Assembly: GCA_965228475.1 (NCBI GenBank)
Contig: OZ245817.1
Location: 3,072,001 to 3,136,000 of the forward strand
DNA from: Myxococcota bacterium
GTDB taxonomy: Bacteria; Myxococcota_A; UBA9160; JAFDDA01
Direction: 5' to 3'
Length of the DNA: 64,000 nucleotides
In this document: positions 1 through 64,000 of the stretch, one piece after another
Layout: every line of letters begins with the position of its first letter
Numbering within the stretch: the stretch's first letter is position 1
Notes under the pieces: generated by a model
Database searches by the model: none
What the model saw: the letters and a program-made list of their open reading frames with translations, nothing else
What the model was told of the DNA's origin: nothing
Position numbers and translations under genes: made by a program

Positions 1-501
1 CGCGCGCGCGCCCTGGTGCTCGGTGCGCTCCACCGGGGCCCCCTCGCGCTCCGCATCCGCGAGCGGCGTCCGGCACCAGGGCAGGAGCGTATCCGGGAGC
101 GCGTCGCGGGCGAACCAGGAAGCCGCCAGCGACTCCCGCGTCGCGCGCGGGCTGCCGGAGACGACCCGCGCACGGTAGACGCGCACCTCGTGGGGCTTGA
201 AGCCGGTCCGCACGTAGGTGCCGACGAGCGAGGCCACTTCGATCTCGACGCCGATCTCCTCCCGGACCTCGCGGGCGAGGGCCTCGGCATCCGCTTCGCC
301 GCGCTCGACGTGGCCCCCCGGGAGTTCCCAGCCGTTCAGGTCGTGGCGCAGCGAGAGCAGGACGCCCTCCGGCCCCTCGATCACGGCCTGGACGATCGAG
401 AGGGGACGCCCGCCGGGCTTCCGCCCGAGCTTGGCGGCGAGGAAGACCTGGGCCCAGACGATGGGCGCCGTCACCGCGGCGAACAGGCCGCGTAGCGTCA
501 T
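1..501 (-). CDS. NUDIX hydrolase (3' end runs off the window)
   Basis: My translation from ATG 501: MTLRGLFAAV...WELPGGHVERGEADAEALAREVREEIGV contains the Nudix box GX5EX7REUXEEXGU. Not in the ORF track because there is no stop in the window. Confidence 0.88.
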   Translation of the reverse strand, partial: MTLRGLFAAVTAPIVWAQVFLAAKLGRKPGGRPLSIVQAVIEGPEGVLLSLRHDLNGWELPGGHVERGEADAEALAREVREEIGVEIEVASLVGTYVRTGFKPHEVRVYRARVVSGSPRATRESLAASWFARDALPDTLLPWCRTPLADAEREGAPVERTEHQGARA

Positions 502-531
502 GGCAGGCTCAACCGGGGCCGACGACGGCGA

Positions 532-1413
532 TCAATCGATGATCTTGTTGAGCGGGAACTCGACGATGCCCTTGGCGCCGGCTTCGGAGAGCTGCGGGAG
601 CAGCTCGCGCACGAGGCGCTCCTCGATCACCGTCGTCACCGCGACCCAGGTGTCGTCGGCCAGGGGCGCGATGGTCGGCTTCACGAGGGCCGGGAGCAGC
701 GCGAGCACCTTCTCGAGGTTCGCGCGCGGCGTATCCATCATCAGGCCGACCCGGTCCGCCGCCGCGATGGCACCGCGCACCAGCATGAGGATCCGCTCCA
801 TCTTCTGCCGCTTCCACGGGTCCGCTGCGGCCTCTTTGTTGGCGATGAACCGGGGCGTCGAGACCAGCACCGTATCGAGCACGGCCAGGTTGTTCGCGCG
901 AAGGCTCGATCCCGTCTCGGAGACGTCGACGATGGCGTCGGCGAGCTTCGGGGGCTTCACCTCCGTCGCGCCCCAGGAGAACTCGATCTCGGCGTTCACG
1001 CCGTGCTTCTCGAGGTAGCGGCGGGTCATTCCAACGGCCTCGGTGGCAATCCGCTTGCCCTCGAGGTCCTCGACCTTCGTGATGGGCGAGCCTTCCTTCA
1101 CGGCCAGCACCCAGCGCACCGGGCGATAGTTCGACCACGGGGCGCGCAGGTCGGCGAGCTCGTCGACGTCGGCGCCGTTCTCGAGCACCCAGTCGATGCC
1201 GGTGATCCCCGCGTCCATCGTGCCGTTCTCGACGTAGCGCGCCATCTCCTGCGCACGGATCAGGATGCACTCGATGTCGGGGTCGTCGATGTTCGGGTAG
1301 TAGGAACGCCCGGAGACGTCGATCCGGAAGCCGGCCTTCGCGAAGAGCGAGACCGTCGTGTCCTGGAGGCTTCCCTTCGGAATGCCGAGCTTGAGCTTCT
1401 TGGCTTCGCTCAC
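532..1413 (-). CDS. hisG: ATP phosphoribosyltransferase (long form)
   Basis: [47 protein letters not shown] and a C-terminal regulatory domain; GTG start overlaps the hisI stop (GTGA). Confidence 0.96.
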
Positions 1414-1796
1414 TTTCCGTAGACCTCCTTCGGGTCGAACACCTGCTCGCCGTCGTCGACCCAGCCGCCGTCGCTCTCGTAACGGTAGAAGCACGAGCGC
1501 TTGCCGGTGTGGCACGCGGCCCGGCCCTTCTGCTCCACCTTCAGCAGCACCGCGTCGCCGTCGCAGTCGACCCGGAGCTCCTTCAGGATCTGCACGTTCC
1601 CGCTGCTCTCGCCCTTGTGCCAGAGCTCGTTGCGGGACGTGCTCCAGTAGACGACCTCGCCGCGGGCGAGGGTCTCGTGCACGGCCTTCTCGTTCATGTA
1701 GGCCACCATCAGGATTTCACCGGTGGCGTGATCCTGGGCGATTGCCGTCACGAGGCCACCGCGTTTTTCGAAGTCGAGAGCGGACAGGGCAGTCAT
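1410..1796 (-). CDS. hisI: Phosphoribosyl-AMP cyclohydrolase
   Basis: [26 protein letters not shown] and [10 protein letters not shown] motifs. Confidence 0.96.
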
Positions 1797-1859
1797 GGGG
1801 GCGGGAAGCTACCGCGGGCCGGGCGCGGCAGCCAGCGACGCGTTGGCGCGGCTCGGGAC

Positions 1860-4481
1860 CTAGCGGCGCCGCAGGGCCGAAGCGAGACGCTGGCGGAGCC
1901 CCTCGAGCTCCTCGAAGCGCGGTCCCCGCGCGAAGTACGGCTCGCGCCGCCGCTCGCGGCCCTCGGCGGGCGGCCGCTCGAGGACCCCCCGGTCGAGGAG
2001 CAGGGTGAACGCGTTCCCGAACGTCACGGGGTTCGACGCCTCGCGCCGGTCGAGCTCGCCGAGGAGCTGGCCGCGCTCGAACTGCGCCTCGGCCGCCTTC
2101 ACGAGCGCCTTGCGCCCGATCGGCTCCTCGATCGTCGCCGCCGCACCGAACCCCGCCGTGTAGGCCTCGAGCATGCCCCGGGTCTGCTCCGCCAGGAACT
2201 CGAAGTAGTCCCGCGACTTGTCGACGGGGACGTAGCGGTCGCCCTCCCGCGTGAGCCGCCCGGTGCGCTCGAAGTGGTCGAGGAAGGCCTCGAGGTGGGC
2301 CGCCATGACCTCCCCGCGCGGGACGAAGTACTCGGCGTAGAACAGGTCGAGCCAGGAGGCGAGGTCTTCCCGGAGCTCGGCCAGGGTCGCCCCCGGAAGC
2401 AGCCGCCGCGCCAGGAAGCTCGGCGCGGCGAGGTAGTGCACGATCGCGTTGCGGTAGAGCTCGAGGGCGCGGCGGTGCGATTCCTCGAAGTAGAGGACGT
2501 CGCCCCGCGGGTCGTCCGCATGCTTCACGAGATCCGCCTTCAGCAGGAACTCGATCGCCTCTTCGAGGTCGTCCGGTCCGGTGAGTGCGTCGGTCAGCTT
2601 CACGTCCTGGAGCTGGAGGAGCTCGACGACCTGCTGCATGCGGGTCACGAGCTCGGCGCGCAGATGCCCGCGACGCCCGGCGCCGAGCAGGGCGCAGGCG
2701 GACACGGAGGTCGCGTTGGCGGCCGTCGCCCAGTTGATCCGTTCCACCACGCGGAAGCCGACGGTCTCGACCACGTCGCGCAGGCCCTCCGCCGCTTGCG
2801 GCGAATGGTCGAAGTCCACCAGGCTCTCGCGCCGGTCGCCCATGGTCTCGGCCAGCGAGAGCGGCTCCCCGAAGTTCACCCAGACCGTTCCGAAGCGGCG
2901 CTTCAGGAACTTCCGCGCCCGGACCAGGCCGAGGACGCTCTCTTCCTTCTTCTCCCCGCCCTCCTGCTCCTCGATCATCGAGCCCTCTTCGACGAGGCGT
3001 TCGTAGGTGATCGAGATCGGCACGAAGAACAGGTCGCGGCGCTTCGTGCGCAGGAAGGCTTCGGCGTTCCAGGCGATCATGCCGAAACGCGGTGCCAGCA
3101 TCTTCCCGGTGCGGGAGCGGCCGCCCTCGATGAAGAACTCCTGGGTGAACCCCTCCGAGACCAGATAGCCGAGATAGGCGCGGAAGATCTCCTTGTAGAG
3201 CGGGTCGTCGAAGCTCTTACGCAGGAAGAAGGCACCGGCCCGGCGGAAGATGAAGCCGAAGGGGCCGAAGGCCATGTTCTCCCGCGCGCCGATGTGGGGC
3301 GGGACGAGACGCCGGTGGTAGAAGAGCCAGGAGAGGATCAGGAAGTCGAAGTAGGAGCGGTGGCTCGGCATGAGCACGATCGGGTGGTTGCGCGCGTACT
3401 CCGTGACCTTCTCGAGGCCCGTCACCTGGATGCCGGCGAACATGCGATTGAAGATCGTCGTGACGACGACGTTCAGGATGGAGAGCGCGCCCGAACTCAT
3501 GCGCGCGGCGATCTCGCCGAGCATCTTCTCAGCCTGGGCCATGGCCCGGTCCGTCGAGATTCCCTTCTCCTGGGCGCGGGCGGCGATGGCCCGCTGCACC
3601 TCCGGCCGCGTGAGCACCTCCTCCTGGACGCGCTGGAGCGAGCGGACCGGCGGCCCGACCACCACCTTCTCCTCGCGATACAGGAAGATCATGATCGAGC
3701 GGCGCACCTTGCGCGCGAGGGTGGCGACGCCCTCGGAGCGGCGCTTCTCGACGAAACGGTGGAGCTCGATCGGCTCGCCCGTCTTCACGTAGAGGCCGCG
3801 GTAGTTGGTCAGGAACGAGGTCACCTTGGCGAGGTCCGAGGGCCGGGTGCGGGCCCCGTAGCCGAGGTTCAGGAAGCGGCGCTCGTTGCGGGGCCCCTTC
3901 CGCCAGAAGAGCGCGAGGGGCACGACGTAGACCGGCCGGTCGGCCGTGCCGGTGGCGCGGACGGTCTCTTCGAGAAAGTCGAGCTCCTCCCGCCCCTGCT
4001 CGACGGCCCGCTTGCGGGACCAGAGCTGGCTGCGGACCCGCTTCGTGCGCAGGAACAGGAAGAGGGAGCGGCCCGACTCCACCAGGGACGAGACGGTGCG
4101 GAGCTGCTCCGCGTGGAGGCCGCTCGCGAGCAGGTGACGGCGCTCGCGCCAGCTGCGGACCGCGGTGCGCAGCGCGCGCCAGACCGGCCCGTAGTAGAAG
4201 AAGTGGATCCCGTTCGCGAACTCCGACGTCCGCAGCCCGAAGCGCAGGAAGAGCGTGTTGAAGAGCATGTAGTCGAGCCGGCTCGCGTAGCGCATGACGT
4301 ACACGACGGAGCCGCGGCTCTCGAGCTCACGCAGGCGCTCGACGGACTCCGGATCGATCTCGATGTGCTGGAAGAAGCGCCGCGCGAACCAGCGGAAGAA
4401 CCAGTTGTAGCGGTCGGTCATCGCCGAGAGCGGGTCGGCGCGCTCCGAGGTGGGCTCGGTCTGGGCTCGTTGGCTGAGCAT
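1860..4481 (-). CDS. plsB: Glycerol-3-phosphate O-acyltransferase (PlsB/GPAT family)
   Basis: HRSYFD (HX4D), GAFFLRK, FFIEGGRSRTG, PISITYE; 873 aa. TACCTT lies 7 nt before ATG 4481; an alternative ATG is at 4421. Confidence 0.88.
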   Translation of the reverse strand: MLSQRAQTEPTSERADPLSAMTDRYNWFFRWFARRFFQHIEIDPESVERLRELESRGSVVYVMRYASRLDYMLFNTLFLRFGLRTSEFANGIHFFYYGPVWRALRTAVRSWRERRHLLASGLHAEQLRTVSSLVESGRSLFLFLRTKRVRSQLWSRKRAVEQGREELDFLEETVRATGTADRPVYVVPLALFWRKGPRNERRFLNLGYGARTRPSDLAKVTSFLTNYRGLYVKTGEPIELHRFVEKRRSEGVATLARKVRRSIMIFLYREEKVVVGPPVRSLQRVQEEVLTRPEVQRAIAARAQEKGISTDRAMAQAEKMLGEIAARMSSGALSILNVVVTTIFNRMFAGIQVTGLEKVTEYARNHPIVLMPSHRSYFDFLILSWLFYHRRLVPPHIGARENMAFGPFGFIFRRAGAFFLRKSFDDPLYKEIFRAYLGYLVSEGFTQEFFIEGGRSRTGKMLAPRFGMIAWNAEAFLRTKRRDLFFVPISITYERLVEEGSMIEEQEGGEKKEESVLGLVRARKFLKRRFGTVWVNFGEPLSLAETMGDRRESLVDFDHSPQAAEGLRDVVETVGFRVVERINWATAANATSVSACALLGAGRRGHLRAELVTRMQQVVELLQLQDVKLTDALTGPDDLEEAIEFLLKADLVKHADDPRGDVLYFEESHRRALELYRNAIVHYLAAPSFLARRLLPGATLAELREDLASWLDLFYAEYFVPRGEVMAAHLEAFLDHFERTGRLTREGDRYVPVDKSRDYFEFLAEQTRGMLEAYTAGFGAAATIEEPIGRKALVKAAEAQFERGQLLGELDRREASNPVTFGNAFTLLLDRGVLERPPAEGRERRREPYFARGPRFEELEGLRQRLASALRRR

Positions 4482-4643
4482 CGGCGAGAAGGTACACCGC
4501 GGCCGCGTTCGCCGCTCCCACCGCGCGTTCAGGGGCGTGCGACGGACGAGCGCCCGTCGTCGGATGGGGCGTGCCGCGCGGCTCCCGCCGAAGGCCGACG
4601 GGAGCCGCGCGCAACCCCTTGGTTACGCCGGAATCTCGCCCGG

Positions 4644-5495
4644 CTAGGCGAGGATCTCGTCGATGCGGGCCGCGATCTCTTCGGGGTCCCAGCGGCCGCC
4701 GTCTTCGGTCTTGGTGACACCCTGGGTCCGCACCATGCGCATCTCGGAGATCGTGCCGCCCCCGACGAAGAAGATGCGCTTGGTGATCTCCTTCGAGAGG
4801 TCGCTGCCGAGGTAGCAGATGAGCGGCGAGATGAGCGCCGGGTCCATGCGCTCCTTGATGTCGTCCTTCTGGAACATCGCGAGGTCTTCGGTCATGCGCG
4901 TGAGCGCGACCGGCGCGATGCCGTTCACGCGGATCCCCGCGCGCTGGCCCTCGATGGCGAGGCAGCGGGTCAGCCCGGCGATGCCCGCCTTCGCCGCGCC
5001 GTAGTTCGTCTGGCCGAAGTTTCCTTCGAGGCCCGAGGTCGAGGACGTGTTGATGATCGAGCCGCCCTCGCCGCGCTCCTTCATGTGGTTGAAGACCGGC
5101 TGGGTCACGCAGTACGCGCCGCGCAGGTGCACGGCGACGACGCTGTCCCACAGGTCTTCGGTCATCTTCGCGAAGGTCTTGTCGCGCAGGATGCCGGCGT
5201 TGTTCACGAGGATGTCGACCTGGCCGAAGGCGTCGAGGGCGGACTTCAGGATGCCCTGGCCGCCGTCCACGGTCGCCACGTTGTCGTAGTTCGGCGCGGC
5301 TTCGCCGCCCGCCTCCTGGATCTCCTTCACGACCTGATCGGCCATGGCGGAGCCGCCGCCGCTGCCGTCCCGCGTGCCGCCGAGGTCGTTCACCACGACC
5401 TTCGCGCCTTCCTTCGACAGCGCGAGCGCGTGCTCGCGTCCGATGCCGCCACCCGAGCCGGTGACGATCGCGACCTTTCCATCCAGCAAACCCAT
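4644..5495 (-). CDS. SDR family oxidoreductase (MFE-2/hydroxyacyl-CoA dehydrogenase-like)
   Basis: TGSGGGIG, VVVNDLGG, NNAGILRD, NFGQTNYGAAK (YxxxK); GAGGAG SD. Confidence 0.92.
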   Translation of the reverse strand: MGLLDGKVAIVTGSGGGIGREHALALSKEGAKVVVNDLGGTRDGSGGGSAMADQVVKEIQEAGGEAAPNYDNVATVDGGQGILKSALDAFGQVDILVNNAGILRDKTFAKMTEDLWDSVVAVHLRGAYCVTQPVFNHMKERGEGGSIINTSSTSGLEGNFGQTNYGAAKAGIAGLTRCLAIEGQRAGIRVNGIAPVALTRMTEDLAMFQKDDIKERMDPALISPLICYLGSDLSKEITKRIFFVGGGTISEMRMVRTQGVTKTEDGGRWDPEEIAARIDEILA

Positions 5496-5598
5496 GGGGA
5501 TTCTCCTCGCTTGATTGGGGGAGGCCTAGCCTAGCCGAAGCCGGGCGGCCGCGTGGCGCGGCTTCCGGCCGGTGGGGTTCCCACCGGGGCCGACGGTC

Positions 5599-6459
5599 TC
5601 ACTGGAAGAGGATGGTTCGCAGGTCCGCGAAGGGTTCGAAGCCGAGGCTCGCGTAGAGGCGCTCGGCCGGGGCGTTGCCCTCGACCACCGCGAGCTGCAC
5701 GTGGTCGGCGCGGGCGTCGGCCGCGCGGCGGCACAGGCCCGCGATCCCGCTCCGTGCGAATCCGCGGCGGCGCCGGTCCGGCCAGGTGTAGACGCCCTGG
5801 AGGAGCCAGCCCTCCTCCCGCTGCACGTCGGCGTAGGCCACGAAGACGAGCCGGCCGCCCTCTTCGATCACGTGCGCCCGGGACATGCGGCCCTTCACCC
5901 AGCTCCGGAACCCCTCGGGATCTCCGTGGAAGGGGTCGGGCCGGCCCTCTTCCCGCAGGCTCGCGCGCGCGGCGATGACCAGCTCGTCGAGGTCTTCGGT
6001 GACCGCCAGCCGGAGCTCCGGACTCCCCGGCGAACCCTCGACGGGATTCGCGCCGAGCGCCACGCGGTGGGCGATCTCGCGGCGGTCGACCACCGCCCGG
6101 CGGCCGCGGGTGAGCAGCGCCTGCCAGAGCAGATCCACCCCGCCGGACGGGCTGCGGATCAGGCCCGCCGCCACGTTGTCGAGCTGCGGAACGAGGGCCT
6201 CGATGGCCGCGGGCGTCGCCGCCGCGTCGAGCAGCACGCTCGGCCGCACCGAGAGGATCCCGCAGATGGCATCGCCCTCGTAGGCGGCCGCGAGGGAGCC
6301 CGCGGGCGGGCGGCTCGAGCGCAGCCCGCCGAGGCCCGATCCCAGGCCGCCCAGACGGGAGGCCGCATCGAGCAGCATCAGGTTCGTGGCCGCGTCTTTC
6401 GCGAGATACGAGAGCGCCGCGCTGCGATCGCGCCAACGCAGCCTTCGGACGACGGCCAT
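5599..6459 (-). CDS. GNAT family N-acetyltransferase
   Basis: C-terminal GVYTWPDRRRRGFA (acetyl-CoA motif A) and NAPAERLYASLGF. Confidence 0.85.
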   Translation of the reverse strand: MAVVRRLRWRDRSAALSYLAKDAATNLMLLDAASRLGGLGSGLGGLRSSRPPAGSLAAAYEGDAICGILSVRPSVLLDAAATPAAIEALVPQLDNVAAGLIRSPSGGVDLLWQALLTRGRRAVVDRREIAHRVALGANPVEGSPGSPELRLAVTEDLDELVIAARASLREEGRPDPFHGDPEGFRSWVKGRMSRAHVIEEGGRLVFVAYADVQREEGWLLQGVYTWPDRRRRGFARSGIAGLCRRAADARADHVQLAVVEGNAPAERLYASLGFEPFADLRTILFQ

Positions 6460-6471
6460 GCGCTGCCCGGG

Positions 6472-6687
6472 TCAGTCCAGGACGAGGAGGACGGCACCTT
6501 CTTCGATGCTGTCGCCCTCGTTGACCCGGATTTCGGTGACGTTGCCCGCCGCCGGGGCCTCGACCGGGATCTCCATCTTCATGGACTCGAGGATCACGAG
6601 CTCCTCGCCCTCGGCGACGCCCTGCCCCACCGAGACCTGGATCTTCCAGACGTTCCCCGTGATCTGCGCTTCCACTTCGGTCGCCAT
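6472..6687 (-). CDS. Stand-alone biotin/lipoyl carrier protein (71 aa)
   Basis: LESMKMEIPV biotinylation motif; GGAG SD before ATG 6687. Confidence 0.9.
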   Translation of the reverse strand: MATEVEAQITGNVWKIQVSVGQGVAEGEELVILESMKMEIPVEAPAAGNVTEIRVNEGDSIEEGAVLLVLD

Positions 6688-6862
6688 GCGAGTCTCCGGC
6701 TGCGAGCGGCGCGAGCCGCTGCGGCCCGGTCGCTTCGGGGGACGAGGAATACACGGGCGGAGCCGCCCGTTCAAGCGTCGCGAAGCGAATGCCCTGCCCC
6801 GAGGGCTTCCCCACCGCGTGATGAGCTATCGTGCCGTCCTTCCATCGACCGGCGGAGGATCC

Positions 6863-8386
6863 ATGCTCGAGACCCTGTCCCGGGGCTTCGAGAGCGCTCG
6901 CGAACGGCTCAAGGGCGTCCAGAAGCTCAGCGAAGACAACGTCGACGAGGCCCTGCGCGACGTCCGCAGCTCGCTGCTCGAGGCGGACGTCGACCTCGGC
7001 GTGGTGAAGGACTTCCTCGCCCGCGTGAAGGAGCGCGCCCTCGGCGAGAAGGTCGCGACGCGCGTGCGCGACGCCCAGGGCCGGACCCACCGCATCACCG
7101 CCGGCCAGCACTTCGTGAAGGTCTGCCAGGAAGAGCTCGAGGGCCTGATGGGCCCGGTCGACAGCTCGCTGGCCCGCGGCAAGAACGGCGTCACCTCCGT
7201 GATGCTGATCGGCCTCCAGGGCGTCGGCAAGACGACCGTCGCCGCGAAGCTCGCCCACTACATGAAGACGCGGCAGCAGAAGCGGCCGCTGCTCGTCGCC
7301 GCGGACGTCCACCGCCCCGCCGCCGTGCTCCAGCTCAAGCGCCTCGGCGAGCGCATCGGCGTCCCGGTCCACGCCGGCGTCGAGGGCGCGACCCCGGCCG
7401 GCATCTGCCAGGCCGCGGTACAGCGCGCCCGCACCGAGCGCTGCGACGCGATCATCTTCGACACCGCCGGCCGTCTCGCCATCGACGAAGAGCTGATGGA
7501 AGAGCTCGACGAGATCGAGCGCACCACCCAGCCGGCCAACCGCATCCTCGTGTGCGACGCGCTCATGGGCCGCGACGCCGTGAACGTCGCCAAGGCCTTC
7601 CGCGAGCGCCTCGACCTCGACGGCGTGATCCTGACCAAGCTCGACGGCGACGCCCGCGGCGGTGCGGCCCTCGCCGTGAAGGCCGTGACGGGCGTGCCGA
7701 TCAAGTTCCTCGGGACCGGCGAGGACGTCGAGCGCCTCGAGGCCTTCCGCCCGGAAGGGCTCGCCTCCCGCATCCTCGGCATGGGCGACATCGTCGGCCT
7801 CGTCGAGGACTTCGAGCACGTCGTCGACGAGAAGACCGCCGAAGAGGACGCCGAACGCCTGCTGGCCGGCAAATTCGGCATGGACGACCTGCTGACCCAG
7901 CTGCGCACGATCCAGAAGATGGGTCCGCTGAAGGAAGTCTTCTCGAAGATGCCGATGTTCGGCGGCATGGCCGACCAGGCCGACGACCGCGAACTCGTGC
8001 GCGTCGAGGCGATGATCCAGTCCATGACCAAGGCCGAGCGCAAGCAGCCCGACATCATCGACAAGAGCCGCGCCGGCCGCATCGCCCGGGGGAGCGGCAT
8101 GCAGACCAGCCAGGTCCGCGACCTCGTGAAGCGCTTCGGCCAGATGCGCGACATGATGTCGGCCCTCGGCAGCGGCAAGGGCGGCGGCATGCTCTCGCGC
8201 ATCCCGGGCATGGGGGATCTCGCGGGCGCCGGCGCCGGCGGCATGGACCCGGCGGCGCTGCTCGGCGGTCTTCCCGGCCAGGGGAGCCCCGGCCCGAGCC
8301 GCGCCCAGCAAGCCAAGAGCCGCGCCCGGAACAAGAAGAAGCGCAAGCAGGCCCGGAAGTCCCGCAAGCGGGGGCGCAAGAAGTAG
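6863..8386 (+). CDS. ffh: Signal recognition particle protein Ffh
   Basis: LLEADV, GLQGVGKTT, DTAGR, TKLDGDARGG, SRILGMGD, M-domain SMTKAER...RIARGSG; GGAGG SD. Confidence 0.95.
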   Translation: MLETLSRGFESARERLKGVQKLSEDNVDEALRDVRSSLLEADVDLGVVKDFLARVKERALGEKVATRVRDAQGRTHRITAGQHFVKVCQEELEGLMGPVDSSLARGKNGVTSVMLIGLQGVGKTTVAAKLAHYMKTRQQKRPLLVAADVHRPAAVLQLKRLGERIGVPVHAGVEGATPAGICQAAVQRARTERCDAIIFDTAGRLAIDEELMEELDEIERTTQPANRILVCDALMGRDAVNVAKAFRERLDLDGVILTKLDGDARGGAALAVKAVTGVPIKFLGTGEDVERLEAFRPEGLASRILGMGDIVGLVEDFEHVVDEKTAEEDAERLLAGKFGMDDLLTQLRTIQKMGPLKEVFSKMPMFGGMADQADDRELVRVEAMIQSMTKAERKQPDIIDKSRAGRIARGSGMQTSQVRDLVKRFGQMRDMMSALGSGKGGGMLSRIPGMGDLAGAGAGGMDPAALLGGLPGQGSPGPSRAQQAKSRARNKKKRKQARKSRKRGRKK

Positions 8387-8431
8387 CCCCCGCCGGCGCC
8401 GACGGGAAAAGCCCACGAACTCACGCCGCCC

Positions 8432-8459
8432 TTGCAGGCCTCGCGTGGGTCCATACAAT
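8432..8459 (+). promoter_or_regulatory. Putative sigma70 promoter for the LysM transglycosylase
   Basis: TTGCAG-N16-TACAAT in the ffh/mltD intergenic region. Confidence 0.45.
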
Positions 8460-8621
8460 CGAAGTTGCGAGGCGTTCGCGGTGCCTTCCCCCCAAACCCG
8501 CGCTTCGTGCCGTCGGCCCCCACCGAAGGCGGATCCGAAAAACGTCGAGACGAGCGTCACCCCGAAAGGCCGCATCGCGGCTTGAGCGGAGGCGCCGAGT
8601 TGCCGATCCGGGGGGCGTCCC

Positions 8622-11276
8622 ATGGGGCGTTTTATGTCGCACCGTCACCTTCTCCTCTTCCTCTTCCTCTTCGGGGTCTTCTGGGCCCTGGTTCCTGCCG
8701 CCGCTCACGCGGAAGACGCAGCGAATCCCTTCCCCGTACCGGAGGCGATCCGCCCCCAGGTCGCGTTCTGGACGCGGATCTACTCCGAAGTCACGACGCG
8801 CGGCGGGCTGCTGCACGACTCGCGGATGATGAGCGTCGTCTACGAGAAGATGAAGTTCGGCGCGAAGGACTCGCGGCGTACGCGCAGCCGCAAGATCGAC
8901 GCGCGCCGCGACCACTACAAGCGCGTGCTCGGGACCCTGGCGGGCGGCAAGCGCACGGGCCTCACCGCTGAGGAGCAGCGCGTCCTCGCCCTCTTCCCGG
9001 AAGGCGTCTCGAACCAGACCCTGCGCGCGGCGCAGAAGCGCATCCGGTTCCAGCTCGGGCAGGCGAACCGCTTCCGCGAAGGCATCATCCGCTCGGGACG
9101 CTGGGAGCCGCACATCGCCAAGGTGCTGGCCGAGCACGGCGTGCCCTACGAACTCTCCGCCCTGCCCCACGTCGAGTCGTCCTACAACCCCGAGGCCTAC
9201 TCCCACGCAGGCGCGGCCGGCCTGTGGCAGTTCACCCGTTCGACGGGGCGCATCTTCATGCGCGTCGACCACGTCGTCGACGAGCGCATGGACCCCTACC
9301 TCGCGAGCGTGGCGGCGGCGAAGCTCCTGCTCTCGAACCACCGCCGCACCGGGACGTGGCCGCTGGCCATCACCTCCTACAACCACGGGACGGCGGGCAT
9401 GGAGCGCGCCATCCGCAAGCTCGGCACCCGGCGCATCGACCGCGTCATCGCGGAGTACAAGAGCCGCACCTTCGGCTTCGCCTCGCGCAACTTCTACACG
9501 AGCTTCGTCGCGGCCTGGGACGTGAGCTCGAACGCGCCGCACTTCTTCGGCGAGCTGACGATCGATCCGGCCGAGGACCTCGAGGTGGTCCTCACGGACC
9601 ACTACTACGCGACGTCGACCCTCACCCGCGTCTTCGGCGTCCCGACGAAGACCCTGCGCAAGTACAACGGCGCGCTGCGGGGACCGGTCTGGAACGGGCA
9701 GAAGTACGTGCCGAAGGGCTACGCCCTGCGCATCCCGCGACGGAACAAGGGCCCGGAGCCCGAGCTCGTGCTGGCCCAGATCCCCGCCAGCGAGACGATC
9801 CTGCGGCAGAAGGCCGACCGCACCTACCGCGTGCGGCGCGGCGACACGCTCTCGGGCATCGCGCGGCGCTACGGCGTGAAGACGCGGGACCTCGTCGCCC
9901 TGAACGGTCTGCGCAGCCAGAACCGCATCCGCATCGGCCAGAAGCTCCGCCTCCCGACCCACGACGGGCCGACGACCGTCGCCATGGTGCGCGACCACGA
10001 CCGCAACGCCCGCAAGCGCCTCGAGCGCCCGGCGGACGGCATCCACCGCGTCCGGCGCGGCGACACGCTCTCGGGCATTGCCGAGACCTTCGGCGTCTCG
10101 CTGCAGGAGCTGATCGCGGTGAACGGCCTGCGCAACAAGAACCGGCTCGTGATCGGTCAGAAGATCAAGATCCCGGGCGAGCCCATCGAGGCGCGCACGA
10201 CCTACGTCGTCCAGCGCGGCGACAGCCTCGAACGCATCGCTCGGAAGCACGGGGTCTCCCTCCGCTCGCTCCAGGACGCGAACCACATCCGCAACCGGAA
10301 CCGGATTCATCCCGGGCAGGTGCTCTCGATCCCCGGCAGCGGGGGCGCCGTCGCCCGCACCGAACTCGCACGCACCGAACCCGCGCGCCATACGGTGCGT
10401 CGCGGAGAGACCCTCGCGGGGATCGCCGCGAAGTACGGCGTCGGCGTGAGCGCGCTCCAGGCCCACAACGGACTGCGCAACAAGAACCGGATCCACCCGG
10501 GCCAGGAACTCGAAATCCCCGGCCGGACCCAACCGAAGAAGAAGGTGCAGACGGCCGCGCAGCCGCCGCCGGCAAAGCCCGTCCCCGTGGCCAAGCCCGC
10601 CGTGGCGAAGGAGCCTGCGACGCCGGCCGAGGCCGTCGCGGTCGCCCGGGTCGAAGCCACGCCGCCGCCCGAACCCGCGACGCCGCCCGCCGCTCCGGGG
10701 TCCGGCCTCGTCGAGCCGGTCGTGGTCGCCCCGGACCTCACGCCCGAAGACCTCGCCATCACGCCCGCCGACGCCGCGACGCCCGCGCCGAGCGCGCCGA
10801 GCGCAACCGCCGGCCGGACGCCTTCGGCCCTGCCCTGGGCGCCGGACCGCTACGCCGTGGCCGCCGACGGCTCGATCGTGGCCCGCCCCGGCGAGACGCT
10901 CGGGCACTACGCCGAGTGGCTCGACGTGAAGACCCAGCGCCTGCGCGACCTCAACCACATGGCCTACAAGCGCCCGCTGACGATCGGCAAGCGCATCCGC
11001 CTCGACTTCTCGAAGACCGGGCGGGAGGTCTTCGAGAACCGCCGTCTCGAGCACCATCGCGGTCTCCAGGCCGCGTTCTTCGACGACTTCGCCGTCGCCG
11101 GCACCGAGGACCACGTGCTGCGCCGGGGCGACACGCTCTGGAAGCTTTCGCACCGGAAGTACGAAGTCCCGGTCTGGCTGATCCAGCAGTACAACCCCGA
11201 ACTCGACATGAATGCGCTGCGGCCGGGGATGCGGATCGCCATTCCCGTCGTCCAGCCCAAGAAGGGCAACGTCTAG
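8622..11276 (+). CDS. MltD-like lytic transglycosylase with about 6 LysM domains
   Basis: Signal peptide; SLT motifs VESSY, AAGLWQF, SYNHG; six LysM-like repeats (YRVRRGDTLSGIA etc.); Pro/Ala-rich linker. Start may be 8634. Confidence 0.9.
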   Translation: MGRFMSHRHLLLFLFLFGVFWALVPAAAHAEDAANPFPVPEAIRPQVAFWTRIYSEVTTRGGLLHDSRMMSVVYEKMKFGAKDSRRTRSRKIDARRDHYKRVLGTLAGGKRTGLTAEEQRVLALFPEGVSNQTLRAAQKRIRFQLGQANRFREGIIRSGRWEPHIAKVLAEHGVPYELSALPHVESSYNPEAYSHAGAAGLWQFTRSTGRIFMRVDHVVDERMDPYLASVAAAKLLLSNHRRTGTWPLAITSYNHGTAGMERAIRKLGTRRIDRVIAEYKSRTFGFASRNFYTSFVAAWDVSSNAPHFFGELTIDPAEDLEVVLTDHYYATSTLTRVFGVPTKTLRKYNGALRGPVWNGQKYVPKGYALRIPRRNKGPEPELVLAQIPASETILRQKADRTYRVRRGDTLSGIARRYGVKTRDLVALNGLRSQNRIRIGQKLRLPTHDGPTTVAMVRDHDRNARKRLERPADGIHRVRRGDTLSGIAETFGVSLQELIAVNGLRNKNRLVIGQKIKIPGEPIEARTTYVVQRGDSLERIARKHGVSLRSLQDANHIRNRNRIHPGQVLSIPGSGGAVARTELARTEPARHTVRRGETLAGIAAKYGVGVSALQAHNGLRNKNRIHPGQELEIPGRTQPKKKVQTAAQPPPAKPVPVAKPAVAKEPATPAEAVAVARVEATPPPEPATPPAAPGSGLVEPVVVAPDLTPEDLAITPADAATPAPSAPSATAGRTPSALPWAPDRYAVAADGSIVARPGETLGHYAEWLDVKTQRLRDLNHMAYKRPLTIGKRIRLDFSKTGREVFENRRLEHHRGLQAAFFDDFAVAGTEDHVLRRGDTLWKLSHRKYEVPVWLIQQYNPELDMNALRPGMRIAIPVVQPKKGNV

Positions 11277-11303
11277 GCGAACGTTCCGGGTTTCTGGCTC
11301 GGG

Positions 11304-11993
11304 CTAGCCGTCCGCGCCGGCCTGGAACACCCGCTCGCTCGGGAGCGCGATGGCCGTGAGCGGCCCGCCGTAGGTCGCGCCCGTGTCGATGCCGATGCTG
11401 AAGGGCGGATTCCAGCGCACGCGGAAGTCGCGCTTGGGCGAGTGGCCGTACACGAGCGTCGCGCCCAGGGCGTGGCGCAGGTCCCCGGCCATCCGGTTCC
11501 AGAGGAGGTCCTCCGGCGGGCAGCGTTCGAGCGCCTGGTCGATGTCCGAGAGGCCGAGCTCCGGCAGGCCGAGCCCGGCATGGACGAAGGCGTAGTCCCC
11601 CTCGCGGTGGTAGGGAACCAGGTTGCGGAAGAACGCCTCGTGGTCCGGGGGCAGCGCGAAGCCCCCCTGCGCGGCGGCGTCGAAATCGCGAACGCCGTAG
11701 GAGAGCAGGGTCTCGATGCCGCCGTTCGCGAGGTAGTACTCGCTGTTGTCGTAGAGCGGTCCACGCCACCCGATGTAGTGCAGGAACATCGATTCGTGGT
11801 TCCCGATCAGGAATACGCAGTCGCGCTCCCTTCCGAGCGCGATCAGGCGGTCGACCACGCCGCGCGAGTCCGGGCCGCGGTCGACGTAGTCGCCGACGAA
11901 CACGAGCCGGTCGCCGTCTTCGAGCGGGAGCTGCTCGAGCACGCCTTCGAGCTTCGCGAGCTGCCCGTGGATGTCGCCGACGGCGTAGATCAA
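11304..11993 (-). CDS. Metallophosphoesterase (PPP/ApaH-like Ser/Thr phosphatase family)
   Basis: GDIHG, GDYVDRG, GNHE, HAG, GHS and IDTG motifs; TTG start. Confidence 0.9.
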   Translation of the reverse strand: MIYAVGDIHGQLAKLEGVLEQLPLEDGDRLVFVGDYVDRGPDSRGVVDRLIALGRERDCVFLIGNHESMFLHYIGWRGPLYDNSEYYLANGGIETLLSYGVRDFDAAAQGGFALPPDHEAFFRNLVPYHREGDYAFVHAGLGLPELGLSDIDQALERCPPEDLLWNRMAGDLRHALGATLVYGHSPKRDFRVRWNPPFSIGIDTGATYGGPLTAIALPSERVFQAGADG

Positions 11994-12011
11994 CGGGAAC
12001 CCTCTGCGCCG

Positions 12012-13045
<1,034 letters not shown>

Positions 13046-13049
<4 letters not shown>

Positions 13050-13717
13050 TCGACTCGCTCGGGTGGCCCGGCGGGGGTCTCCGGCCGCCGGTACGTCCAG
13101 AAGTAGGGGATCCGGCCCTGCTCGCGCCACTCCTGCTCGTAGGCCGTCTCCATCCGCCCGGGCACGGCCCGCCGGTGGGGCTCCGGCGCCAGGGCGTTCT
13201 CGAGCCCCGCCACCCCCGGAAGGATCCCATCGATCCAGGCCGCGTAGGTCGGGTCGTCCGTCGCCACCTCGAGACGGCCTCCGGGCCGGAGCCGGAGCGC
13301 GAGATCGCGAACGAGGGCCGTCTGCACGAGACGCCGGTCGGCGTGCCGCCGCTTCGGCCACGGGTCCGAGAAGTTGATCCACACGACGTCCACGCTGCCG
13401 GGCGCGAGCAGCTCGCCCGCGACGTCCTCTCCCCGGGCTTCGATCACGCGGACGTTGCGCACGCCGAGGCGGGAGAGCCGGCGCGCCATCTTGACGAAGC
13501 GCTTGTGCGAGAGCTCGACGCCGAGGAAGGCGACCTCCGGCGCGGCCTCGGCCTGGTCGAGCAGGAACTCGCCGCGCCCGAAGCCGATCTCGACGACGAA
13601 GGCCTCGGGCTCCGGCACGTCCGGCGCGAAGAGCTCCCGCCAGCCGCGCTCGCGCAGGTCTTCGGCGGTCACGCGCGGGTCCGCGCCGACCAGGTCCGTC
13701 TTGAGCTTGCGTCCCAT
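13046..13717 (-). CDS. trmB: tRNA (guanine-N7)-methyltransferase
   Basis: VEIGFGRG, NFSDPWPKRRH, ATDD, TAYE. Confidence 0.92.
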
Positions 13718-13743
13718 GGGGCTATCCGGGATCTCGCATGGCG

Positions 13744-15369
13744 CTACCCGAGGTCCCGCACGTTCCGGCCGAGCGCCGCGCCGAACGCGCTGCGCAGGCC
13801 TTCGAACCGGGGGACCCGCGGGTGGGCTTCGATGCGCACCCGCTCGCCCGGCACCAGCCCGGCGCGGTGCCGCACCTCGGCGACGGCCTCGAGCGGCCCG
13901 CCGAGCGCATCGACGAGGCCGTGCTCCTTCGCGCGGTCGCCGCTGTAGACGCGGCCCTGGGCAAGGCGTGCGACCTCTTCCCGCGGGAGGCCGCGGCCTT
14001 CGCTCACGCGGTCGAGGAAGAGGTCGTAGATCGCGCGCATCTCCTCGCGCATGGCGCCGCGTTCGTCGGGCGAGAAGCCGCGGTCCTCGGCATGGATGCC
14101 GGCGCGCGCGCCACGCTCGATGGAATCGCGCCCGACCCCGAGCCGTTCGTAGAGCCCGGAGAGATCGATCTTTCCGCCGACGACGCCGATCGAACCCGTG
14201 ATCGAGGTCGCCTCGGCGAGCACCGCATCGCCCGCGGCGGCCAGGTAGTAGCCCCCCGAAGCCGCCACGTCGCCCAGCGAGACGACGACGGGCTTCTCCT
14301 CGCGGACCCGCATGACCGAGTGCCAGAGGAGATCGGAGGCGAGCGCATCCCCGCCCGGGCTGTCGATGCGCAGGACCACGCCGCGGATCCCCTCGTCGCG
14401 CCGGAGCCGCTCGAAGAGCCCGCGGTAGACGTCGCTCGCGACGCCGCGCAGACCGTGACCCCGGCGGATCGGACCCGTCGCCACCACGTAGGCGATGCGC
14501 GGAAGGTCCGCGAGGAGCGGACGCCAGCCCGGATCCCCCGCCCGCATGGCGTAGTAGCCGGGCGCGTCCACGACGCGCAGGTCCTCGAGCTTCTCCGCCC
14601 CGGGCGAGCGCTCGACGATCTGCTCCTGGAGCTCTTCGGGATAGAGGCAGCCGTCGAGGTAGCCGTCCTCCTTCGCCGTCGCGGCGCGGTGCGGCCCGCG
14701 ATCGATCCAGTCACGAACCTCTTCGGGCTTCTTCCCGCGCCCCGCAGCGACCCCCGCCACGAGCTGGCCGTACCAGTCGTCGAGGAGCGCCTCCATCTGC
14801 TCGCGCTGCTCGGGCGACATGCCCTGGCGCGTGAAGGTCTCGGCCGCGGTCTTGTGGCTCCCGACGCGCAGCACGTCGGGCCGGATGCCGACGCGGTCGA
14901 ACAGGTCGCGCAGGAAGAAGGCGTCCATGCGCAGCCCGACGAGCCCGAGCGAACCCGCTGGCGGCACGAAGAGCTCGGACGCCGCGCTTCCGATGAAGAC
15001 GTCCCCCGCCGAGAGGCTCTCGCCGAAGGCGACCACAGTCTTGCGCGTGGCGGCATCGGCGACGGCCCGCCGCACCGCCAGGGCCCGGCCCCAGCCGATG
15101 GGCGCCCCGTCGAGGCGCAGCAGGATGCCCGTGACGTCCGGATCGCGCGACGCGGCGTCGAGGGTCGTGAGCAGCTCGAGCAGGCTCGGGCCCGGCGGCC
15201 GCCCCATCGGAAGCGCCGGGGCGCGCAGCTCCGTGACCGGCTGTGCCATGCGCACGCGGACCCAGACCGGCCGCTCCCGGGAGAGCACCGCGCGCGCCAC
15301 GCCCCGGCGAGCCAGCCCCGCAAGGTTCGCTCCGAGCCGCCGCACCACCTCCGTGGGTTGGGCACTCAC
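13744..15369 (-). CDS. sppA: Signal peptide peptidase SppA (S49, two-domain type)
   Basis: RIDSPGG, AASGGYY (Ser), TGSIGV, GSHKTAAE (Lys). GTG start at 15369 or 15375. Confidence 0.88.
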   Translation of the reverse strand: MSAQPTEVVRRLGANLAGLARRGVARAVLSRERPVWVRVRMAQPVTELRAPALPMGRPPGPSLLELLTTLDAASRDPDVTGILLRLDGAPIGWGRALAVRRAVADAATRKTVVAFGESLSAGDVFIGSAASELFVPPAGSLGLVGLRMDAFFLRDLFDRVGIRPDVLRVGSHKTAAETFTRQGMSPEQREQMEALLDDWYGQLVAGVAAGRGKKPEEVRDWIDRGPHRAATAKEDGYLDGCLYPEELQEQIVERSPGAEKLEDLRVVDAPGYYAMRAGDPGWRPLLADLPRIAYVVATGPIRRGHGLRGVASDVYRGLFERLRRDEGIRGVVLRIDSPGGDALASDLLWHSVMRVREEKPVVVSLGDVAASGGYYLAAAGDAVLAEATSITGSIGVVGGKIDLSGLYERLGVGRDSIERGARAGIHAEDRGFSPDERGAMREEMRAIYDLFLDRVSEGRGLPREEVARLAQGRVYSGDRAKEHGLVDALGGPLEAVAEVRHRAGLVPGERVRIEAHPRVPRFEGLRSAFGAALGRNVRDLG

Positions 15370-15400
15370 CCGCACTCTCCCTTCGTTGCGCGGGCGTTCA

Positions 15401-17038
15401 TCAGCGGCGCGCCTGCTTCCGGTGGCTCAGGTAATCGACCATCAGGTAGGAGCCGAGCTGGTCCGGGCTCGAGTAGAAGACCCGTCCCCGGTTGATCTGG
15501 GTCATGCGCGCGACGAAGTTCACGAGCTCGGGCGCCGAGTCGAGCATGAAGGTGTTGATGGTGATGCCCTGCGCCGTCACCTTGCGAACTTCCTTCAGGG
15601 TCTCGTCGGCGGCGCGCGGCGAGACGCCGCTCACGCCCATCGGCCACTCGACGCGCAGCTCCGGCCCGACGAAGTAGGCCGTCGGCTGACCGTCGGTGAT
15701 CACCAGGATCTGCGGCGCGGAGCTCGGGTGCCGGGCGATCAGCCGCTGCGCGACGCGCAGGCCGTCCTGGAGGTTCGTGAAGGGGTCGCCCATGTTCCAG
15801 ACGACCTCGGGCAGGCGCGGGATCGGGATCTCCTCGGCGCGCGTGTAGAAGCCGACCACGAAGAAGTGATCGCGCGGGAAGCGGGTGCGGATGAGGTGAT
15901 CCATGGCGAGCGCCACGCGCTTGGCCGCGCCGAAGCGCCCTTCCCACGACATCGACCAGCTCATGTCGAGGAGCAGGACCGTGGTCGCCTGCGTACTGGT
16001 ATCGCGTTCGCGCACCTGGAAGTCGTCGAGGCCGAGCGGGACGGGCAGCGGCTGCGCCTGCCCGGGGTGGGAGAGCGCGTGGCGCTTCACGCCGCCGAGG
16101 ACGGTCTTCACGACGTCGAGGTCGAGCGGGTCGCCGAACTCGAAGGGCCGCGTCTCGTCCGGGCGCGGCAGGGCGACGCCCCGGGTATCGACGTCGTGGG
16201 CGCCCGGCCGCCCCTTGCGCAGCGCGCCATAGACCTCCGCGAGCGCCCCGGCGCCGAGCCGGCGGATGGCGCGCGGCGTGAGCTCGTTCTCCCCTTCCCG
16301 CAGGTAGCCGGCCCGTTCGAGAGAGGGGGACAGGTCGCGCAGCAGGATGAGGGACTCCGCCGCGTCGTCGCCGAGCAGGTCCCGGAGGGTCTCGGCATCG
16401 ATGCCTTCGAAGTTTCCCTGTGCGAGGTCGCGCGCGAGCTGCTCCATGCCCTCGACCCGCTCGCGGATCTCCTGGGCCGTCTCGTAGTCCGCGGCTTCGG
16501 GGCCCTGGAAGCGCTGGCCCTGCTGCTGCTGGAACTGTTCGAGCGCCTTCAGCCGATCGAGCTCCTCGAGGAGCTCCCGGAAGGCGTCGCCGGCCTCTTC
16601 GTCCTCGAAGTCCCAGTCGCGGAACCGCTCGATCGTCTCCGAGACCGGCGGAGCGGCCTCGGCCTCGTGACCGTGGCGCCGGGTCATGAAGTCGTTGTGG
16701 CGCGCGGACTCGTGGCCGCTCGCGCCGCGCACGGCGGTCTGCTCGCGATCGAGGATCTCGTCGAGCTGCTGCTGCAGCTCGTCCGTCGCCTCCCGCAGGT
16801 GGTACTGCTCGGCCAGCGACTCCGCCTCGCGCCGAAGCTCACGCAGGAGGTCCTCGACGCCCATCACGCGCATCTCGCGCCCGGCGAGCTCGAAGCCGTA
16901 CTGGCGCATGAAGTCGAGTGCTTCGCCGAGGGACATGCCCTCCATCAGGAGGTCCGAGACGGCGTCGAGCACCGTGTCGGCATCGAGCGTGAAGCTCTCC
17001 TGGGTGCCATCCCAGCGCTGGTAGCGGTAGACGCGCAT
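15401..17038 (-). CDS. VWA-domain protein (partner of the adjacent AAA+ ATPase)
   Basis: YRYQRWDGTQ N-terminus; MIDAS DMSWS, TNLQDGL, ITDGQP. Confidence 0.88.
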   Translation of the reverse strand: MRVYRYQRWDGTQESFTLDADTVLDAVSDLLMEGMSLGEALDFMRQYGFELAGREMRVMGVEDLLRELRREAESLAEQYHLREATDELQQQLDEILDREQTAVRGASGHESARHNDFMTRRHGHEAEAAPPVSETIERFRDWDFEDEEAGDAFRELLEELDRLKALEQFQQQQGQRFQGPEAADYETAQEIRERVEGMEQLARDLAQGNFEGIDAETLRDLLGDDAAESLILLRDLSPSLERAGYLREGENELTPRAIRRLGAGALAEVYGALRKGRPGAHDVDTRGVALPRPDETRPFEFGDPLDLDVVKTVLGGVKRHALSHPGQAQPLPVPLGLDDFQVRERDTSTQATTVLLLDMSWSMSWEGRFGAAKRVALAMDHLIRTRFPRDHFFVVGFYTRAEEIPIPRLPEVVWNMGDPFTNLQDGLRVAQRLIARHPSSAPQILVITDGQPTAYFVGPELRVEWPMGVSGVSPRAADETLKEVRKVTAQGITINTFMLDSAPELVNFVARMTQINRGRVFYSSPDQLGSYLMVDYLSHRKQARR

Positions 17039-17046
17039 GCCCTGGG

Positions 17047-18456
17047 CTAGCCCTGCCCGTAGCGGACCGTGCCTTCGCGCTCGGTCTTGTTGAGGCGGTT
17101 CGCCAGGTGGAGGCCCTCCAGGATGAACTCGATGGCCGAGGCCAGCCGCGGCGGCGAATCGCCTTCGGCGAGCGAGCGCGCACCCTCGCGCAGGCCCGGG
17201 ATCTCGTCGAGCCCCTCGAGGTACTCCCCCGAAGGCATGGCCTCGGACACCTCGACCCGCCAGCCCTGTTCGAAGGCCTCGACGACCGGCGCCAGGCCCT
17301 CCCCCGCCGCGCGCTCCTCGAAGACGACGTGGATGGCGCGCTTCAGGAGTTCGCCGAGCACCTCGGCTTCGGAGCGCTCGCTGCCGGCGTACTCGAGCTC
17401 GATCTTGCCGGTGGTCGAAGCCTCGAGGGCCGGAAGGTCCGAGATGCGCGGGACCGCCTCGCTCTCCCCGAGCCGCAGGGCCCGACGCGCGGCGTTCGCG
17501 AGCAGGGTCTCGTAGTTCGCGAGGGTCATGCGGACGGAGACGCCCGAGCTCTGGTTCACGTCGGGGCTCCGCCGCGCCTGGTGGGTCAGCTCGACGACGA
17601 TCTCCTCGAGGAAGGGCGGCACGTGGACCTCGACGCCGGGAATCTCCGGCCGGACGGCCTCCTGCCGCACGATGTCGAGCTCGAGCGCGCGCGTCTTCGG
17701 GTAGTGCGTGCGGATCTGGGCCGCGTAGCGGTCCTTGAGCGGCGTGATGATGCGGCCCCGGCTCGTGTAGTCCTCGGGGTTCGCGCTCGCGACGACCAGC
17801 ACGTCGAGAGGCAGGCGGACCTGGTACCCCTTCACCTGGACGTCGCGCTCCTCCATCACGTTGAACATCCCGACCTGGACCTTCTCCGTCAGGTCCGGGA
17901 GCTCGTTGATGCAGAAGATTCCCCGGTGGGTCCTCGGCAGCAGGCCGAAGTGGATCGTGAGCTCGTCGTCGAGGGTCCGGCCCTGGGCGACCTTGATCGG
18001 GTCGACGTCGCCGATCAGGTCCGCGATCGAGACGTCCGGCGTGGCGAGCTTCTCGACGTAGCGCGCGTCACGGTGGACCCAGGCGATGTCGGTCTCCGGC
18101 CCCGCTTCGGCGATGCGGTCGATCGCGTAGCGCGAGACCGGAGCGAAGGGGTCGTCGTGGATCTCGCTGCCGGCAACCTCCGGCACCCACTCGTCGAGCA
18201 GGTCCACGAGCGCGCGGATCATGCGGGACTTCGCCTGGCCGCGTTCGCCCAGGAAGATCACGTCGTGCCCGGCCAGGAGCGCGTTCTCGACGGCGGGGAT
18301 CACGGTGTCGTCGTAGCCGAGCACGCCGGGAAAGAGCGGCTCGCCGGAAGCGAGACGCGCAAGCAGGTTGGCGCGCAGCTCCTCGCGCAGGCTGCGGGTC
18401 CGGTAGCCCGCTTTCTCGAGCTCTCCCAGGGTCTGGTACGGCGGCGGCGACGGCAT
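17047..18456 (-). CDS. MoxR/Mg-chelatase-like AAA+ ATPase
   Basis: GERGQAKS (Walker A variant), INELPDL, ASANPEDYTSRGRIITPLKDR. Confidence 0.88.
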   Translation of the reverse strand: MPSPPPYQTLGELEKAGYRTRSLREELRANLLARLASGEPLFPGVLGYDDTVIPAVENALLAGHDVIFLGERGQAKSRMIRALVDLLDEWVPEVAGSEIHDDPFAPVSRYAIDRIAEAGPETDIAWVHRDARYVEKLATPDVSIADLIGDVDPIKVAQGRTLDDELTIHFGLLPRTHRGIFCINELPDLTEKVQVGMFNVMEERDVQVKGYQVRLPLDVLVVASANPEDYTSRGRIITPLKDRYAAQIRTHYPKTRALELDIVRQEAVRPEIPGVEVHVPPFLEEIVVELTHQARRSPDVNQSSGVSVRMTLANYETLLANAARRALRLGESEAVPRISDLPALEASTTGKIELEYAGSERSEAEVLGELLKRAIHVVFEERAAGEGLAPVVEAFEQGWRVEVSEAMPSGEYLEGLDEIPGLREGARSLAEGDSPPRLASAIEFILEGLHLANRLNKTEREGTVRYGQG

Positions 18457-18511
18457 GGGCCCTCCGGGTGCCCGTGCAGTCTAGGTCAGATCCGGCGCCC
18501 CGCTGCTTCGC

Positions 18512-19693
18512 CTAGAGCAGGTCCGAGGCGCCGAGGCCGTGGCGCTGCTTCAGGGTCTTCACGACGTATCGGATGACCGCCTGGACCGAGGCCTCGAAGT
18601 CGTCGTTGTCGATGATGGGAATGTCGTCGGACTCCTCGGCCAGCTCGAGCAGGTGTTCCTGGATCTTGAGGATGGCATCGAGGTTGTCGACGTAGTCGTG
18701 CGGTCCGTGCTTCGGGCCGCGCCGCCGCTTCTTGAAGCGCTTCCCGTAGGACTTCGCGTTCAGGTTCACGACCATGAGCAGCAGGATGTCGGCGCGGTCC
18801 GCATAGTTGGCGCGGCCGACGAGCCCGGGCACCAGGGAGACGCCGTCGAGAACGAGGCTCGTGCTCTCCTGGATGGCCCGGTCGATCAAGCCCCGGACGC
18901 CCACGGCGACCGCCTGGGCCTGATCCCGGAACGCCTCGACCACCGGCTCCTCGTAGGCCTCGGCGCCGGGCACGGACCGCCAGGCGTCGTAGCTCGACGC
19001 GTGCAGCGCCGGGGCCAGCTCCGCGGAGAGCATGATGCGCATGACCTGACGGATGGCGTCGGTCGACATCACGCGCGGGATGCCGAGACGGTGGGCGACC
19101 TCGACGGCCAGGGCCGTCTTGCCCGCGCCGGTCGGCCCGCCGAGCAGGAGGATCACCGGCCGCTCGGGGTCCTGGAACTTCCGCCAGATGAGATACCGCT
19201 CCCCGACCTCTTCCCCGTGCGCCTGGGACAGGGCATCGAAGACCGTCTTGCGAAGCGTCGCGCGATCGATCTCGATCTGCCCCCGCTGCCGCAGGCCGTT
19301 CTCGATCTGCAGGGCGACCGCCGAGGCCTCGGCCGGATCGATCGCCGCGGCGAGCAGCGACTGGGCCAGCACGCCCTTCGAGAACGGGACCTCCGGGTCG
19401 AGATCGGTGATGCGGATCGGGTCGACGAGGGCCGGAGGCGGCGGGGGGAGCCCCTCGGTCAGGGAGCCCTCGACGAGCTCCGCGAGCTCGGCGCGTGAAA
19501 CCGACTCCCGCCCCTTGATCTGGTCCCGCACGGCCTGGGCCGCCGCGAAGGCCTCCTCGTAGGGGACACCCCGTCGTGTCAGGGCGTGGATCATGATCCC
19601 GCGCATGAAGGGGCGCTCGCCGTCGGCGTCCTTGACCACCGGACGGGAGGTGGAACCGCTCTTGCCGGCTCGGCTTTCCTTTTCGCGGGCCAT
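18512..19693 (-). CDS. 2-phosphoglycerate kinase-like P-loop kinase with tandem ATP-cone-like domains
   Basis: Two cone-like starts (RPFMRGIM, VPFSKGVL); GGPTGAGKT, STDAIRQVMR, LHASSYDAW, LDGVSLVPG. Confidence 0.8.
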   Translation of the reverse strand: MAREKESRAGKSGSTSRPVVKDADGERPFMRGIMIHALTRRGVPYEEAFAAAQAVRDQIKGRESVSRAELAELVEGSLTEGLPPPPPALVDPIRITDLDPEVPFSKGVLAQSLLAAAIDPAEASAVALQIENGLRQRGQIEIDRATLRKTVFDALSQAHGEEVGERYLIWRKFQDPERPVILLLGGPTGAGKTALAVEVAHRLGIPRVMSTDAIRQVMRIMLSAELAPALHASSYDAWRSVPGAEAYEEPVVEAFRDQAQAVAVGVRGLIDRAIQESTSLVLDGVSLVPGLVGRANYADRADILLLMVVNLNAKSYGKRFKKRRRGPKHGPHDYVDNLDAILKIQEHLLELAEESDDIPIIDNDDFEASVQAVIRYVVKTLKQRHGLGASDLL

Positions 19694-19838
19694 TTCACCA
19701 CGCTAACCGAGTGACCGGCGCATCGCGAGTTCGGCGCCCGGATCGCAGCGAGTACGGACCGGAGAGGCGCGCTAGCGGTTCGTGCGCGCGTCGCGCCAGG
19801 GGCGAATCCGAACGACACAGGAATTGACCCTTTTTGGG

Positions 19839-19868
19839 TTGACTGATTTGCGAACCAGTCTCTACCGT
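19839..19868 (+). promoter_or_regulatory. Putative promoter with a dyad in the spacer, upstream of the MerR-like gene
   Basis: TTGACT-N18-TACCGT; GACTG...CAGTC inverted repeat at 19841-19860. Confidence 0.45.
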
Positions 19869-19901
19869 TCTGCAACACCGTGGTTACACCGGGGGGTGAT
19901 C

Positions 19902-20405
19902 GTGGCCGCGGACCATCGAAGTGGAGCGGTGGCGACACCGGACCACGTTGGACCCGAACATCAGCCGTCGCCCGCCGCGCAGCGGGCCCGGGAGCACTTT
20001 CGCAGCAGCGAGGCCGCCTCCCTGCTCGGACTTTCCCGCCGTCAGCTCCTGTATTGGGCGCAGACGGGTCTCGTCCGCCCCTCGCACACGACGCCGGGCG
20101 GGCACCTGCGATACGGCTTCCGGGACCTCGTCGCCCTGAAGGCGGCCAAACGGCTGATCGACGCCGGCATCTCCGTGCAGCGGATCCGTTCGAGCCTGCG
20201 CGCGCTCGAGCTCGCGCTTCCGCACGTCCGATCGCCCCTCGCCGAGCTCGTCCTGGTCGCCACGGGCGACGTCGTGCTCGCCATCCATCGCGGCGAGGCC
20301 TTCGAGGCGCTCTCGGGCCAGGAATGGGTCCTCGACGTCGCAGAGTTCCAGCGCGAATTCGACCACTGGCGGGCGAGCCACGCGGCCGAGCGCTCGTGCA
20401 ACTGA
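19902..20405 (+). CDS. MerR family transcriptional regulator (Rv1830-like subtype)
   Basis: FRSSEAASLLGLSRRQLLYWAQTGLVRPS...LRYGFRDLVALKAAKRLIDAGISVQRIR; start uncertain (GTG 19902 after GGGGGG). Confidence 0.85.
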   Translation: MAADHRSGAVATPDHVGPEHQPSPAAQRAREHFRSSEAASLLGLSRRQLLYWAQTGLVRPSHTTPGGHLRYGFRDLVALKAAKRLIDAGISVQRIRSSLRALELALPHVRSPLAELVLVATGDVVLAIHRGEAFEALSGQEWVLDVAEFQREFDHWRASHAAERSCN

Positions 20406-20440
20406 CTTCGGCACCAGAAGCGGGACCGGAGGAGACGGCC

Positions 20441-21529
20441 ATGCGAACCATCGCGATCATGAACCAGAAAGGCGGCTGCGGGAAGACGACCACCACCGTG
20501 AACCTGGCGGGCTGCCTCGCCGCGGACGGCGAACGCGTGCTCGTGATCGACATGGACCCGCAGGCCCACGCCACCCTGGCCCTCGGCGTGGACCCGGATG
20601 CCGTCGACGAGAACCTCTTCGACGTGCTGGTGGACGCCGAGGGCGGCGAGCCGCTCGAGCGCGTGCTGCTCGAGGTCGCGCCCCGGATCGACCTCGCCCC
20701 TTCCGGGATCGTGCTCTCGGCCCTCGAGCAGAAGCTCGTCGCCGACAACGCCGAATCGCGGACGGAGCGCCTCGCGAACGCGCTGTTCGGCCTCGAGGAT
20801 CGCTACGACTACGTCCTCGTCGACTGCCCGCCGAACGTCGGGCTGCTGACGTTCAACGCCCTGCGCGCCGCCGGCGAAGTGATCATCCCGCTCGAGACGA
20901 GCTTCTTCGCCATCCAGGGCGTGCAGAAGCTCCTCGAGACGATCGGCCTGCTCTCGGACCGGATCGCCCACGACCTCTCGGTGCGGATCCTCCCGACCCT
21001 CTTCGACGGCCGGACGCGCTACGCGCGCGAGACGCTCGCCGAGATCCGGGAGCTCTTCAAGGAGCTGTGCTTCGACACCGTGATCCGCCAGAACGTGAAG
21101 CTGCGCGAGGCGGCTCGGCGCGGCACGCCGATCATCCAGTTCGCGCGCACCGCCAACGGCGCGCTCGACTACGCCTCCCTCGCCATGGAGCTCGCGGCCG
21201 AGGCGCCGGCCCTCGACGCTCCGGCGGATGCCCAGAACGCCGCCGCCGAGGCCGGAGAGCCCCGCGAGGTCGTGATCCAGTTCCGCGACGACGCGGCCAG
21301 CGACGTCCGCATCGCCGGCGACTTCAACGGCTGGGTCCCCGACAAGGGCGTCGTCTCCCGCACCGAGGAGCAGGGCCGGCAGCGCGTCTGGACGAAGACG
21401 CTGGCCCTGCCGCCGGGCACCTACCAGTACCGCTACGTGGTCGACGGCGACTGGTGCGAGGACCCCGAGAACCCGGAGAAGTCCCCGGGCCGGGTCGGTG
21501 AGCGCAACTCCGTGCTCGTGGTCCGCTGA
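20441..21529 (+). CDS. ParA/Soj family ATPase fused to a C-terminal glycogen-binding (CBM48/AMPK-beta-like) domain
   Basis: NQKGGCGKTT deviant Walker A, DMDPQAHAT, DCPP; C-terminus VRIAGDFNGW...WTKTLALPPGTYQYRYVVDGDWCEDPEN...NSVL; GGAG SD. Confidence 0.9.
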   Translation: MRTIAIMNQKGGCGKTTTTVNLAGCLAADGERVLVIDMDPQAHATLALGVDPDAVDENLFDVLVDAEGGEPLERVLLEVAPRIDLAPSGIVLSALEQKLVADNAESRTERLANALFGLEDRYDYVLVDCPPNVGLLTFNALRAAGEVIIPLETSFFAIQGVQKLLETIGLLSDRIAHDLSVRILPTLFDGRTRYARETLAEIRELFKELCFDTVIRQNVKLREAARRGTPIIQFARTANGALDYASLAMELAAEAPALDAPADAQNAAAEAGEPREVVIQFRDDAASDVRIAGDFNGWVPDKGVVSRTEEQGRQRVWTKTLALPPGTYQYRYVVDGDWCEDPENPEKSPGRVGERNSVLVVR

Positions 21530-21537
21530 AGAGAACC

Positions 21538-22356
21538 GTGCCCCGCGACCTCGGCGACGTCCTCCACTACTTCATGCCGGAGATCGAATCGGCGGACGAG
21601 CCGGCGGCCGCGCCGGCGCGGCGCGCGCCGGGCGCCGGGCGTGGCGCGGGAACGGACCCGGCCGGCGCGCTCGGGCTCGTCGGCGTCCCGCTCGGGCATC
21701 GGGACGTGCTGCGCGCCACCTTCGTCTGGAACCTCGCGGTCGAAACCACCGCCCAGGGTGCCCCGACCACCGTCGTGGTTCCGGCGCGCATGTCGCCGCC
21801 GGTCTGGCCGGAGCCCGGGCGAACGCCCATGGGCGCGGAGATCCTGCCGGTCTTCGCCGAGGGGCTCGCGGAGTTGACCCAGGCCGCCCTCGACGTGGCC
21901 GCCACGCGCGCCGCCGAGGTCGCGCCGGAAGCCCTCGTGCTCGTGTGCATCCCGCCCTCCTGGCTCGCCAAGGCAGCCGACGGTGCGGCGCTGCTCCGCC
22001 AGGTCCTGCTCTTCTCCTCGCCCGAATCCGCGGACATCATCGAGACCTACGCCCTGGCCAAGCACCTGCTCACGGCGGCGCCCGAGGCGCGGGTCGGGGT
22101 CACGGTCTTCGGCGTGCAATCCGTCGCCGCCGCGGCGCGGACCTTCGACCAGCTCACCCAGACCGCCCAGCGCCACCTCGGCTGCGACCTCACGAGCTAC
22201 GGCCTCCTGATCGACGAACTCCAGATCTACCGGGCGATCGTCGATCGGCGGCCGATCGGGATCTCCCAGCCCCAGTCCCGCGCGGCCCGAAGCTTGCGGG
22301 ACGTGGCACGCCTTCTCCTCGACGACGTCACCGCCCTGGTCGATGACGCCCCCTGA
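21538..22356 (+). CDS. Degenerate MinD/FlhG-like protein lacking Walker A
   Basis: PESADIIETYALAKHL and YGLLIDELQIYRAIVDRRPIG..PQSRAARSLRDVA resemble the FlhG/MinD C-half; the P-loop position reads VPLGHRDVLRATFVWNLA. Confidence 0.65.
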   Translation: MPRDLGDVLHYFMPEIESADEPAAAPARRAPGAGRGAGTDPAGALGLVGVPLGHRDVLRATFVWNLAVETTAQGAPTTVVVPARMSPPVWPEPGRTPMGAEILPVFAEGLAELTQAALDVAATRAAEVAPEALVLVCIPPSWLAKAADGAALLRQVLLFSSPESADIIETYALAKHLLTAAPEARVGVTVFGVQSVAAAARTFDQLTQTAQRHLGCDLTSYGLLIDELQIYRAIVDRRPIGISQPQSRAARSLRDVARLLLDDVTALVDDAP

Positions 22357-22398
22357 ATGCTCGACGGCGCCGATGCAATGCTCGATGATCCACGGTGA

Positions 22399-23040
22399 AT
22401 GAGCGACTTCACCTGGACCGAGCCGCCGCCCCGCAAGGAGCTCCTGGCCGGCCTGCGGGCCGAGATCAGCCGGCTGCCGGGCTCCCTGCGCGTGGTCGCC
22501 GAGAACCTGCTCGGCGCCGACGCCCGGATCGACTGGCTCGCGGCGGACGCCGACGGCCGCGTCCACGTCGTCCTCGTCTCGACCGACGCCGATGACCTCG
22601 CCCTCGTCACACTCGGTCTCGCCCAGCGCGCCTGGGTCGAGGCGCGGCTGCCGGACTGGGCCCAGCTCGCCCCGCAGCAGGGACTGCGCAGCGAGGATGG
22701 CGTCCGCCTCGTCCTGCTGGCGCCGGACTTCTCGGCGACGGCGGAGGCCGCGGTCCGGGCGGTGGGCGAAGAAGACGTCGACCTCGTGCGCTACCGCTGC
22801 GTGCGATCCGGGCCACCGGGTGGCCCCACGGGGGTCGTGATCGAGCCGAGCGGGCGCCGGGAAGAGCGGGCACGGCCGGGCCCCGTGGCCGCCCCAGCCG
22901 CCGATTCCCGTTTCCGGACGGGCCTCTCCGATGCAGACCTGCTCGTGTCGACCGCTGAGCGCCGGGCCCTCGAAATCGAGGCCGAAGTCCCCGAGGGGAC
23001 CGAGCGGACGAAAAAAGTCACCGCCGGTGACAAACTTTGA
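22399..23040 (+). CDS. Hypothetical protein, weak NucS/PD-(D/E)XK-fold resemblance
   Basis: RIDWLAADADGRVHVVLV resembles the NucS-type IDLLAxDxxGxLVVIELK but lacks ExK; in line with flanking genes. Confidence 0.55.
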   Translation: MSDFTWTEPPPRKELLAGLRAEISRLPGSLRVVAENLLGADARIDWLAADADGRVHVVLVSTDADDLALVTLGLAQRAWVEARLPDWAQLAPQQGLRSEDGVRLVLLAPDFSATAEAAVRAVGEEDVDLVRYRCVRSGPPGGPTGVVIEPSGRREERARPGPVAAPAADSRFRTGLSDADLLVSTAERRALEIEAEVPEGTERTKKVTAGDKL

Positions 23041-23154
23041 CACCACCCGCCCCCTGCCAGCCACTTCAAGGTCGAGGGGGTGAGGGTCCGGTCCGGGAAG
23101 GGCCGGAGCCGGCTCGGGAGGCTTCGCCGAACGAGCTTATCTGGGAAGGTGCCG

Positions 23155-23751
23155 ATGGCTGCTCCGCAACCTGTTGTCTCTGTTTCTCCGCAACCGACCG
23201 TCCTGCAGGAAGACCCGGACCGCGAACTCGTCCGCCGCGTGATCGCTGGCGACGAGGCGGCGTTCCAGATCTTGTACGACCGCTATTTCCCGCGCGTCTA
23301 CGACTTCGTCCAGCGCCGCTTACGCAACCGCGCGGACGCCGAAGAGACGGTCCAGGAGGTCTTCATCAACCTGCTGGGCTCGATCGAATCGTTCCGCGGC
23401 GAAGCGCCCTTCGGCGCCTGGGTGTTCGGCGTGACCCGCCGCACCGTGGCGAGCCGCTTCAAGCGCAAGCAGCACACGATGGTGCCGCTCGCGGACGACG
23501 ACACGTCCGAGCCGGTCCACCACGGCGCACCCCAGGCCGTGGGCCCGCACGAGGCGTACGAATGCCAGGAACGCCTGGACCGCCTCGCCGAGACCGCCAT
23601 GAACGATCTCACCGCCGACCAGCGCGAGCTGTTCCGGCTCCATCACCTGCAGCACCACTCGATCCAGAACATCGCGCGGTTGCTGAACAAGAGTGAGGAT
23701 GCGGTGAAGTCGAATCTCTACCGGGCGCGCAAGGTTCTACTCGCTCGCTAG
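23155..23751 (+). CDS. ECF RNA polymerase sigma factor
   Basis: AFQILYDRY, DAEETVQEVF, FGAWVFGV, region 4 SIQNIARLLNKSEDAVKSNLYRARK. Confidence 0.92.
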   Translation: MAAPQPVVSVSPQPTVLQEDPDRELVRRVIAGDEAAFQILYDRYFPRVYDFVQRRLRNRADAEETVQEVFINLLGSIESFRGEAPFGAWVFGVTRRTVASRFKRKQHTMVPLADDDTSEPVHHGAPQAVGPHEAYECQERLDRLAETAMNDLTADQRELFRLHHLQHHSIQNIARLLNKSEDAVKSNLYRARKVLLAR

Positions 23752-23770
23752 CCCGCTCTTGCGGGGGGCC

Positions 23771-23890
23771 GCGCGGGAGGCCGAGGTTGCCTCCGGCTCA
23801 TGGCTCGCCCTGGCGGGCTGCCGGGATGTCTGGACATCCGAGTGCGGGCTGCGCTTTTACTTCGCCGGAGGCAACCTCGGCCTCCCGCGC
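23771..23890. repeat. Structured dispersed element, copy 1 (perfect 27-bp terminal inverted repeat)
   Basis: GCGCGGGAGGCCGAGGTTGCCTCCGGC (23771-23797) pairs with 23864-23890; inner motifs shared with 53491-53611. Confidence 0.85.
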
Positions 23891-23933
23891 TCCTCGGCGG
23901 CTCGCGGGCCAGTGGGCTCGCTATTGTGGTTGG

Positions 23934-24671
23934 ATGGGCACCGAGTACGACTGTTCCGCGTCCTTTAGGCGATGGGCTCGCGACGAGGGCGAGCCGCTCG
24001 CGCTGCGGCGTCGGGAAGCGGGCGACGCGGCAGGGGCCTTCCACTACGAGTTCACTTCGCGGGGCGACCGTGTGGCCGCTCGGCTCGAGGGGGCGGCGGC
24101 GGGACGGCCGCTCGCGGTGGTGCTGACGGCGGACGCGGAAGGCGTTCCGGCCCTCGGAGGCGTCGCGGTCGCGACGCTCGCCCTCCCCCTCCACGGGAAC
24201 CGGCACCATCCGAAGTGGAGCGCGCGCCTCGCCGGGCTGCTGCGGGACGGCGCGGAAGGCGCCCTCGACCGCGGCCTCGTCGAGGAGTTCCTGCGCCAGG
24301 CGGTCTGCGACGTCCAGACGCTGCTGCACGTCTGCGGCCAGGAGGCGGACGTCGACCTCTCGAAGACCCTTCTGCTCGGCCACGGTCCCGGAGCCTTGGC
24401 GGCCGCCGCCGTGCGCGCGGCGACGCCGGGCGTGCTCGCCACGGCACTCGCGCCGGGGGAGCTCGCGTCCGACCTCGACCCGGCCGCCGCGCTGGAAGCG
24501 CCCGGGAGCCCGTGCACGGTCCTCGGCGAGGGGCGCGGCCCGGCCTGGGCCGGCCGGCTCGACCAGGCAGTGCTCCCGCTGGCGCCCGATGGGCCGCTCG
24601 CCGGCCTGCTTCAGGCCGCGCTGTCTGAGGCGGCGGTACCGGCCGGCGACTCCGGTGGGAGCTGCGGGTAG
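23934..24671 (+). CDS. Degenerate alpha/beta-hydrolase-fold protein
   Basis: FTSRGDRV, LPLHGNR, QAVCDVQTLL; the nucleophile elbow reads GHGPG rather than GxSxG. TATTGT 6 nt before ATG. Confidence 0.6.
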   Translation: MGTEYDCSASFRRWARDEGEPLALRRREAGDAAGAFHYEFTSRGDRVAARLEGAAAGRPLAVVLTADAEGVPALGGVAVATLALPLHGNRHHPKWSARLAGLLRDGAEGALDRGLVEEFLRQAVCDVQTLLHVCGQEADVDLSKTLLLGHGPGALAAAAVRAATPGVLATALAPGELASDLDPAAALEAPGSPCTVLGEGRGPAWAGRLDQAVLPLAPDGPLAGLLQAALSEAAVPAGDSGGSCG

Positions 24672-25489
24672 CGCAGCGCGAGCAGCGTGCCCGAAACGAC
24701 GAGCGCGGGCATCGCCAGGAAGTTGAGCCCCGGAACGAGCAGCGTCGCGAAGGCGCCGACCCCGAAGCCGAGCATGGCAAGCCGGTGCCCGAGGATCCAA
24801 CGACGCTTCTCCCGGAAACGCACGCGGCGCCGGTCGAGGGTGTAGCTCGCGTAGTCGAGGGGCAGGAAGAGCACCGTGAGCGCCACCATCACGAAGGGCG
24901 CCACGAGCTGGCCGCCCGGAATGAGGAAGCCGAGCGTCGCGACGATGGCCTGGAGCAGCAGGAAGAAGAACAGGCGGCGAAGCTCCTCGCTCATGGCGCG
25001 GCCGCCTTCCCGCAGCAGGGCGCCGAAGCCCGACTCCTGGATCTCCTCCACGCGGCCGGCGATCAGGGCTTCGACCCGTTTGGAGAGCGCGTCGAGGAAC
25101 GGCGAGGAGACGACGTTCGCGACGAGGAACGCGGCCACCAGGGCCAGACCCGAGAGCGCGGCCGTCAGCACGATGCCGAGCACGAAGAAGAGGGCACGCC
25201 CGGGGCCGACCCAGAGCCACTGGTACCAGGCGTTCGCCTCGAGGGCGGGCAGACCCGAGAGCACCCAGCCGTGGATCTCGCCGAGGTAGGCGACGAGGAA
25301 GACGCCCGTCGTCCCGCACAGGAAGAGCGCGATCAGGAACGGGATCAGGGCGAGCTTCCAGAGCGAGGTCTCGCGCCGCAGCAAGCGCAGGCCCTCGACG
25401 TGCACGGACAGGCCGTCGACGGCGTGGGCCAGGTTCCGGCCCGGCGGCGGCGCCTGGGGGCGCGACGGCGGGGAGCCGGGCGAACTCAC
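24611..25489 (-). CDS. EI24/CysZ-like membrane protein
   Basis: Several hydrophobic helices; ANVVSSPFLDALSKRVE, LDYASYTLDRR, LVPGLNFLAMPALVVSGT; GTGA overlap with the pmm stop. Confidence 0.85.
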   Translation of the reverse strand: MSSPGSPPSRPQAPPPGRNLAHAVDGLSVHVEGLRLLRRETSLWKLALIPFLIALFLCGTTGVFLVAYLGEIHGWVLSGLPALEANAWYQWLWVGPGRALFFVLGIVLTAALSGLALVAAFLVANVVSSPFLDALSKRVEALIAGRVEEIQESGFGALLREGGRAMSEELRRLFFFLLLQAIVATLGFLIPGGQLVAPFVMVALTVLFLPLDYASYTLDRRRVRFREKRRWILGHRLAMLGFGVGAFATLLVPGLNFLAMPALVVSGTLLALRYPQLPPESPAGTAASDSAA

Positions 25490-26826
25490 GCCGCGGCCTC
25501 GATGCGGGCGAGCAGCGCGTCGCGGTGCCGGACCATCGAGGCCTCGTCTTCGGCCTCGAGGTTCAGGCGGACCACCGGCTCGGTGTTCGAGCAGCGGAGG
25601 TTGAACCACCAGTCCGGGTAGCGGACGAGCAATCCGTCGAGGTGCGAGATCTCGCTCGCGCCGGCGTGCTCGGCGGCCAGGGCTTCGAGCAGCGCGGCCG
25701 GGTCCCCGACGCGCCGGTTGATCTCGCCCGAGGCGGAGTAGCGCAGCAGCGGCGCGACGAGCTCGGAGAGCGGCTTGCCGCTCTCGGCGAGGACGTCGAG
25801 CAGCGCCACGAAGGCGGCGATGCCGTCGTCGGCCACGAGCGTCGGCGAGAAGCGGAAGTAGAAGTGGCCCGAGAGCTCGCCGGCGAAGATGGCGTTCTGC
25901 TCGCGCATGTCGGCCTTGATGAAGGAGTGGCCGACGCGGCACATGCCGGGGCGGCCGCCCGCCTCGGCGATCGCCTCGGCCGTGGCCCGGCTCGAGCGCA
26001 GGTCGTAGAGCACCGCCGCACCGGGATTCTCGCGCAGCCGCACTTCGGCGAGCAGCGCCGTCACGAGATCGGCGCGCACGATGGCCCCGTTCTCGTCGAC
26101 GAACATCGCGCGGTCCGCGTCGCCGTCGAAGGCCACACCGAGGGGGTGACCTCCCCTCCGGACGGCGGCGACGAGATCCGTGAGCGTGCTCTCGTCGAGC
26201 GGGTTCGCCTCGTGGTTCGGGAAGGTCCCGTCCGGCTCGAAGTAGAGGCGCTCGACGCGCAGGGGCAGCCGTTCGAGAAGCGGCTCGAGACCGGCGGCGG
26301 CCATGCCGTTGCCGCAGTCGATGGCGACGGAGATCTCGGGGCAGGCGCCGCCCACCGAGAGCGCTTGCTCGACGTAGCTCTCGCGGACGTCGGCCCGCTC
26401 GAGCGCGCCGCGCGGCTCGATGACGGCCGCCGATTCCCGTTCGGCGGCCAGGCGCTCGATGTCCTTCAGGCCGGAGTCGCCGCCAATCGGCACGGCGTGG
26501 GCCCGGCACACCTTGAACCCGTTGTACTGCCCCGGGTTGTGGGAGGCCGTCACCATCACGCCGCCCCCGAGCCCCAGGTGGTCGACCGCGTGGTAGAGCA
26601 TGGGCGTGGCGGCGAGCCCGAGGTCGACGACGTCGGTGCCCTCGTCGCGGATTCCGCGGCACAGCGCCTCGGTGAGCTCGGGCGAATGGGTCCGGGCATC
26701 GCGGCCGACGGCCAAGCGCGCGGCCCCGATGAAGTGGGCGACGCCCCGGCCCACGCGGTAGGCCATCGCGGCATCGAGCTGATCCGGGACGGTTCCCCGG
26801 ATGTCGTAGGCCTTGAAGATCGACAC
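25486..26826 (-). CDS. Phosphomannomutase/phosphoglucomutase
   Basis: IFKAYDIRG, TASHNP, FDGDADR, GELSGH, RCSNTEP. Confidence 0.95.
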   Translation of the reverse strand: MSIFKAYDIRGTVPDQLDAAMAYRVGRGVAHFIGAARLAVGRDARTHSPELTEALCRGIRDEGTDVVDLGLAATPMLYHAVDHLGLGGGVMVTASHNPGQYNGFKVCRAHAVPIGGDSGLKDIERLAAERESAAVIEPRGALERADVRESYVEQALSVGGACPEISVAIDCGNGMAAAGLEPLLERLPLRVERLYFEPDGTFPNHEANPLDESTLTDLVAAVRRGGHPLGVAFDGDADRAMFVDENGAIVRADLVTALLAEVRLRENPGAAVLYDLRSSRATAEAIAEAGGRPGMCRVGHSFIKADMREQNAIFAGELSGHFYFRFSPTLVADDGIAAFVALLDVLAESGKPLSELVAPLLRYSASGEINRRVGDPAALLEALAAEHAGASEISHLDGLLVRYPDWWFNLRCSNTEPVVRLNLEAEDEASMVRHRDALLARIEAAA

Positions 26827-26843
26827 GGCCGGGAGCTTAGCGT

Positions 26844-26922
26844 CCGCTCCGGGCGCCGCTTCGGCCGCTCCGGGTGCGGCTTAAACCGCTCCGGGTGCGG
26901 CAGGAGGCGCTCGGGGTGCCAC
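26844..26922. repeat. Four direct repeats at an exact 21-bp period in the pmm/tatA divergent intergenic region
   Basis: CCGCTCCGGGYGCSGC-like units start at 26844, 26865, 26886 and 26907. Confidence 0.8.
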
Positions 26923-26959
26923 GCTTGACCGACCTGCCGAGCGGCGTCACCCTATCGCC

Positions 26960-27163
26960 ATGTTCGGTCTGGGCTTCACGGAAATCTTGATCATCGGTCT
27001 GATCATCGCTCTCCTGTTCGGCGCGCGTCGCCTGCCGGAGCTCGGGAGCGGTCTCGGCAAGGCCATCAAGAACTTCAAGGCCGGCGTCTCGGGCAACGAG
27101 ATCGACGTCACGCCCGAAGACAAGGAAGAGAAGGTGGAGGAGAAGTCCTCCGCTTCGTCCTAG
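26960..27163 (+). CDS. tatA: Twin-arginine translocase TatA/E subunit
   Basis: MFGLGFTEILII..LLFGARRLPELGSGLGKAIKNFK. Confidence 0.95.
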   Translation: MFGLGFTEILIIGLIIALLFGARRLPELGSGLGKAIKNFKAGVSGNEIDVTPEDKEEKVEEKSSASS

Positions 27164-27196
27164 CCCTCACCCCGCCAGAGCCGCGGCGTCCGGCCG

Positions 27197-28696
27197 CTAG
27201 GAACCGACGCGCTCGATGCGGAACCGCGCCGGCGCGCCCGTGCCCGGGTTGCGCTCGAGCACCGCATCGAACCCGCGGCGTTCGCCCGGGGGAAGCGGCG
27301 CCGCGGCGGTCTCGGCCGCAGCCTGCTCCTGGCGACGCGTCAGGGCACCCACCGGAAGCTCTCGAAGATCCGCCTCCGAGAGGGAGGGCCCGGCGATGGC
27401 CGGCCGGGAGATCACCTGGCCCGCTTCGTCGAGCAGGACGACCCGCAGCCGGCCCGCTGCAGCGGCGGCCTCGCCTCCCCCTGGAACGAGCTCCCCGGAG
27501 ACCACGAACAGCGTGCCGGAACGAGCGTTGTCGATGAAGCGTCCGCGGACGTTCTCCGCGCGCATGCCCTCCCAGGAGGCGCTTCCGGCGGGCGCCGGCG
27601 GCGCAGCGGGTTCGACCTGGACGCTCCCGTGGAGGACGGCGAGCAATGCCACCGCCGGCGCGATCCAGCCGACGTTCTGCCAGAGCCCGGAGCGGGCCCG
27701 CGGCGAGACCGAGACCGGGGCCTCCGGAGGCGTGGTCCCGACGTCGGGCCAGTCCGGGTCGGGGCGTTCGCCGTCGCCCGCGTCGTCGTCGTCGTCGTCG
27801 TCGTCCAGGTCGAAGCCATCGAAGGTGGCTTCGCCGTAGGCGTCGAGCCCTTCGCCGTCGATGTCGGCGACGGGCGGCTCGCTCGGCGCGGGAGCCTCCT
27901 GCGGTGCGGCGTCGTCCGCGGGCGCGGCGGGCTCGGCCTCGAGGGCGGCGGGCGAGGTCATTCCGGGCGGATGCGCGGCTTCGGGCTCGTCGAGCTCGAG
28001 GGGATCGCCGTCACCCCCGTCGTCGGTCATCTCGAACATCGCCGATTCGGCGCCCGCGACGGGGGCGATCGGACGCAAGGTCGTATCGTCGGGCAGCTCG
28101 CTCTCGTCCGGCGCGGGCATCGCGACGGCCGGAGCCGGCTCTTCGGCGGCGGGCGGCTCCTCCGGTTCGTCGGGCAGCGCGTCGAGGGCCGCCTGGGCGG
28201 ACTCCGGCTCGGCCGGGTCCCCGGGCTCCGGCTCGGAAGCGGACGCCGCACCCTCGGGCGCTTCGGCTTCCGGCGCGGTGGAGCGCGAAGCCTTCGAGCT
28301 CCGCTTCGAGTTCCGGTTGGCCTCGACCGCCGCATCGAGCGCCAGGTTGGAATCCCCGAACTCCCAGGGCCCCTCGGCGATGGCCTCGTCCGGGGGCGGA
28401 AGCTCGGGGTCTTCGTCGTCGGCTTCGGGCTCGGGCGGCGCGGCCTCGGCGGAAGCGTCCTCGGCCGGGGCCTCGTTCACGAAGCGCAGCTCGTCGGCCG
28501 TTCCGGGTTGGGTGAGTCCGCCGAGGGTCTGGCCGTCGGCCGTCTCGTCCCCATCGCTCGGGGCGCCGACGGAGCCGTCGGGATTCACGTGGAAGCGGTG
28601 CTGGCAGCGCTTGCAGCGAACCCGTGCACCGCGCGGCGGGATGCGTGCCGCGTCGACCTGGAAGCGCCGCTCGCAGCCTTCGCACGTGATGACCAT
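27197..28696 (-). CDS. MJ0042-type zinc-ribbon protein with acidic linker, TM segment and DUF3426-like C-terminus
   Basis: MVITCEGCERRF...RVRCKRCQHRF; long Asp/Glu/Pro-rich linker; WIAPAVALLAVL; LFVVSGEL..LRVVLLDEAG; GGAGG SD. Confidence 0.8.
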   Translation of the reverse strand: MVITCEGCERRFQVDAARIPPRGARVRCKRCQHRFHVNPDGSVGAPSDGDETADGQTLGGLTQPGTADELRFVNEAPAEDASAEAAPPEPEADDEDPELPPPDEAIAEGPWEFGDSNLALDAAVEANRNSKRSSKASRSTAPEAEAPEGAASASEPEPGDPAEPESAQAALDALPDEPEEPPAAEEPAPAVAMPAPDESELPDDTTLRPIAPVAGAESAMFEMTDDGGDGDPLELDEPEAAHPPGMTSPAALEAEPAAPADDAAPQEAPAPSEPPVADIDGEGLDAYGEATFDGFDLDDDDDDDDAGDGERPDPDWPDVGTTPPEAPVSVSPRARSGLWQNVGWIAPAVALLAVLHGSVQVEPAAPPAPAGSASWEGMRAENVRGRFIDNARSGTLFVVSGELVPGGGEAAAAAGRLRVVLLDEAGQVISRPAIAGPSLSEADLRELPVGALTRRQEQAAAETAAAPLPPGERRGFDAVLERNPGTGAPARFRIERVGS

Positions 28697-28872
28697 TGCG
28701 CCCGCCTCCCCTTCCGGCCCGATCCGTGACGGCACCGTGAAAGCGCGGTGCGGCAGCTCGACGCCGCAAGCGTGCGAGATGCGTGTGCTACCTTGCCTCC
28801 GAACGCGGCGCCGGGTTCTCCCCTCTCTTTTCGGAGTGTGCCGGAGACCGCTTGAGCCACCGCCGGAGCCCC

Positions 28873-29847
28873 GTGGCGAGCCCCCTCCCGAAATCCCTCC
28901 TCGACCGCCGCCTGATCTTCGTGACCGGCAAGGGCGGCACCGGAAAGACCAGCGTCGTCGGCGCCTTGGCCCAGGCGGCTGCGCGCGCGGGAAAGCGCGT
29001 CCTGGTCGCCGAGACCGGCCGCGACGAGGCCGTCTCCCGGCTGCTCGCGCCCGGCGAGCCGGAGGTCGGCTACCGCGGCCGGGAGGTGCAGCCCGGCCTC
29101 TTCGTCCTGCGCGTCGCCCCCTACGAAGCCCTCGCCGAATACATCGGCCTCCAGTTCGGCGTCCGTACGATGACGGACCTCGTCTTCCGCAACACCGCCT
29201 TCCGGCAGCTGATGGACGCGTCCCCCGGATGGCGGGAACTCATCACGCTCGGGAAGATCTGGCACCTGACCCAGGAGGAGGACGCGGAGGGCCGTCCCCG
29301 CCACGAGCTGTTGATCGTGGACGCACCGGCGACGGGCCACGGGATCACCTTCCTCGACGTCCCGCGCGTGGCCGCGGCGGCCGTCCGCGCCGGCCCCCTC
29401 GCGCGGCACGCCGGCTGGGTCGAGGACATGGTGAAGGATCCGGAGCACACGCGGCTCCTGCCCGTCGCGCTGGCCGAAGAACTCCCGGCCCGGGAGACGG
29501 CGGAGCTCGTCGGACGGCTGCAGACGGACGTCGGGGTCACGGTCGACCGCGTCGTGGTGAACGGGATCGCCCGATCGCCCGTTCCGCCCGAGGTGCCGGA
29601 CCTCGCCTCCCGGCTCGACGCCCTCCCCGACGATCTCGAACTCCCGGGCCTCCCGAGCCCGGCCGTGCTCGCGGCCTGCGTGCGGCACGGCGACGCCCGC
29701 GCCGCCCTGAACCGTCACTACGCCGAGGAGATCGAGCGCAGCATCGGTCTTCCCACCGTCGAGCTGCCCTTCCTCGAAGGCGGCATCAGCGGCCCCGACG
29801 ACCTGGCGCTCCTGGCCGAGTCGCTGCTCCCGGAGGGCGCGTCGTGA
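28873..29847 (+). CDS. ArsA/Get3-family ATPase, subunit 1
   Basis: FVTGKGGTGKTS, IVDAPATGH, LAEELPARET. Confidence 0.88.
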   Translation: MASPLPKSLLDRRLIFVTGKGGTGKTSVVGALAQAAARAGKRVLVAETGRDEAVSRLLAPGEPEVGYRGREVQPGLFVLRVAPYEALAEYIGLQFGVRTMTDLVFRNTAFRQLMDASPGWRELITLGKIWHLTQEEDAEGRPRHELLIVDAPATGHGITFLDVPRVAAAAVRAGPLARHAGWVEDMVKDPEHTRLLPVALAEELPARETAELVGRLQTDVGVTVDRVVVNGIARSPVPPEVPDLASRLDALPDDLELPGLPSPAVLAACVRHGDARAALNRHYAEEIERSIGLPTVELPFLEGGISGPDDLALLAESLLPEGAS

Positions 29848-31049
29848 AGCCGGCCACCCCGGCCGCCCTGCTCGAATCGCGCCGCATCCTCGTCTGCGTC
29901 GGCAGCGGCGGGGTCGGCAAGACGACCGTCTCCGCGGCGATCGCCCTCGAGGCCGCCCGGCGCGGCCGCCGGACGCTGGTCCTCACGATCGACCCGGCGC
30001 GCCGGCTCGCGGACGCCCTCGGCCTGGCGAGTCTGACCGGCGAGCCGCGCGAGATCCCGCGCAACCTGCTCGCGCCGCTCGGCGTCCCCGAGGACGGCGC
30101 GCTCTACGCGATGATGCTCGACGTGAAGGGCACCCTCGACGGTCTCGTCGAGCGCTTCGCCGAAGACGAGGCCGCCCGCCGCCGCATCCTCGACAACCGG
30201 ATCTACCAGCACGTCTCCGACGCCCTCGCGGGCAGCGCCGAATACTCGGCCATGGAGAAGGTCTACGAGCTGTTCGAGCGCCACGACTTCGACCTGATCG
30301 TCGTCGACACGCCGCCCTCCCAGCACGCGCTCGACTTCCTCGAAGCGCCGCGCCGCCTGCTCGAGTTCATCGACAGCCGCATCGTGAAGCTCCTGCTGCA
30401 CCCGGCCTTCTCCGCCGGACGCTTCGGCTTCCGCCTCTTCCAGCGAAGCGCCTTCCGCGTCTTCCAGCTGATCGAGCGGGTCTCGGGCTTCGGCTTTCTC
30501 GAGGAGATCTCCGAGTTCCTGCTCGCCTTCGAAGGCATGGCCGAGGGATTTCGCGAACGGGCCCTGCGGGTCGAGTCCCTGCTCCTCGGCCCCGAGGCGG
30601 GCTTCATCCTCGCCGCTGGCGCCGCCGGAGAATCGGTGCACCACGGCCAGGCGCTGCTCGGACGGCTGGCCGAGGCCCGGGTACCGCTCTCGGGGATCGT
30701 GATGAACCGCGTGCGCACCTGGCCGGGCTCCGGGCCGCCGCCGGAGACCTTGCCGACCGACGGGGACGAGGCGAGCGCCGTCGCGGCCCTGGCCGAGGCC
30801 CTGGCGCGGGGCGCGGATTCCGAGGACTTCCCCGCCGAAACTGCAGCCCGGGCCGCCCTGCAGGCGGCGCGCGGACACGCCCGGGTGGTGGGCCGACAGC
30901 GCGCGGCGTGCGAGGATCTGCGCAAGGAAGCGCGGCAGCGAGGCCTCTTCTGGCGCACCGTTCCCGAGCTGCCGCGGGACGTCCACGACCTCGCCGGGCT
31001 GTCCCGCGTGGCCGAGCACGTCTTCGACGCAGCCGGAGAAAGCGCATGA
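29844..31049 (+). CDS. ArsA/Get3-family ATPase, subunit 2
   Basis: CVGSGGVGKTT, TIDPARRLADALG, EYSAMEK, VVDTPPSQHALDFL; GTGA overlap with subunit 1. Confidence 0.88.
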   Translation: MKPATPAALLESRRILVCVGSGGVGKTTVSAAIALEAARRGRRTLVLTIDPARRLADALGLASLTGEPREIPRNLLAPLGVPEDGALYAMMLDVKGTLDGLVERFAEDEAARRRILDNRIYQHVSDALAGSAEYSAMEKVYELFERHDFDLIVVDTPPSQHALDFLEAPRRLLEFIDSRIVKLLLHPAFSAGRFGFRLFQRSAFRVFQLIERVSGFGFLEEISEFLLAFEGMAEGFRERALRVESLLLGPEAGFILAAGAAGESVHHGQALLGRLAEARVPLSGIVMNRVRTWPGSGPPPETLPTDGDEASAVAALAEALARGADSEDFPAETAARAALQAARGHARVVGRQRAACEDLRKEARQRGLFWRTVPELPRDVHDLAGLSRVAEHVFDAAGESA

Positions 31050-31666
31050 GCGAACGCAAGAGACCGGGCCGCGCGGGAGACGAAGCCGCGATAAAGGAAG
31101 AACCCAGCCGGCGAAGCAGCGGACGTGCGCGCCGCGATGCGAGCCACGAGCGGGCAACCGAGACCGTCGAGCAGGCCCTCGCCCGTGCCGCAGACCACGG
31201 ACGCCGAGCCGCCTCCGAAGCGCTCCTCGCCGCGCGCGCGCTCCTCGACGCGCTTTCCCTCGCGCTCCACGGCGCGGGCGCGGACGAGCGCCGGATCCTC
31301 GGGCTCGCTGCCCGGAGTCTCGATGAACTGGCCGAAGGCCTCGCGGGCGGCCCCTCCCGGGCGGGCCTGCTCGATGCCGTCAGCGCCGCCCTCGACGCGG
31401 AGATCGCACGCTGGGAGGCCCGGGCGCGCAACGACGTCGACGCACGCGCCATCCTGCGCGCCTACCTCGGTCTGCGCGAGATCCTCTGGGAGTTCGGCGT
31501 GCGGCGGGCCTCGCCGCGCAAGCGAGACGAGGCGCCCCCGGAAGCCGCAGGCGCGACCCGACCCGGCCGGCCCGCCCCGGAGAAGGCGCCCTCGAGCCCG
31601 CGTCCCCGGCGCAGCCCGCCGGGCGGCCGCAGCGGCCGTATGAAGCGCGTCCCGGTCGAAAACTGA
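31046..31666 (+). CDS. Hypothetical helical protein
   Basis: ATGA-coupled to arsA2; Ala/Leu-rich helices, basic low-complexity tail ending MKRVPVEN. Confidence 0.65.
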   Translation: MSERKRPGRAGDEAAIKEEPSRRSSGRARRDASHERATETVEQALARAADHGRRAASEALLAARALLDALSLALHGAGADERRILGLAARSLDELAEGLAGGPSRAGLLDAVSAALDAEIARWEARARNDVDARAILRAYLGLREILWEFGVRRASPRKRDEAPPEAAGATRPGRPAPEKAPSSPRPRRSPPGGRSGRMKRVPVEN

Positions 31667-31723
31667 CGGCTTTGGGCCGGGGCCTGACGGCCGTTCCGGC
31701 CGTGTGCTAGGAGTCCGGGCGAG

Positions 31724-32281
31724 ATGGCCATCCTCATCAAGCGCTACGCGAACCGCAAGCTCTACAACACCGAGACGAGTCGGTACATCACGTTGAAGGG
31801 CATCGCCGAGCTCATCGAGAGCGGCGACGAAGTTCGCGTCGTGGACAACGAGACGGGCGAGGACATCACGTCCATCGCGCTCTCGCAGATCCTCGTCGAC
31901 AACGAGCGCACGAAGGGGGGCGCCTCGGGCTCCGTCCTGACCGAGCTGATCCAGCGCGGCGGGGACGCCCTCTACGGGGCCCTGCGGCGCGGCGTCGGCG
32001 ACGCCCAGGACGGCATCGAAGAGATCCAGAAGAACGTGAAGAAGCTGGTCAACCGCGACGGCGAGAGCCTCGGGGAGTGGATCGCCTTCGCGCCGCCGGA
32101 TCTCGACAAGATGGTGCAGCGCTCCGTCGAGCGCGTGATGAAGGTGCTCGACCTTCCGCGCCGCTCGGACATCGATGCGCTGAACGAGAACCTCGACCGC
32201 GTCGCCAAGGCGCTCGAGAACCTCGGCGCCACGAGCGACGAGCGGGACACCCCGCCGCCGCCCTCGCCGGACCCCAGCTAG
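31724..32281 (+). CDS. PhaR-type DNA-binding domain protein with phasin-like C-terminus
   Basis: IKRYANRKLYNTETSRYITL..VVDNETGEDIT..LSQIL (PHB accumulation regulator N-domain); C-terminus LDLPRRSDIDALNENLDRV. Confidence 0.85.
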   Translation: MAILIKRYANRKLYNTETSRYITLKGIAELIESGDEVRVVDNETGEDITSIALSQILVDNERTKGGASGSVLTELIQRGGDALYGALRRGVGDAQDGIEEIQKNVKKLVNRDGESLGEWIAFAPPDLDKMVQRSVERVMKVLDLPRRSDIDALNENLDRVAKALENLGATSDERDTPPPPSPDPS

Positions 32282-32303
32282 CACGGGCGCCGCGGAAGCG
32301 GCC

Positions 32304-33290
32304 CTACGACCAGACCGATTCCCGCTCCCGGACGACGTCGTCGACCATCGTCTGGATCTCCGAGCGGAGCTCTTCCGTCAGCCGCGAGATCAGGAGTTCG
32401 TCCTCGACGGCGTCCACCCCGAGATCCCCGAGGGCGATGGGCGCACCGAAGCGGATGTGCCACTTCGAGGGCAGCGGCAACGCGCCCGCCGGGCCGAGCA
32501 GCGGGAAGGTCGGCGTGACGGGAACGAAGGGCAGTCCGAGCGACCGTGCCATCACCTCGGCCTTGAAGAGCACCGGGTGGACCTCCTCGGCGCCGACGAC
32601 GGCGACGGGAACGACCGGAGCTCCCGTATCGCGCGCCAGCCGGACCACGCCGCCGCGGCCGAAGCGCTGCAGGCGGTAGCGGTCGCGGAAGAGCTTCGTC
32701 GCACCCTTCCCTCCTTCGGGGAACGCCACCACCCAGTGACCGTTTCGCAGGAGACGCTCCGCGTTCTCGCGGGAAGCGCGCACGCCGCCGATGCGCGCGA
32801 GGGTCGGCTGCATGAACGGGAGCGTGATCAGCCAGTCGGCCACGAGGAAGCGCGGCAGCGGCGCCATCGGGTGTGCGCGGCTCACCACGTGGGAAATCAT
32901 CAGGCCGTCGTAGGGCAGCATGCCCGAGCGGTTCGAGACGAGCAGGCACGGCCCGTCCGTCGGGAGATTCCCGAGGCCCTCGACGCCGATCCGCCACCAG
33001 CGGTCCTGGAGGAAGTCGAGCAGCGGGCGCGTCCGGCGGATCACCGCCTCGTCGGCGCCGAACTCGTCGACCTCGCCCGAACGTTCGGCGATGCCGAAGG
33101 CGTTCACGCGGTTGCGGAGCTCGTCGAACAGCGCCATCCAATCGAGCTCGGTGCGCTCGTCGCGTTCGCGGGCGCCGAACTCCGCGGCGCCGTCTCCGGT
33201 CTCGCGGAAACGGCCCCGGATCTCGACGCGCAGGTCGTCGAGGGCTTCTCGGAGTTCGCGGATGGCTTCCTGCCGCTCGTCGGGGTTCAT
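32304..33290 (-). CDS. Lysophospholipid acyltransferase family protein
   Basis: VDEFGAD, NRSGMLPYD (HX4D-like with His replaced by Arg), FPEG, PVAVVGAEE. Confidence 0.85.
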   Translation of the reverse strand: MNPDERQEAIRELREALDDLRVEIRGRFRETGDGAAEFGARERDERTELDWMALFDELRNRVNAFGIAERSGEVDEFGADEAVIRRTRPLLDFLQDRWWRIGVEGLGNLPTDGPCLLVSNRSGMLPYDGLMISHVVSRAHPMAPLPRFLVADWLITLPFMQPTLARIGGVRASRENAERLLRNGHWVVAFPEGGKGATKLFRDRYRLQRFGRGGVVRLARDTGAPVVPVAVVGAEEVHPVLFKAEVMARSLGLPFVPVTPTFPLLGPAGALPLPSKWHIRFGAPIALGDLGVDAVEDELLISRLTEELRSEIQTMVDDVVRERESVWS

Positions 33291-33297
33291 GGCCTGC

Positions 33298-34272
33298 CTA
33301 GCGATAGCGCCGCATGCGGCGGGAGGAGACGAAGGAGATCCAGGCCTCCTTCGTGGTGTACTCGGGCTCGCCGAAGGCCGCGAAGCCGCGCTCGCCGTCC
33401 GCCACCCAGAGGTAGCGGAGGTAGTCGTAGAAGCCCGAGGGGTGGTCGCCCGTCTGGGCGCGCGAGGGGTAGTCCCCCATCCGGTAGAGCAGCGTCGCCG
33501 GCAGGCTCAGGTTCCGCTTGTCGGCGAGGCGGAGCAGCGTCGAGAGCGGCAGGACCCCGCGGCCGACGACGTTGTAGATGCCGGGGTGCGCCCCGAGCAC
33601 CGCGAGTTCGAAGGCCCGCACGTAGTCCTTCTCGTGGACGAACTGGAGGAGCGGGTCGTAGCCGAGCACCGTCGCGACGACGGGACGCTCGAAGTAGCGC
33701 ACGATCGAGTCCACGAACTCGGGCCCCATTACCCAGCACGATCGCAACACGGTGACGTCCGTGTCCGGGTGCCGCCGCTGCCAGGCCGCGAGCAGCCGCT
33801 CGGCCTCGACGCGGTCGTTCACCTGGTGGGCTTCGGGATGCCCGCGCAGCGGATGGTCTTCGCTCAGGAAGTTCGGGTTGTCGGGCCAGGGGCCGTAGAG
33901 CATCGTGCTCGAGGCGAACACGAGCCGCCCGACCTTGGCCGCCGCACAGGCGTTCATCACGTGCAGGCTGCCGATGGTCTCGAGCTCGTGGTCGGCTTCG
34001 ACGTCGCTCGAGGGCCCGCCGCGGAAGGCCGCGTGGACGACGGCGTCGACGCGCTCCTGGGCGAGCACTTCGGCGAGCCGGGCGTCGGCGGTCGGGTCCA
34101 TCAGGTCGACGCGCTGGAAACGGATGCGCCCCTCGAGGCGATACGGGCGGCGGACGTCGATGCCGAGCACGCGCACGCCGCGCGCGACCAGCCGCTCGGC
34201 CAGGCGCATCCCGAGGCTCGTGCCGAGCCCGGTGATCCCCACCAGGCGCGGTGCATCGCTCGGCAGCGTCAT
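33298..34272 (-). CDS. NAD-dependent epimerase/dehydratase family protein
   Basis: ITGLGTSLG, SSTMLYG..PDNP, GYDPLLQFVHE; start at ATG 34272. Confidence 0.85.
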   Translation of the reverse strand: MTLPSDAPRLVGITGLGTSLGMRLAERLVARGVRVLGIDVRRPYRLEGRIRFQRVDLMDPTADARLAEVLAQERVDAVVHAAFRGGPSSDVEADHELETIGSLHVMNACAAAKVGRLVFASSTMLYGPWPDNPNFLSEDHPLRGHPEAHQVNDRVEAERLLAAWQRRHPDTDVTVLRSCWVMGPEFVDSIVRYFERPVVATVLGYDPLLQFVHEKDYVRAFELAVLGAHPGIYNVVGRGVLPLSTLLRLADKRNLSLPATLLYRMGDYPSRAQTGDHPSGFYDYLRYLWVADGERGFAAFGEPEYTTKEAWISFVSSRRMRRYR

Positions 34273-34337
34273 CCCCGCCGGCCTCGAACCGTCGTCATGC
34301 CCCTGAACCCTCCTCGCGCGGAGGGTACCCTGTTCCG

Positions 34338-35396
<1,059 letters not shown>

Positions 35397-35555
35397 CCTC
35401 TTTCTCGATAAAAATCAGACACTTGAGGGCTCCCCGCCGGCGACCCCGGCGGCCCCTCCATCCTTCGCCCGCAGGGCGGCCGGACCGGCTCTCGGGACCC
35501 CTCCTGGCGGCCCGGAACACCGAGCCGCACGGCCCGCCCTGCCCCGGGCCCGGAA

Positions 35556-35604
35556 CCCCAAGATCTAGTGGCTGCGAACCCTGTGAATCCACAACATCTA
35601 GATT
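35556..35604. promoter_or_regulatory. Tandem NrdR-box-like 16-mers upstream of the dcw promoter
   Basis: CCCCAAGATCTAGTGG (35556) and CCACAACATCTAGATT (35589), 33 bp apart. Confidence 0.5.
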
Positions 35605-35627
35605 ATTGATTTCGCTAGAAAAAAGGG

Positions 35628-35691
35628 TTGCCAGGGTATAGGAGAGGGATGTACAACCCCAATCGAGGGATGAAGAGGGATCGCGAGGGAT
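35628..35691 (+). promoter_or_regulatory. dcw promoter with probable MraZ-binding direct repeats
   Basis: TTGCCA-N18-TACAAC; GAGGGAT at 35665, 35675 and 35685 (10-bp period) plus 35644. Confidence 0.7.
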
Positions 35692-35724
35692 GACCCCGCC
35701 GATCCGAGGCAGCCGAGGCAAGGG

Positions 35725-36177
35725 ATGTTTCAGGGCCACTTCTCCCACACGATCGACGGCAAGGGCCGTCTCTCGATCCCGGCGGACTTCAGAGTGCTGA
35801 TCCAGGGCAAAGGCAAGACCAAGGCGAAGACACCGACCCTCTCGGTGCTGCCCGACTGCCTCGCGCTCTACCCCGCCGATCACTGGGAACAGATGGCCGA
35901 CCAGTTCAACGACGCGCGCGCCATCGACCCGGAAGCCCAGGCCTTGAAGCGTTTCGTGCTCTCGAACGCGTACCTCTGCCCGATCGACAAGCCGGGGCGC
36001 ATCACGGTGCCCCAGGACATGCGGGACTACGCGGGTCTCGAGCGGGAAGTCACGGTGGCGGGCGTCGGCTCGCACATCGAGCTGTGGAACAAGTCGCGTT
36101 ACGAGATGGAGATGGCGAAGGTCCGCGTGAACTTCGACCGCCTCTCCCTCTCGGTGGCGCGGAGCCAGCAGAACTAG
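35725..36177 (+). CDS. mraZ: Division/cell wall cluster repressor MraZ
   Basis: HTIDGKGRLSIPA and IDKPGRITVP duplicated motifs; IELW. Confidence 0.95.
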   Translation: MFQGHFSHTIDGKGRLSIPADFRVLIQGKGKTKAKTPTLSVLPDCLALYPADHWEQMADQFNDARAIDPEAQALKRFVLSNAYLCPIDKPGRITVPQDMRDYAGLEREVTVAGVGSHIELWNKSRYEMEMAKVRVNFDRLSLSVARSQQN

Positions 36178-36179
36178 GG

Positions 36180-36349
36180 AGTCTTCGTTTTAGGGGGGAT
36201 GGAGGGCTTTCCCGCCCTCCAAGAGAGAGAGTTGGGGTGTCCTCGGCGTCACCAAGACGGACGGGGAGTGTTGGGGGGCGCAAGCCGCCCGTCAGACGCC
36301 GGGGCACCCCAGACTCTTTCCCCGAAGACCACACCCACCCACGAAGACT
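36180..36349 (+). ncRNA. Candidate structured cis-RNA between mraZ and rsmH (mraW-motif-like)
   Basis: Hairpin TGGAGGGC-TTTCCC-GCCCTCCA; ~25-bp stem 36225-36250/36295-36320; GGC-GCAA-GCC tetraloop; closing stem 36180-36188/36341-36349. Confidence 0.5.
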
Positions 36350-36379
36350 GTTCCACCGGGGCCGAGGAGGTCCCACCGG

Positions 36380-37339
36380 TTGCCGGATCGCTACCACCAC
36401 CGGCCGGTCCTGCTCGAGGAGACACTCTCCCTTCTCGCCCTCGAGCCCGGCGCCTGCGTGGTCGACGGCACCGTCGGTGGAGGGGGCCACGCCGCCGCGA
36501 TCCTCGAGCGGACGGCTCCCACGGGCACGCTGATCGGCCTCGACGTGGACGACGAGGCCTTGGGGGAAGCGGGTCGCGTCTTGCGGCCCTACGGAGAGCG
36601 GGCTCGGCTGGTCCGGTCTTCGTATCGCAGATTGAACTTGGTTCTCGAGGAGCTCGGGATGACCCGGGTCGACGCGATCCTGCTGGATCTCGGCGTTTCC
36701 TCTCGTCACCTGGACGCGGCGGAGCGAGGCTTCCGCTTTGCGCAGGAGTCGGCGGAGGCGACGCCGCTCGACATGCGCATGGACCGCCGTCTCGAAGAGA
36801 CGGCCGCGGACCTGCTCGCGCGCGCCACGGCGGAGGAGCTCCAGAGCCTGTTCAGCCGGTATGGCGAGCTCCCGGGCTCGCGCACCCTCGCCCGAGCCAT
36901 CTGCGAAGCGCGGCGCGAAGCCCCGCTGCGCACCGCGGCGGACCTGCTGCGCGTGATCGACGAGGCGGGGATCGGCCGCGGCCGGAAGCACCACCCGGCG
37001 ACCCTCGTCTTCCAGGCCCTGCGCATCGCCGTGAACGACGAGCTCGAGGGCCTGCGCGAGGGCATCGCCCACGGCATCGAGGCCCTCGCCCCGGGCGGCC
37101 ACCTCGCCGTGATCGCCTACCACTCCCTCGAGGACCGGATCGTGAAGAACGCGATCCGCGACGCCGTACGCGGCTGCCTGTGCCCCCCGCGCCAGCCCGT
37201 CTGCACCTGCGGCCTCGAGCCCACCCTCGAACGCACGACGCGCCGGCCCGTGATGGCCGGCGAAGCAGAGACCCGCGAGAACCCCCGCGCGCGCTCGGCG
37301 CGCCTGCGGGTGGCCCGCAAGCTGGCGGCGGCGTCCTGA
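36380..37339 (+). CDS. rsmH: 16S rRNA m4C1402 methyltransferase
   Basis: HRPVLLEE, DGTVGGGGH, DLGVSS, PLDMRMD, FQALRIAVNDEL, NPRARSA; TTG start after GAGGAGG. Confidence 0.96.
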   Translation: MPDRYHHRPVLLEETLSLLALEPGACVVDGTVGGGGHAAAILERTAPTGTLIGLDVDDEALGEAGRVLRPYGERARLVRSSYRRLNLVLEELGMTRVDAILLDLGVSSRHLDAAERGFRFAQESAEATPLDMRMDRRLEETAADLLARATAEELQSLFSRYGELPGSRTLARAICEARREAPLRTAADLLRVIDEAGIGRGRKHHPATLVFQALRIAVNDELEGLREGIAHGIEALAPGGHLAVIAYHSLEDRIVKNAIRDAVRGCLCPPRQPVCTCGLEPTLERTTRRPVMAGEAETRENPRARSARLRVARKLAAAS

Positions 37340-37367
37340 TGACGCCGACCCGGGAGGAGGCTTCCTG

Positions 37368-37727
37368 ATGGCGACCCTGCTCGGCGCGGAGTGGATCGAT
37401 TGGGAACGGGAGCGCCTTCGCGCGTGGACGCGGGAGGCGCGGCGCTGGGTCGCGCCCTTCCTGGTGGGCGCCGCCCTGGCCGGCCTCGCCCTGGTCGCCC
37501 TGCGCGGGAACATCCTCCAGATGCGCTACCAGCTCGACGCGGCCTACCGCCACGAGAGCGAGCTCGCCAAAGAGACCGCCACCCTGGCCGGGCGCTACTG
37601 GGAGCTGCGGGATCCGTCCCGGCTCGGGCAGAAGGCCGGTCACGCCTTCTCCGTGCCCTCCTGCGTGGCGCGCGTGCGGCCCGACGGTTCGCGCCCGCAC
37701 TTCGACCCCGCCGAGTGTGGCCGATGA
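37368..37727 (+). CDS. ftsL: Cell division protein FtsL-like
   Basis: Sits between rsmH and ftsI; single TM followed by a coiled coil ending LRDPSRL. Confidence 0.75.
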   Translation: MATLLGAEWIDWERERLRAWTREARRWVAPFLVGAALAGLALVALRGNILQMRYQLDAAYRHESELAKETATLAGRYWELRDPSRLGQKAGHAFSVPSCVARVRPDGSRPHFDPAECGR

Positions 37728-39487
37728 GAAGCGCCGATCTCTCGCGAACCGCAAAGCGCGTCGCCGCCGTACGGATCGTCCTCCTCGTCGCCCTCGCCCT
37801 GGTCGGTCTGCGTGCCGGATACCTCGTGAGCGACGACCGCGCGAGCGCACGGGTGGTCGGCCAGGTCGACACCCAGCTCCGCGTCCCCGCGACGCGCGGC
37901 GAGATCCTCGACCGCTCCGAGCGCCAGTTCGCCGTCTCGATCGACGCGCCGTCGGTGTACGCGATCCCCGCGGAGATCCAGGACGCCGACGCGGCCGCCC
38001 GCAAGCTCTCCCGCGTGCTCGACATCCCGCGCAAGACGCTGCGCAAGCGCATCACGATGGAGAGCCCCTTCGTCTTCCTCTCCCGCTGGGTGTCCGAGAA
38101 GGAGAAGGAGCGCATCCTCGCCCTCGAGCTGCCGGGCATCGGCATCCTGCCCGAACCCAAGCGCCTCTACCCCATGGGCACGAGCGCGGGCGCCGTCGTC
38201 GGCTTCATGAACGTCGACGGCGAAGGCGTGCGCGGCATCGAGCAGGCCGAGAACGATTGGCTCCAGGGCGCCATGAAGAGCTACCCGGTCGAGCGCGATG
38301 CGCGCGGGCGGAAGCTCCCGCGCGCGGGCGTCGACCCCCGGGCCACCGTCGGCGGCGACGTCCGGCTGACCCTCGACGGCGCGATGCAGGCGGCCGCCGA
38401 GTCCGCCCTGTTCGACGCCGTCGAGGCCCACGAGGCCGCGGGCGGGATCCTGGTGACGCTCGACCCGCGCACCGGCGACCTCCTGGCCATCGCCGAGGCG
38501 CCGGGCTTCGACCCGAACCGCTTCCGCAAGGCGGCCTTCGGCGACTCCCGCGCCCGGAGCTTCGTCGACGTCCTCGAGCCCGGCTCCGTGATGAAGGCCT
38601 TCCTGCTGGCGGGCGCCCTCGAACACGGCGTCGTGTCGCTCGACGAGGAGATCGACTGCGAGGGCGGGAGCTTCCGGCTCCCCGGCAAGACCATCCGGGA
38701 CCACGATCCTTACGATCGCCTCGATCTCGCCGGAATTCTGGCGCATTCGAGCAACATCGGCGCCACGAAGATCGCATACCGTCTCGGCGCCGAGCGACAC
38801 TTCGAGCTGTTGCGCGCCTTCGGCTTCGGCGTGCGCAGCGGGAGCGGCTTCCCCGGAGAGTCCTCCGGCATCCTGCGCAGCTGGGAGCGATGGCGACCCG
38901 TGGACCACGCCAACGTGGCATTCGGACAGGGCATGAACGTGACGGCCGTCCAGCTCGCGGCGGCCACGGCCGCTCTTGCGAACGACGGCGTCTGGCGCGC
39001 TCCCCGCATCGTCGAAGCCCGCCGGCGCCGCGGCCAGCCCTGGGCGCCGACCCGCCCGGGCGAGATGCGGCGCGTGGTGAGCAGCGCGACCGCGGCGACC
39101 ACCCTGGCCCTCATGGAGGGCGTCGTCGGGCCGGAGGGCACCGGGCGCATGGCGGGGCTCGAAGGCGTCGCTGTGGCGGGCAAGACCGGCACCGCCCAGA
39201 AGCTCGACGTCGAGAACCGCCGCTACTACCAGGACCGCTTCATCGCCTGGTTCATGGGCGTGGTCCCCGCCGACGACCCGCGCCTCGTGATCGTGGTCGG
39301 GGTCGACGACCCGCAGGGCCGCTTCCACAGCGGCGGCATGGTCGCGGCGCCGCTCTTCGCCGAGGTCGCCGCCCGCCAGCTCGTCCACCTCGGCGTCTTC
39401 ACCCGCCCCGCGCCGATCGCGAAGGCGAAGAAGCCCACGCAGCAGGAAGCCCGGCGGACCCCGCACGGACGGAGGACCTCGGGCTGA
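37724..39487 (+). CDS. ftsI: Class B PBP (FtsI/PBP3)
   Basis: RGEILDRS, RLYPMG, EPGSVMK (SxxK), SSN, KTGTAQ. Confidence 0.93.
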   Translation: MRSADLSRTAKRVAAVRIVLLVALALVGLRAGYLVSDDRASARVVGQVDTQLRVPATRGEILDRSERQFAVSIDAPSVYAIPAEIQDADAAARKLSRVLDIPRKTLRKRITMESPFVFLSRWVSEKEKERILALELPGIGILPEPKRLYPMGTSAGAVVGFMNVDGEGVRGIEQAENDWLQGAMKSYPVERDARGRKLPRAGVDPRATVGGDVRLTLDGAMQAAAESALFDAVEAHEAAGGILVTLDPRTGDLLAIAEAPGFDPNRFRKAAFGDSRARSFVDVLEPGSVMKAFLLAGALEHGVVSLDEEIDCEGGSFRLPGKTIRDHDPYDRLDLAGILAHSSNIGATKIAYRLGAERHFELLRAFGFGVRSGSGFPGESSGILRSWERWRPVDHANVAFGQGMNVTAVQLAAATAALANDGVWRAPRIVEARRRRGQPWAPTRPGEMRRVVSSATAATTLALMEGVVGPEGTGRMAGLEGVAVAGKTGTAQKLDVENRRYYQDRFIAWFMGVVPADDPRLVIVVGVDDPQGRFHSGGMVAAPLFAEVAARQLVHLGVFTRPAPIAKAKKPTQQEARRTPHGRRTSG

Positions 39488-41016
39488 TGCGACTCGCCGA
39501 GCTGCTGCAAGCCCTCGATGCAGAGCACGACGCCCGGCTCGACGGCGCCGACGCGAGCGAAGTGATCGTTCGCGGCCTGACCTACGACTCCCGGGCCGTC
39601 GCACCCGGGGACCTCTTCGTGGCCCTCGCCGGCGAACTCCACGATGGCCACGCCTACGTCGCCCAGGCCGCCAAGCTCGGCGCCTCGGCCCTGCTCGTCG
39701 AGAGCACGGAAGCCGCACTGCCGAGCGGCGTGCCGGTGATCCAGGTGCGGGACACCCGGCGCGCCCTCGCCCCTCTGGCGCGCCGCTTCTTCGGCGATCC
39801 GGCTTCGGAGCTCGACCTCGTCGGCGTGACCGGGACCAACGGCAAGACGAGCACCACCTACCTCGTCGAAGCCATGTTGCGCGAGGCGGGCCGGCGCGTC
39901 GGACTGATCGGCACGGTCGAGATCCGGCACCCGGGCTCGCGCACGACCGCGGTGAACACCACCCCCGAGAGTCTCGACCTCCAGCGCACGCTGCGCGCCA
40001 TGTGCACGAACCAGGTGGATGCCGTGGTGATGGAGGTCTCGAGCCACGGCCTGTCCCTCGGCCGCGTGGCGGGCTGCCGCTTCGCCGTCGCCGCGATCCT
40101 GAACCTGACTCCGGAGCACCTCGACTTCCACGGCGACATGGACCGCTACGCGGAAGCCAAGCAGCGACTCTTCCGGGACCACCTGCGCGAGGGTGCACGC
40201 GCCGTCGTGAACCTCGACGAGCCGCGGGCCGAGGCCTTCCTCGCGGCCGCGCGCGAAGCCGGCGCCGCGATCCTCACTACCGCGAGCAGCGGGGACGCGG
40301 ACGTCGTCCTCGAGGACGCGGACGTCGCCCTCACGGGCACGCGCGCGCGCCTGCGCATCGGCGGCGAACCGGTCACGCTGACGCTCCCGCTCCTCGGCGA
40401 CTTCAACCTCGAGAACCTGCGCGTGGCGGCGACCATCGTCCACGCCCTCGGGGTTCCCGCCGAAGCGATCGCGCGCGGGGCCGAGCACTGCCCGCAGGTC
40501 CCGGGACGACTCGAGCGGGTCGGGGACGATGTCGACCTGCCGACCGTCCTCGTCGACTACGCGCACACACCCGACGCCCTCGAGAAGCTCCTCCGCACGG
40601 TCCGCCCCCTCTCCCCGGGCCGGCTGCTCGCGGTCTTCGGCTGCGGCGGAGACCGCGACCGTACGAAGCGCGCGCCGATGGCCCAGGCCGTGGCCCGCCA
40701 CGCCGACCTCGCGATCGCCACGAGCGACAATCCACGCACGGAGGATCCGCTGGCCATCCTCGCCGAGGTCGAGGCCGGCCTCGACAAGCTCCCCGAGCGC
40801 TCCCTCGACGAGCTCGCGAGCGCGGCGAACGGCTACTGCATCGAGCCCGACCGCCGGACGGCCATCGAGCGCGCCGTCGCGGCCGCGCGAAGCGAAGACA
40901 CCGTGGTGATCGCGGGCAAGGGCCACGAGGACTACCAGATCATCGGCCGGGATCGCCTGCCCTTCGACGACCGCCGGGAAGCCCTGCGCGCGCTGGCCGC
41001 ACGGGAGGCCTCGTGA
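39487..41016 (+). CDS. murE: UDP-MurNAc-dipeptide:meso-DAP ligase
   Basis: GVTGTNGKTS, NTTPES, MEVSSH, DYAHTPD, DNPR (mDAP specificity), GKGHE. Confidence 0.95.
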   Translation: MRLAELLQALDAEHDARLDGADASEVIVRGLTYDSRAVAPGDLFVALAGELHDGHAYVAQAAKLGASALLVESTEAALPSGVPVIQVRDTRRALAPLARRFFGDPASELDLVGVTGTNGKTSTTYLVEAMLREAGRRVGLIGTVEIRHPGSRTTAVNTTPESLDLQRTLRAMCTNQVDAVVMEVSSHGLSLGRVAGCRFAVAAILNLTPEHLDFHGDMDRYAEAKQRLFRDHLREGARAVVNLDEPRAEAFLAAAREAGAAILTTASSGDADVVLEDADVALTGTRARLRIGGEPVTLTLPLLGDFNLENLRVAATIVHALGVPAEAIARGAEHCPQVPGRLERVGDDVDLPTVLVDYAHTPDALEKLLRTVRPLSPGRLLAVFGCGGDRDRTKRAPMAQAVARHADLAIATSDNPRTEDPLAILAEVEAGLDKLPERSLDELASAANGYCIEPDRRTAIERAVAAARSEDTVVIAGKGHEDYQIIGRDRLPFDDRREALRALAAREAS

Positions 41017-42419
41017 TCGCCCCGCTCACCGCCGAGGACGTCGTGCGCGCGAGCGGTGGCGCGCTGCTCTCCGGCGATGCGTCCACGCGCTTTGCCGGGG
41101 TCTCCATCGACACGCGAACGATCGAGCCCGGGTTCCTGTTCTTCGCGATCCGCGGCCCGAACCACGATGCCCACCGCTTCCTCGGCGACGCCACGGCCCG
41201 CGGCGCAGCGGGCCTCGTCGTCGAGCACGCGGATTCCCTGCCCGAGGGCGACGCCGTCGTGATCCGGGTGCCGGACACGAGCGTGGCGCTCCGGGCCGTC
41301 GCCGCCGCCCATCGCGCCCGCTTCGAAGGCCCGCTCATCGCCATCACCGGGAGCAACGGGAAGACGACCACCAAGGAGATGTGCGCCGCGATCCTCTCGC
41401 GGCGGGCGCCCTGTCTCCGCACGCGCGGCAACCTGAACAACGAGTACGGCGTTCCGTTGACGCTGCTCTCCCGCCGCGAAGGCGACGCCGCCGCCGTGGT
41501 CGAGCTCGGCATGAACCACCGGGGCGAGATCTCGGCGCTCGCGGCCATCGCCCGGGCCGACATCGGCGTGGTCACGAACGTCGGCACCGCACACATCGAG
41601 CACCTCGGAAGCCGCGAGGAGATCGCGCTCGAGAAGACCGACCTGCTCGCGGCCCTCGGCGAGGACGGCACGGCCATCCTCCACGGAGACGATCCCCTCC
41701 TTCGCGCGGAGATCCCGCGCATTCGTGCCCGCGTCGTGACCTTCGGCCTCGACGCCGCGTGCGACGTTCGCGCCGAGAACGTCGAGCGGCCCGAGCCGGG
41801 GCGCTTCGCCTTCGATCTGCTCGGAGATGGCAAGCGCCTCGCCGTGCGCGTCGCCGGCCTGCACGAGGGCACGGTGCCGAACGCCCTGGCCGCCGCGACC
41901 GCCGCACGGGTCGCCGGCGCCTCGGACGACGACGTCGCCGCCGGCCTCGCCGCCTACGAGCCGCCTCCGGGACGCATGAACTTCCGCGCGCTCGGCGAAG
42001 ACCGCTACCTCATCGACGACACCTACAACGCGAACCCCCAGTCCATGGCCGCGGCGCTCACGGGCCTCGTCGGGGTACGCGGAAGCGGACGGGTCCTCGC
42101 CGTTCTCGGCGACATGGGGGAACTCGGCGAAACCGCCGACGCTGCGCACCGGGAGGCCGGAGCGCTCGCGGCGCGCCTGGGCGTGGACGGCCTGGCGGCC
42201 CTGGGCGAACGCGCGAGCGGCGTCGTCGCGGGAGCCATCGCCGAGGGGCTTCCCCGCGAGCGTGCGTTTGTGGGCAAGACCCACGAAGAGATCATCGAGC
42301 GTCTGCTCGAAGAGATGCAACCCGGAGATCGCGTCCTCGTGAAGGGGTCGCGCGCCATGAAGATGGAGCGCGTCGTCGAAGGCCTCACGGCAGGACTCTC
42401 CGAAGGCCAAGGAGCCTGA
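41013..42419 (+). CDS. murF: UDP-MurNAc-tripeptide:D-Ala-D-Ala ligase
   Basis: ITGSNGKTTTK, NLNNEYG, ELGMNH, DDTYNANP, GDMGELG, KGSR. Confidence 0.95.
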   Translation: MIAPLTAEDVVRASGGALLSGDASTRFAGVSIDTRTIEPGFLFFAIRGPNHDAHRFLGDATARGAAGLVVEHADSLPEGDAVVIRVPDTSVALRAVAAAHRARFEGPLIAITGSNGKTTTKEMCAAILSRRAPCLRTRGNLNNEYGVPLTLLSRREGDAAAVVELGMNHRGEISALAAIARADIGVVTNVGTAHIEHLGSREEIALEKTDLLAALGEDGTAILHGDDPLLRAEIPRIRARVVTFGLDAACDVRAENVERPEPGRFAFDLLGDGKRLAVRVAGLHEGTVPNALAAATAARVAGASDDDVAAGLAAYEPPPGRMNFRALGEDRYLIDDTYNANPQSMAAALTGLVGVRGSGRVLAVLGDMGELGETADAAHREAGALAARLGVDGLAALGERASGVVAGAIAEGLPRERAFVGKTHEEIIERLLEEMQPGDRVLVKGSRAMKMERVVEGLTAGLSEGQGA

Positions 42420-43493
42420 ATGCTCTACCACCTGCTCTTCCCGCTCGCTTCGGACGTCGGCGCCTTCAACGTCGTCCGCTACATCACGTTCCGCGCGGGC
42501 GCTGCGGCGCTGACGGCGCTCTTCATCGCCTTCGTCGTCGGCCCGCCGCTGATCCGCGCCCTCGGGCGGCTGCGCGCCGGCCAGCCGATCCGCGAGATCG
42601 GCCCCGCGCACGAGCACAAGGCCGGCACGCCGACCATGGGCGGCCTGCTGATCCTGCTCGCCCTGCTCGTCTCGGTCCTGCTCTGGTCCGAACTCGACAA
42701 CCGCTTCGTCTGGATCCTGCTCTTCATCACGGCGGGCTACGGCCTGCTCGGGTTCGCCGACGACTACCTCAAGGTGACGAGCGGCAAGAACGACGGCATC
42801 AGCGGCCGGATGAAGCTCTTCTGGCAGACGCTGCTCGCCCTCGGCGTCTCCGTCGCCATCTACATGGACCCGGGCTTCGACCAGGAGCTCTCGGTCCCCT
42901 TCTTCAAGGACTTCACGCCCTACCTCGGCGTCCTCTACATCCCGCTCGCCGTTTTCATCATCGTGGGCGCGAGCAACGCCGTGAACCTGACCGACGGGCT
43001 CGACGGCCTCGCGATCGGACCGGTGATGATCGCGGCGGGCACGATGGGCCTGCTCTCCTACGTCGCCGGAAACACCGTGATCGCCGAGTACCTGGGCATC
43101 AAATACGTCGCCGGGACCGGCCAGCTCGCGATCTTCTGCGCCGCACTGATCGGTGGCGGCCTCGGCTTCCTCTGGTTCAACGCGTATCCCGCCCAGCTCT
43201 TCATGGGCGACGTCGGCTCGCTGGCCCTCGGCGGCGCACTCGGGACGATCTCCGTCGTGATCCGTCAGGAGATCCTGCTCGGCGTCGTCGGCGGGATCTT
43301 CGTGCTCGAGGCCCTCTCGGTGATGATCCAGGTCGCCTCCTTCAAGATGACCGGCAAGCGGGTCTTCCTGATGGCGCCGATCCATCACCACTACGAACAG
43401 AAGGGCTGGGCCGAGCAGCAGATCGTGGTCCGCTTCTGGATCATCTCCATCATCCTGGCGCTGCTCGCGCTCTCCTCCCTGAAGCTGCGCTGA
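42420..43493 (+). CDS. mraY: Phospho-MurNAc-pentapeptide transferase
   Basis: KAGTPTMGG, NAVNLTDGLDGL, FMGDVGSL, MAPIHHHYE. Confidence 0.97.
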   Translation: MLYHLLFPLASDVGAFNVVRYITFRAGAAALTALFIAFVVGPPLIRALGRLRAGQPIREIGPAHEHKAGTPTMGGLLILLALLVSVLLWSELDNRFVWILLFITAGYGLLGFADDYLKVTSGKNDGISGRMKLFWQTLLALGVSVAIYMDPGFDQELSVPFFKDFTPYLGVLYIPLAVFIIVGASNAVNLTDGLDGLAIGPVMIAAGTMGLLSYVAGNTVIAEYLGIKYVAGTGQLAIFCAALIGGGLGFLWFNAYPAQLFMGDVGSLALGGALGTISVVIRQEILLGVVGGIFVLEALSVMIQVASFKMTGKRVFLMAPIHHHYEQKGWAEQQIVVRFWIISIILALLALSSLKLR

Positions 43494-44836
43494 TGGAAGA
43501 ACTCGCCGGACAGCGCGTTCTGGTGCTCGGGCTCGGCATGTCGGGCCGGAGTGCGGCGCGTTTCTGCGCGGAGCGCGGGGCGAGCGTCGTCGCCGCGGAC
43601 GAGCGCGCGGCGGACCGCGAGGATCTTCCGGCCTCGGTCGAGCTCGTGTGCGGCGGCCCGCTGCCCGACGCCGCGGACTTCGACCTCGTCGTCCCCAGCC
43701 CGGGCGTGCCACCCGCGCGCTACGCCGACCGCGCCCGGCGCGTCTGGGGCGACGTCGAGCTCGCGGCCCGCTGCCTCTCCGTCCCGATCGTCGCCGTGAC
43801 CGGCACGAACGGGAAGTCGACGACGGTGCTCCTGGTGCGTGCCCTGCTGCGCGCCGCCGGGCTTCGCGCCGAAGCCGCTGGCAACGTCGGGCGCCCCGTG
43901 CTCGACCTCGTGGGGCAGGCGCTCGACGTCGCCGTCCTCGAGGTCTCCTCCTTCCAGCTCGAGACCGTCGATGCCTTCCGGCCGCGCGTCTCGGTCGTCC
44001 TGAACCTCGCCCCGGACCACCTCGACCGGCACGGCAGCTTCGAGGCCTACGGCGCCGCCAAGGCCCGGATCTTCGCCCGCCAGGAAGCCTCGGACGCCGC
44101 GGTCCTGAACGACGCCGACCCCGTGGTCCGCGAGCTCCCGGGCGACTCGCCGGTGAAGCGCCTGCGCTTCCGCCGCGAAGCGCCGCCGAGCGACCCGGGC
44201 GAAGGCTGTGCGTGGACCGAAGCCGGCGCCGTGCGCGTGCGAACCGGCCAGGGCGAGTTCCGCGTGGGCCTCGAGGCTCTGCCGATCTCGGGCCCCCACA
44301 ACGAGGAGAACCTGATGGCGGCGCTGCTGGCGACGGCCGCCCTGGGCGCCGATCTCGGCAAGGCCGTGGACGCGCTGCCCGGGTTCCGGGGGCTGCCGCA
44401 CCGAAGCGAACTCGTCGCGGACCGTGCGGGCGTCGCCTGGATCGACGACTCCAAGGCGACGAACCCGCACGCCGCCCTGCGCGCCCTCGAGGGATGCACG
44501 TCGCCGGTCGTGTGGATCGCCGGGGGCCGGGACAAGGGGCTCGAGTTCGGCGGGCTCGTGGAATGCGCCGCCGGCCGCGTGCGCGAAGCCGTGCTGATCG
44601 GCGAGGCGGCCCCGAAGATCGCCCAGGCCCTCGAAGGCCGCGTCCCGGCCACGGAGACCGGAAACCTGCGTGCCGCCGTCGCCCGCGCCGCGGCGGTGGC
44701 CCGGCCCGGCGACGTCGTGCTGCTCGCGCCCGCCTGCGCGAGTCAGGACCAGTTCGAGAACTACGAGGCCCGCGGACGCGCCTTCCAGGCGGCCGTCGCG
44801 GAGCTCGGCACACCGGAGACGGGAGACCCGCGATGA
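43493..44836 (+). CDS. murD: UDP-MurNAc-L-Ala:D-Glu ligase
   Basis: GLGMSG, TGTNGKST, EVSSFQL, DHLDRH, DDSKATN, PACASQDQF. Confidence 0.95.
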   Translation: MEELAGQRVLVLGLGMSGRSAARFCAERGASVVAADERAADREDLPASVELVCGGPLPDAADFDLVVPSPGVPPARYADRARRVWGDVELAARCLSVPIVAVTGTNGKSTTVLLVRALLRAAGLRAEAAGNVGRPVLDLVGQALDVAVLEVSSFQLETVDAFRPRVSVVLNLAPDHLDRHGSFEAYGAAKARIFARQEASDAAVLNDADPVVRELPGDSPVKRLRFRREAPPSDPGEGCAWTEAGAVRVRTGQGEFRVGLEALPISGPHNEENLMAALLATAALGADLGKAVDALPGFRGLPHRSELVADRAGVAWIDDSKATNPHAALRALEGCTSPVVWIAGGRDKGLEFGGLVECAAGRVREAVLIGEAAPKIAQALEGRVPATETGNLRAAVARAAAVARPGDVVLLAPACASQDQFENYEARGRAFQAAVAELGTPETGDPR

Positions 44837-46035
44837 ACCGCCGCTCGCAACGCCGCACCCGCACCCGCGCGCGAACGCCCATCGCCGGCGGTCTCCCGCG
44901 CGGCGCGGAGCTCGACGGCGCCCTGCTCACCGCCACGGCGCTCCTCGTCGTGACGGGCCTCCTCATGGTCTACAGCGCCACCGCCACGCGCGATCTCGAA
45001 CGCCTCGTCCCGGTCCACTTCGTGCGTCAGCTCGCCGCCTGCCTCGTTGGCATCGGACTCGCGGCGGGCGCGGCCTTCGTGCCGCTCGAGTGGTGGCGGC
45101 GCAGCGCCTTCGCCCTGTGGGCAGGCGGGGTCGGCCTGCTCGTGCTGACCCTCACGGTCGGTCTCGAGGTGAACGGCGCGCAGCGCTGGCTCACGGTCCC
45201 GGGCATCGGACTCACCTTCCAGCCGGTGGATCTCGCGCGCTTCGCCACGGTGATGGCCGTCGCGACCCTGCTCGCGCCCATCGGCGCGCGCGCGACGCCC
45301 TCCCCGCTCCAGATCGGCGGGTGCCTCGCGCTCGCACTGATCCCTTCGCTCCTGCTGCTCGTCCAACCGGACCTCGGCAGCGCCGCCCTGATCCTCGGGC
45401 TCACGTCCCTGCTGCTCTTCATCGCGGGAACGCCGCTGACCTGGCTGCTCGCGCCGGTGGCCCTCGGGGTCGCCGGGCTCGGAACCCACCTCGCCCTGCG
45501 CGGTTACGCCTGGGACCGGATGGTCGGTTTCCTGCGGCCCTGGGAGACGGCGGACCGCGAAGGTTTCCAGCTCGTCCAGTCCTTCGTGGGGTTCCGGCGC
45601 GGAGGCCTGTTCGGCGAGGGCCTCGGCGACGGGCGCCAGAAGCTCTTCTACCTGCCGGAGACCCACACCGACTTCATCCTCGCCCTGGTCGCGGAGGAAC
45701 TCGGACTCCTGGGCGTGCTCGTGGTCCTCGGCGCCTTCGCGGCACTGCTCGTCGCCGGGACGCGCATCGCGAGCCGGGCCAACTCGCAGTTCGCCGCGCT
45801 CGTCGCCTTCGGCATGACCGCGGGCCTGGTCGTCCCGGCCGTACTGAACGCGGCGGTCGTGACGGGCATGGTTCCGACGAAGGGGCTCGCCCTGCCCTTC
45901 CTTTCCTACGGGCGCACGGGGCTCGTGATGTCCTTCGTCGCACTCGGCGTCCTGCTCGGGATCGGCCTGCGCGACGTCCACGGGCGCCGCCGTGCGGTCC
46001 GCGGCGCGGAACGGCGGAGGATTCGCCGAGGATGA
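44833..46035 (+). CDS. ftsW: SEDS peptidoglycan polymerase FtsW
   Basis: Multi-TM; NGAQRW, QPDLGS, YLPETHTDFI, PTKGLALPFLSYG. Confidence 0.93.
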   Translation: MNRRSQRRTRTRARTPIAGGLPRGAELDGALLTATALLVVTGLLMVYSATATRDLERLVPVHFVRQLAACLVGIGLAAGAAFVPLEWWRRSAFALWAGGVGLLVLTLTVGLEVNGAQRWLTVPGIGLTFQPVDLARFATVMAVATLLAPIGARATPSPLQIGGCLALALIPSLLLLVQPDLGSAALILGLTSLLLFIAGTPLTWLLAPVALGVAGLGTHLALRGYAWDRMVGFLRPWETADREGFQLVQSFVGFRRGGLFGEGLGDGRQKLFYLPETHTDFILALVAEELGLLGVLVVLGAFAALLVAGTRIASRANSQFAALVAFGMTAGLVVPAVLNAAVVTGMVPTKGLALPFLSYGRTGLVMSFVALGVLLGIGLRDVHGRRRAVRGAERRRIRRG

Positions 46036-47171
46036 CGAGCGCGGACCGGACAGCGGCGGGCACGGCGCCGAACGCAGCGGCGGCGACCTGGGCGGTGGCC
46101 GGCGGCGGCACGGGCGGGCACGTCACGATGGCCCTCGCCCTGGCCGAAGAGATCCGCGCGCAAGGCGGCGTCCCGGTCCTGCTCGGGACGAGCCACGGCC
46201 TCGAAGGCGAGATCGTGCCCCGGGCCGGGTTCGAGCTCGTGACCTTCGATGCGCGCCAGGTCATGGGGCAGTCCCTGCTCGCGCGGGCGGGCGCGCTCTT
46301 CGGCCTCGTCCGGACGACCTTCGCCGCGCGCCGGACGCTTCGCGAGCGCAACGTGACCGCAGTGATCTCCGTCGGCGGGTACGCCTCGATGCCGGCCGTG
46401 GCCGCCGCGGCGCTTTCCCGGATCCCGACGGCCCTCGTCGAACCGAACGCGGTGCCGGGCCGGGCGAACCGGCTCATGGCCCGCGTCGCACGGCGGGTAT
46501 TCGTGGGCTTCGACGCGGCGCGCTCCCACCTGCCCACGGACGAGGAACGCGTGCGGACCCTCGGCATCCCCGTCCGCCGCGAGCTCGTCGAGCGATTCGC
46601 GAAGCCGCGTGAGCGGAAGCCGGCTGCGCCGCTGCACCTGCTCGTGGCCGGCGGTAGCCAGGGCGCACGGCAGGTGAACGAGGCGATGATGGAGATCGCG
46701 CCCGGCCTCGATGCCGGCGCCTTCGAGATCTTCCACCAGACCGGCAGCGCGGACCGCGATCGCGTGGAGGCCGCCTACCGCGAGGCCGGGCTCGCAGCCG
46801 AGGTCGCGGCCTTCACGGACGACATGCCCGAGCGCTACCGCTGGGCAGACCTGGCCGTCTGTCGCTCGGGCGCGCTGACCGTGGCCGAGCTCGCCCTCGC
46901 CGGCCTGCCCTCCCTGCTCGTCCCGTACCCCTTCGCCGCGGACGACCACCAGGCGGGCAACGCCAAGGCGCTCGCGGATCTCGGCGGCGCCCGGGTGCTC
47001 GAATCGCGCCCGCTCGACCCGGCGGCGCTCGCCGCCGCCCTCGAAGAATTGCGAGCCGCTCCCGAGCGGCTCGAGACCATGCGAAGCGCGCTCGCGGCCG
47101 GGGCTCGCCCCGCGGCGGCGCGCGAGATCATCGAAGCGTGCGTTTCGGCCCTCGGGCCGCTTCGCACGTAG
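46032..47171 (+). CDS. murG: Lipid II GlcNAc transferase
   Basis: GGGTGGH, GGYAS, EPNAVPG, GGSQGA, RSGALT, DDHQ..NA. Confidence 0.95.
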
Positions 47172-47334
47172 GACGGCGCGTTCTCCGGGGCGGGGCCCAT
47201 CCGATCGGGCTCACGTCTCGGGTCGCTCACGACCCGCCCGCTCGGGCAGCCGTGGGCCCCGCCTCGGCGACGCGCCATCGCGTGTAGTGCGCGCAGCGTG
47301 CCATGTGCACGCGAGCGCAGGAAGGAAGAGCGAG

Positions 47335-48729
47335 TTGTATCGGAAGATCCAGCGCATCCACTTCGTGGGAATCGGCGGGATCGGCATGTGCGGGCTCGCG
47401 GAGCTCCTCCAGAGCCAGGGCTACCACGTGTCCGGAAGCGACCTGCGCGAAGGACCGACCGTGCGGCGCCTGCGCGAACTCGGCGTGCGCGTCGAGACCG
47501 GACACTCCCCGGAGAACGTCGCCGACGCCGACGTCGTGGTCTTCTCGACCGCGGTAGCCCGGGACAACCCGGAGATCCGCTTTGCGGAGGCCCACAAGAT
47601 CCCGGTGATCCGCCGCGCGGAGATGCTCGCCGAGGTGATGCGCCTGAAGGACGGCATCGCCGTCGCCGGCACCCATGGCAAGACCACGACGACATCCCTG
47701 GCCGCCCACGTCCTCCATGCCGCCGGCCTCGACCCGACGGCCGTGATCGGCGGGCGCGTGCTCGGCACCGGCGCCGACCACCAGACCACGGGCGCCCGCC
47801 TCGGCCACGGCGACCTGCTCGTCGCCGAAGCCGACGAGAGCGACGGCTCCTTCCTCCGCCTCGCGCCGGTGATCGGCGTGATCACGAACATCGACCCGGA
47901 GCACCTCGACCACTACGGGAGCGAAGAGGCGCTGCGCGAGGCGTTCATCGCCTTCGCGAACCGCGTGCCCTTCTGGGGGGTGACGATCCTCTGCCTCGAC
48001 CACCCGGGCGTGCAGGCCATCCTGCCCTCGCTCACGCGCCGCGTCTCGACCTACGGCTTCTCCTCCCAGGCGGACCTCGTCGGCTACGACCTCGAGCCCT
48101 CGGGCTGGGGGACGCGCTTCCACGTCCGGCACCACGGCGAGAAGCTCGGCGCGGTCGAGTTCGCGCTGGCGGGCCGCCACAACGTCGCGAACGCGCTCGC
48201 GGCGATCGCCGTCGCCCTCGAGCTCGAGGTGCCCTTCCCCGTCGCCGCCGAGGCGCTTGCGGCCTTCCACGGCATCGAGCGCCGCTTCGAACTCAAGGGG
48301 GAAGCGGCCGGTGTGCGCGTCGTCGACGACTACGGCCACCATCCGGCGGAGGTTCGCGCGACGCTCGCGGCCGCGCGCGCCGTGCACGACGGACGCATCG
48401 TCGTCGTCTTCCAGCCCCACCGCTACACGCGGACCCGCGACCTGCTGACCGACTTCGCCACCGCGTTCAACGACGCCGACCACCTCGTCGTGACCGACGT
48501 CTACGCGGCCGGCGAAGCGCCCATCGAGGGAGCGGACGCGCCGGCGCTCGTCGAGGCCATCCGCAGCCACGGCCACCGGGAGACCCATCACGTGGCGGAC
48601 CTCGAAGAAGTGCCCGCGCGGCTCGTGCCCGAGCTCCGCGCCGGGGACCTCCTCATCACCCTCGGCGCCGGGAGCGTGGTCGGTCTCGGCCCGAAGCTCC
48701 TGGCCGCCCTCGAGGCGCGCGGCACATGA
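47335..48729 (+). CDS. murC: UDP-MurNAc:L-Ala ligase
   Basis: [47 protein letters not shown] start. Confidence 0.95.
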
Positions 48730-49655
48730 GCCACCCCGCCATCGACGACGCCGGACGCAAGGAGCTGCGGGGCCTGCTCGAAGGCCGCGTGGCCTTCGAC
48801 GTCCCGATGGCGCGCTTCACTTCGCTGCGCGTGGGCGGCCCGGTCGATGCCCTTGCGACGCCGGCCGACCGCGCCGAGCTCGCGAGCCTGCTCGCCCTGG
48901 CGAAGCGCCACGGCTGGCCCGCGTTCGTGATCGGCTCGGGCTTCAACACCGTCGTGCGCGACGAGGGGCTCGCGGGGCTCGCGCTGCGCCTCTCCGCGTT
49001 CCGCGCGCTCGAGATCGGAAAGGATGGGCTCGTGTTCGCCGAGGCCGGCGTGAGCCATGCGAGCCTGACCCGCCGCTGCCAGAGCGAAGGCCTCGGCGGT
49101 CTGGCCTTCGGCGCGGGAATCCCCGGCACGATCGGCGGCTGGGTCGCCATGAACGCGGGCATCGGAAGCCGGGAAGTGAAGGACGTCGTCGACGCGATCG
49201 AGGCGATCGCCCCGGGCGAAGCCGAGACCCGGTGGTTCGAGCGCGACGCGCTCGACTTCCGCTACCGCGAGCTGCGCGGCCTCGCACCCGGCACCGTGAT
49301 CGTGGCGGCCCGCTTCCGGACCGAGCCCTCGACCCCGGAAGCCGTCAAGGCCGAAACCGACGCGTTGCTCGCGAAGCGCAGTGCCAGCCAGCCCCTCGAC
49401 GTGCCCTCGTGCGGCTCGGTCTTCAAGAACCCGCCCGGCGATTTCGCAGGGCGCTTGATCGAGGCGGCCGGGCTCAAGGGAGAACGCGTCGGCAACGCCG
49501 AGATCTCAACGACCCACGCCAACTTCATCGTGAACCGCGGCGGGGCTTCGACGGCGGACGTCGTCGCGCTCATCGAACGGGCGCGCCAGGAAGTCGCGCG
49601 CACCGCCGGCATCTCGCTCGAAACCGAAGTCCGCATCCTGGGACGGACGACGTGA
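48726..49655 (+). CDS. murB: UDP-N-acetylenolpyruvoylglucosamine reductase
   Basis: [36 protein letters not shown]. Confidence 0.95.
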
Positions 49656-49680
49656 GCGCCTGGAAGCTCGGGAGGACGAC

Positions 49681-50586
49681 ATGAAGAGACGGACCCAGAC
49701 GCGGCCGGGCGTTCGCCGGCGCGGCAAGCCGTCGGCGAGCCGCATGGCCGGGACCCGCGTGAGCGCGCCGGCCGAGGAGCCGAGCCGGGTGGGACGACAG
49801 GTGGCGGCGGTCGGCGGCGTCCTGCTCCTGCTGGCGGCGGTCGCAGCGGCCCCCCATGCCTACCGACTCGCGCAGGACGCCCTCCACCAGGAGCCGTTCC
49901 TTCTGGCCGAGCTCACCGTCGCCGGGCTCGATCGCCTCGAACCCGCGGCGATCCGCAGCGCGCTCGCCCTCGAGCCCGGGACGCCGCTCGTCGAGCTCGA
50001 CGTCGACGCGGCCCGGGCGCGTCTCGTGGCCCATCCCTGGGTCGCCGAGGCCTCGGTCGTCCGCTGGCCGCCGGACGGCGTGCGCGTCGAGGTCCGCGAG
50101 CAGGTGGCCCTCGCCGTCGCCCGGGCGGGAGAGGCCCGCCGCTTCCACGCGGTCAACGCCTCGGGTGTGGCCTTCGCCGAGGCCAGCGAAGCGGACGTCG
50201 CGCGGCTGGTTCACGTCGCGCTGGAACCCGCCCCGGAGGTCGGCGTGGCGGACGGGCGGCTGACGGAAGCGCTCGCGATGGCGGCCTCGTTCCAGACCCG
50301 CGGCCTCGAGGTGCCGCGCCAGGTCCGCGTCGGGCTTCCCGCGCGCGAGCAGAGCGCCGAGCTGCGCCTCCGCGGCTTCGCGCCGGCGGTCTGGATCGAG
50401 CGCGGGCGCCACGAAGAACAGCTCGACCGGCTGGCGACGCTCCTGGCGTCGAGCCTCCCGGCCGCGAACGAAGCGCGCCTGATCGACCTGCGCTTCTCCG
50501 GCCGCGCGGTGCTCTGGGCGGGCGACGAAGAGAACGCGAAGGAAACCGCTTCCGCCGAGAGCGACCGCGCGGACCGCGGGGCGTAG
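49681..50586 (+). CDS. ftsQ: Cell division protein FtsQ/DivIB
   Basis: Basic N-tail, TM, POTRA (HPWVAEASVVRWPPDGVRVEVRE), IDLRF; lies before ftsA. Confidence 0.88.
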   Translation: MKRRTQTRPGVRRRGKPSASRMAGTRVSAPAEEPSRVGRQVAAVGGVLLLLAAVAAAPHAYRLAQDALHQEPFLLAELTVAGLDRLEPAAIRSALALEPGTPLVELDVDAARARLVAHPWVAEASVVRWPPDGVRVEVREQVALAVARAGEARRFHAVNASGVAFAEASEADVARLVHVALEPAPEVGVADGRLTEALAMAASFQTRGLEVPRQVRVGLPAREQSAELRLRGFAPAVWIERGRHEEQLDRLATLLASSLPAANEARLIDLRFSGRAVLWAGDEENAKETASAESDRADRGA

Positions 50587-50706
50587 GGGCACGAAGAATT
50601 TCGCGGCGGCCCGGACGGGCCGGCGCGGGACGCGGGGGCGCGAGGGTGCGCCGCCGCAAACAGCGGCCCACCGGGAGACCGGCGGCCGCACACGGGGGGG
50701 TGAGAC

Positions 50707-51939
50707 ATGGCTAGAAAAGACGAGCTGATCGTCGGGCTCGACATCGGCACCACCAAGGTCTGCGCGGTGGTGGCCGAGAGCACGGAAGACGGCATGGACG
50801 TGGTCGGGATCGGGACGCACCCGTCCAAGGGGCTCCGCAAGGGCGTGGTGGTCGACATCGACGCCACGGTCCAGTCCATCAAGCACGCCATCGAAGAAGC
50901 CGAGCTGATGGCCGACTGCGAGATCACTTCGGTCTACGCCGGCATCGCCGGCGGCCACATCCGCGGGATGAACTCCCACGGCGTGGTGGCGGTGAAGGAC
51001 CAGGAGGTCGCCGCGATCGACGTGAAGCGGGTGATCGACAACGCGAAGGCGGTGGCGATCCCCATGGATCGCGAGGTGATCCACGTGATCCCGCAGGAGT
51101 ACGTGATCGACGACCAGGACGGCGTGCGCGAGCCCATGGGCATGAGCGGCGTACGCCTGGAGGCGAAGGTCCACATCGTGACGGCCGCCGTGACGAGCGC
51201 GCAGAACATCGTGAAGTGCGCCAACCAGGCCGGCCTGAACGTGATGGACATCGTGCTCGAGCCGCTCGCATCGGCCGAAGCCGTGCTCTCGGACGACGAG
51301 CGGGATCTCGGCGTCTGCCTGATCGACATCGGCGGCGGCACGACGGACATCGCCGTGTTCGCCGACGGTTCGATCAAGCACACCTCGGTGCTCGGGCTCG
51401 GCGGCTACCACATCAGCAACGACATCGCGGTCGGGCTGCGCACGCCCTTCGACGAAGCCGAACGCATCAAGAAGATGTTCGGCGTCGCCTCGGCGCGGTA
51501 TCTCGCGAGCGACGACGTGATCTCGGTGCCGAGCGTCGGCGGCCGCAAGCCGCGCGACGTCTCGCGCAAGATCCTCTGCGAGATCATCGAACCGCGCGCC
51601 GAGGAGATCCTCTCCCTGGCCAAGCAGGAGGTCAGCAAGGCCGGCCTCGACTCGCGCATGCCCTCGGGCGTGGTGCTCACGGGCGGTGCCTCGGCGCTCG
51701 AAGGCATCGCCGAGCTCGCGGAGGAGATCTTCGAAGCGCCGGTGCGGCGGGGATCCCCGATGCACGTGGGTGGGCTCCAGGACGTGGTCCGGAGCCCGAT
51801 GTACGCCACCGGGGTGGGCCTCGTGGCCTTCGGGATGACCCAGGGCGGGGGCCGCAGCGGCTTCCCGATCCGGGAAGGCTCGAAGTTCAAGGCCGTGCTC
51901 CAGCGCATGCGGGACTGGTTCCACGACGGCTGGAAGTAG
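50707..51939 (+). CDS. ftsA: Cell division protein FtsA
   Basis: [32 protein letters not shown]-terminal amphipathic helix. Confidence 0.97.
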
Positions 51940-52034
51940 CGGCCCAAGGGGCTCGAAGGGGTCGCAACTTTCGAGCCAAATGGCTGGGAAAGCAGGATCT
52001 TTTCATTAGAATCTCGTTCCACGGGGGTGAGACG

Positions 52035-53417
52035 ATGGCCAATCGACGTAGGCGCAAGAACACACAGGGCCCGAAGGACCGCAGCGGCGAGGTCGCCGCG
52101 GGCGAGACGCCCGAGCTGCTGGAGCTCGGGCCCGACGGCGGGAGCGACGACGAACTGCTCGAGTTCGACGGCGCCTCCCAGCTGAAGGCCACCATCAAGG
52201 TGGTCGGAGTCGGAGGCGGTGGCGGCAACGCCATCAACACGATGATCGAGTCCGAGCTCGGCGGCGTGGAGTTCATCGCCGCGAACACGGACGCCCAGGC
52301 GCTCGAGCACAGCAAGGCGCCGACGCGGCTTCAGCTCGGCACCGAGGTCACGCGTGGCCTCGGCTGCGGCGCGAACCCGGAGAAGGGCAAGTCCTCGGCC
52401 GAGGAAGTGCACGACCGCATCCACGACGAACTCGCCGGCGCCGACATGGTGTTCGTGACGGCGGGCCTCGGCGGCGGCACCGGCACGGGCGCGGCCCCGG
52501 TGGTGGCGAAGATCGCGCGCGAGGTCGGTGCGCTCACCGTCGCCGTCGTGACCAAGCCCTTCACCTTCGAAGGCAAGGTGCGCGGCAAGCACGCGGACCG
52601 CGGCATGGAGGAGCTCCACCGCACGGTGGACACGCTGATCACGATCCCGAACGATCGGCTGCTCAACCTCGCCGGCAAGAAGACGGCCATGAAGGACGCC
52701 TTCCGCCTGGCGGACGACGTGCTGCTGAACGCCGTGAAGGGCATCTCGGATCTGATCACCGTGCACGGCCTGGTGAACCTCGACTTCGCCGACGTGCGCA
52801 CGATCATGAACGAGATGGGCATGGCGCTCATGGGAACGGGCATCTCGAGCGGCGAAGACCGGGCGGCGGAAGCCGCGCGGGCGGCCATCTCGAGCCCGCT
52901 GCTCGAGGACCTCTCGATCGAGGGGGCGCGCGGCGTGCTGATCAACATCAGCGGCAGCGACGACCTCACGCTCTTCGAGGTGAACGAGGCGTCCATGGTG
53001 ATCCAGGAAGCCGCCCACGAGGATGCGAACATCATCTTCGGCGCGGTGATCGACGAGGAGATCCCGGAAGGCGAGGTGCGGGTGACCGTGATCGCGACCG
53101 GCCTCGAGGACGATCGCCCCGGCCGCGGCCTGCCCTACGACGACCACGTCTCGGTGACGCCGCCGCCGCGGCTCGTCGAGGTGCCCCGCCGCGAAGCGCC
53201 GCCGGCGTTCAGCGCCGAGACGGTGGCGGAGATGCCGGTGGATCCGCCGGCGCCGGCTCAGGACCCGACGGCCACCGACGGCTGGCCGGTGGACTCGCCC
53301 TACGAGGACGAGCTCGACGTGCCGACCTTCCTTCGCAACCGGACGCGGGATCCGGAGGCGGAGGAGGAGGACGAGGCGTTCGAGGATCCGGCGTTTCTGA
53401 GGCGGTCTGCGGACTAG
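52035..53417 (+). CDS. ftsZ: Cell division protein FtsZ
   Basis: [35 protein letters not shown]; ~45-aa N-terminal extension. Confidence 0.97.
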
Positions 53418-53440
53418 GGGATCGGTCTCATCCCGTTCGG

Positions 53441-53475
53441 AGGGCCCGGTGGCTTTGGCTGCCGGGCCCTTTTCT
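53441..53475 (+). terminator. Intrinsic terminator after ftsZ
   Basis: AGGGCCCGGTGGC-TTTG-GCTGCCGGGCCCT followed by TTTCT. Confidence 0.8.
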
Positions 53476-53490
53476 ATTGGCCTCGGCTCG

Positions 53491-53611
53491 CGCGACGGGG
53501 CCGGGGTGGGCTTCCGCTCATGGCTCGCCCGGGCCACCGGGTTGCTCGTTTGCTGTTTGGGAGGCCCGGGCTGCGCTTTACTTCGCTGAAGCCCACCCCG
53601 GCCCCGCCGCG
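53491..53611. repeat. Structured dispersed element, copy 2 (27-bp arms, 25/27 paired)
   Basis: 53491-53517 pairs with 53585-53611; shares GCTCATGGCTCGCCC and CGGGCTGCGCTTT(T)ACTTCGC with copy 1. Confidence 0.85.
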
Positions 53612-53645
53612 ATCGTGGGTTCCTCGAACTCTTGGAGAACACGAC

Positions 53646-54458
53646 ATGTCCGACCTGGTCCTGTCTGCGCGCGATGGCGACGTCGTCACGTTGACTTTGA
53701 ACAATCCGAAGCGGCGGAATGCGATGACGGAGGCGATGGGGGAGGCGTTTTCGGCGGAGGTCGGGCGGCTCGTCGGGGACGAGACGATTCGGGCCGTAGT
53801 GCTCACCGGCTCCGAGGAGGGGCGCGCGTTCTGTGCGGGCGGGGATCTCGGAATGATCGGCGGGCATGCGGACCGGGGTGTCGAGAGCCCGGTGGATGCA
53901 CGCAACGCGGCGCGGGACACGATGAAGAACTTCTATGGGCTCTTCCTGTGCGTGCGGGACCTCCCCTGCCCCACCATTGCCGCCATCAACGGACACGCCA
54001 TCGGCGCGGGGCTGTGCGTCACGCTCGGCTGCGATTTCCGCGTCGCCGCGAGCGATGCGAAGCTCGCCTTCAACTTCACCCAACTGGGCATCCACCCCGG
54101 GATGGGCGCCACCTGGACGCTCCCGCGCCTGGTCGGCCCCGCCATCGCGGCGGACCTGCTCTATACCGGCCGCACCGTGCGCGGCGAGGAGGCCGCCTCG
54201 CTCGGGCTGGTGAACCGCGCCGTGGCGTCCGGCTCGGTCGCACGGGTGGCACGCGAACTGGCCGAGACGCTTTCGACGAGCGCACCGCTGCCCGTGCGCG
54301 GCTTGAAGCAGGCCCTGCGCCACAGCCTCGACCGCTCCCTCGACGAAGCGCTGACCTTCGAGGCCGAGCAGCAGGCGCTCTGCTACGAGACCGAAGACAT
54401 GCAGGAGGGACTCGCCGCCGCCCGGGAGAGACGGGCGGCGGCGTTCACCGGACGCTGA
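53646..54458 (+). CDS. Enoyl-CoA hydratase/isomerase family protein
   Basis: LNNPKRRNAM, AFCAGGDL, AINGHAIGAG, LGIHPGMG; GGAG SD. Confidence 0.92.
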   Translation: MSDLVLSARDGDVVTLTLNNPKRRNAMTEAMGEAFSAEVGRLVGDETIRAVVLTGSEEGRAFCAGGDLGMIGGHADRGVESPVDARNAARDTMKNFYGLFLCVRDLPCPTIAAINGHAIGAGLCVTLGCDFRVAASDAKLAFNFTQLGIHPGMGATWTLPRLVGPAIAADLLYTGRTVRGEEAASLGLVNRAVASGSVARVARELAETLSTSAPLPVRGLKQALRHSLDRSLDEALTFEAEQQALCYETEDMQEGLAAARERRAAAFTGR

Positions 54459-54465
54459 GCCCCGC

Positions 54466-54487
54466 GGCCCGGCCTTCGGGCCGGGCC
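54466..54487. terminator. GC-rich hairpin between convergent genes
   Basis: GGCCCGGCC-TTCG-GGCCGGGCC; no U-tract. Confidence 0.5.
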
Positions 54488-54497
54488 CGCAGCGGAG

Positions 54498-54848
54498 CTA
54501 GGCCGCTTCCGGCGTCGGCCGGCGCTGGCGCCGGGAGCGGGCGCCCGAGGCCAGCCGGTCTTCGACCCGCGCGATGCGCCTCCGGGCTCGCTTCAGCGCG
54601 TCGCCCAGGGCCGTGCGCGGGTCGTCCGCGTCGGATCGCACCACGATCGATCGTCCGCGGTGGGTCTCCAGAACCAGTCGGCAGCTCTTGTCGGCCCCGC
54701 CGCGCGGGCCGTTCTCGTCGCGGAGGAAGACCCGGACGCGCGCCAGGCGATGCTTCCATCGGCCGAGGGTCGTGCGGATCCGGCTCTCGGCGTGCCTCCG
54801 GAAGCGCGGCGGGAGTTCGTCGAACGGAGCGTAGATCTGGGTCTGCAT
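54498..54848 (-). CDS. HPF/RaiA-family ribosome-associated protein (short type)
   Basis: RVRVFLRDENGPRGGADKSCRL motif; GAGGAG SD before ATG 54848 (alternative start 54872). Confidence 0.8.
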   Translation of the reverse strand: MQTQIYAPFDELPPRFRRHAESRIRTTLGRWKHRLARVRVFLRDENGPRGGADKSCRLVLETHRGRSIVVRSDADDPRTALGDALKRARRRIARVEDRLASGARSRRQRRPTPEAA

Positions 54849-54878
54849 GGCCAACTTCTCCTCTCGGTTCATGAAGTC

Positions 54879-54945
54879 ATCATCGGCAGGGATGCTCGGT
54901 TCGACAATGAGGAACTTTGGCGCGAATCCATCGTCTTTTACGATG
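54879..54945 (-). promoter_or_regulatory. LysR-type (T-N11-A) activated promoter of the HPF-like gene
   Basis: CATCGT-N5-ACGATG dyad; T-N11-A core, 23 nt, TTGTCG, 17 nt, GATGAT. Confidence 0.55.
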
Positions 54946-54956
54946 TTCGGGCCGCC

Positions 54957-55802
54957 CTAGCCCGCCAGGATCCGGTACCCCCCGTCGACGTTGCGGATCT
55001 CCCCGGTGATCGCGTGCCCCGGCGAGAGCAGGTGGACGACCTCGCGCGCCAGGTCCCGAGGCTTGGCGTTCCCGAGCGCCGTCTTTTCCTCACAGGCGGC
55101 CGCCGCCTCGGCCAGGCCGGGGATCGCTCCGCCCGCGCGCGAAGCGGCGTAGGGCGAGAAGCGGACGGCGTTCACCCGGATCCCGTGGGACGACCCGAGC
55201 TCGTGGGCCAGCTCGACGCTGATGCGCTCGAGGGCGGACTTCGCGACGGCGACGTTCTTGTAGGGGTGCGGCACGACGCGCTCGGCGCCGAGATAGCTGA
55301 GGCTGACGACGCTCGCTCCGGCCTCGAGCGCGCCGGCGCCGAGCAGGCGCTGCACCAGCGCGATCAACGAGTAGGCCGACACGTCCATGCAGTCGAGGAA
55401 CTCCTCGCGCGTCACCGAGAGCAGGGAGCGCACGCCGTCTCCGCCGAGCGTCCGGTCGCGCGCGACGGCATGGACCACGCCGTCGAGCGGCCCGTCCGCC
55501 GCGATCTCCTCGGCGAGCTCGTCGAGGGAGGCGTCGATCGAGAGGTCGCATGCGATCGCCTGGGCCTCGTCGCTGACGGACTTCCGGAGCGTCTCCCGGA
55601 ACGAATCGAAGGTCGCCTCGAGGTGCCGCGCGGCGCGCTCCGAGAGCCCCGCGTGGTGCTTCGTGAGACCGAGGCCGCTGCAGACCAGGGTCGCCCCGGC
55701 TGCGGCCAGCTCGGCCGCGATGGTCGTCGCGAGCGACGCATCGTCCGCGATCCCGGTCACCAGATAGCGTCGGCCCGCCAGAGGCCTTTGTTCCGAACTC
55801 AC
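54957..55802 (-). CDS. Enoyl-ACP reductase (FabI-like SDR)
   Basis: LVTGIADDASLA, MDVSAYSL, LSYLGAERVVPHPYKNVAVAKSALE, ITGE..VDGG; GTGA overlap with the BON gene. Confidence 0.8.
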   Translation of the reverse strand: MSSEQRPLAGRRYLVTGIADDASLATTIAAELAAAGATLVCSGLGLTKHHAGLSERAARHLEATFDSFRETLRKSVSDEAQAIACDLSIDASLDELAEEIAADGPLDGVVHAVARDRTLGGDGVRSLLSVTREEFLDCMDVSAYSLIALVQRLLGAGALEAGASVVSLSYLGAERVVPHPYKNVAVAKSALERISVELAHELGSSHGIRVNAVRFSPYAASRAGGAIPGLAEAAAACEEKTALGNAKPRDLAREVVHLLSPGHAITGEIRNVDGGYRILAG

Positions 55803-56377
55803 GAGAGTCCTCCGCTCTGCGGCGCCGGTTTGGAGAGCTCTCCGGGCGGCGCCATCGCCAGGAGAACCGCGTCGATCTGGACGTCCACCACGCCCGCGAT
55901 GCGTGCGATGCGATGCTTCAGGGTCAACACGTCCGCAGGGTTCTGGAACGTGGCGCGCAGCCGGACGACGCCGCTCGCGACCTGCACTTCCGGGTCGGTT
56001 CCGAGCAGGCGGCCGTCGGCCTCCAGGACCATCCGGACCTGGCGCTCGATGGTGGAGTCGCGCTCGAGGCCACTCACCACGACGCGCAGCTCGTTGTCGA
56101 GATCCACGACGCCGGGCGTCGTCCAGGCGGCCCGCTCGGCCTGAAGGGACTGGTCGAGGAGCTGGACCCGGCCCTGCAGCAGGACGCGGCCGTCCTGGAC
56201 GCGGACGCGGATCTCCGCGCCGCCGAGATCGTCGAGGGCCTCGAGGCGCGCCTCGATGGCGGCGCGAACGGCAGCGTCGCTCGGGGGCGGCGCGGCCCGA
56301 ACGGCTCCTGCGATCCACGCGAGAAGCACCGCCAACCCGATCCCGCCGAGGCGAAGCGGGCCAGCGCCCGCTCTCAT
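55799..56377 (-). CDS. Secreted dual-BON-domain protein
   Basis: Signal peptide; SDAAVRAAI..IRVRVQDGRVLLQG..PGVVDLDNEL plus a second BON repeat. Confidence 0.82.
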   Translation of the reverse strand: MRAGAGPLRLGGIGLAVLLAWIAGAVRAAPPPSDAAVRAAIEARLEALDDLGGAEIRVRVQDGRVLLQGRVQLLDQSLQAERAAWTTPGVVDLDNELRVVVSGLERDSTIERQVRMVLEADGRLLGTDPEVQVASGVVRLRATFQNPADVLTLKHRIARIAGVVDVQIDAVLLAMAPPGELSKPAPQSGGLS

Positions 56378-57111
56378 GAAGCCACCCCGAGCCGGGGTGG
56401 CGGGGCGGCCGCCGCCGCGCCCGCCGCTGCCGGAACCCCGACCTCCTGATGGATGGAGGCGACCAGCGGGGCGGGCAGCTCGAGCCGGGCGGCCAGCATG
56501 GCCAGGTAGGCCCGCTCCGCCGCCGTATCCACCTCGATCGCGAGGAGCGAAGCCGTGTAGATCTCGACGGCGATCTCGACCGAGGTCGCGGCGGCCACCA
56601 GCTCGTTCAGGTCGACCGGGTTCCCGAGGTGCGCCAGCAACGTCGCCTTTTCGGCCTCGGAGAGGTCGAGGGCGCCGACGCGCTCGTAGATGGCATGGCG
56701 CTCCGCACCGTCGAGCTTGCCATCGGCCTGGGCCGCGGCGGCCATGGCCCGGATCAGGGTGAAGGCCAGGAGCTCCCCGCCGCCCTGGCTCTCGGGCACG
56801 AAGCGCTCGAGCGCCGGCGCGCCCGCGGGCGAAGCGGCGTGCTGGGGGGCAGAGGGCGCCGAGGGCGCCATCGCGGGCGCTCCGGCCGGGGCCGCGGCTC
56901 CGCCGGCCTGGCCCTCGCGGTACTTCTGGAAGGCCGCGTAGGCCACGCCGCCCACCGCGGCGATCCCGCCCACCTTCAACGCCTTCTTCCCGAACTTCCG
57001 GCCGGCCTTGCTCGTGAGGAGGCCGCTCGCCAGACCGCCGGCCAATCCGCCGGCGAACCCCGAGGCGGCTCCGCTTCCAAGGATCTGGGACAGGATGCGA
57101 TCGGTTCCCAT
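56374..57111 (-). CDS. DUF533 (TerB-like/YebE) membrane protein
   Basis: Gly-rich TM, LIRAMAAAAQADG, EIYTASLLAI, ERAYLAMLAARL. Confidence 0.85.
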   Translation of the reverse strand: MGTDRILSQILGSGAASGFAGGLAGGLASGLLTSKAGRKFGKKALKVGGIAAVGGVAYAAFQKYREGQAGGAAAPAGAPAMAPSAPSAPQHAASPAGAPALERFVPESQGGGELLAFTLIRAMAAAAQADGKLDGAERHAIYERVGALDLSEAEKATLLAHLGNPVDLNELVAAATSVEIAVEIYTASLLAIEVDTAAERAYLAMLAARLELPAPLVASIHQEVGVPAAAGAAAAAPPPRLGVAS

Positions 57112-57155
57112 GGCGAGTCTCCCTTCCGGCCCGCACGGTCCGGGGCCTCGAGAGG

Positions 57156-57224
57156 AAGCTATGGCCAGGGCGACCTATCGACAAATAGGAAATCAGGGCG
57201 GGGGGATTCGATTTTTTCAATCGA
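57156..57224 (-). promoter_or_regulatory. LysR-type promoter of the DUF533-BON-fabI-like operon
   Basis: TTGAAAAAATCGA (T-N11-A), 23 nt, TTGTCG, 17 nt, TAGCTT; same layout as at 54879-54945. Confidence 0.55.
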
Positions 57225-57255
57225 TGGGAGTCGGGGAACGGCGCCCCATCGGCGC

Positions 57256-57702
57256 TCAGCCCGTCAGGCGTTTGCGCACGAGCGTGCTGACGAGCTTGCC
57301 GTCGGCGGCGGGCCCCAGGCGCGCGAGCGCCTCCTTCATGACCCGGCCCATCTCCTTCGGCGAGCTGGCCCCGGTCTCGGCGACGACCGCCTCCACCACC
57401 GCCGTGATCGCGGCCTCGTCGGGCGCCGCCGGCAGGTAGCCGTCGAGGATGGCCCGCTCGGCCGACTCCTTGTCCGCGAGATCCTGGCGCCCGGCCTCCT
57501 GGTAGCGCTCGGTGGCCTCTTCCCGCTGCTTGACCAGGGTCCGGATCACCCGGACGAGATCGTCCTCGGAGAGCTCCCCTCCGGCCTCGATCTCCTTGTT
57601 GCGGATGGCACCGCGCAGACCGCGGATGGTCTCGACGCGGAGCTTCTCGCGCGCCTTCATGGCCTGCTTCAGATCGGCCTCGAGCTGGTCCTGGAGCCCC
57701 AT
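57256..57702 (-). CDS. GatB/YqeY domain protein
   Basis: LKQAMKARE, KQREE..Y..AGRQDLA, YLP, KEMGRVM, ADGKLVS. Confidence 0.92.
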   Translation of the reverse strand: MGLQDQLEADLKQAMKAREKLRVETIRGLRGAIRNKEIEAGGELSEDDLVRVIRTLVKQREEATERYQEAGRQDLADKESAERAILDGYLPAAPDEAAITAVVEAVVAETGASSPKEMGRVMKEALARLGPAADGKLVSTLVRKRLTG

Positions 57703-57825
57703 TGCCACATCCTCGCCACATTCGGCCCGCGTTTTTCCGCGGGCAACGCCCCTCTCATTGGCTAAAACCAAGTCGGCCGTCAAGCAGGGTCCTGCGACGG
57801 CCGAGAGAGTGAGCAGGGGGGTCCG

Positions 57826-57927
57826 ATGCGCCGAGCCATGAAGAAGATCGTACGAAGCTCGGTGCTGTGGCTCGCCGTCGCCTATGTGGGCTGCCTCTTC
57901 CTCATGGCCCAGGCCTACGCCCAGTAG
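57826..57927 (+). CDS. Putative small membrane peptide (33 aa)
   Basis: MRRAMKKIVRSSVLWLAVAYVGCLFLMAQAYAQ*; purine-rich SD-like AGGGGG; fills the yqeY/ndk gap. Confidence 0.4.
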   Translation: MRRAMKKIVRSSVLWLAVAYVGCLFLMAQAYAQ

Positions 57928-57951
57928 CCACCCGGACCGGGGGCGCTCCGT

Positions 57952-58392
57952 CTAGCTGAGCGCCTCGACCGGAGCCTGGATCTCCGTCGCATTGAAGAAG
58001 TACGAGATCTCGACCCGCGCCGTCTCGGGCGCGTCGGATCCGTGCACCGCGTTCTTCTCGATGTCGGTGGCGAACGCCTTGCGGATGGTGCCTTCCTCGG
58101 CCTCGGCCGGGTTGGTGGCCCCCATGAGCTTCCGGTAGCGGGCGATCGCGTCGTCCCCCTGGAGGACGCTCACCACGACCGGCCCGCTCGTCATGAAGGC
58201 GACGAGGTCTCCGTAGAACGGGCGCTCCTTGTGAACGGCGTAGAAGCCGCGCGCATCCTGTTCGTTCAGGTGGAGCATCTTGAGGGCGAGGATCTCGAGG
58301 CCGGCGCCCTGGATCTGGCTCAGGATGGCGCCGGTGGCGCCCTTGGCGACGGCGTCGGGCTTGATGATCGAAAGCGTGCGCTCCACGGCCAT
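57952..58392 (-). CDS. ndk: Nucleoside diphosphate kinase
   Basis: [34 protein letters not shown]. Confidence 0.97.
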
Positions 58393-58513
58393 GAACGGGT
58401 CCTCCTTCGGGGAGGCGGCAGCTTAGCGTGGAAATCGCGGCGTGGAGGTCGTGCGGTCGTGGGAAAACGCGCCGAATACGCGCGGGTTCGGCGTCGAGGT
58501 CCGGCCTCGCGGC

Positions 58514-59023
58514 CTAGGCGCGTCGCGCCTCGGGAGCGGCGTCGGCGATCACCGAATCCACGAAGGCGCGCTGCTCCGCATTCAGTTCGTCGAAGCGGAC
58601 CCCCATGCCCGGCGGGCCCTGCTCCCGCGGCACGGGGCGCGACCAGGTCACCTCGCCCGAGAGCACCATGCTGCCGTCGGGCGCACCGAGGGTCAGCCGG
58701 AGCGGCGTCCCGAGGCCGAGCGGCTCCTCGGTGGCGATGAAGATCCCGCCCTCGGAGATGTCCTCGAGGTACGCGGACCGGAGACCCTCGCGGGTCTCGA
58801 AGTGGACCTGGAGGTGGGTCGGGAACCGGAAGTGAGCCCGGCGCTCGACGACGGAGACGAGGCTCTCGAGCCGGTCGCCGTAGCGCGCGTTCAGGGTGCG
58901 GCGCAGGCACTGCCAGCGTTCGAGGTCCGCCACGTCGAGGGGCGGCGCACCGAACAGGCGGCGGCGGTTCAGTGCCATGAACTCGCTCACGAGCGAGTCC
59001 GAGGCGGGGCTCGGGTCGGACAT
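58514..59023 (-). CDS. PilZ domain protein
   Basis: ERRAHFR (RxxxR), DISEGGIFI (DxSxxG), PPGMGVRF. Confidence 0.88.
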   Translation of the reverse strand: MSDPSPASDSLVSEFMALNRRRLFGAPPLDVADLERWQCLRRTLNARYGDRLESLVSVVERRAHFRFPTHLQVHFETREGLRSAYLEDISEGGIFIATEEPLGLGTPLRLTLGAPDGSMVLSGEVTWSRPVPREQGPPGMGVRFDELNAEQRAFVDSVIADAAPEARRA

Positions 59024-59083
59024 ATGGCTGATATCGGCTATGTCGGGCCGGAACGAGAGCCCTTCGTGACCCCGGGCGGCCGA

Positions 59084-60064
59084 TCAGTCCACCCGGAGGA
59101 CGATTTTCCCAAAGTGTTCGCTGGCTTTCATGGCCCGGTGCGCCTCCGGCGCGGCGTCGAGGGGCAGCACCCGGTCGACCGCCGGGCCGATCCGGCCCGC
59201 CTGGAGAGCAGGCCCAAAACGGTCTAGGAATCCCGATACGATCGCGGCCTTCTCCGCGGCCGGGCGGGCCCGCAGGGTCGACCCGATCACCTGGAGACGG
59301 CGCGTCAGCAGGACGCCCATCGGCAGCTCGGCCTTGGCGCCCCCCATCAGGCCGATCAGGACGAGCCGGCCCCCCGTCGCGAGCGCGGCCAGGTTCTTCT
59401 CGAGATAGGGCGCACCGATCGAGTCGAGCGCCACGCCGACGCCCTTCCCGCCCGTGGCCTCCTTCGCCGCGGCGACGAAGTCCCCCTCCCGGTAGTTGAC
59501 GGCGACGTTCGCACCGAGCTCCGTGCAGCGCGTGCACTTCTCCTCGCTTCCCGCGGTCACGACGATGGTCGCGCCCGCCTCGCGCACGAGCTGGATCGCC
59601 GCCGTGCCGATGCCGCTGCCGCCCCCGTGGACGAGCGCCGCGCCGCCCTCGGCCAGGCCGCCGAGCTGGAAGACGTTCAAGAAGACCGTGAGGAACACTT
59701 CCGGGAGGGCGGCCGCCTCCTCCAGGGAAAGCCGCTCGGGGACGGGCATCGCGCTTCCGGCGTCGACGACGACCTCCTGCGCGTAGCCCCCGCCGGCGAG
59801 CAGGGCCATGGCGCGGTCTCCCGGGGACCAGCCCTCGACCGCGCTCCCGACCTCGAGCACTTCGCCGGCGCACTCGAGACCCAGGATCTCCGAAGCGCCG
59901 GGCGGCGGCGGGTAGAACCCCTGCCGCTGAAGCAGGTCGGCCCGGTTCACGGCGGTCGCGGCGACGCGGATGCGCAGGTCGCCCGCACCCATCTCCGGCG
60001 GCGGCGCTTCGCCGAGCTTCATCACGGTCTCGTCGCCGGGCTTCTCGATCAGGATGGCTTTCAT
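59084..60064 (-). CDS. NAD(P)H:quinone oxidoreductase (PIG3/MDR family)
   Basis: VNRADLLQRQG.YPPPPGAS..LGLEC, HGGGSGIG, GSTLRAR, HFGKIVL. Confidence 0.92.
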   Translation of the reverse strand: MKAILIEKPGDETVMKLGEAPPPEMGAGDLRIRVAATAVNRADLLQRQGFYPPPPGASEILGLECAGEVLEVGSAVEGWSPGDRAMALLAGGGYAQEVVVDAGSAMPVPERLSLEEAAALPEVFLTVFLNVFQLGGLAEGGAALVHGGGSGIGTAAIQLVREAGATIVVTAGSEEKCTRCTELGANVAVNYREGDFVAAAKEATGGKGVGVALDSIGAPYLEKNLAALATGGRLVLIGLMGGAKAELPMGVLLTRRLQVIGSTLRARPAAEKAAIVSGFLDRFGPALQAGRIGPAVDRVLPLDAAPEAHRAMKASEHFGKIVLRVD

Positions 60065-60094
60065 GGAGCGGAGCCTACCAGAACCCGACGACTG

Positions 60095-60132
60095 AAAAGA
60101 AAGGGCCGGAGCGCGCGAACGCTCCGGCCCTT
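60095..60132 (-). terminator. Intrinsic terminator of the acyl-CoA dehydrogenase operon
   Basis: AAGGGCCGGAGCG-N6-CGCTCCGGCCCTT, with TCTTTT following on the minus strand. Confidence 0.8.
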
Positions 60133-60155
60133 CGGACCTGCCGCGAACGGCCGAG

Positions 60156-61334
60156 CTACTTGAGCTCGGTGCGGTCGTAGCCGAGGATCGTCCGGGCGAT
60201 GATCAGATTCTGGATCTGGCCCGTCCCCTCGTAGATGTCCGTGATCCGCACGTCGCGGAACCACTTCTCGAGCAGGTGCTCGCGGCTCACCCCGAGCGGC
60301 CCGAGGATCTCGATGCAGCCCTGGGTCACCTCGCGCACCGCCGAGCCGCCCTTCGCCTTCGAGATCGACGCCTCGAGGTTGTTGGGCTTGCTCTCGCCCG
60401 AGAGCCACGCCGCGTTCAGCACCGTCAGCATGGCGGCCTCGTACTTGCCCTCGAGCTCGTGGAACTTCTGCACCACCGCCGGCTGGCTCTGGAGATTGCC
60501 GCCGTAGGCGATGTCGAAGCCGGCTTCCGCGAGCTGCTCCCGCGTGAAGTCGAGCGCCGCCTCGGCGATGCCGAGCCCGATCGCCGCCACCGCCGGCCGC
60601 GTCATGTTGAAGGTCTTCATGACGCCCCGGAAGCCGCCGGAGCTCGCCTTCGGGATCTCTTCCTTCCCGCCGAGGAGGTTCCCGCGCGGGATGCGGCAGT
60701 CGTTGAAGACCATCGCGGCCGTGTCGTCGGCGCGGATCCCGAGCTTCTTCTCCTTGTGGGTGGTTTCGAAGCCGGGCGAGCCCTTCTCGATCAGGAAGCT
60801 CTTGATGCCCGCGCGGCCCGCCGAGCGGTCGAGCGTCGCCCAGACGACGACGCCGTCGCAGCGGCAGCCCGTGGTCACGAAGATCTTCTCGCCGTTGATG
60901 ACCCACTCGTCGGTGGCTTCATCGAGCACCGCGGTGGTCTGCACCTGCGACGGGTCCGAGCCGCAGCCGGGCTCGGTGATCGCCATGGCGAGCGTCTTCC
61001 CGCTCCACTTCTCGACCTGCTCGGGCGTGCCCGCCGCGCGCAGGGCCGCGTTGCCGAGGCCACCGCTCCCGCGCTTCATGCGCACGGTGTAGTCGCCCCA
61101 GCACTGACCGGCCGAGATCAGCATGGTCATGACGGGCATGGCCGTGTCGTTCTCGTCGCGGCCCATGAAGAGCTCCCCCATGTTGGGGAAGTCCTTGGCT
61201 TCGGGCAGCTCGTCGGGTGCGAACTCGTCCTCGTTCTCGTCGTAGTACCGCGCGTAGTTGCGGCAGACGAGCGCTTCGGCGCGCACGTGGTCGAGGATCT
61301 TCTGGTCGTTCTCGGTCAGGACGAAGTCGATCAT
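60156..61334 (-). CDS. Acyl-CoA dehydrogenase (FadE23-like)
   Basis: AITEPGCGSD, INGEKIFVT, KKLGIRADDT, DIYEGTGQIQ. Confidence 0.92.
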   Translation of the reverse strand: MIDFVLTENDQKILDHVRAEALVCRNYARYYDENEDEFAPDELPEAKDFPNMGELFMGRDENDTAMPVMTMLISAGQCWGDYTVRMKRGSGGLGNAALRAAGTPEQVEKWSGKTLAMAITEPGCGSDPSQVQTTAVLDEATDEWVINGEKIFVTTGCRCDGVVVWATLDRSAGRAGIKSFLIEKGSPGFETTHKEKKLGIRADDTAAMVFNDCRIPRGNLLGGKEEIPKASSGGFRGVMKTFNMTRPAVAAIGLGIAEAALDFTREQLAEAGFDIAYGGNLQSQPAVVQKFHELEGKYEAAMLTVLNAAWLSGESKPNNLEASISKAKGGSAVREVTQGCIEILGPLGVSREHLLEKWFRDVRITDIYEGTGQIQNLIIARTILGYDRTELK

Positions 61335-61343
61335 GTCGCCCTC

Positions 61344-62453
61344 CTAGCAGCTCACCGCACCCTCGAGAACGCCGAGGGTACGAACGTTGCGGTACCACAT
61401 CTCCACGGGGTGCTCGCGGATGAATCCGTGTCCACCGAGCACCTGGAGGCCGTTGTCTCCGATCTTCATCGCTTCCCGCGCGCAGTAGACCCGCGCGAGG
61501 TGGGCGCTGCGCGTCGCATCGAGCCCGCGCTCGAGCTGCGACGCCGCCTTCCACACGAGCCAGCGCATGGAGTCGACCTCGATCGTCATGTCCGAGAGCA
61601 TGAACGCGATGGCCTGCTTCTTGGCGATGGCCTCGCCGAAGGCCTCGCGGTCCTTGGCGTAGGGGATCGCGTACTCCATGACGGCGCGCGAGAGGCCCAC
61701 CATCACGGCGCCGAGGGCGACCCGCGAAGCGTTGACGATTCGCGCGGCATCGATGCCCTGGTCGCCGCCCAGCCGATCCGCCGCCGAGACCTCGACGCGG
61801 TCGAGGGTCAGCGTCGACGTCGGAAGCGCACGCAGACCGAGGTTCTTCTCGTTCTCGGTGATCGTGAGCCCCTCGGCCCCGCGCTCGACGATGAAGGCCT
61901 CGATGCCGGCGAAGCCGTCCTGGGCCGTGTTGCGCGCGAGCACCAGGAAGTGGCTCGCCCGGTCGCCGAGCGGCACGAAGCTCTTCTCACCCGAAAGGAT
62001 GAAGCCGTCCCCCTTGGGCTCGGCCTTCGTGCGCAGGTTCAGCACGTCGAAGACCGGCGAAGGCTCGACGAGCGCCAGCGAGGCCGCGTGGAACTTCTCC
62101 CCGGTGAACAACGGCAGGTACTTCGCCTTCTGCTCCTCGGTGCCGTGGTCGAGAACGGCGTTCGCGAACAGGGAGGGCGCCACCGCGGCCATCCCGAGGG
62201 CGGCGTCGCCGTGGGCGAGCTCCTCGAGCACGATGGCGTTCGTGATGGGCGAGCGCTCTTCGCCGCCCCCGCCGAACGCTTCCGGGATCTGGGTCGACGT
62301 CAAGCCGAGCTCCCAGACCTGCTGGAGCAGGTCGTCGGGCACCTGGCTCGACTCATCGCACTCGCGAGCGACGGTGCGGAGTGCGTCCTTGGCGAACTCG
62401 CGCATCGCCTCGCGGACGACTTCCTGCTCTTCCGTCAGTCCAAACGAGATCAT
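61344..62453 (-). CDS. Acyl-CoA dehydrogenase (FadE24-like)
   Basis: MISFGLTEEQ, LSGEKSFV, REAFGEAIAKKQAIAF, QVLGGHGFIREHPVEMWYR; ATGA overlap with hxlR. Confidence 0.9.
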   Translation of the reverse strand: MISFGLTEEQEVVREAMREFAKDALRTVARECDESSQVPDDLLQQVWELGLTSTQIPEAFGGGGEERSPITNAIVLEELAHGDAALGMAAVAPSLFANAVLDHGTEEQKAKYLPLFTGEKFHAASLALVEPSPVFDVLNLRTKAEPKGDGFILSGEKSFVPLGDRASHFLVLARNTAQDGFAGIEAFIVERGAEGLTITENEKNLGLRALPTSTLTLDRVEVSAADRLGGDQGIDAARIVNASRVALGAVMVGLSRAVMEYAIPYAKDREAFGEAIAKKQAIAFMLSDMTIEVDSMRWLVWKAASQLERGLDATRSAHLARVYCAREAMKIGDNGLQVLGGHGFIREHPVEMWYRNVRTLGVLEGAVSC

Positions 62454-63193
62454 TCCGGGCTCCTTTCTTCCCGCTCCTCTCGGTCGTTCCGGGGGGAGAG
62501 TCGGGAGATCTGGTGGAAGTAGAAGTCCATGGCCTCGGGGCCACCGTCCTTCTTGAGATCGCCGCGGCGAGCGGACTCGCGCGCGTCGAAGCGGCCGAGG
62601 GCGACGCCGCACCAGACGCGGGCGTCGGCCGTGTAGCGGACGTCGGCGCGCTCGGCGAAACCGCGCTCGACGGTGCAGGCGCCGTCCTTCACGTGCACGC
62701 TCCAGACGCCGCCGCCCTCGCCTTCGAGGCGGATCTCGAAGGTGATGTCGACGCCGCGCGCGCGGTCTTCGCGCACGATGAAGGGCAACACCTCGAGAAT
62801 CGACTGCGGCACCGTCGCCGTGAACTTGCGCGTGTCGATCTCGAGATCGCGAACGGCGTGGGCGACGTACCAGTGGGCGATCGCGGCGATCACCGGCTCG
62901 AGCCCGCGCCCGCGCTCGGTGACCGCGTAGACCGAACGCGAGCCGTCGGGGACGGTCTCGACGTAGCCCGCCGCGACCATCTCGCGCAGCCGCGCCGAGA
63001 GCACGCGCGGGGCGATGCCGGTTCGCTTGCGGAGGTCCTGGAATCCGATCGGGCCGGTCAGGAGGTGACGCACCAGGACCAGCGTCCATTTGTCGCCGAT
63101 CCGGTCGAGGGCCCGTGCGACGGGGTCGTAGATCTCGCCGGGGCGCGGGATCGCGCCGGCCGAGCTCGTCGTGGTGGGGGCCACCTCGGGCAT
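62450..63193 (-). CDS. HxlR-family winged-helix regulator fused to an SCP2 lipid-binding domain
   Basis: PVARALDRIGDKWTLVLVRHL..LSARLREM..YAVTERG; C-terminus GEGGGVWSVHVKDGACTV..ADV..GDLKKDG. Confidence 0.85.
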   Translation of the reverse strand: MPEVAPTTTSSAGAIPRPGEIYDPVARALDRIGDKWTLVLVRHLLTGPIGFQDLRKRTGIAPRVLSARLREMVAAGYVETVPDGSRSVYAVTERGRGLEPVIAAIAHWYVAHAVRDLEIDTRKFTATVPQSILEVLPFIVREDRARGVDITFEIRLEGEGGGVWSVHVKDGACTVERGFAERADVRYTADARVWCGVALGRFDARESARRGDLKKDGGPEAMDFYFHQISRLSPRNDREEREERSPE

Positions 63194-63199
63194 GGCGAG

Positions 63200-63234
63200 A
63201 AGTATCCTATTGATACTTGCATGTTGTCAATAGG
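63200..63234 (-). promoter_or_regulatory. hxlR promoter/operator
   Basis: TTGACA-N18-GATACT on the minus strand; dyads AAGTATC-N5-GATACTT and CCTATTGA-N13-TCAATAGG. Confidence 0.65.
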
Positions 63235-63335
63235 GGAATCCCCGAGGTCGCCCGCAGGATAGATCGCGAGGCCCGGTCGCAACCTATTGGATTCGTTGAC
63301 GCTTTACCCCCGGCGGGACTGCGGTAGGCTTTCGG

Positions 63336-63736
63336 GCGGAGGTGGCCGGAGGATCGCCGGCAGCTTCGGCTGCGGGAGGAAAGTCCGGGCTCCATAGAGC
63401 AGGGAGGTCGCTAACGGCGACCCGGGGCGACCCGAGGGAAAGCGCAACAGAAAGCACACCGCCGATGGCCGGCTTCGGCCGGCACAGGCAAGGGTGAAAT
63501 CGTGGGGTAAGAGCCCACGCGCGACGGCCGGGTGACCGGCGGCGCGGCAAGCCCCTCCTGGAGCAAGCTCGAATAGGGATGTCGTATTGGGTGGCTCGCC
63601 CAAGGCCTTCGGGCCCGGCATCCGGGTTGAGTGCTCGAGCGGCGCGGCAACGCGCCGCCTAGAGGAATGGTCCTCGCCCGCATCCGCTCGGAAACGAGCG
63701 GCGCGGGAACAGAACCCGGCTTACAGGCCACTCCGC
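63336..63736 (+). ncRNA. rnpB: RNase P RNA (bacterial type A)
   Basis: GAGGAAAGTCCGGGCTCCAT, GGGTGAAATCGTGGGGTAAGAGCCCAC, CTAGAGGAATG, ACAGAACCCGGCTTACA; P1 GCGGAGGTGGCC/GGCCACTCCGC; TAGGCT -10 upstream. Confidence 0.97.
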
Positions 63737-63880
63737 AGCTTCCCGTGCCTACGGCACGAGTGCTGCGGACCCCGAGGAAGAAGCGCAAGCCACGCCTCGG
63801 GCGCTCCGAGAGTCCGCACGCCGCCCTCGCCGCGAAAGCGTCGGGGGCGGCTCCACGTTCGGGATCCGGCGCGCCGGCCG

Positions 63881-64000
63881 TCAGCGAAGTTCGTGGGCGA
63901 GGCAGATCAGGCGCGCGCGGCGCTCGGCGTCGTAGCCCTGCCACTTCTCGGCCGGAAGCGCCTCCAGCGCGACACGCGAGAACCCGCAGCGTTCGAAGAA
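63881..64000 (-). CDS. C-terminal fragment of a GNAT (ArgA-like) acetyltransferase
   Basis: FFERCGFSRVALEALPAEKWQGYDAERRARLICLAHELR*; 5' part lies outside the window. Confidence 0.6.
   Translation of the reverse strand, partial: FFERCGFSRVALEALPAEKWQGYDAERRARLICLAHELR

Follow-up and report, generated by a model that had tools for sequence, protein, structure and literature searches.

The question raised by this locus is what a ParA-type ATPase does when it carries a carbohydrate-binding module (CBM) of the AMPK-beta type. The gene, here called parA-CBM, lies in a 64,000-nucleotide stretch (the window) of contig OZ245817.1 of a Myxococcota bacterium. ParA/MinD ATPases organize chromosomes, carboxysomes, chemoreceptor arrays, and division sites, and each new type of cargo or activator has widened this picture. 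The original prediction, made from the DNA letters, was that the protein may tether or segregate alpha-glucan granules on the nucleoid. Our sample of the phylum consisted of 401 genomes, 78 of them from the host's class, and 20 wide loci were compared by tblastn.

Sequence of the ParA-CBM fusion

The reading frame of parA-CBM starts with an ATG at 20441, preceded by GGAGGAG, and its stop codon ends at 21529 (Table 1). All of the motifs quoted in the original prediction were found in the translation: KGGCGKTT (residues 10-17), DPQ (39-41), DCPP (128-131), FDGRTR (188-193), RQNVKL (216-221), AGDFNGW (292-298), and PPGTYQYRYVVDGDW (324-338). The proposed fusion of a Soj/ParA domain with a CBM48/AMPK-beta-type domain was borne out by Pfam, in which three families scored above their cut-offs: AAA_31 on residues 1-180 (E 2.1e-51, 174.8 bits, cut-off 27), CbiA (E 1.2e-22, 80.7 bits, cut-off 25.4), and AMPK1_CBM (PF16561) on residues 277-360 (E 3.6e-11, 43.5 bits, cut-off 26.8). 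CBM_48 (PF02922) reached 17.5 bits, under its cut-off of 22.4. The closest solved structures were ParA 8ray_B (E 3.4e-48) and HpSoj 6iub (E 1.8e-43); for the tail they were AMPK beta CBMs (4y0g, 5.9e-6) and SEX4, and comparison of the CBM with AMPK beta CBM chains by phmmer gave 4.6e-7.

Table 1 Features of the parA-CBM operon in the window
Feature	Coordinates	Strand	Description and basis
MerR-family HTH regulator	19896-20405	+	First gene of the operon; Pfam MerR_1 E 9.7e-15
parA-CBM	20441-21529	+	362 aa; Soj-type ParA, Ala/Pro linker, AMPK-beta-type CBM
ParA/Soj ATPase domain	20441-21205	+	Residues 1-255; KGGCGKT, D37-x-D39, Walker B D128
Variable Ala/Pro-rich linker	21206-21265	+	Residues 256-275; pairwise identity and column conservation
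AMPK-beta-type CBM and stop codon	21266-21529	+	Residues 276-362; Pfam, phmmer, invariant columns
Pseudo-ParA	21538-22356	+	272 aa; ParB-like N-terminal motif, disordered linker, ParA/MinD-fold domain without Walker A
Pseudo-nuclease	22399-23040	+	213 aa; NucS/EndoMS-like PD-(D/E)xK fold; AF2 model and Foldseek
ECF-type sigma-70 factor	23080-23751	+	Pfam Sigma70_r2 and r4_2; start uncertain
Alpha/beta-hydrolase-like ORF	23937-24671	+	End of the operon; tblastn matches in 16 of 20 loci

Among 38 family sequences, K10, G11, G12, G14, and K15 of the deviant Walker A motif KGGCGKT (residues 10-16) were invariant, as were D37 and D39 (D37-M-D39-P-Q41), which align with D58 and D60 of M. xanthus ParA, and D128 (D128-C-P-P). 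Judged from its sequence, ParA-CBM is a catalytically complete Soj-type ATPase fused to an intact AMPK-beta-type CBM. The claim that the Soj DNA-binding positions remain basic held for two of the four: the non-specific DNA-binding lysines K199, K227, K230, and K247 of HpSoj (PMC6393308) correspond, in the alignment with the structure hit, to R196, Q217, K220, and T237, although the two that are not basic, Q217 and T237, adjoin R216 and R236. With these residues a basic DNA-binding patch on ParA-CBM is plausible.

The residues of the ParB-binding pocket of M. xanthus ParA (L150, L155, L187, and L192) have as their equivalents V133, F138, L170, and I175. Four of the five mapped pocket residues remain hydrophobic, with V133 and F138 at least 90% conserved and L170 invariant; L135 (M. 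xanthus L152) is hydrophobic in the window copy and is less than 90% conserved in the family. The site for the ParB arginine differs in part, since V91, Q97, and K98 stand at the positions of D110, V116, and E117 of M. xanthus ParA.

Operon partners and inheritance

As had been claimed, no parB lies beside the fusion: Pfam found no ParB domain among the neighbors, and the host's canonical gidB-parA-parB operon is located about 1.8 Mb away, at 4.89 Mb of the genome. The protein is not an isolated orphan: parA-CBM has dedicated downstream partners, previously overlooked, in a conserved operon with the order merR, parA-CBM, pseudo-ParA, NucS-like pseudo-nuclease, ECF sigma factor, and alpha/beta-hydrolase-like ORF. 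Pfam and NCBIfam assigned no family to the pseudo-ParA, the pseudo-nuclease, or the last ORF.

The AF2 model of the pseudo-ParA (pLDDT 84.2, pTM 0.81) matched FlhG best in Foldseek (4rz3_A, E 4.2e-12), followed by MinD, FleN, Soj, and ParA 8ray. A P-loop was not seen, GKT being absent from all 14 aligned orthologs. Profile-profile comparison with the ParA-CBM family alignment was not significant (E 0.059; a second comparison, with P0002, gave E 0.15), and the pseudo-ParA is therefore tied to ParA-CBM by predicted fold alone. Its N-terminus, MPRDLxDVLHYF, includes M1-x-R3-x-L5-x-x-V8-L9, which has the spacing of L11-x-R13-x-L15-x-x-L18-I19 in ParB; the host's own ParB has the same spacing (ALGRGLGALI). 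Of 39 distinct loci, 36 have this motif, at a distance of 10-212 nt downstream of parA-CBM; it is missing at L026, L045, and L049, and in the ortholog at L027 the R/K is replaced by Q. As a background rate, 15 of 16,330 ORFs in the host genome have such a motif at residue 1. The motif persists in four of the six loci of family f11, in which tblastn misses the globular domain of the pseudo-ParA. Throughout the class, ParA-CBM and the pseudo-ParA occur as a pair.

Our preferred reading, held tentatively and at somewhat less than even confidence, is that ParA-CBM drives a ParA-type module that is self-contained and fixed in the chromosome, and that it does not partition glycogen granules; the docking of peptide and pocket that this reading includes is proposed from the nine-residue motif and the conserved hydrophobicity of the pocket. 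The ATP-bound ParA domain would form a sandwich dimer and bind nucleoid DNA non-specifically through R196, K220, and neighboring arginines. The N-terminal peptide of the pseudo-ParA would dock in a hydrophobic groove at the dimer edge, and docking would set off ATP hydrolysis and release, from which a dynamic nucleoid pattern would result. Meanwhile the CBM, on its flexible linker, would keep its ligand or cargo attached to the ATPase. Because the CBM sits on the ATPase, the cargo would ride on the motor, as MinC does on MinD, and not on the activator.

Of the 78 class genomes, 69 had full-length ParA-CBM, which was absent from the rest of the 401-genome sample; the identical architecture in these 69 genomes, and its occurrence in many 50%-identity representatives, rules out an assembly artefact. 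The family also reaches many other phyla. An ATP-cone/2PGK gene flanks the locus on one side in 20 of 20 wide loci and a PGM/PMM gene on the other in 19 of 20, and identity to the window protein is 55-72%, versus 50-70% for the neighboring PGM/PMM. Within this one class parA-CBM thus belongs to the core genes, with conserved synteny and vertical inheritance. Its two partners diverge faster than the ATPase, with identities of 28-51% versus 55-72%.

The remaining genes of the operon are less constant. The start of merR is uncertain (the frame is open from 19782, and conservation begins at about residue 63), its product gave just weak HspR/CarH/BldC-like HTH matches in NCBIfam, and tblastn detected it in front of parA-CBM in 11 of the 20 wide loci. 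The ECF factor (NCBIfam sigma70-ECF, 97.9 bits) comes after the pseudo-nuclease in 14 of these 20 loci by tblastn. The last ORF has Gly at the nucleophile-elbow position in the window copy (GHGPG) and GFSLG in 5 of 11 orthologs; an Atlas look-up gave AXE1/DLH at 0.94, which is a lead only. A promoter and terminator scan of 19500-24900 gave 0 promoter-like sites and 2 terminator-like sites versus 1.7 expected. MerR, the ECF factor, and the pseudo-nuclease were undetected by tblastn in all six family-f11 loci, which retain ParA-CBM; the conserved core therefore does not include the regulators. All three are probably order-level additions that serve in regulation or provide extra docking sites.

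These regulators bear on a second reading, in which the CBM is a sensor of some soluble sugar, such as malto-oligosaccharide taken up from outside or a different alpha-glucoside, and the ParA/pseudo-ParA pair relays the signal to transcription through MerR and ECF, as FleN/FlhG do on FleQ. Such a ligand-gated switch would accord with an operon that holds both regulators and no recognizable anti-sigma gene, with FlhG and FleN, themselves regulators, among the best structural matches of the pseudo-ParA, with the one cytoplasmic-looking GH13 alpha-glucosidase-like gene of the host, and with the available text of PMC2642990, which describes the AMPK CBM as a regulatory sensor and more than a tether. 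We nevertheless consider it rather unlikely, since the f11 loci keep ParA-CBM, and four of them the pseudo-ParA motif, with the other three genes undetected, and since GH13 was found in just 43 of 78 class genomes, with 28 of the 69 fusion genomes having none of GH13, GlgA, GlgB, or strong GH57 (hand tally).

The pseudo-nuclease and the rate of change of the partners bear on a third reading. The AF2 model of the pseudo-nuclease (pLDDT 81.6) matched EndoMS (5gke_A, 1.5e-4), NucS (2vld), and the Shedu nuclease (8ti9) in Foldseek. An ExK is not conserved in the protein, whose variable linker is followed by a conserved FRTGLxDxDL at the C-terminus, and D45 is the sole invariant among its candidate catalytic residues in an alignment of 12 sequences. 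The spacing of FRTGLxDxDL does not match that of the ParB motif. A computational bioRxiv preprint of October 2026 (10.64898/2026.10.19.760177) describes, in its available text, a 'ParA-CBM' system as the second variant of its clade ConB5 and predicts immunity: the CBM would act as a lectin that detects an infection carbohydrate, ParA multimers would contain the invader, with the inactive nuclease fold perhaps serving to sense DNA. The preprint variant and the window operon share a ParA with a C-terminal AMPK1_CBM, a second inactive ParA, and an inactive REase-fold protein, each of which we confirmed independently, and the match to a Shedu defense nuclease domain and the faster evolution of the two partners fit an immune or conflict role. 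However, the distribution given in the available text of the preprint is sporadic and the CBM rapidly diverging, whereas in this class, within which we made the comparison, nearly every genome has the gene at a single, syntenic housekeeping locus, and conservation of the CBM almost equals that of the ATPase. PADLOC searches with the six operon proteins gave nothing but short local P-loop and HTH matches of 13.7-26.8 bits, and no mobile-element or defense gene was found by Pfam among the neighbors from 13.7 to 31 kb, nor was an effector domain. An immune function is unlikely on this evidence.

The CBM and the genes for glycogen

The sugar-contact residues of the AMPK beta CBM are W100, K126, W133, L146, and T148 in rat beta1 (available text of PMC2642990); W298, R331, and W338 of the fusion correspond to the first three and are invariant in the 38 family sequences. 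The equivalents of L146 and T148 are V352 and E354, which vary across the family. The CBM thus resembles those of AMPK beta (CBM48 family) and of the glucan phosphatases SEX4 and LSF1 in its Pfam match and in these three residues, with K126 present as R, and differs from them at the other two positions, in being fused to ParA, and in belonging to a genome without alpha-glucan enzymes. In AMPK this W/R/W platform forms the site for alpha-glucan, and alpha-glucan binding is common to every characterized relative that we know of.

Among 39 sequences, mean pairwise identity was 0.694 for the ATPase domain, 0.659 for the CBM, and 0.193 for the linker, demonstrating that the CBM is under constraint; invariant columns numbered 25 of 87 in the CBM and 0 of 20 in the linker. 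A homolog search with the CBM by itself returned only other ParA-CBM proteins among the 120 matches listed of 983, and an Atlas look-up returned only stand-alone AMPK1_CBM/CBM48 clusters, with no hint of a ligand. Three lineages (G072, G242, and G367) have lost the CBM and kept the operon; the function can thus proceed, at least in part, without it. Five class genomes (G008, G062, G112, G192, and G397) have lost the whole gene.

The host genome, which is complete and in a single contig, has no GlgA or GlgB above cut-off and no phosphorylase (GT35), GH77, GlgC, or GT3 synthase. A weak GH57-like match was rejected as a glucan enzyme because it sits in a flagellin-glycosylation island, among genes for flagellin, FliD, FliS, PseB/PseC-like and Maf-like proteins, a cytidylyltransferase, and NeuB. 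An association of the fusion with glucan synthesis, on which the original prediction depended, failed in this lineage: by hand tally, 41 of the 69 fusion-bearing class genomes have none of GlgA, GlgB, or strong GH57, and while gaps in metagenome-assembled genomes can mimic such absence, genomes in one, two, and three contigs (G000, G051, and G197) also lack them. Carrying the fusion did not raise the frequency of GlgB, which was found in 21 of 69 genomes with it and in 4 of 8 without it, and GlgB was present in two of the three genomes whose ortholog had lost the CBM.

The proposal that ATP-bound ParA on DNA, with glycogen held by the CBM, tethers or partitions granules on the nucleoid retains the intact ATPase and the W/R/W platform, GlgB in those 21 class genomes, and some GH57 neighbors in other phyla. 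There GH57 was found in 42 of 50 fusion-bearing genomes (41 of 49 leaving out G414). At 7 of 80 loci it is located upstream of the fusion gene, within about 1 kb, and at L074 the fusion is followed 4.7 kb downstream by a GH57+BE_C gene; the Pfam scan at the other-phylum loci took in 83 ORFs from 25 loci, out of 195 selected at 50 loci with a minimum length of 400 aa. What the proposal does not account for is a host without recognizable glycogen genes, which makes a granule role unlikely here, and a CBM that remains conserved in genomes without glucan genes. With GlgB also present in genomes whose ortholog has no CBM, we regard glycogen-granule partitioning as unlikely, and as the least likely of these readings. 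The ligand in this organism is not expected to be endogenous glycogen; most likely a different carbohydrate, or a protein, occupies the same aromatic platform.

Comparison with known systems

No experimental study of the ParA-CBM family was found in the literature. The original statement that no system of this kind had been characterized therefore stands for experiment, although the architecture itself is already described in the preprint. The ParB-like N-terminal peptide, the MerR and ECF genes, and the lack of glycogen genes are not mentioned in its available text. New here are the core-gene status, the conservation of the CBM near the level of the ATPase, the absence of glycogen genes, and the ParB-type motif on the pseudo-ParA.

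Chromosomal ParABS (M. xanthus ParA-ParB, 8ray; PMC12462528) includes the closest solved relative of the ATPase domain, and it shares with our preferred ParA-type module a partner whose disordered tail begins with Phi-x-R-x-L-x-x-Phi-Phi and the hydrophobic pocket residues. Unlike ParABS, the module lacks ParB, any parS-binding or CTPase domain, and an N-terminal extension; its partner is a P-loop-less ParA paralog, a cargo-type domain sits on the ATPase, and the true parAB is elsewhere. Like McdA/McdB and other orphan ParA cargo systems, ParA-CBM is encoded beside a partner that evolves fast and is disordered in part, and the nucleoid is its presumed site of action, but the relationship is distant (McdA 6noo, E 9e-13) and the McdAB cargo is bound by the partner, whereas the binding module here is on the ATPase. 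With MinD/MinE/MinC and FlhG/FleN the module has in common the best fold matches of the pseudo-ParA (FlhG, MinD, and FleN) and a proposed activator separate from the ATPase-bound passenger; it differs from these systems in having no evident membrane-targeting helix and in its Soj-like active ATPase (MinD 1g3q, E 2e-15). A PomXYZ- or MinCDE-like role in division is improbable; nothing supports it, and no MinD scored above cut-off in the host genome. We know of no domains shared by the ParA-CBM partners and PomX or PomY.

A fuller claim, that this is a housekeeping ParA machine of new design in which a P-loop-less ParA paralog with a ParB-type peptide is the activator, the cargo or ligand site is a CBM on the motor, and the ligand is other than storage glucan, is possible but doubtful. 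A cargo-type domain does sit on the ATPase, and the dead paralog, with its ParB-like peptide, is the likely activator. The label of glycogen-granule partitioning should not be transferred to this lineage, and that of immune sensor fits poorly with a conserved, syntenic core gene. The ligand of the CBM in a glycogen-free host would decide among a positioning machine, a metabolic sensor, and a defense system. If the fuller claim is true, ParA-CBM would represent a new nucleoid positioning or sugar-sensing system in which an alpha-glucan module has been repurposed.

The fusion gene and its operon

The ParA-CBM open reading frame has 362 codons and an ATG start with GGAGGAG 5' of it. Pfam matched AAA_31 to residues 1-180 (E 2.1e-51), CbiA at E 1.2e-22, and AMPK1_CBM to residues 277-360 (E 3.6e-11; 43.5 bits, cut-off 26.8); the CBM_48 profile was below its cut-off. 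Every motif quoted in the original prediction was found in the translation, and the domain anatomy described there was confirmed. Among solved structures, the best matches to the N-terminal 250 residues were chromosomal ParA/Soj proteins (8ray_B, 3.4e-48; HpSoj 6iub, 1.8e-43; TtSoj 1wcv, 6.3e-39), with McdA (~1e-12) and MinD (~2e-15) matching much more poorly; the tail resembled AMPK beta CBMs and SEX4.

The gene belongs to a cluster and is no lone orphan. Six same-strand genes make up the locus, with 8-42 nt between neighbors from merR through the sigma-factor gene. The opposite strand upstream carries an ATP-cone/2-phosphoglycerate-kinase-like gene as well as genes for a MoxR-like AAA, a VWA protein and an S49 peptidase, and the downstream side has a CysZ-like gene, PGM/PMM, a zinc-ribbon protein and a BagB/ArsA-like ATPase. 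As originally stated, no parB adjoins parA-CBM, and a canonical gidB-parA-parB operon is located at 4.89 Mb in this single-contig, 5.0-Mb genome. The genome also encodes a third, orphan ParA (38% identical) between ETF alpha subunit and acyltransferase genes, and contains nothing over cut-off for MinD.

Features of the fusion locus and of related loci (window coordinates unless a genome and contig are named; G000 is the window's genome, G147 a sampled relative)
Feature	Position	Strand
S49 peptidase, VWA protein, MoxR-like AAA	13744-18456	-
MerR-family HTH gene (open frame)	19782-20405	+
AT-richer stretch in the divergent intergenic region 5' of merR	19820-19850	
parA-CBM	20441-21529	+
272-aa ORF (pseudo-ParA)	21538-22356	+
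213-aa ORF (pseudo-nuclease)	22399-23040	+
ECF sigma factor	23080-23751	+
Conserved ORF (alpha/beta-hydrolase-like)	23937-24671	+
Zinc-ribbon protein	27197-28735	-
1062-aa BagB/ArsA/Get3-type protein	27861-31049	+
Flagellin-glycosylation island (L063)	G000:C1:1730000-1749500	
Third ParA, orphan (L003)	G000:C1:3264733-3265569	
Fusion copy with in-frame TAG	G147:C18:60091-61158	

Several other features of the neighborhood were recorded. The stretch in the divergent intergenic region is locally AT-richer and has two TTGAC(C/T) words; a consensus scan called no promoter there. For the conserved ORF, an Atlas search gave acetyl-xylan-esterase/dienelactone-hydrolase-type alpha/beta hydrolases (score 0.94), as a lead only. 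Because its nucleophile elbow reads GHGPG in the window copy and GFSLG in 5 of 11 orthologues, the window copy may be a third pseudo-enzyme. The ATPase domain of the 1062-aa protein occupies its C-terminal 390 residues, the ~670 N-terminal residues being without assignment; in many relatives, this protein and the adjoining zinc-ribbon protein keep their synteny with the ParA-CBM locus. By tblastn, the MoxR-like AAA was found in 12 of 20 wide loci and VWA in 11; the accessible text of a preprint (10.64898/2026.10.19.760177) mentions a MoxR-vWA system in a different context.

Distribution of the fusion and of glucan genes

In a 401-genome sample of the phylum, where most relatives are MAGs, full-length fusions were found in the window's genome, in 55 of 63 genomes of the same order (E 1e-143 or better) and in 13 of 14 of sister family f11 (E 1e-128 or better). 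The remaining 323 genomes matched through the ParA domain alone (best E 1.8e-61). Close homologues have source names in Myxococcota, Myxococcales or Deltaproteobacteria. No orthologue was found in five order genomes (G008, G062, G112, G192, G397), and the copy in G292 (f11) is interrupted by a contig end. Three orthologues at the same locus have no CBM: G242 (282 aa), G072 (279 aa) and G367 (299 aa). The first two loci (L057 and L058) keep MerR, pseudo-ParA, pseudo-nuclease and the ECF factor; on the short contig of the third (L059), tblastn found MerR and the ECF factor only. G267 has two full-length copies, on contigs C75 and C39.

Synteny was scored in twenty 16-kb loci. The fusion was flanked by the ATP-cone/2PGK gene in all 20 and by PGM/PMM in 19; tblastn detected pseudo-ParA in 15, the ECF factor in 14, pseudo-nuclease in 13 and MerR in 11. 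Identity to the window protein was 55-72% for ParA-CBM, 50-70% for PGM/PMM, 28-51% for pseudo-ParA and 30-51% for pseudo-nuclease. When 39 distinct ParA-CBM sequences were compared in pairs, mean identity was 0.694 in the ATPase, 0.193 in the linker and 0.659 in the CBM. We conclude that parA-CBM is a vertically inherited core gene whose CBM is under constraint.

The window's genome, one contig and 96% complete, had no GlgA (best E 9.9e-10) or GlgC (25.6 bits) over cut-off, no GlgB, GT35 phosphorylase, GH77 or GT3 synthase, and no second AMPK1_CBM. Its one GH13 looks like a cytoplasmic alpha-glucosidase. The sole GH57-like match is weak and partial (31-33 bits), in a ~780-aa protein whose gene has flagellin, FliD, FliS, PseB/PseC-like, Maf-like (Maf/MptE), cytidylyltransferase and NeuB genes around it. 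These genes form a flagellin-glycosylation island, which implies that this member of a Myxococcota-like lineage has flagella.

Across the class (the window's genome, its order and f11; 78 genomes), GlgA was over cut-off in 12, GlgB in 25, GH57 at E 1e-50 or better in 7, and GH13 in 43. By hand tally from the search tables, 28 of 69 fusion genomes had GlgA, GlgB or a strong GH57 and 41 had none of these; 28 of the 69 also lacked any GH13, including G051, G197 and G302, assembled in 2, 3 and 10 contigs. GlgB was present in 21 of the 69 fusion carriers versus 4 of 8 genomes without the fusion, and in 2 of the 3 CBM-less genomes. MAG incompleteness weakens single absences, and the pattern stands: fusion genomes of this lineage generally lack glucan synthesis, which the original prediction itself named as evidence against it. 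These inventories speak against the glycogen-granule positioning role originally proposed, and tethering of glucan granules is improbable here.

Residues of the CBM were mapped by alignment to AMPK beta1/beta2 CBM chains, with numbering from PMC2642990. Rat beta1 W100, K126 and W133 correspond to W298, R331 and W338, all invariant in 38 family sequences; L146 and T148 correspond to V352 and E354, which vary. This invariance points to a putative ligand-binding platform that is retained even where glucan genes are missing. We consider it unlikely that the system is a regulatory switch gated by sugar and acting through MerR/ECF.

Degenerate partners and a ParB-like peptide

No Pfam or NCBIfam family was found for the 272-aa protein. 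Its AlphaFold2 model, built from a 14-sequence alignment (pLDDT 84.2, pTM 0.81; residues 1-39 disordered), was matched best by Foldseek to FlhG (4rz3_A; E 4.2e-12, TM 0.65/0.72), followed by MinD, FleN, Soj and ParA 8ray. VPxGxRDVVRAA stands at the P-loop position, and GKT is absent from all 14 aligned sequences. By these results the protein is a pseudo-ATPase of the ParA/MinD fold, a kinship that sequence profiles alone did not detect (E 0.059).

The 213-aa model (pLDDT 81.6) resembles EndoMS/NucS (5gke_A, 1.5e-4; 2vld) and a Shedu nuclease domain. D45 is the only invariant residue among candidate catalytic positions, and the alignment has no conserved ExK. After a variable linker comes a conserved C-terminal FRTGLxDxDL. 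NucS proteins carry a clamp-binding peptide at the C terminus, and by analogy FRTGLxDxDL may be a docking peptide for some partner; its spacing is unlike that of the ParB motif.

Conservation in pseudo-ParA is highest at its extreme N-terminus, MPRDLxDVLHYFLPE. The spacing of M1-x-R3-x-L5-x-x-V8-L9 is identical to that in M. xanthus ParB's ParA-binding motif, in which L11, L15, L18 and I19 surround a central R13, as given in PMC12462528; the genome's own ParB (ALGRGLGALI) has the same spacing. Of 39 distinct loci, 36 had the motif 10-212 nt 3' of parA-CBM (a strict pattern caught 31, a relaxed one the other 5), and these include f11 loci in which tblastn barely sees the remaining pseudo-ParA; neither pattern found it in L026, L045 or L049. 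As background, among the 16,330 ORFs in the window's genome that are at least 100 aa long, 15 have the pattern at residue 1.

The pocket described in the same source was mapped onto ParA-CBM through alignment to solved ParA. Hydrophobic character is kept at L150, L152, L155, L187 and L192 (V133, L135, F138, L170 and I175); Y81-E82 corresponds to F60-D61 (family consensus Y-E), and D110, V116 and E117 differ (V91, Q97 and K98). From these alignments we infer that pseudo-ParA would be a cognate activator or adaptor of ParA-CBM.

The wider family and a tentative mechanism

Exhaustive HMMER searching of 1.84 billion representatives gave many full-length relatives of 350-400 aa (36-49% identity) and longer ones with two matched stretches. 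An alignment of 33 full-length relatives, run against species genomes, yielded 80 loci, which record titles place in Omnitrophota, Planctomycetota, Myxococcota, Desulfobacterota, Nitrospirota, Acidobacteriota, Gemmatimonadota and several candidate phyla. GH57 was present in 42 of 50 of their genomes counting unpublished G414 (41 of 49 without it), and 7 of the 80 loci had a GH57 gene ~1 kb upstream of the fusion. In 83 of 195 chosen large ORFs, drawn from 25 loci, Pfam identified a further GH57+BE_C (L074), a GH15 (L065) and a GHL15 (L069), the other neighbors being unrelated housekeeping genes. An alpha-glucan link thus holds for part of the family, though not for this branch. Of 56 loci whose flank was long enough, 6 had a PRDLxDVLHYF partner downstream of the fusion, all of Myxococcota type.

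Among the matches listed in a literature search on ParA with glycogen, CBM or positioning, judged by title, no experimental study of ParA-CBM was found. A bioRxiv preprint dated 22 October 2026 (10.64898/2026.10.19.760177), in its accessible text, describes a ParA-CBM system and a second variant of it that includes a ParA and an REase, both of them inactive, with which our pseudo-ParA and pseudo-nuclease agree. The immune, carbohydrate-sensing role proposed there seems to us rather unlikely here.

Of the readings, the one we tentatively regard as best supported is a nucleoid switch of the ParA type that would have an activator of its own. ParA-CBM would bind DNA; pseudo-ParA would act on it through docking of the ParB-like peptide and stimulate its ATPase; and the ATPase itself would carry the ligand or cargo module, whose ligand in this organism would be something other than endogenous glycogen. 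The CBM-less loci represent a natural delta-CBM experiment.
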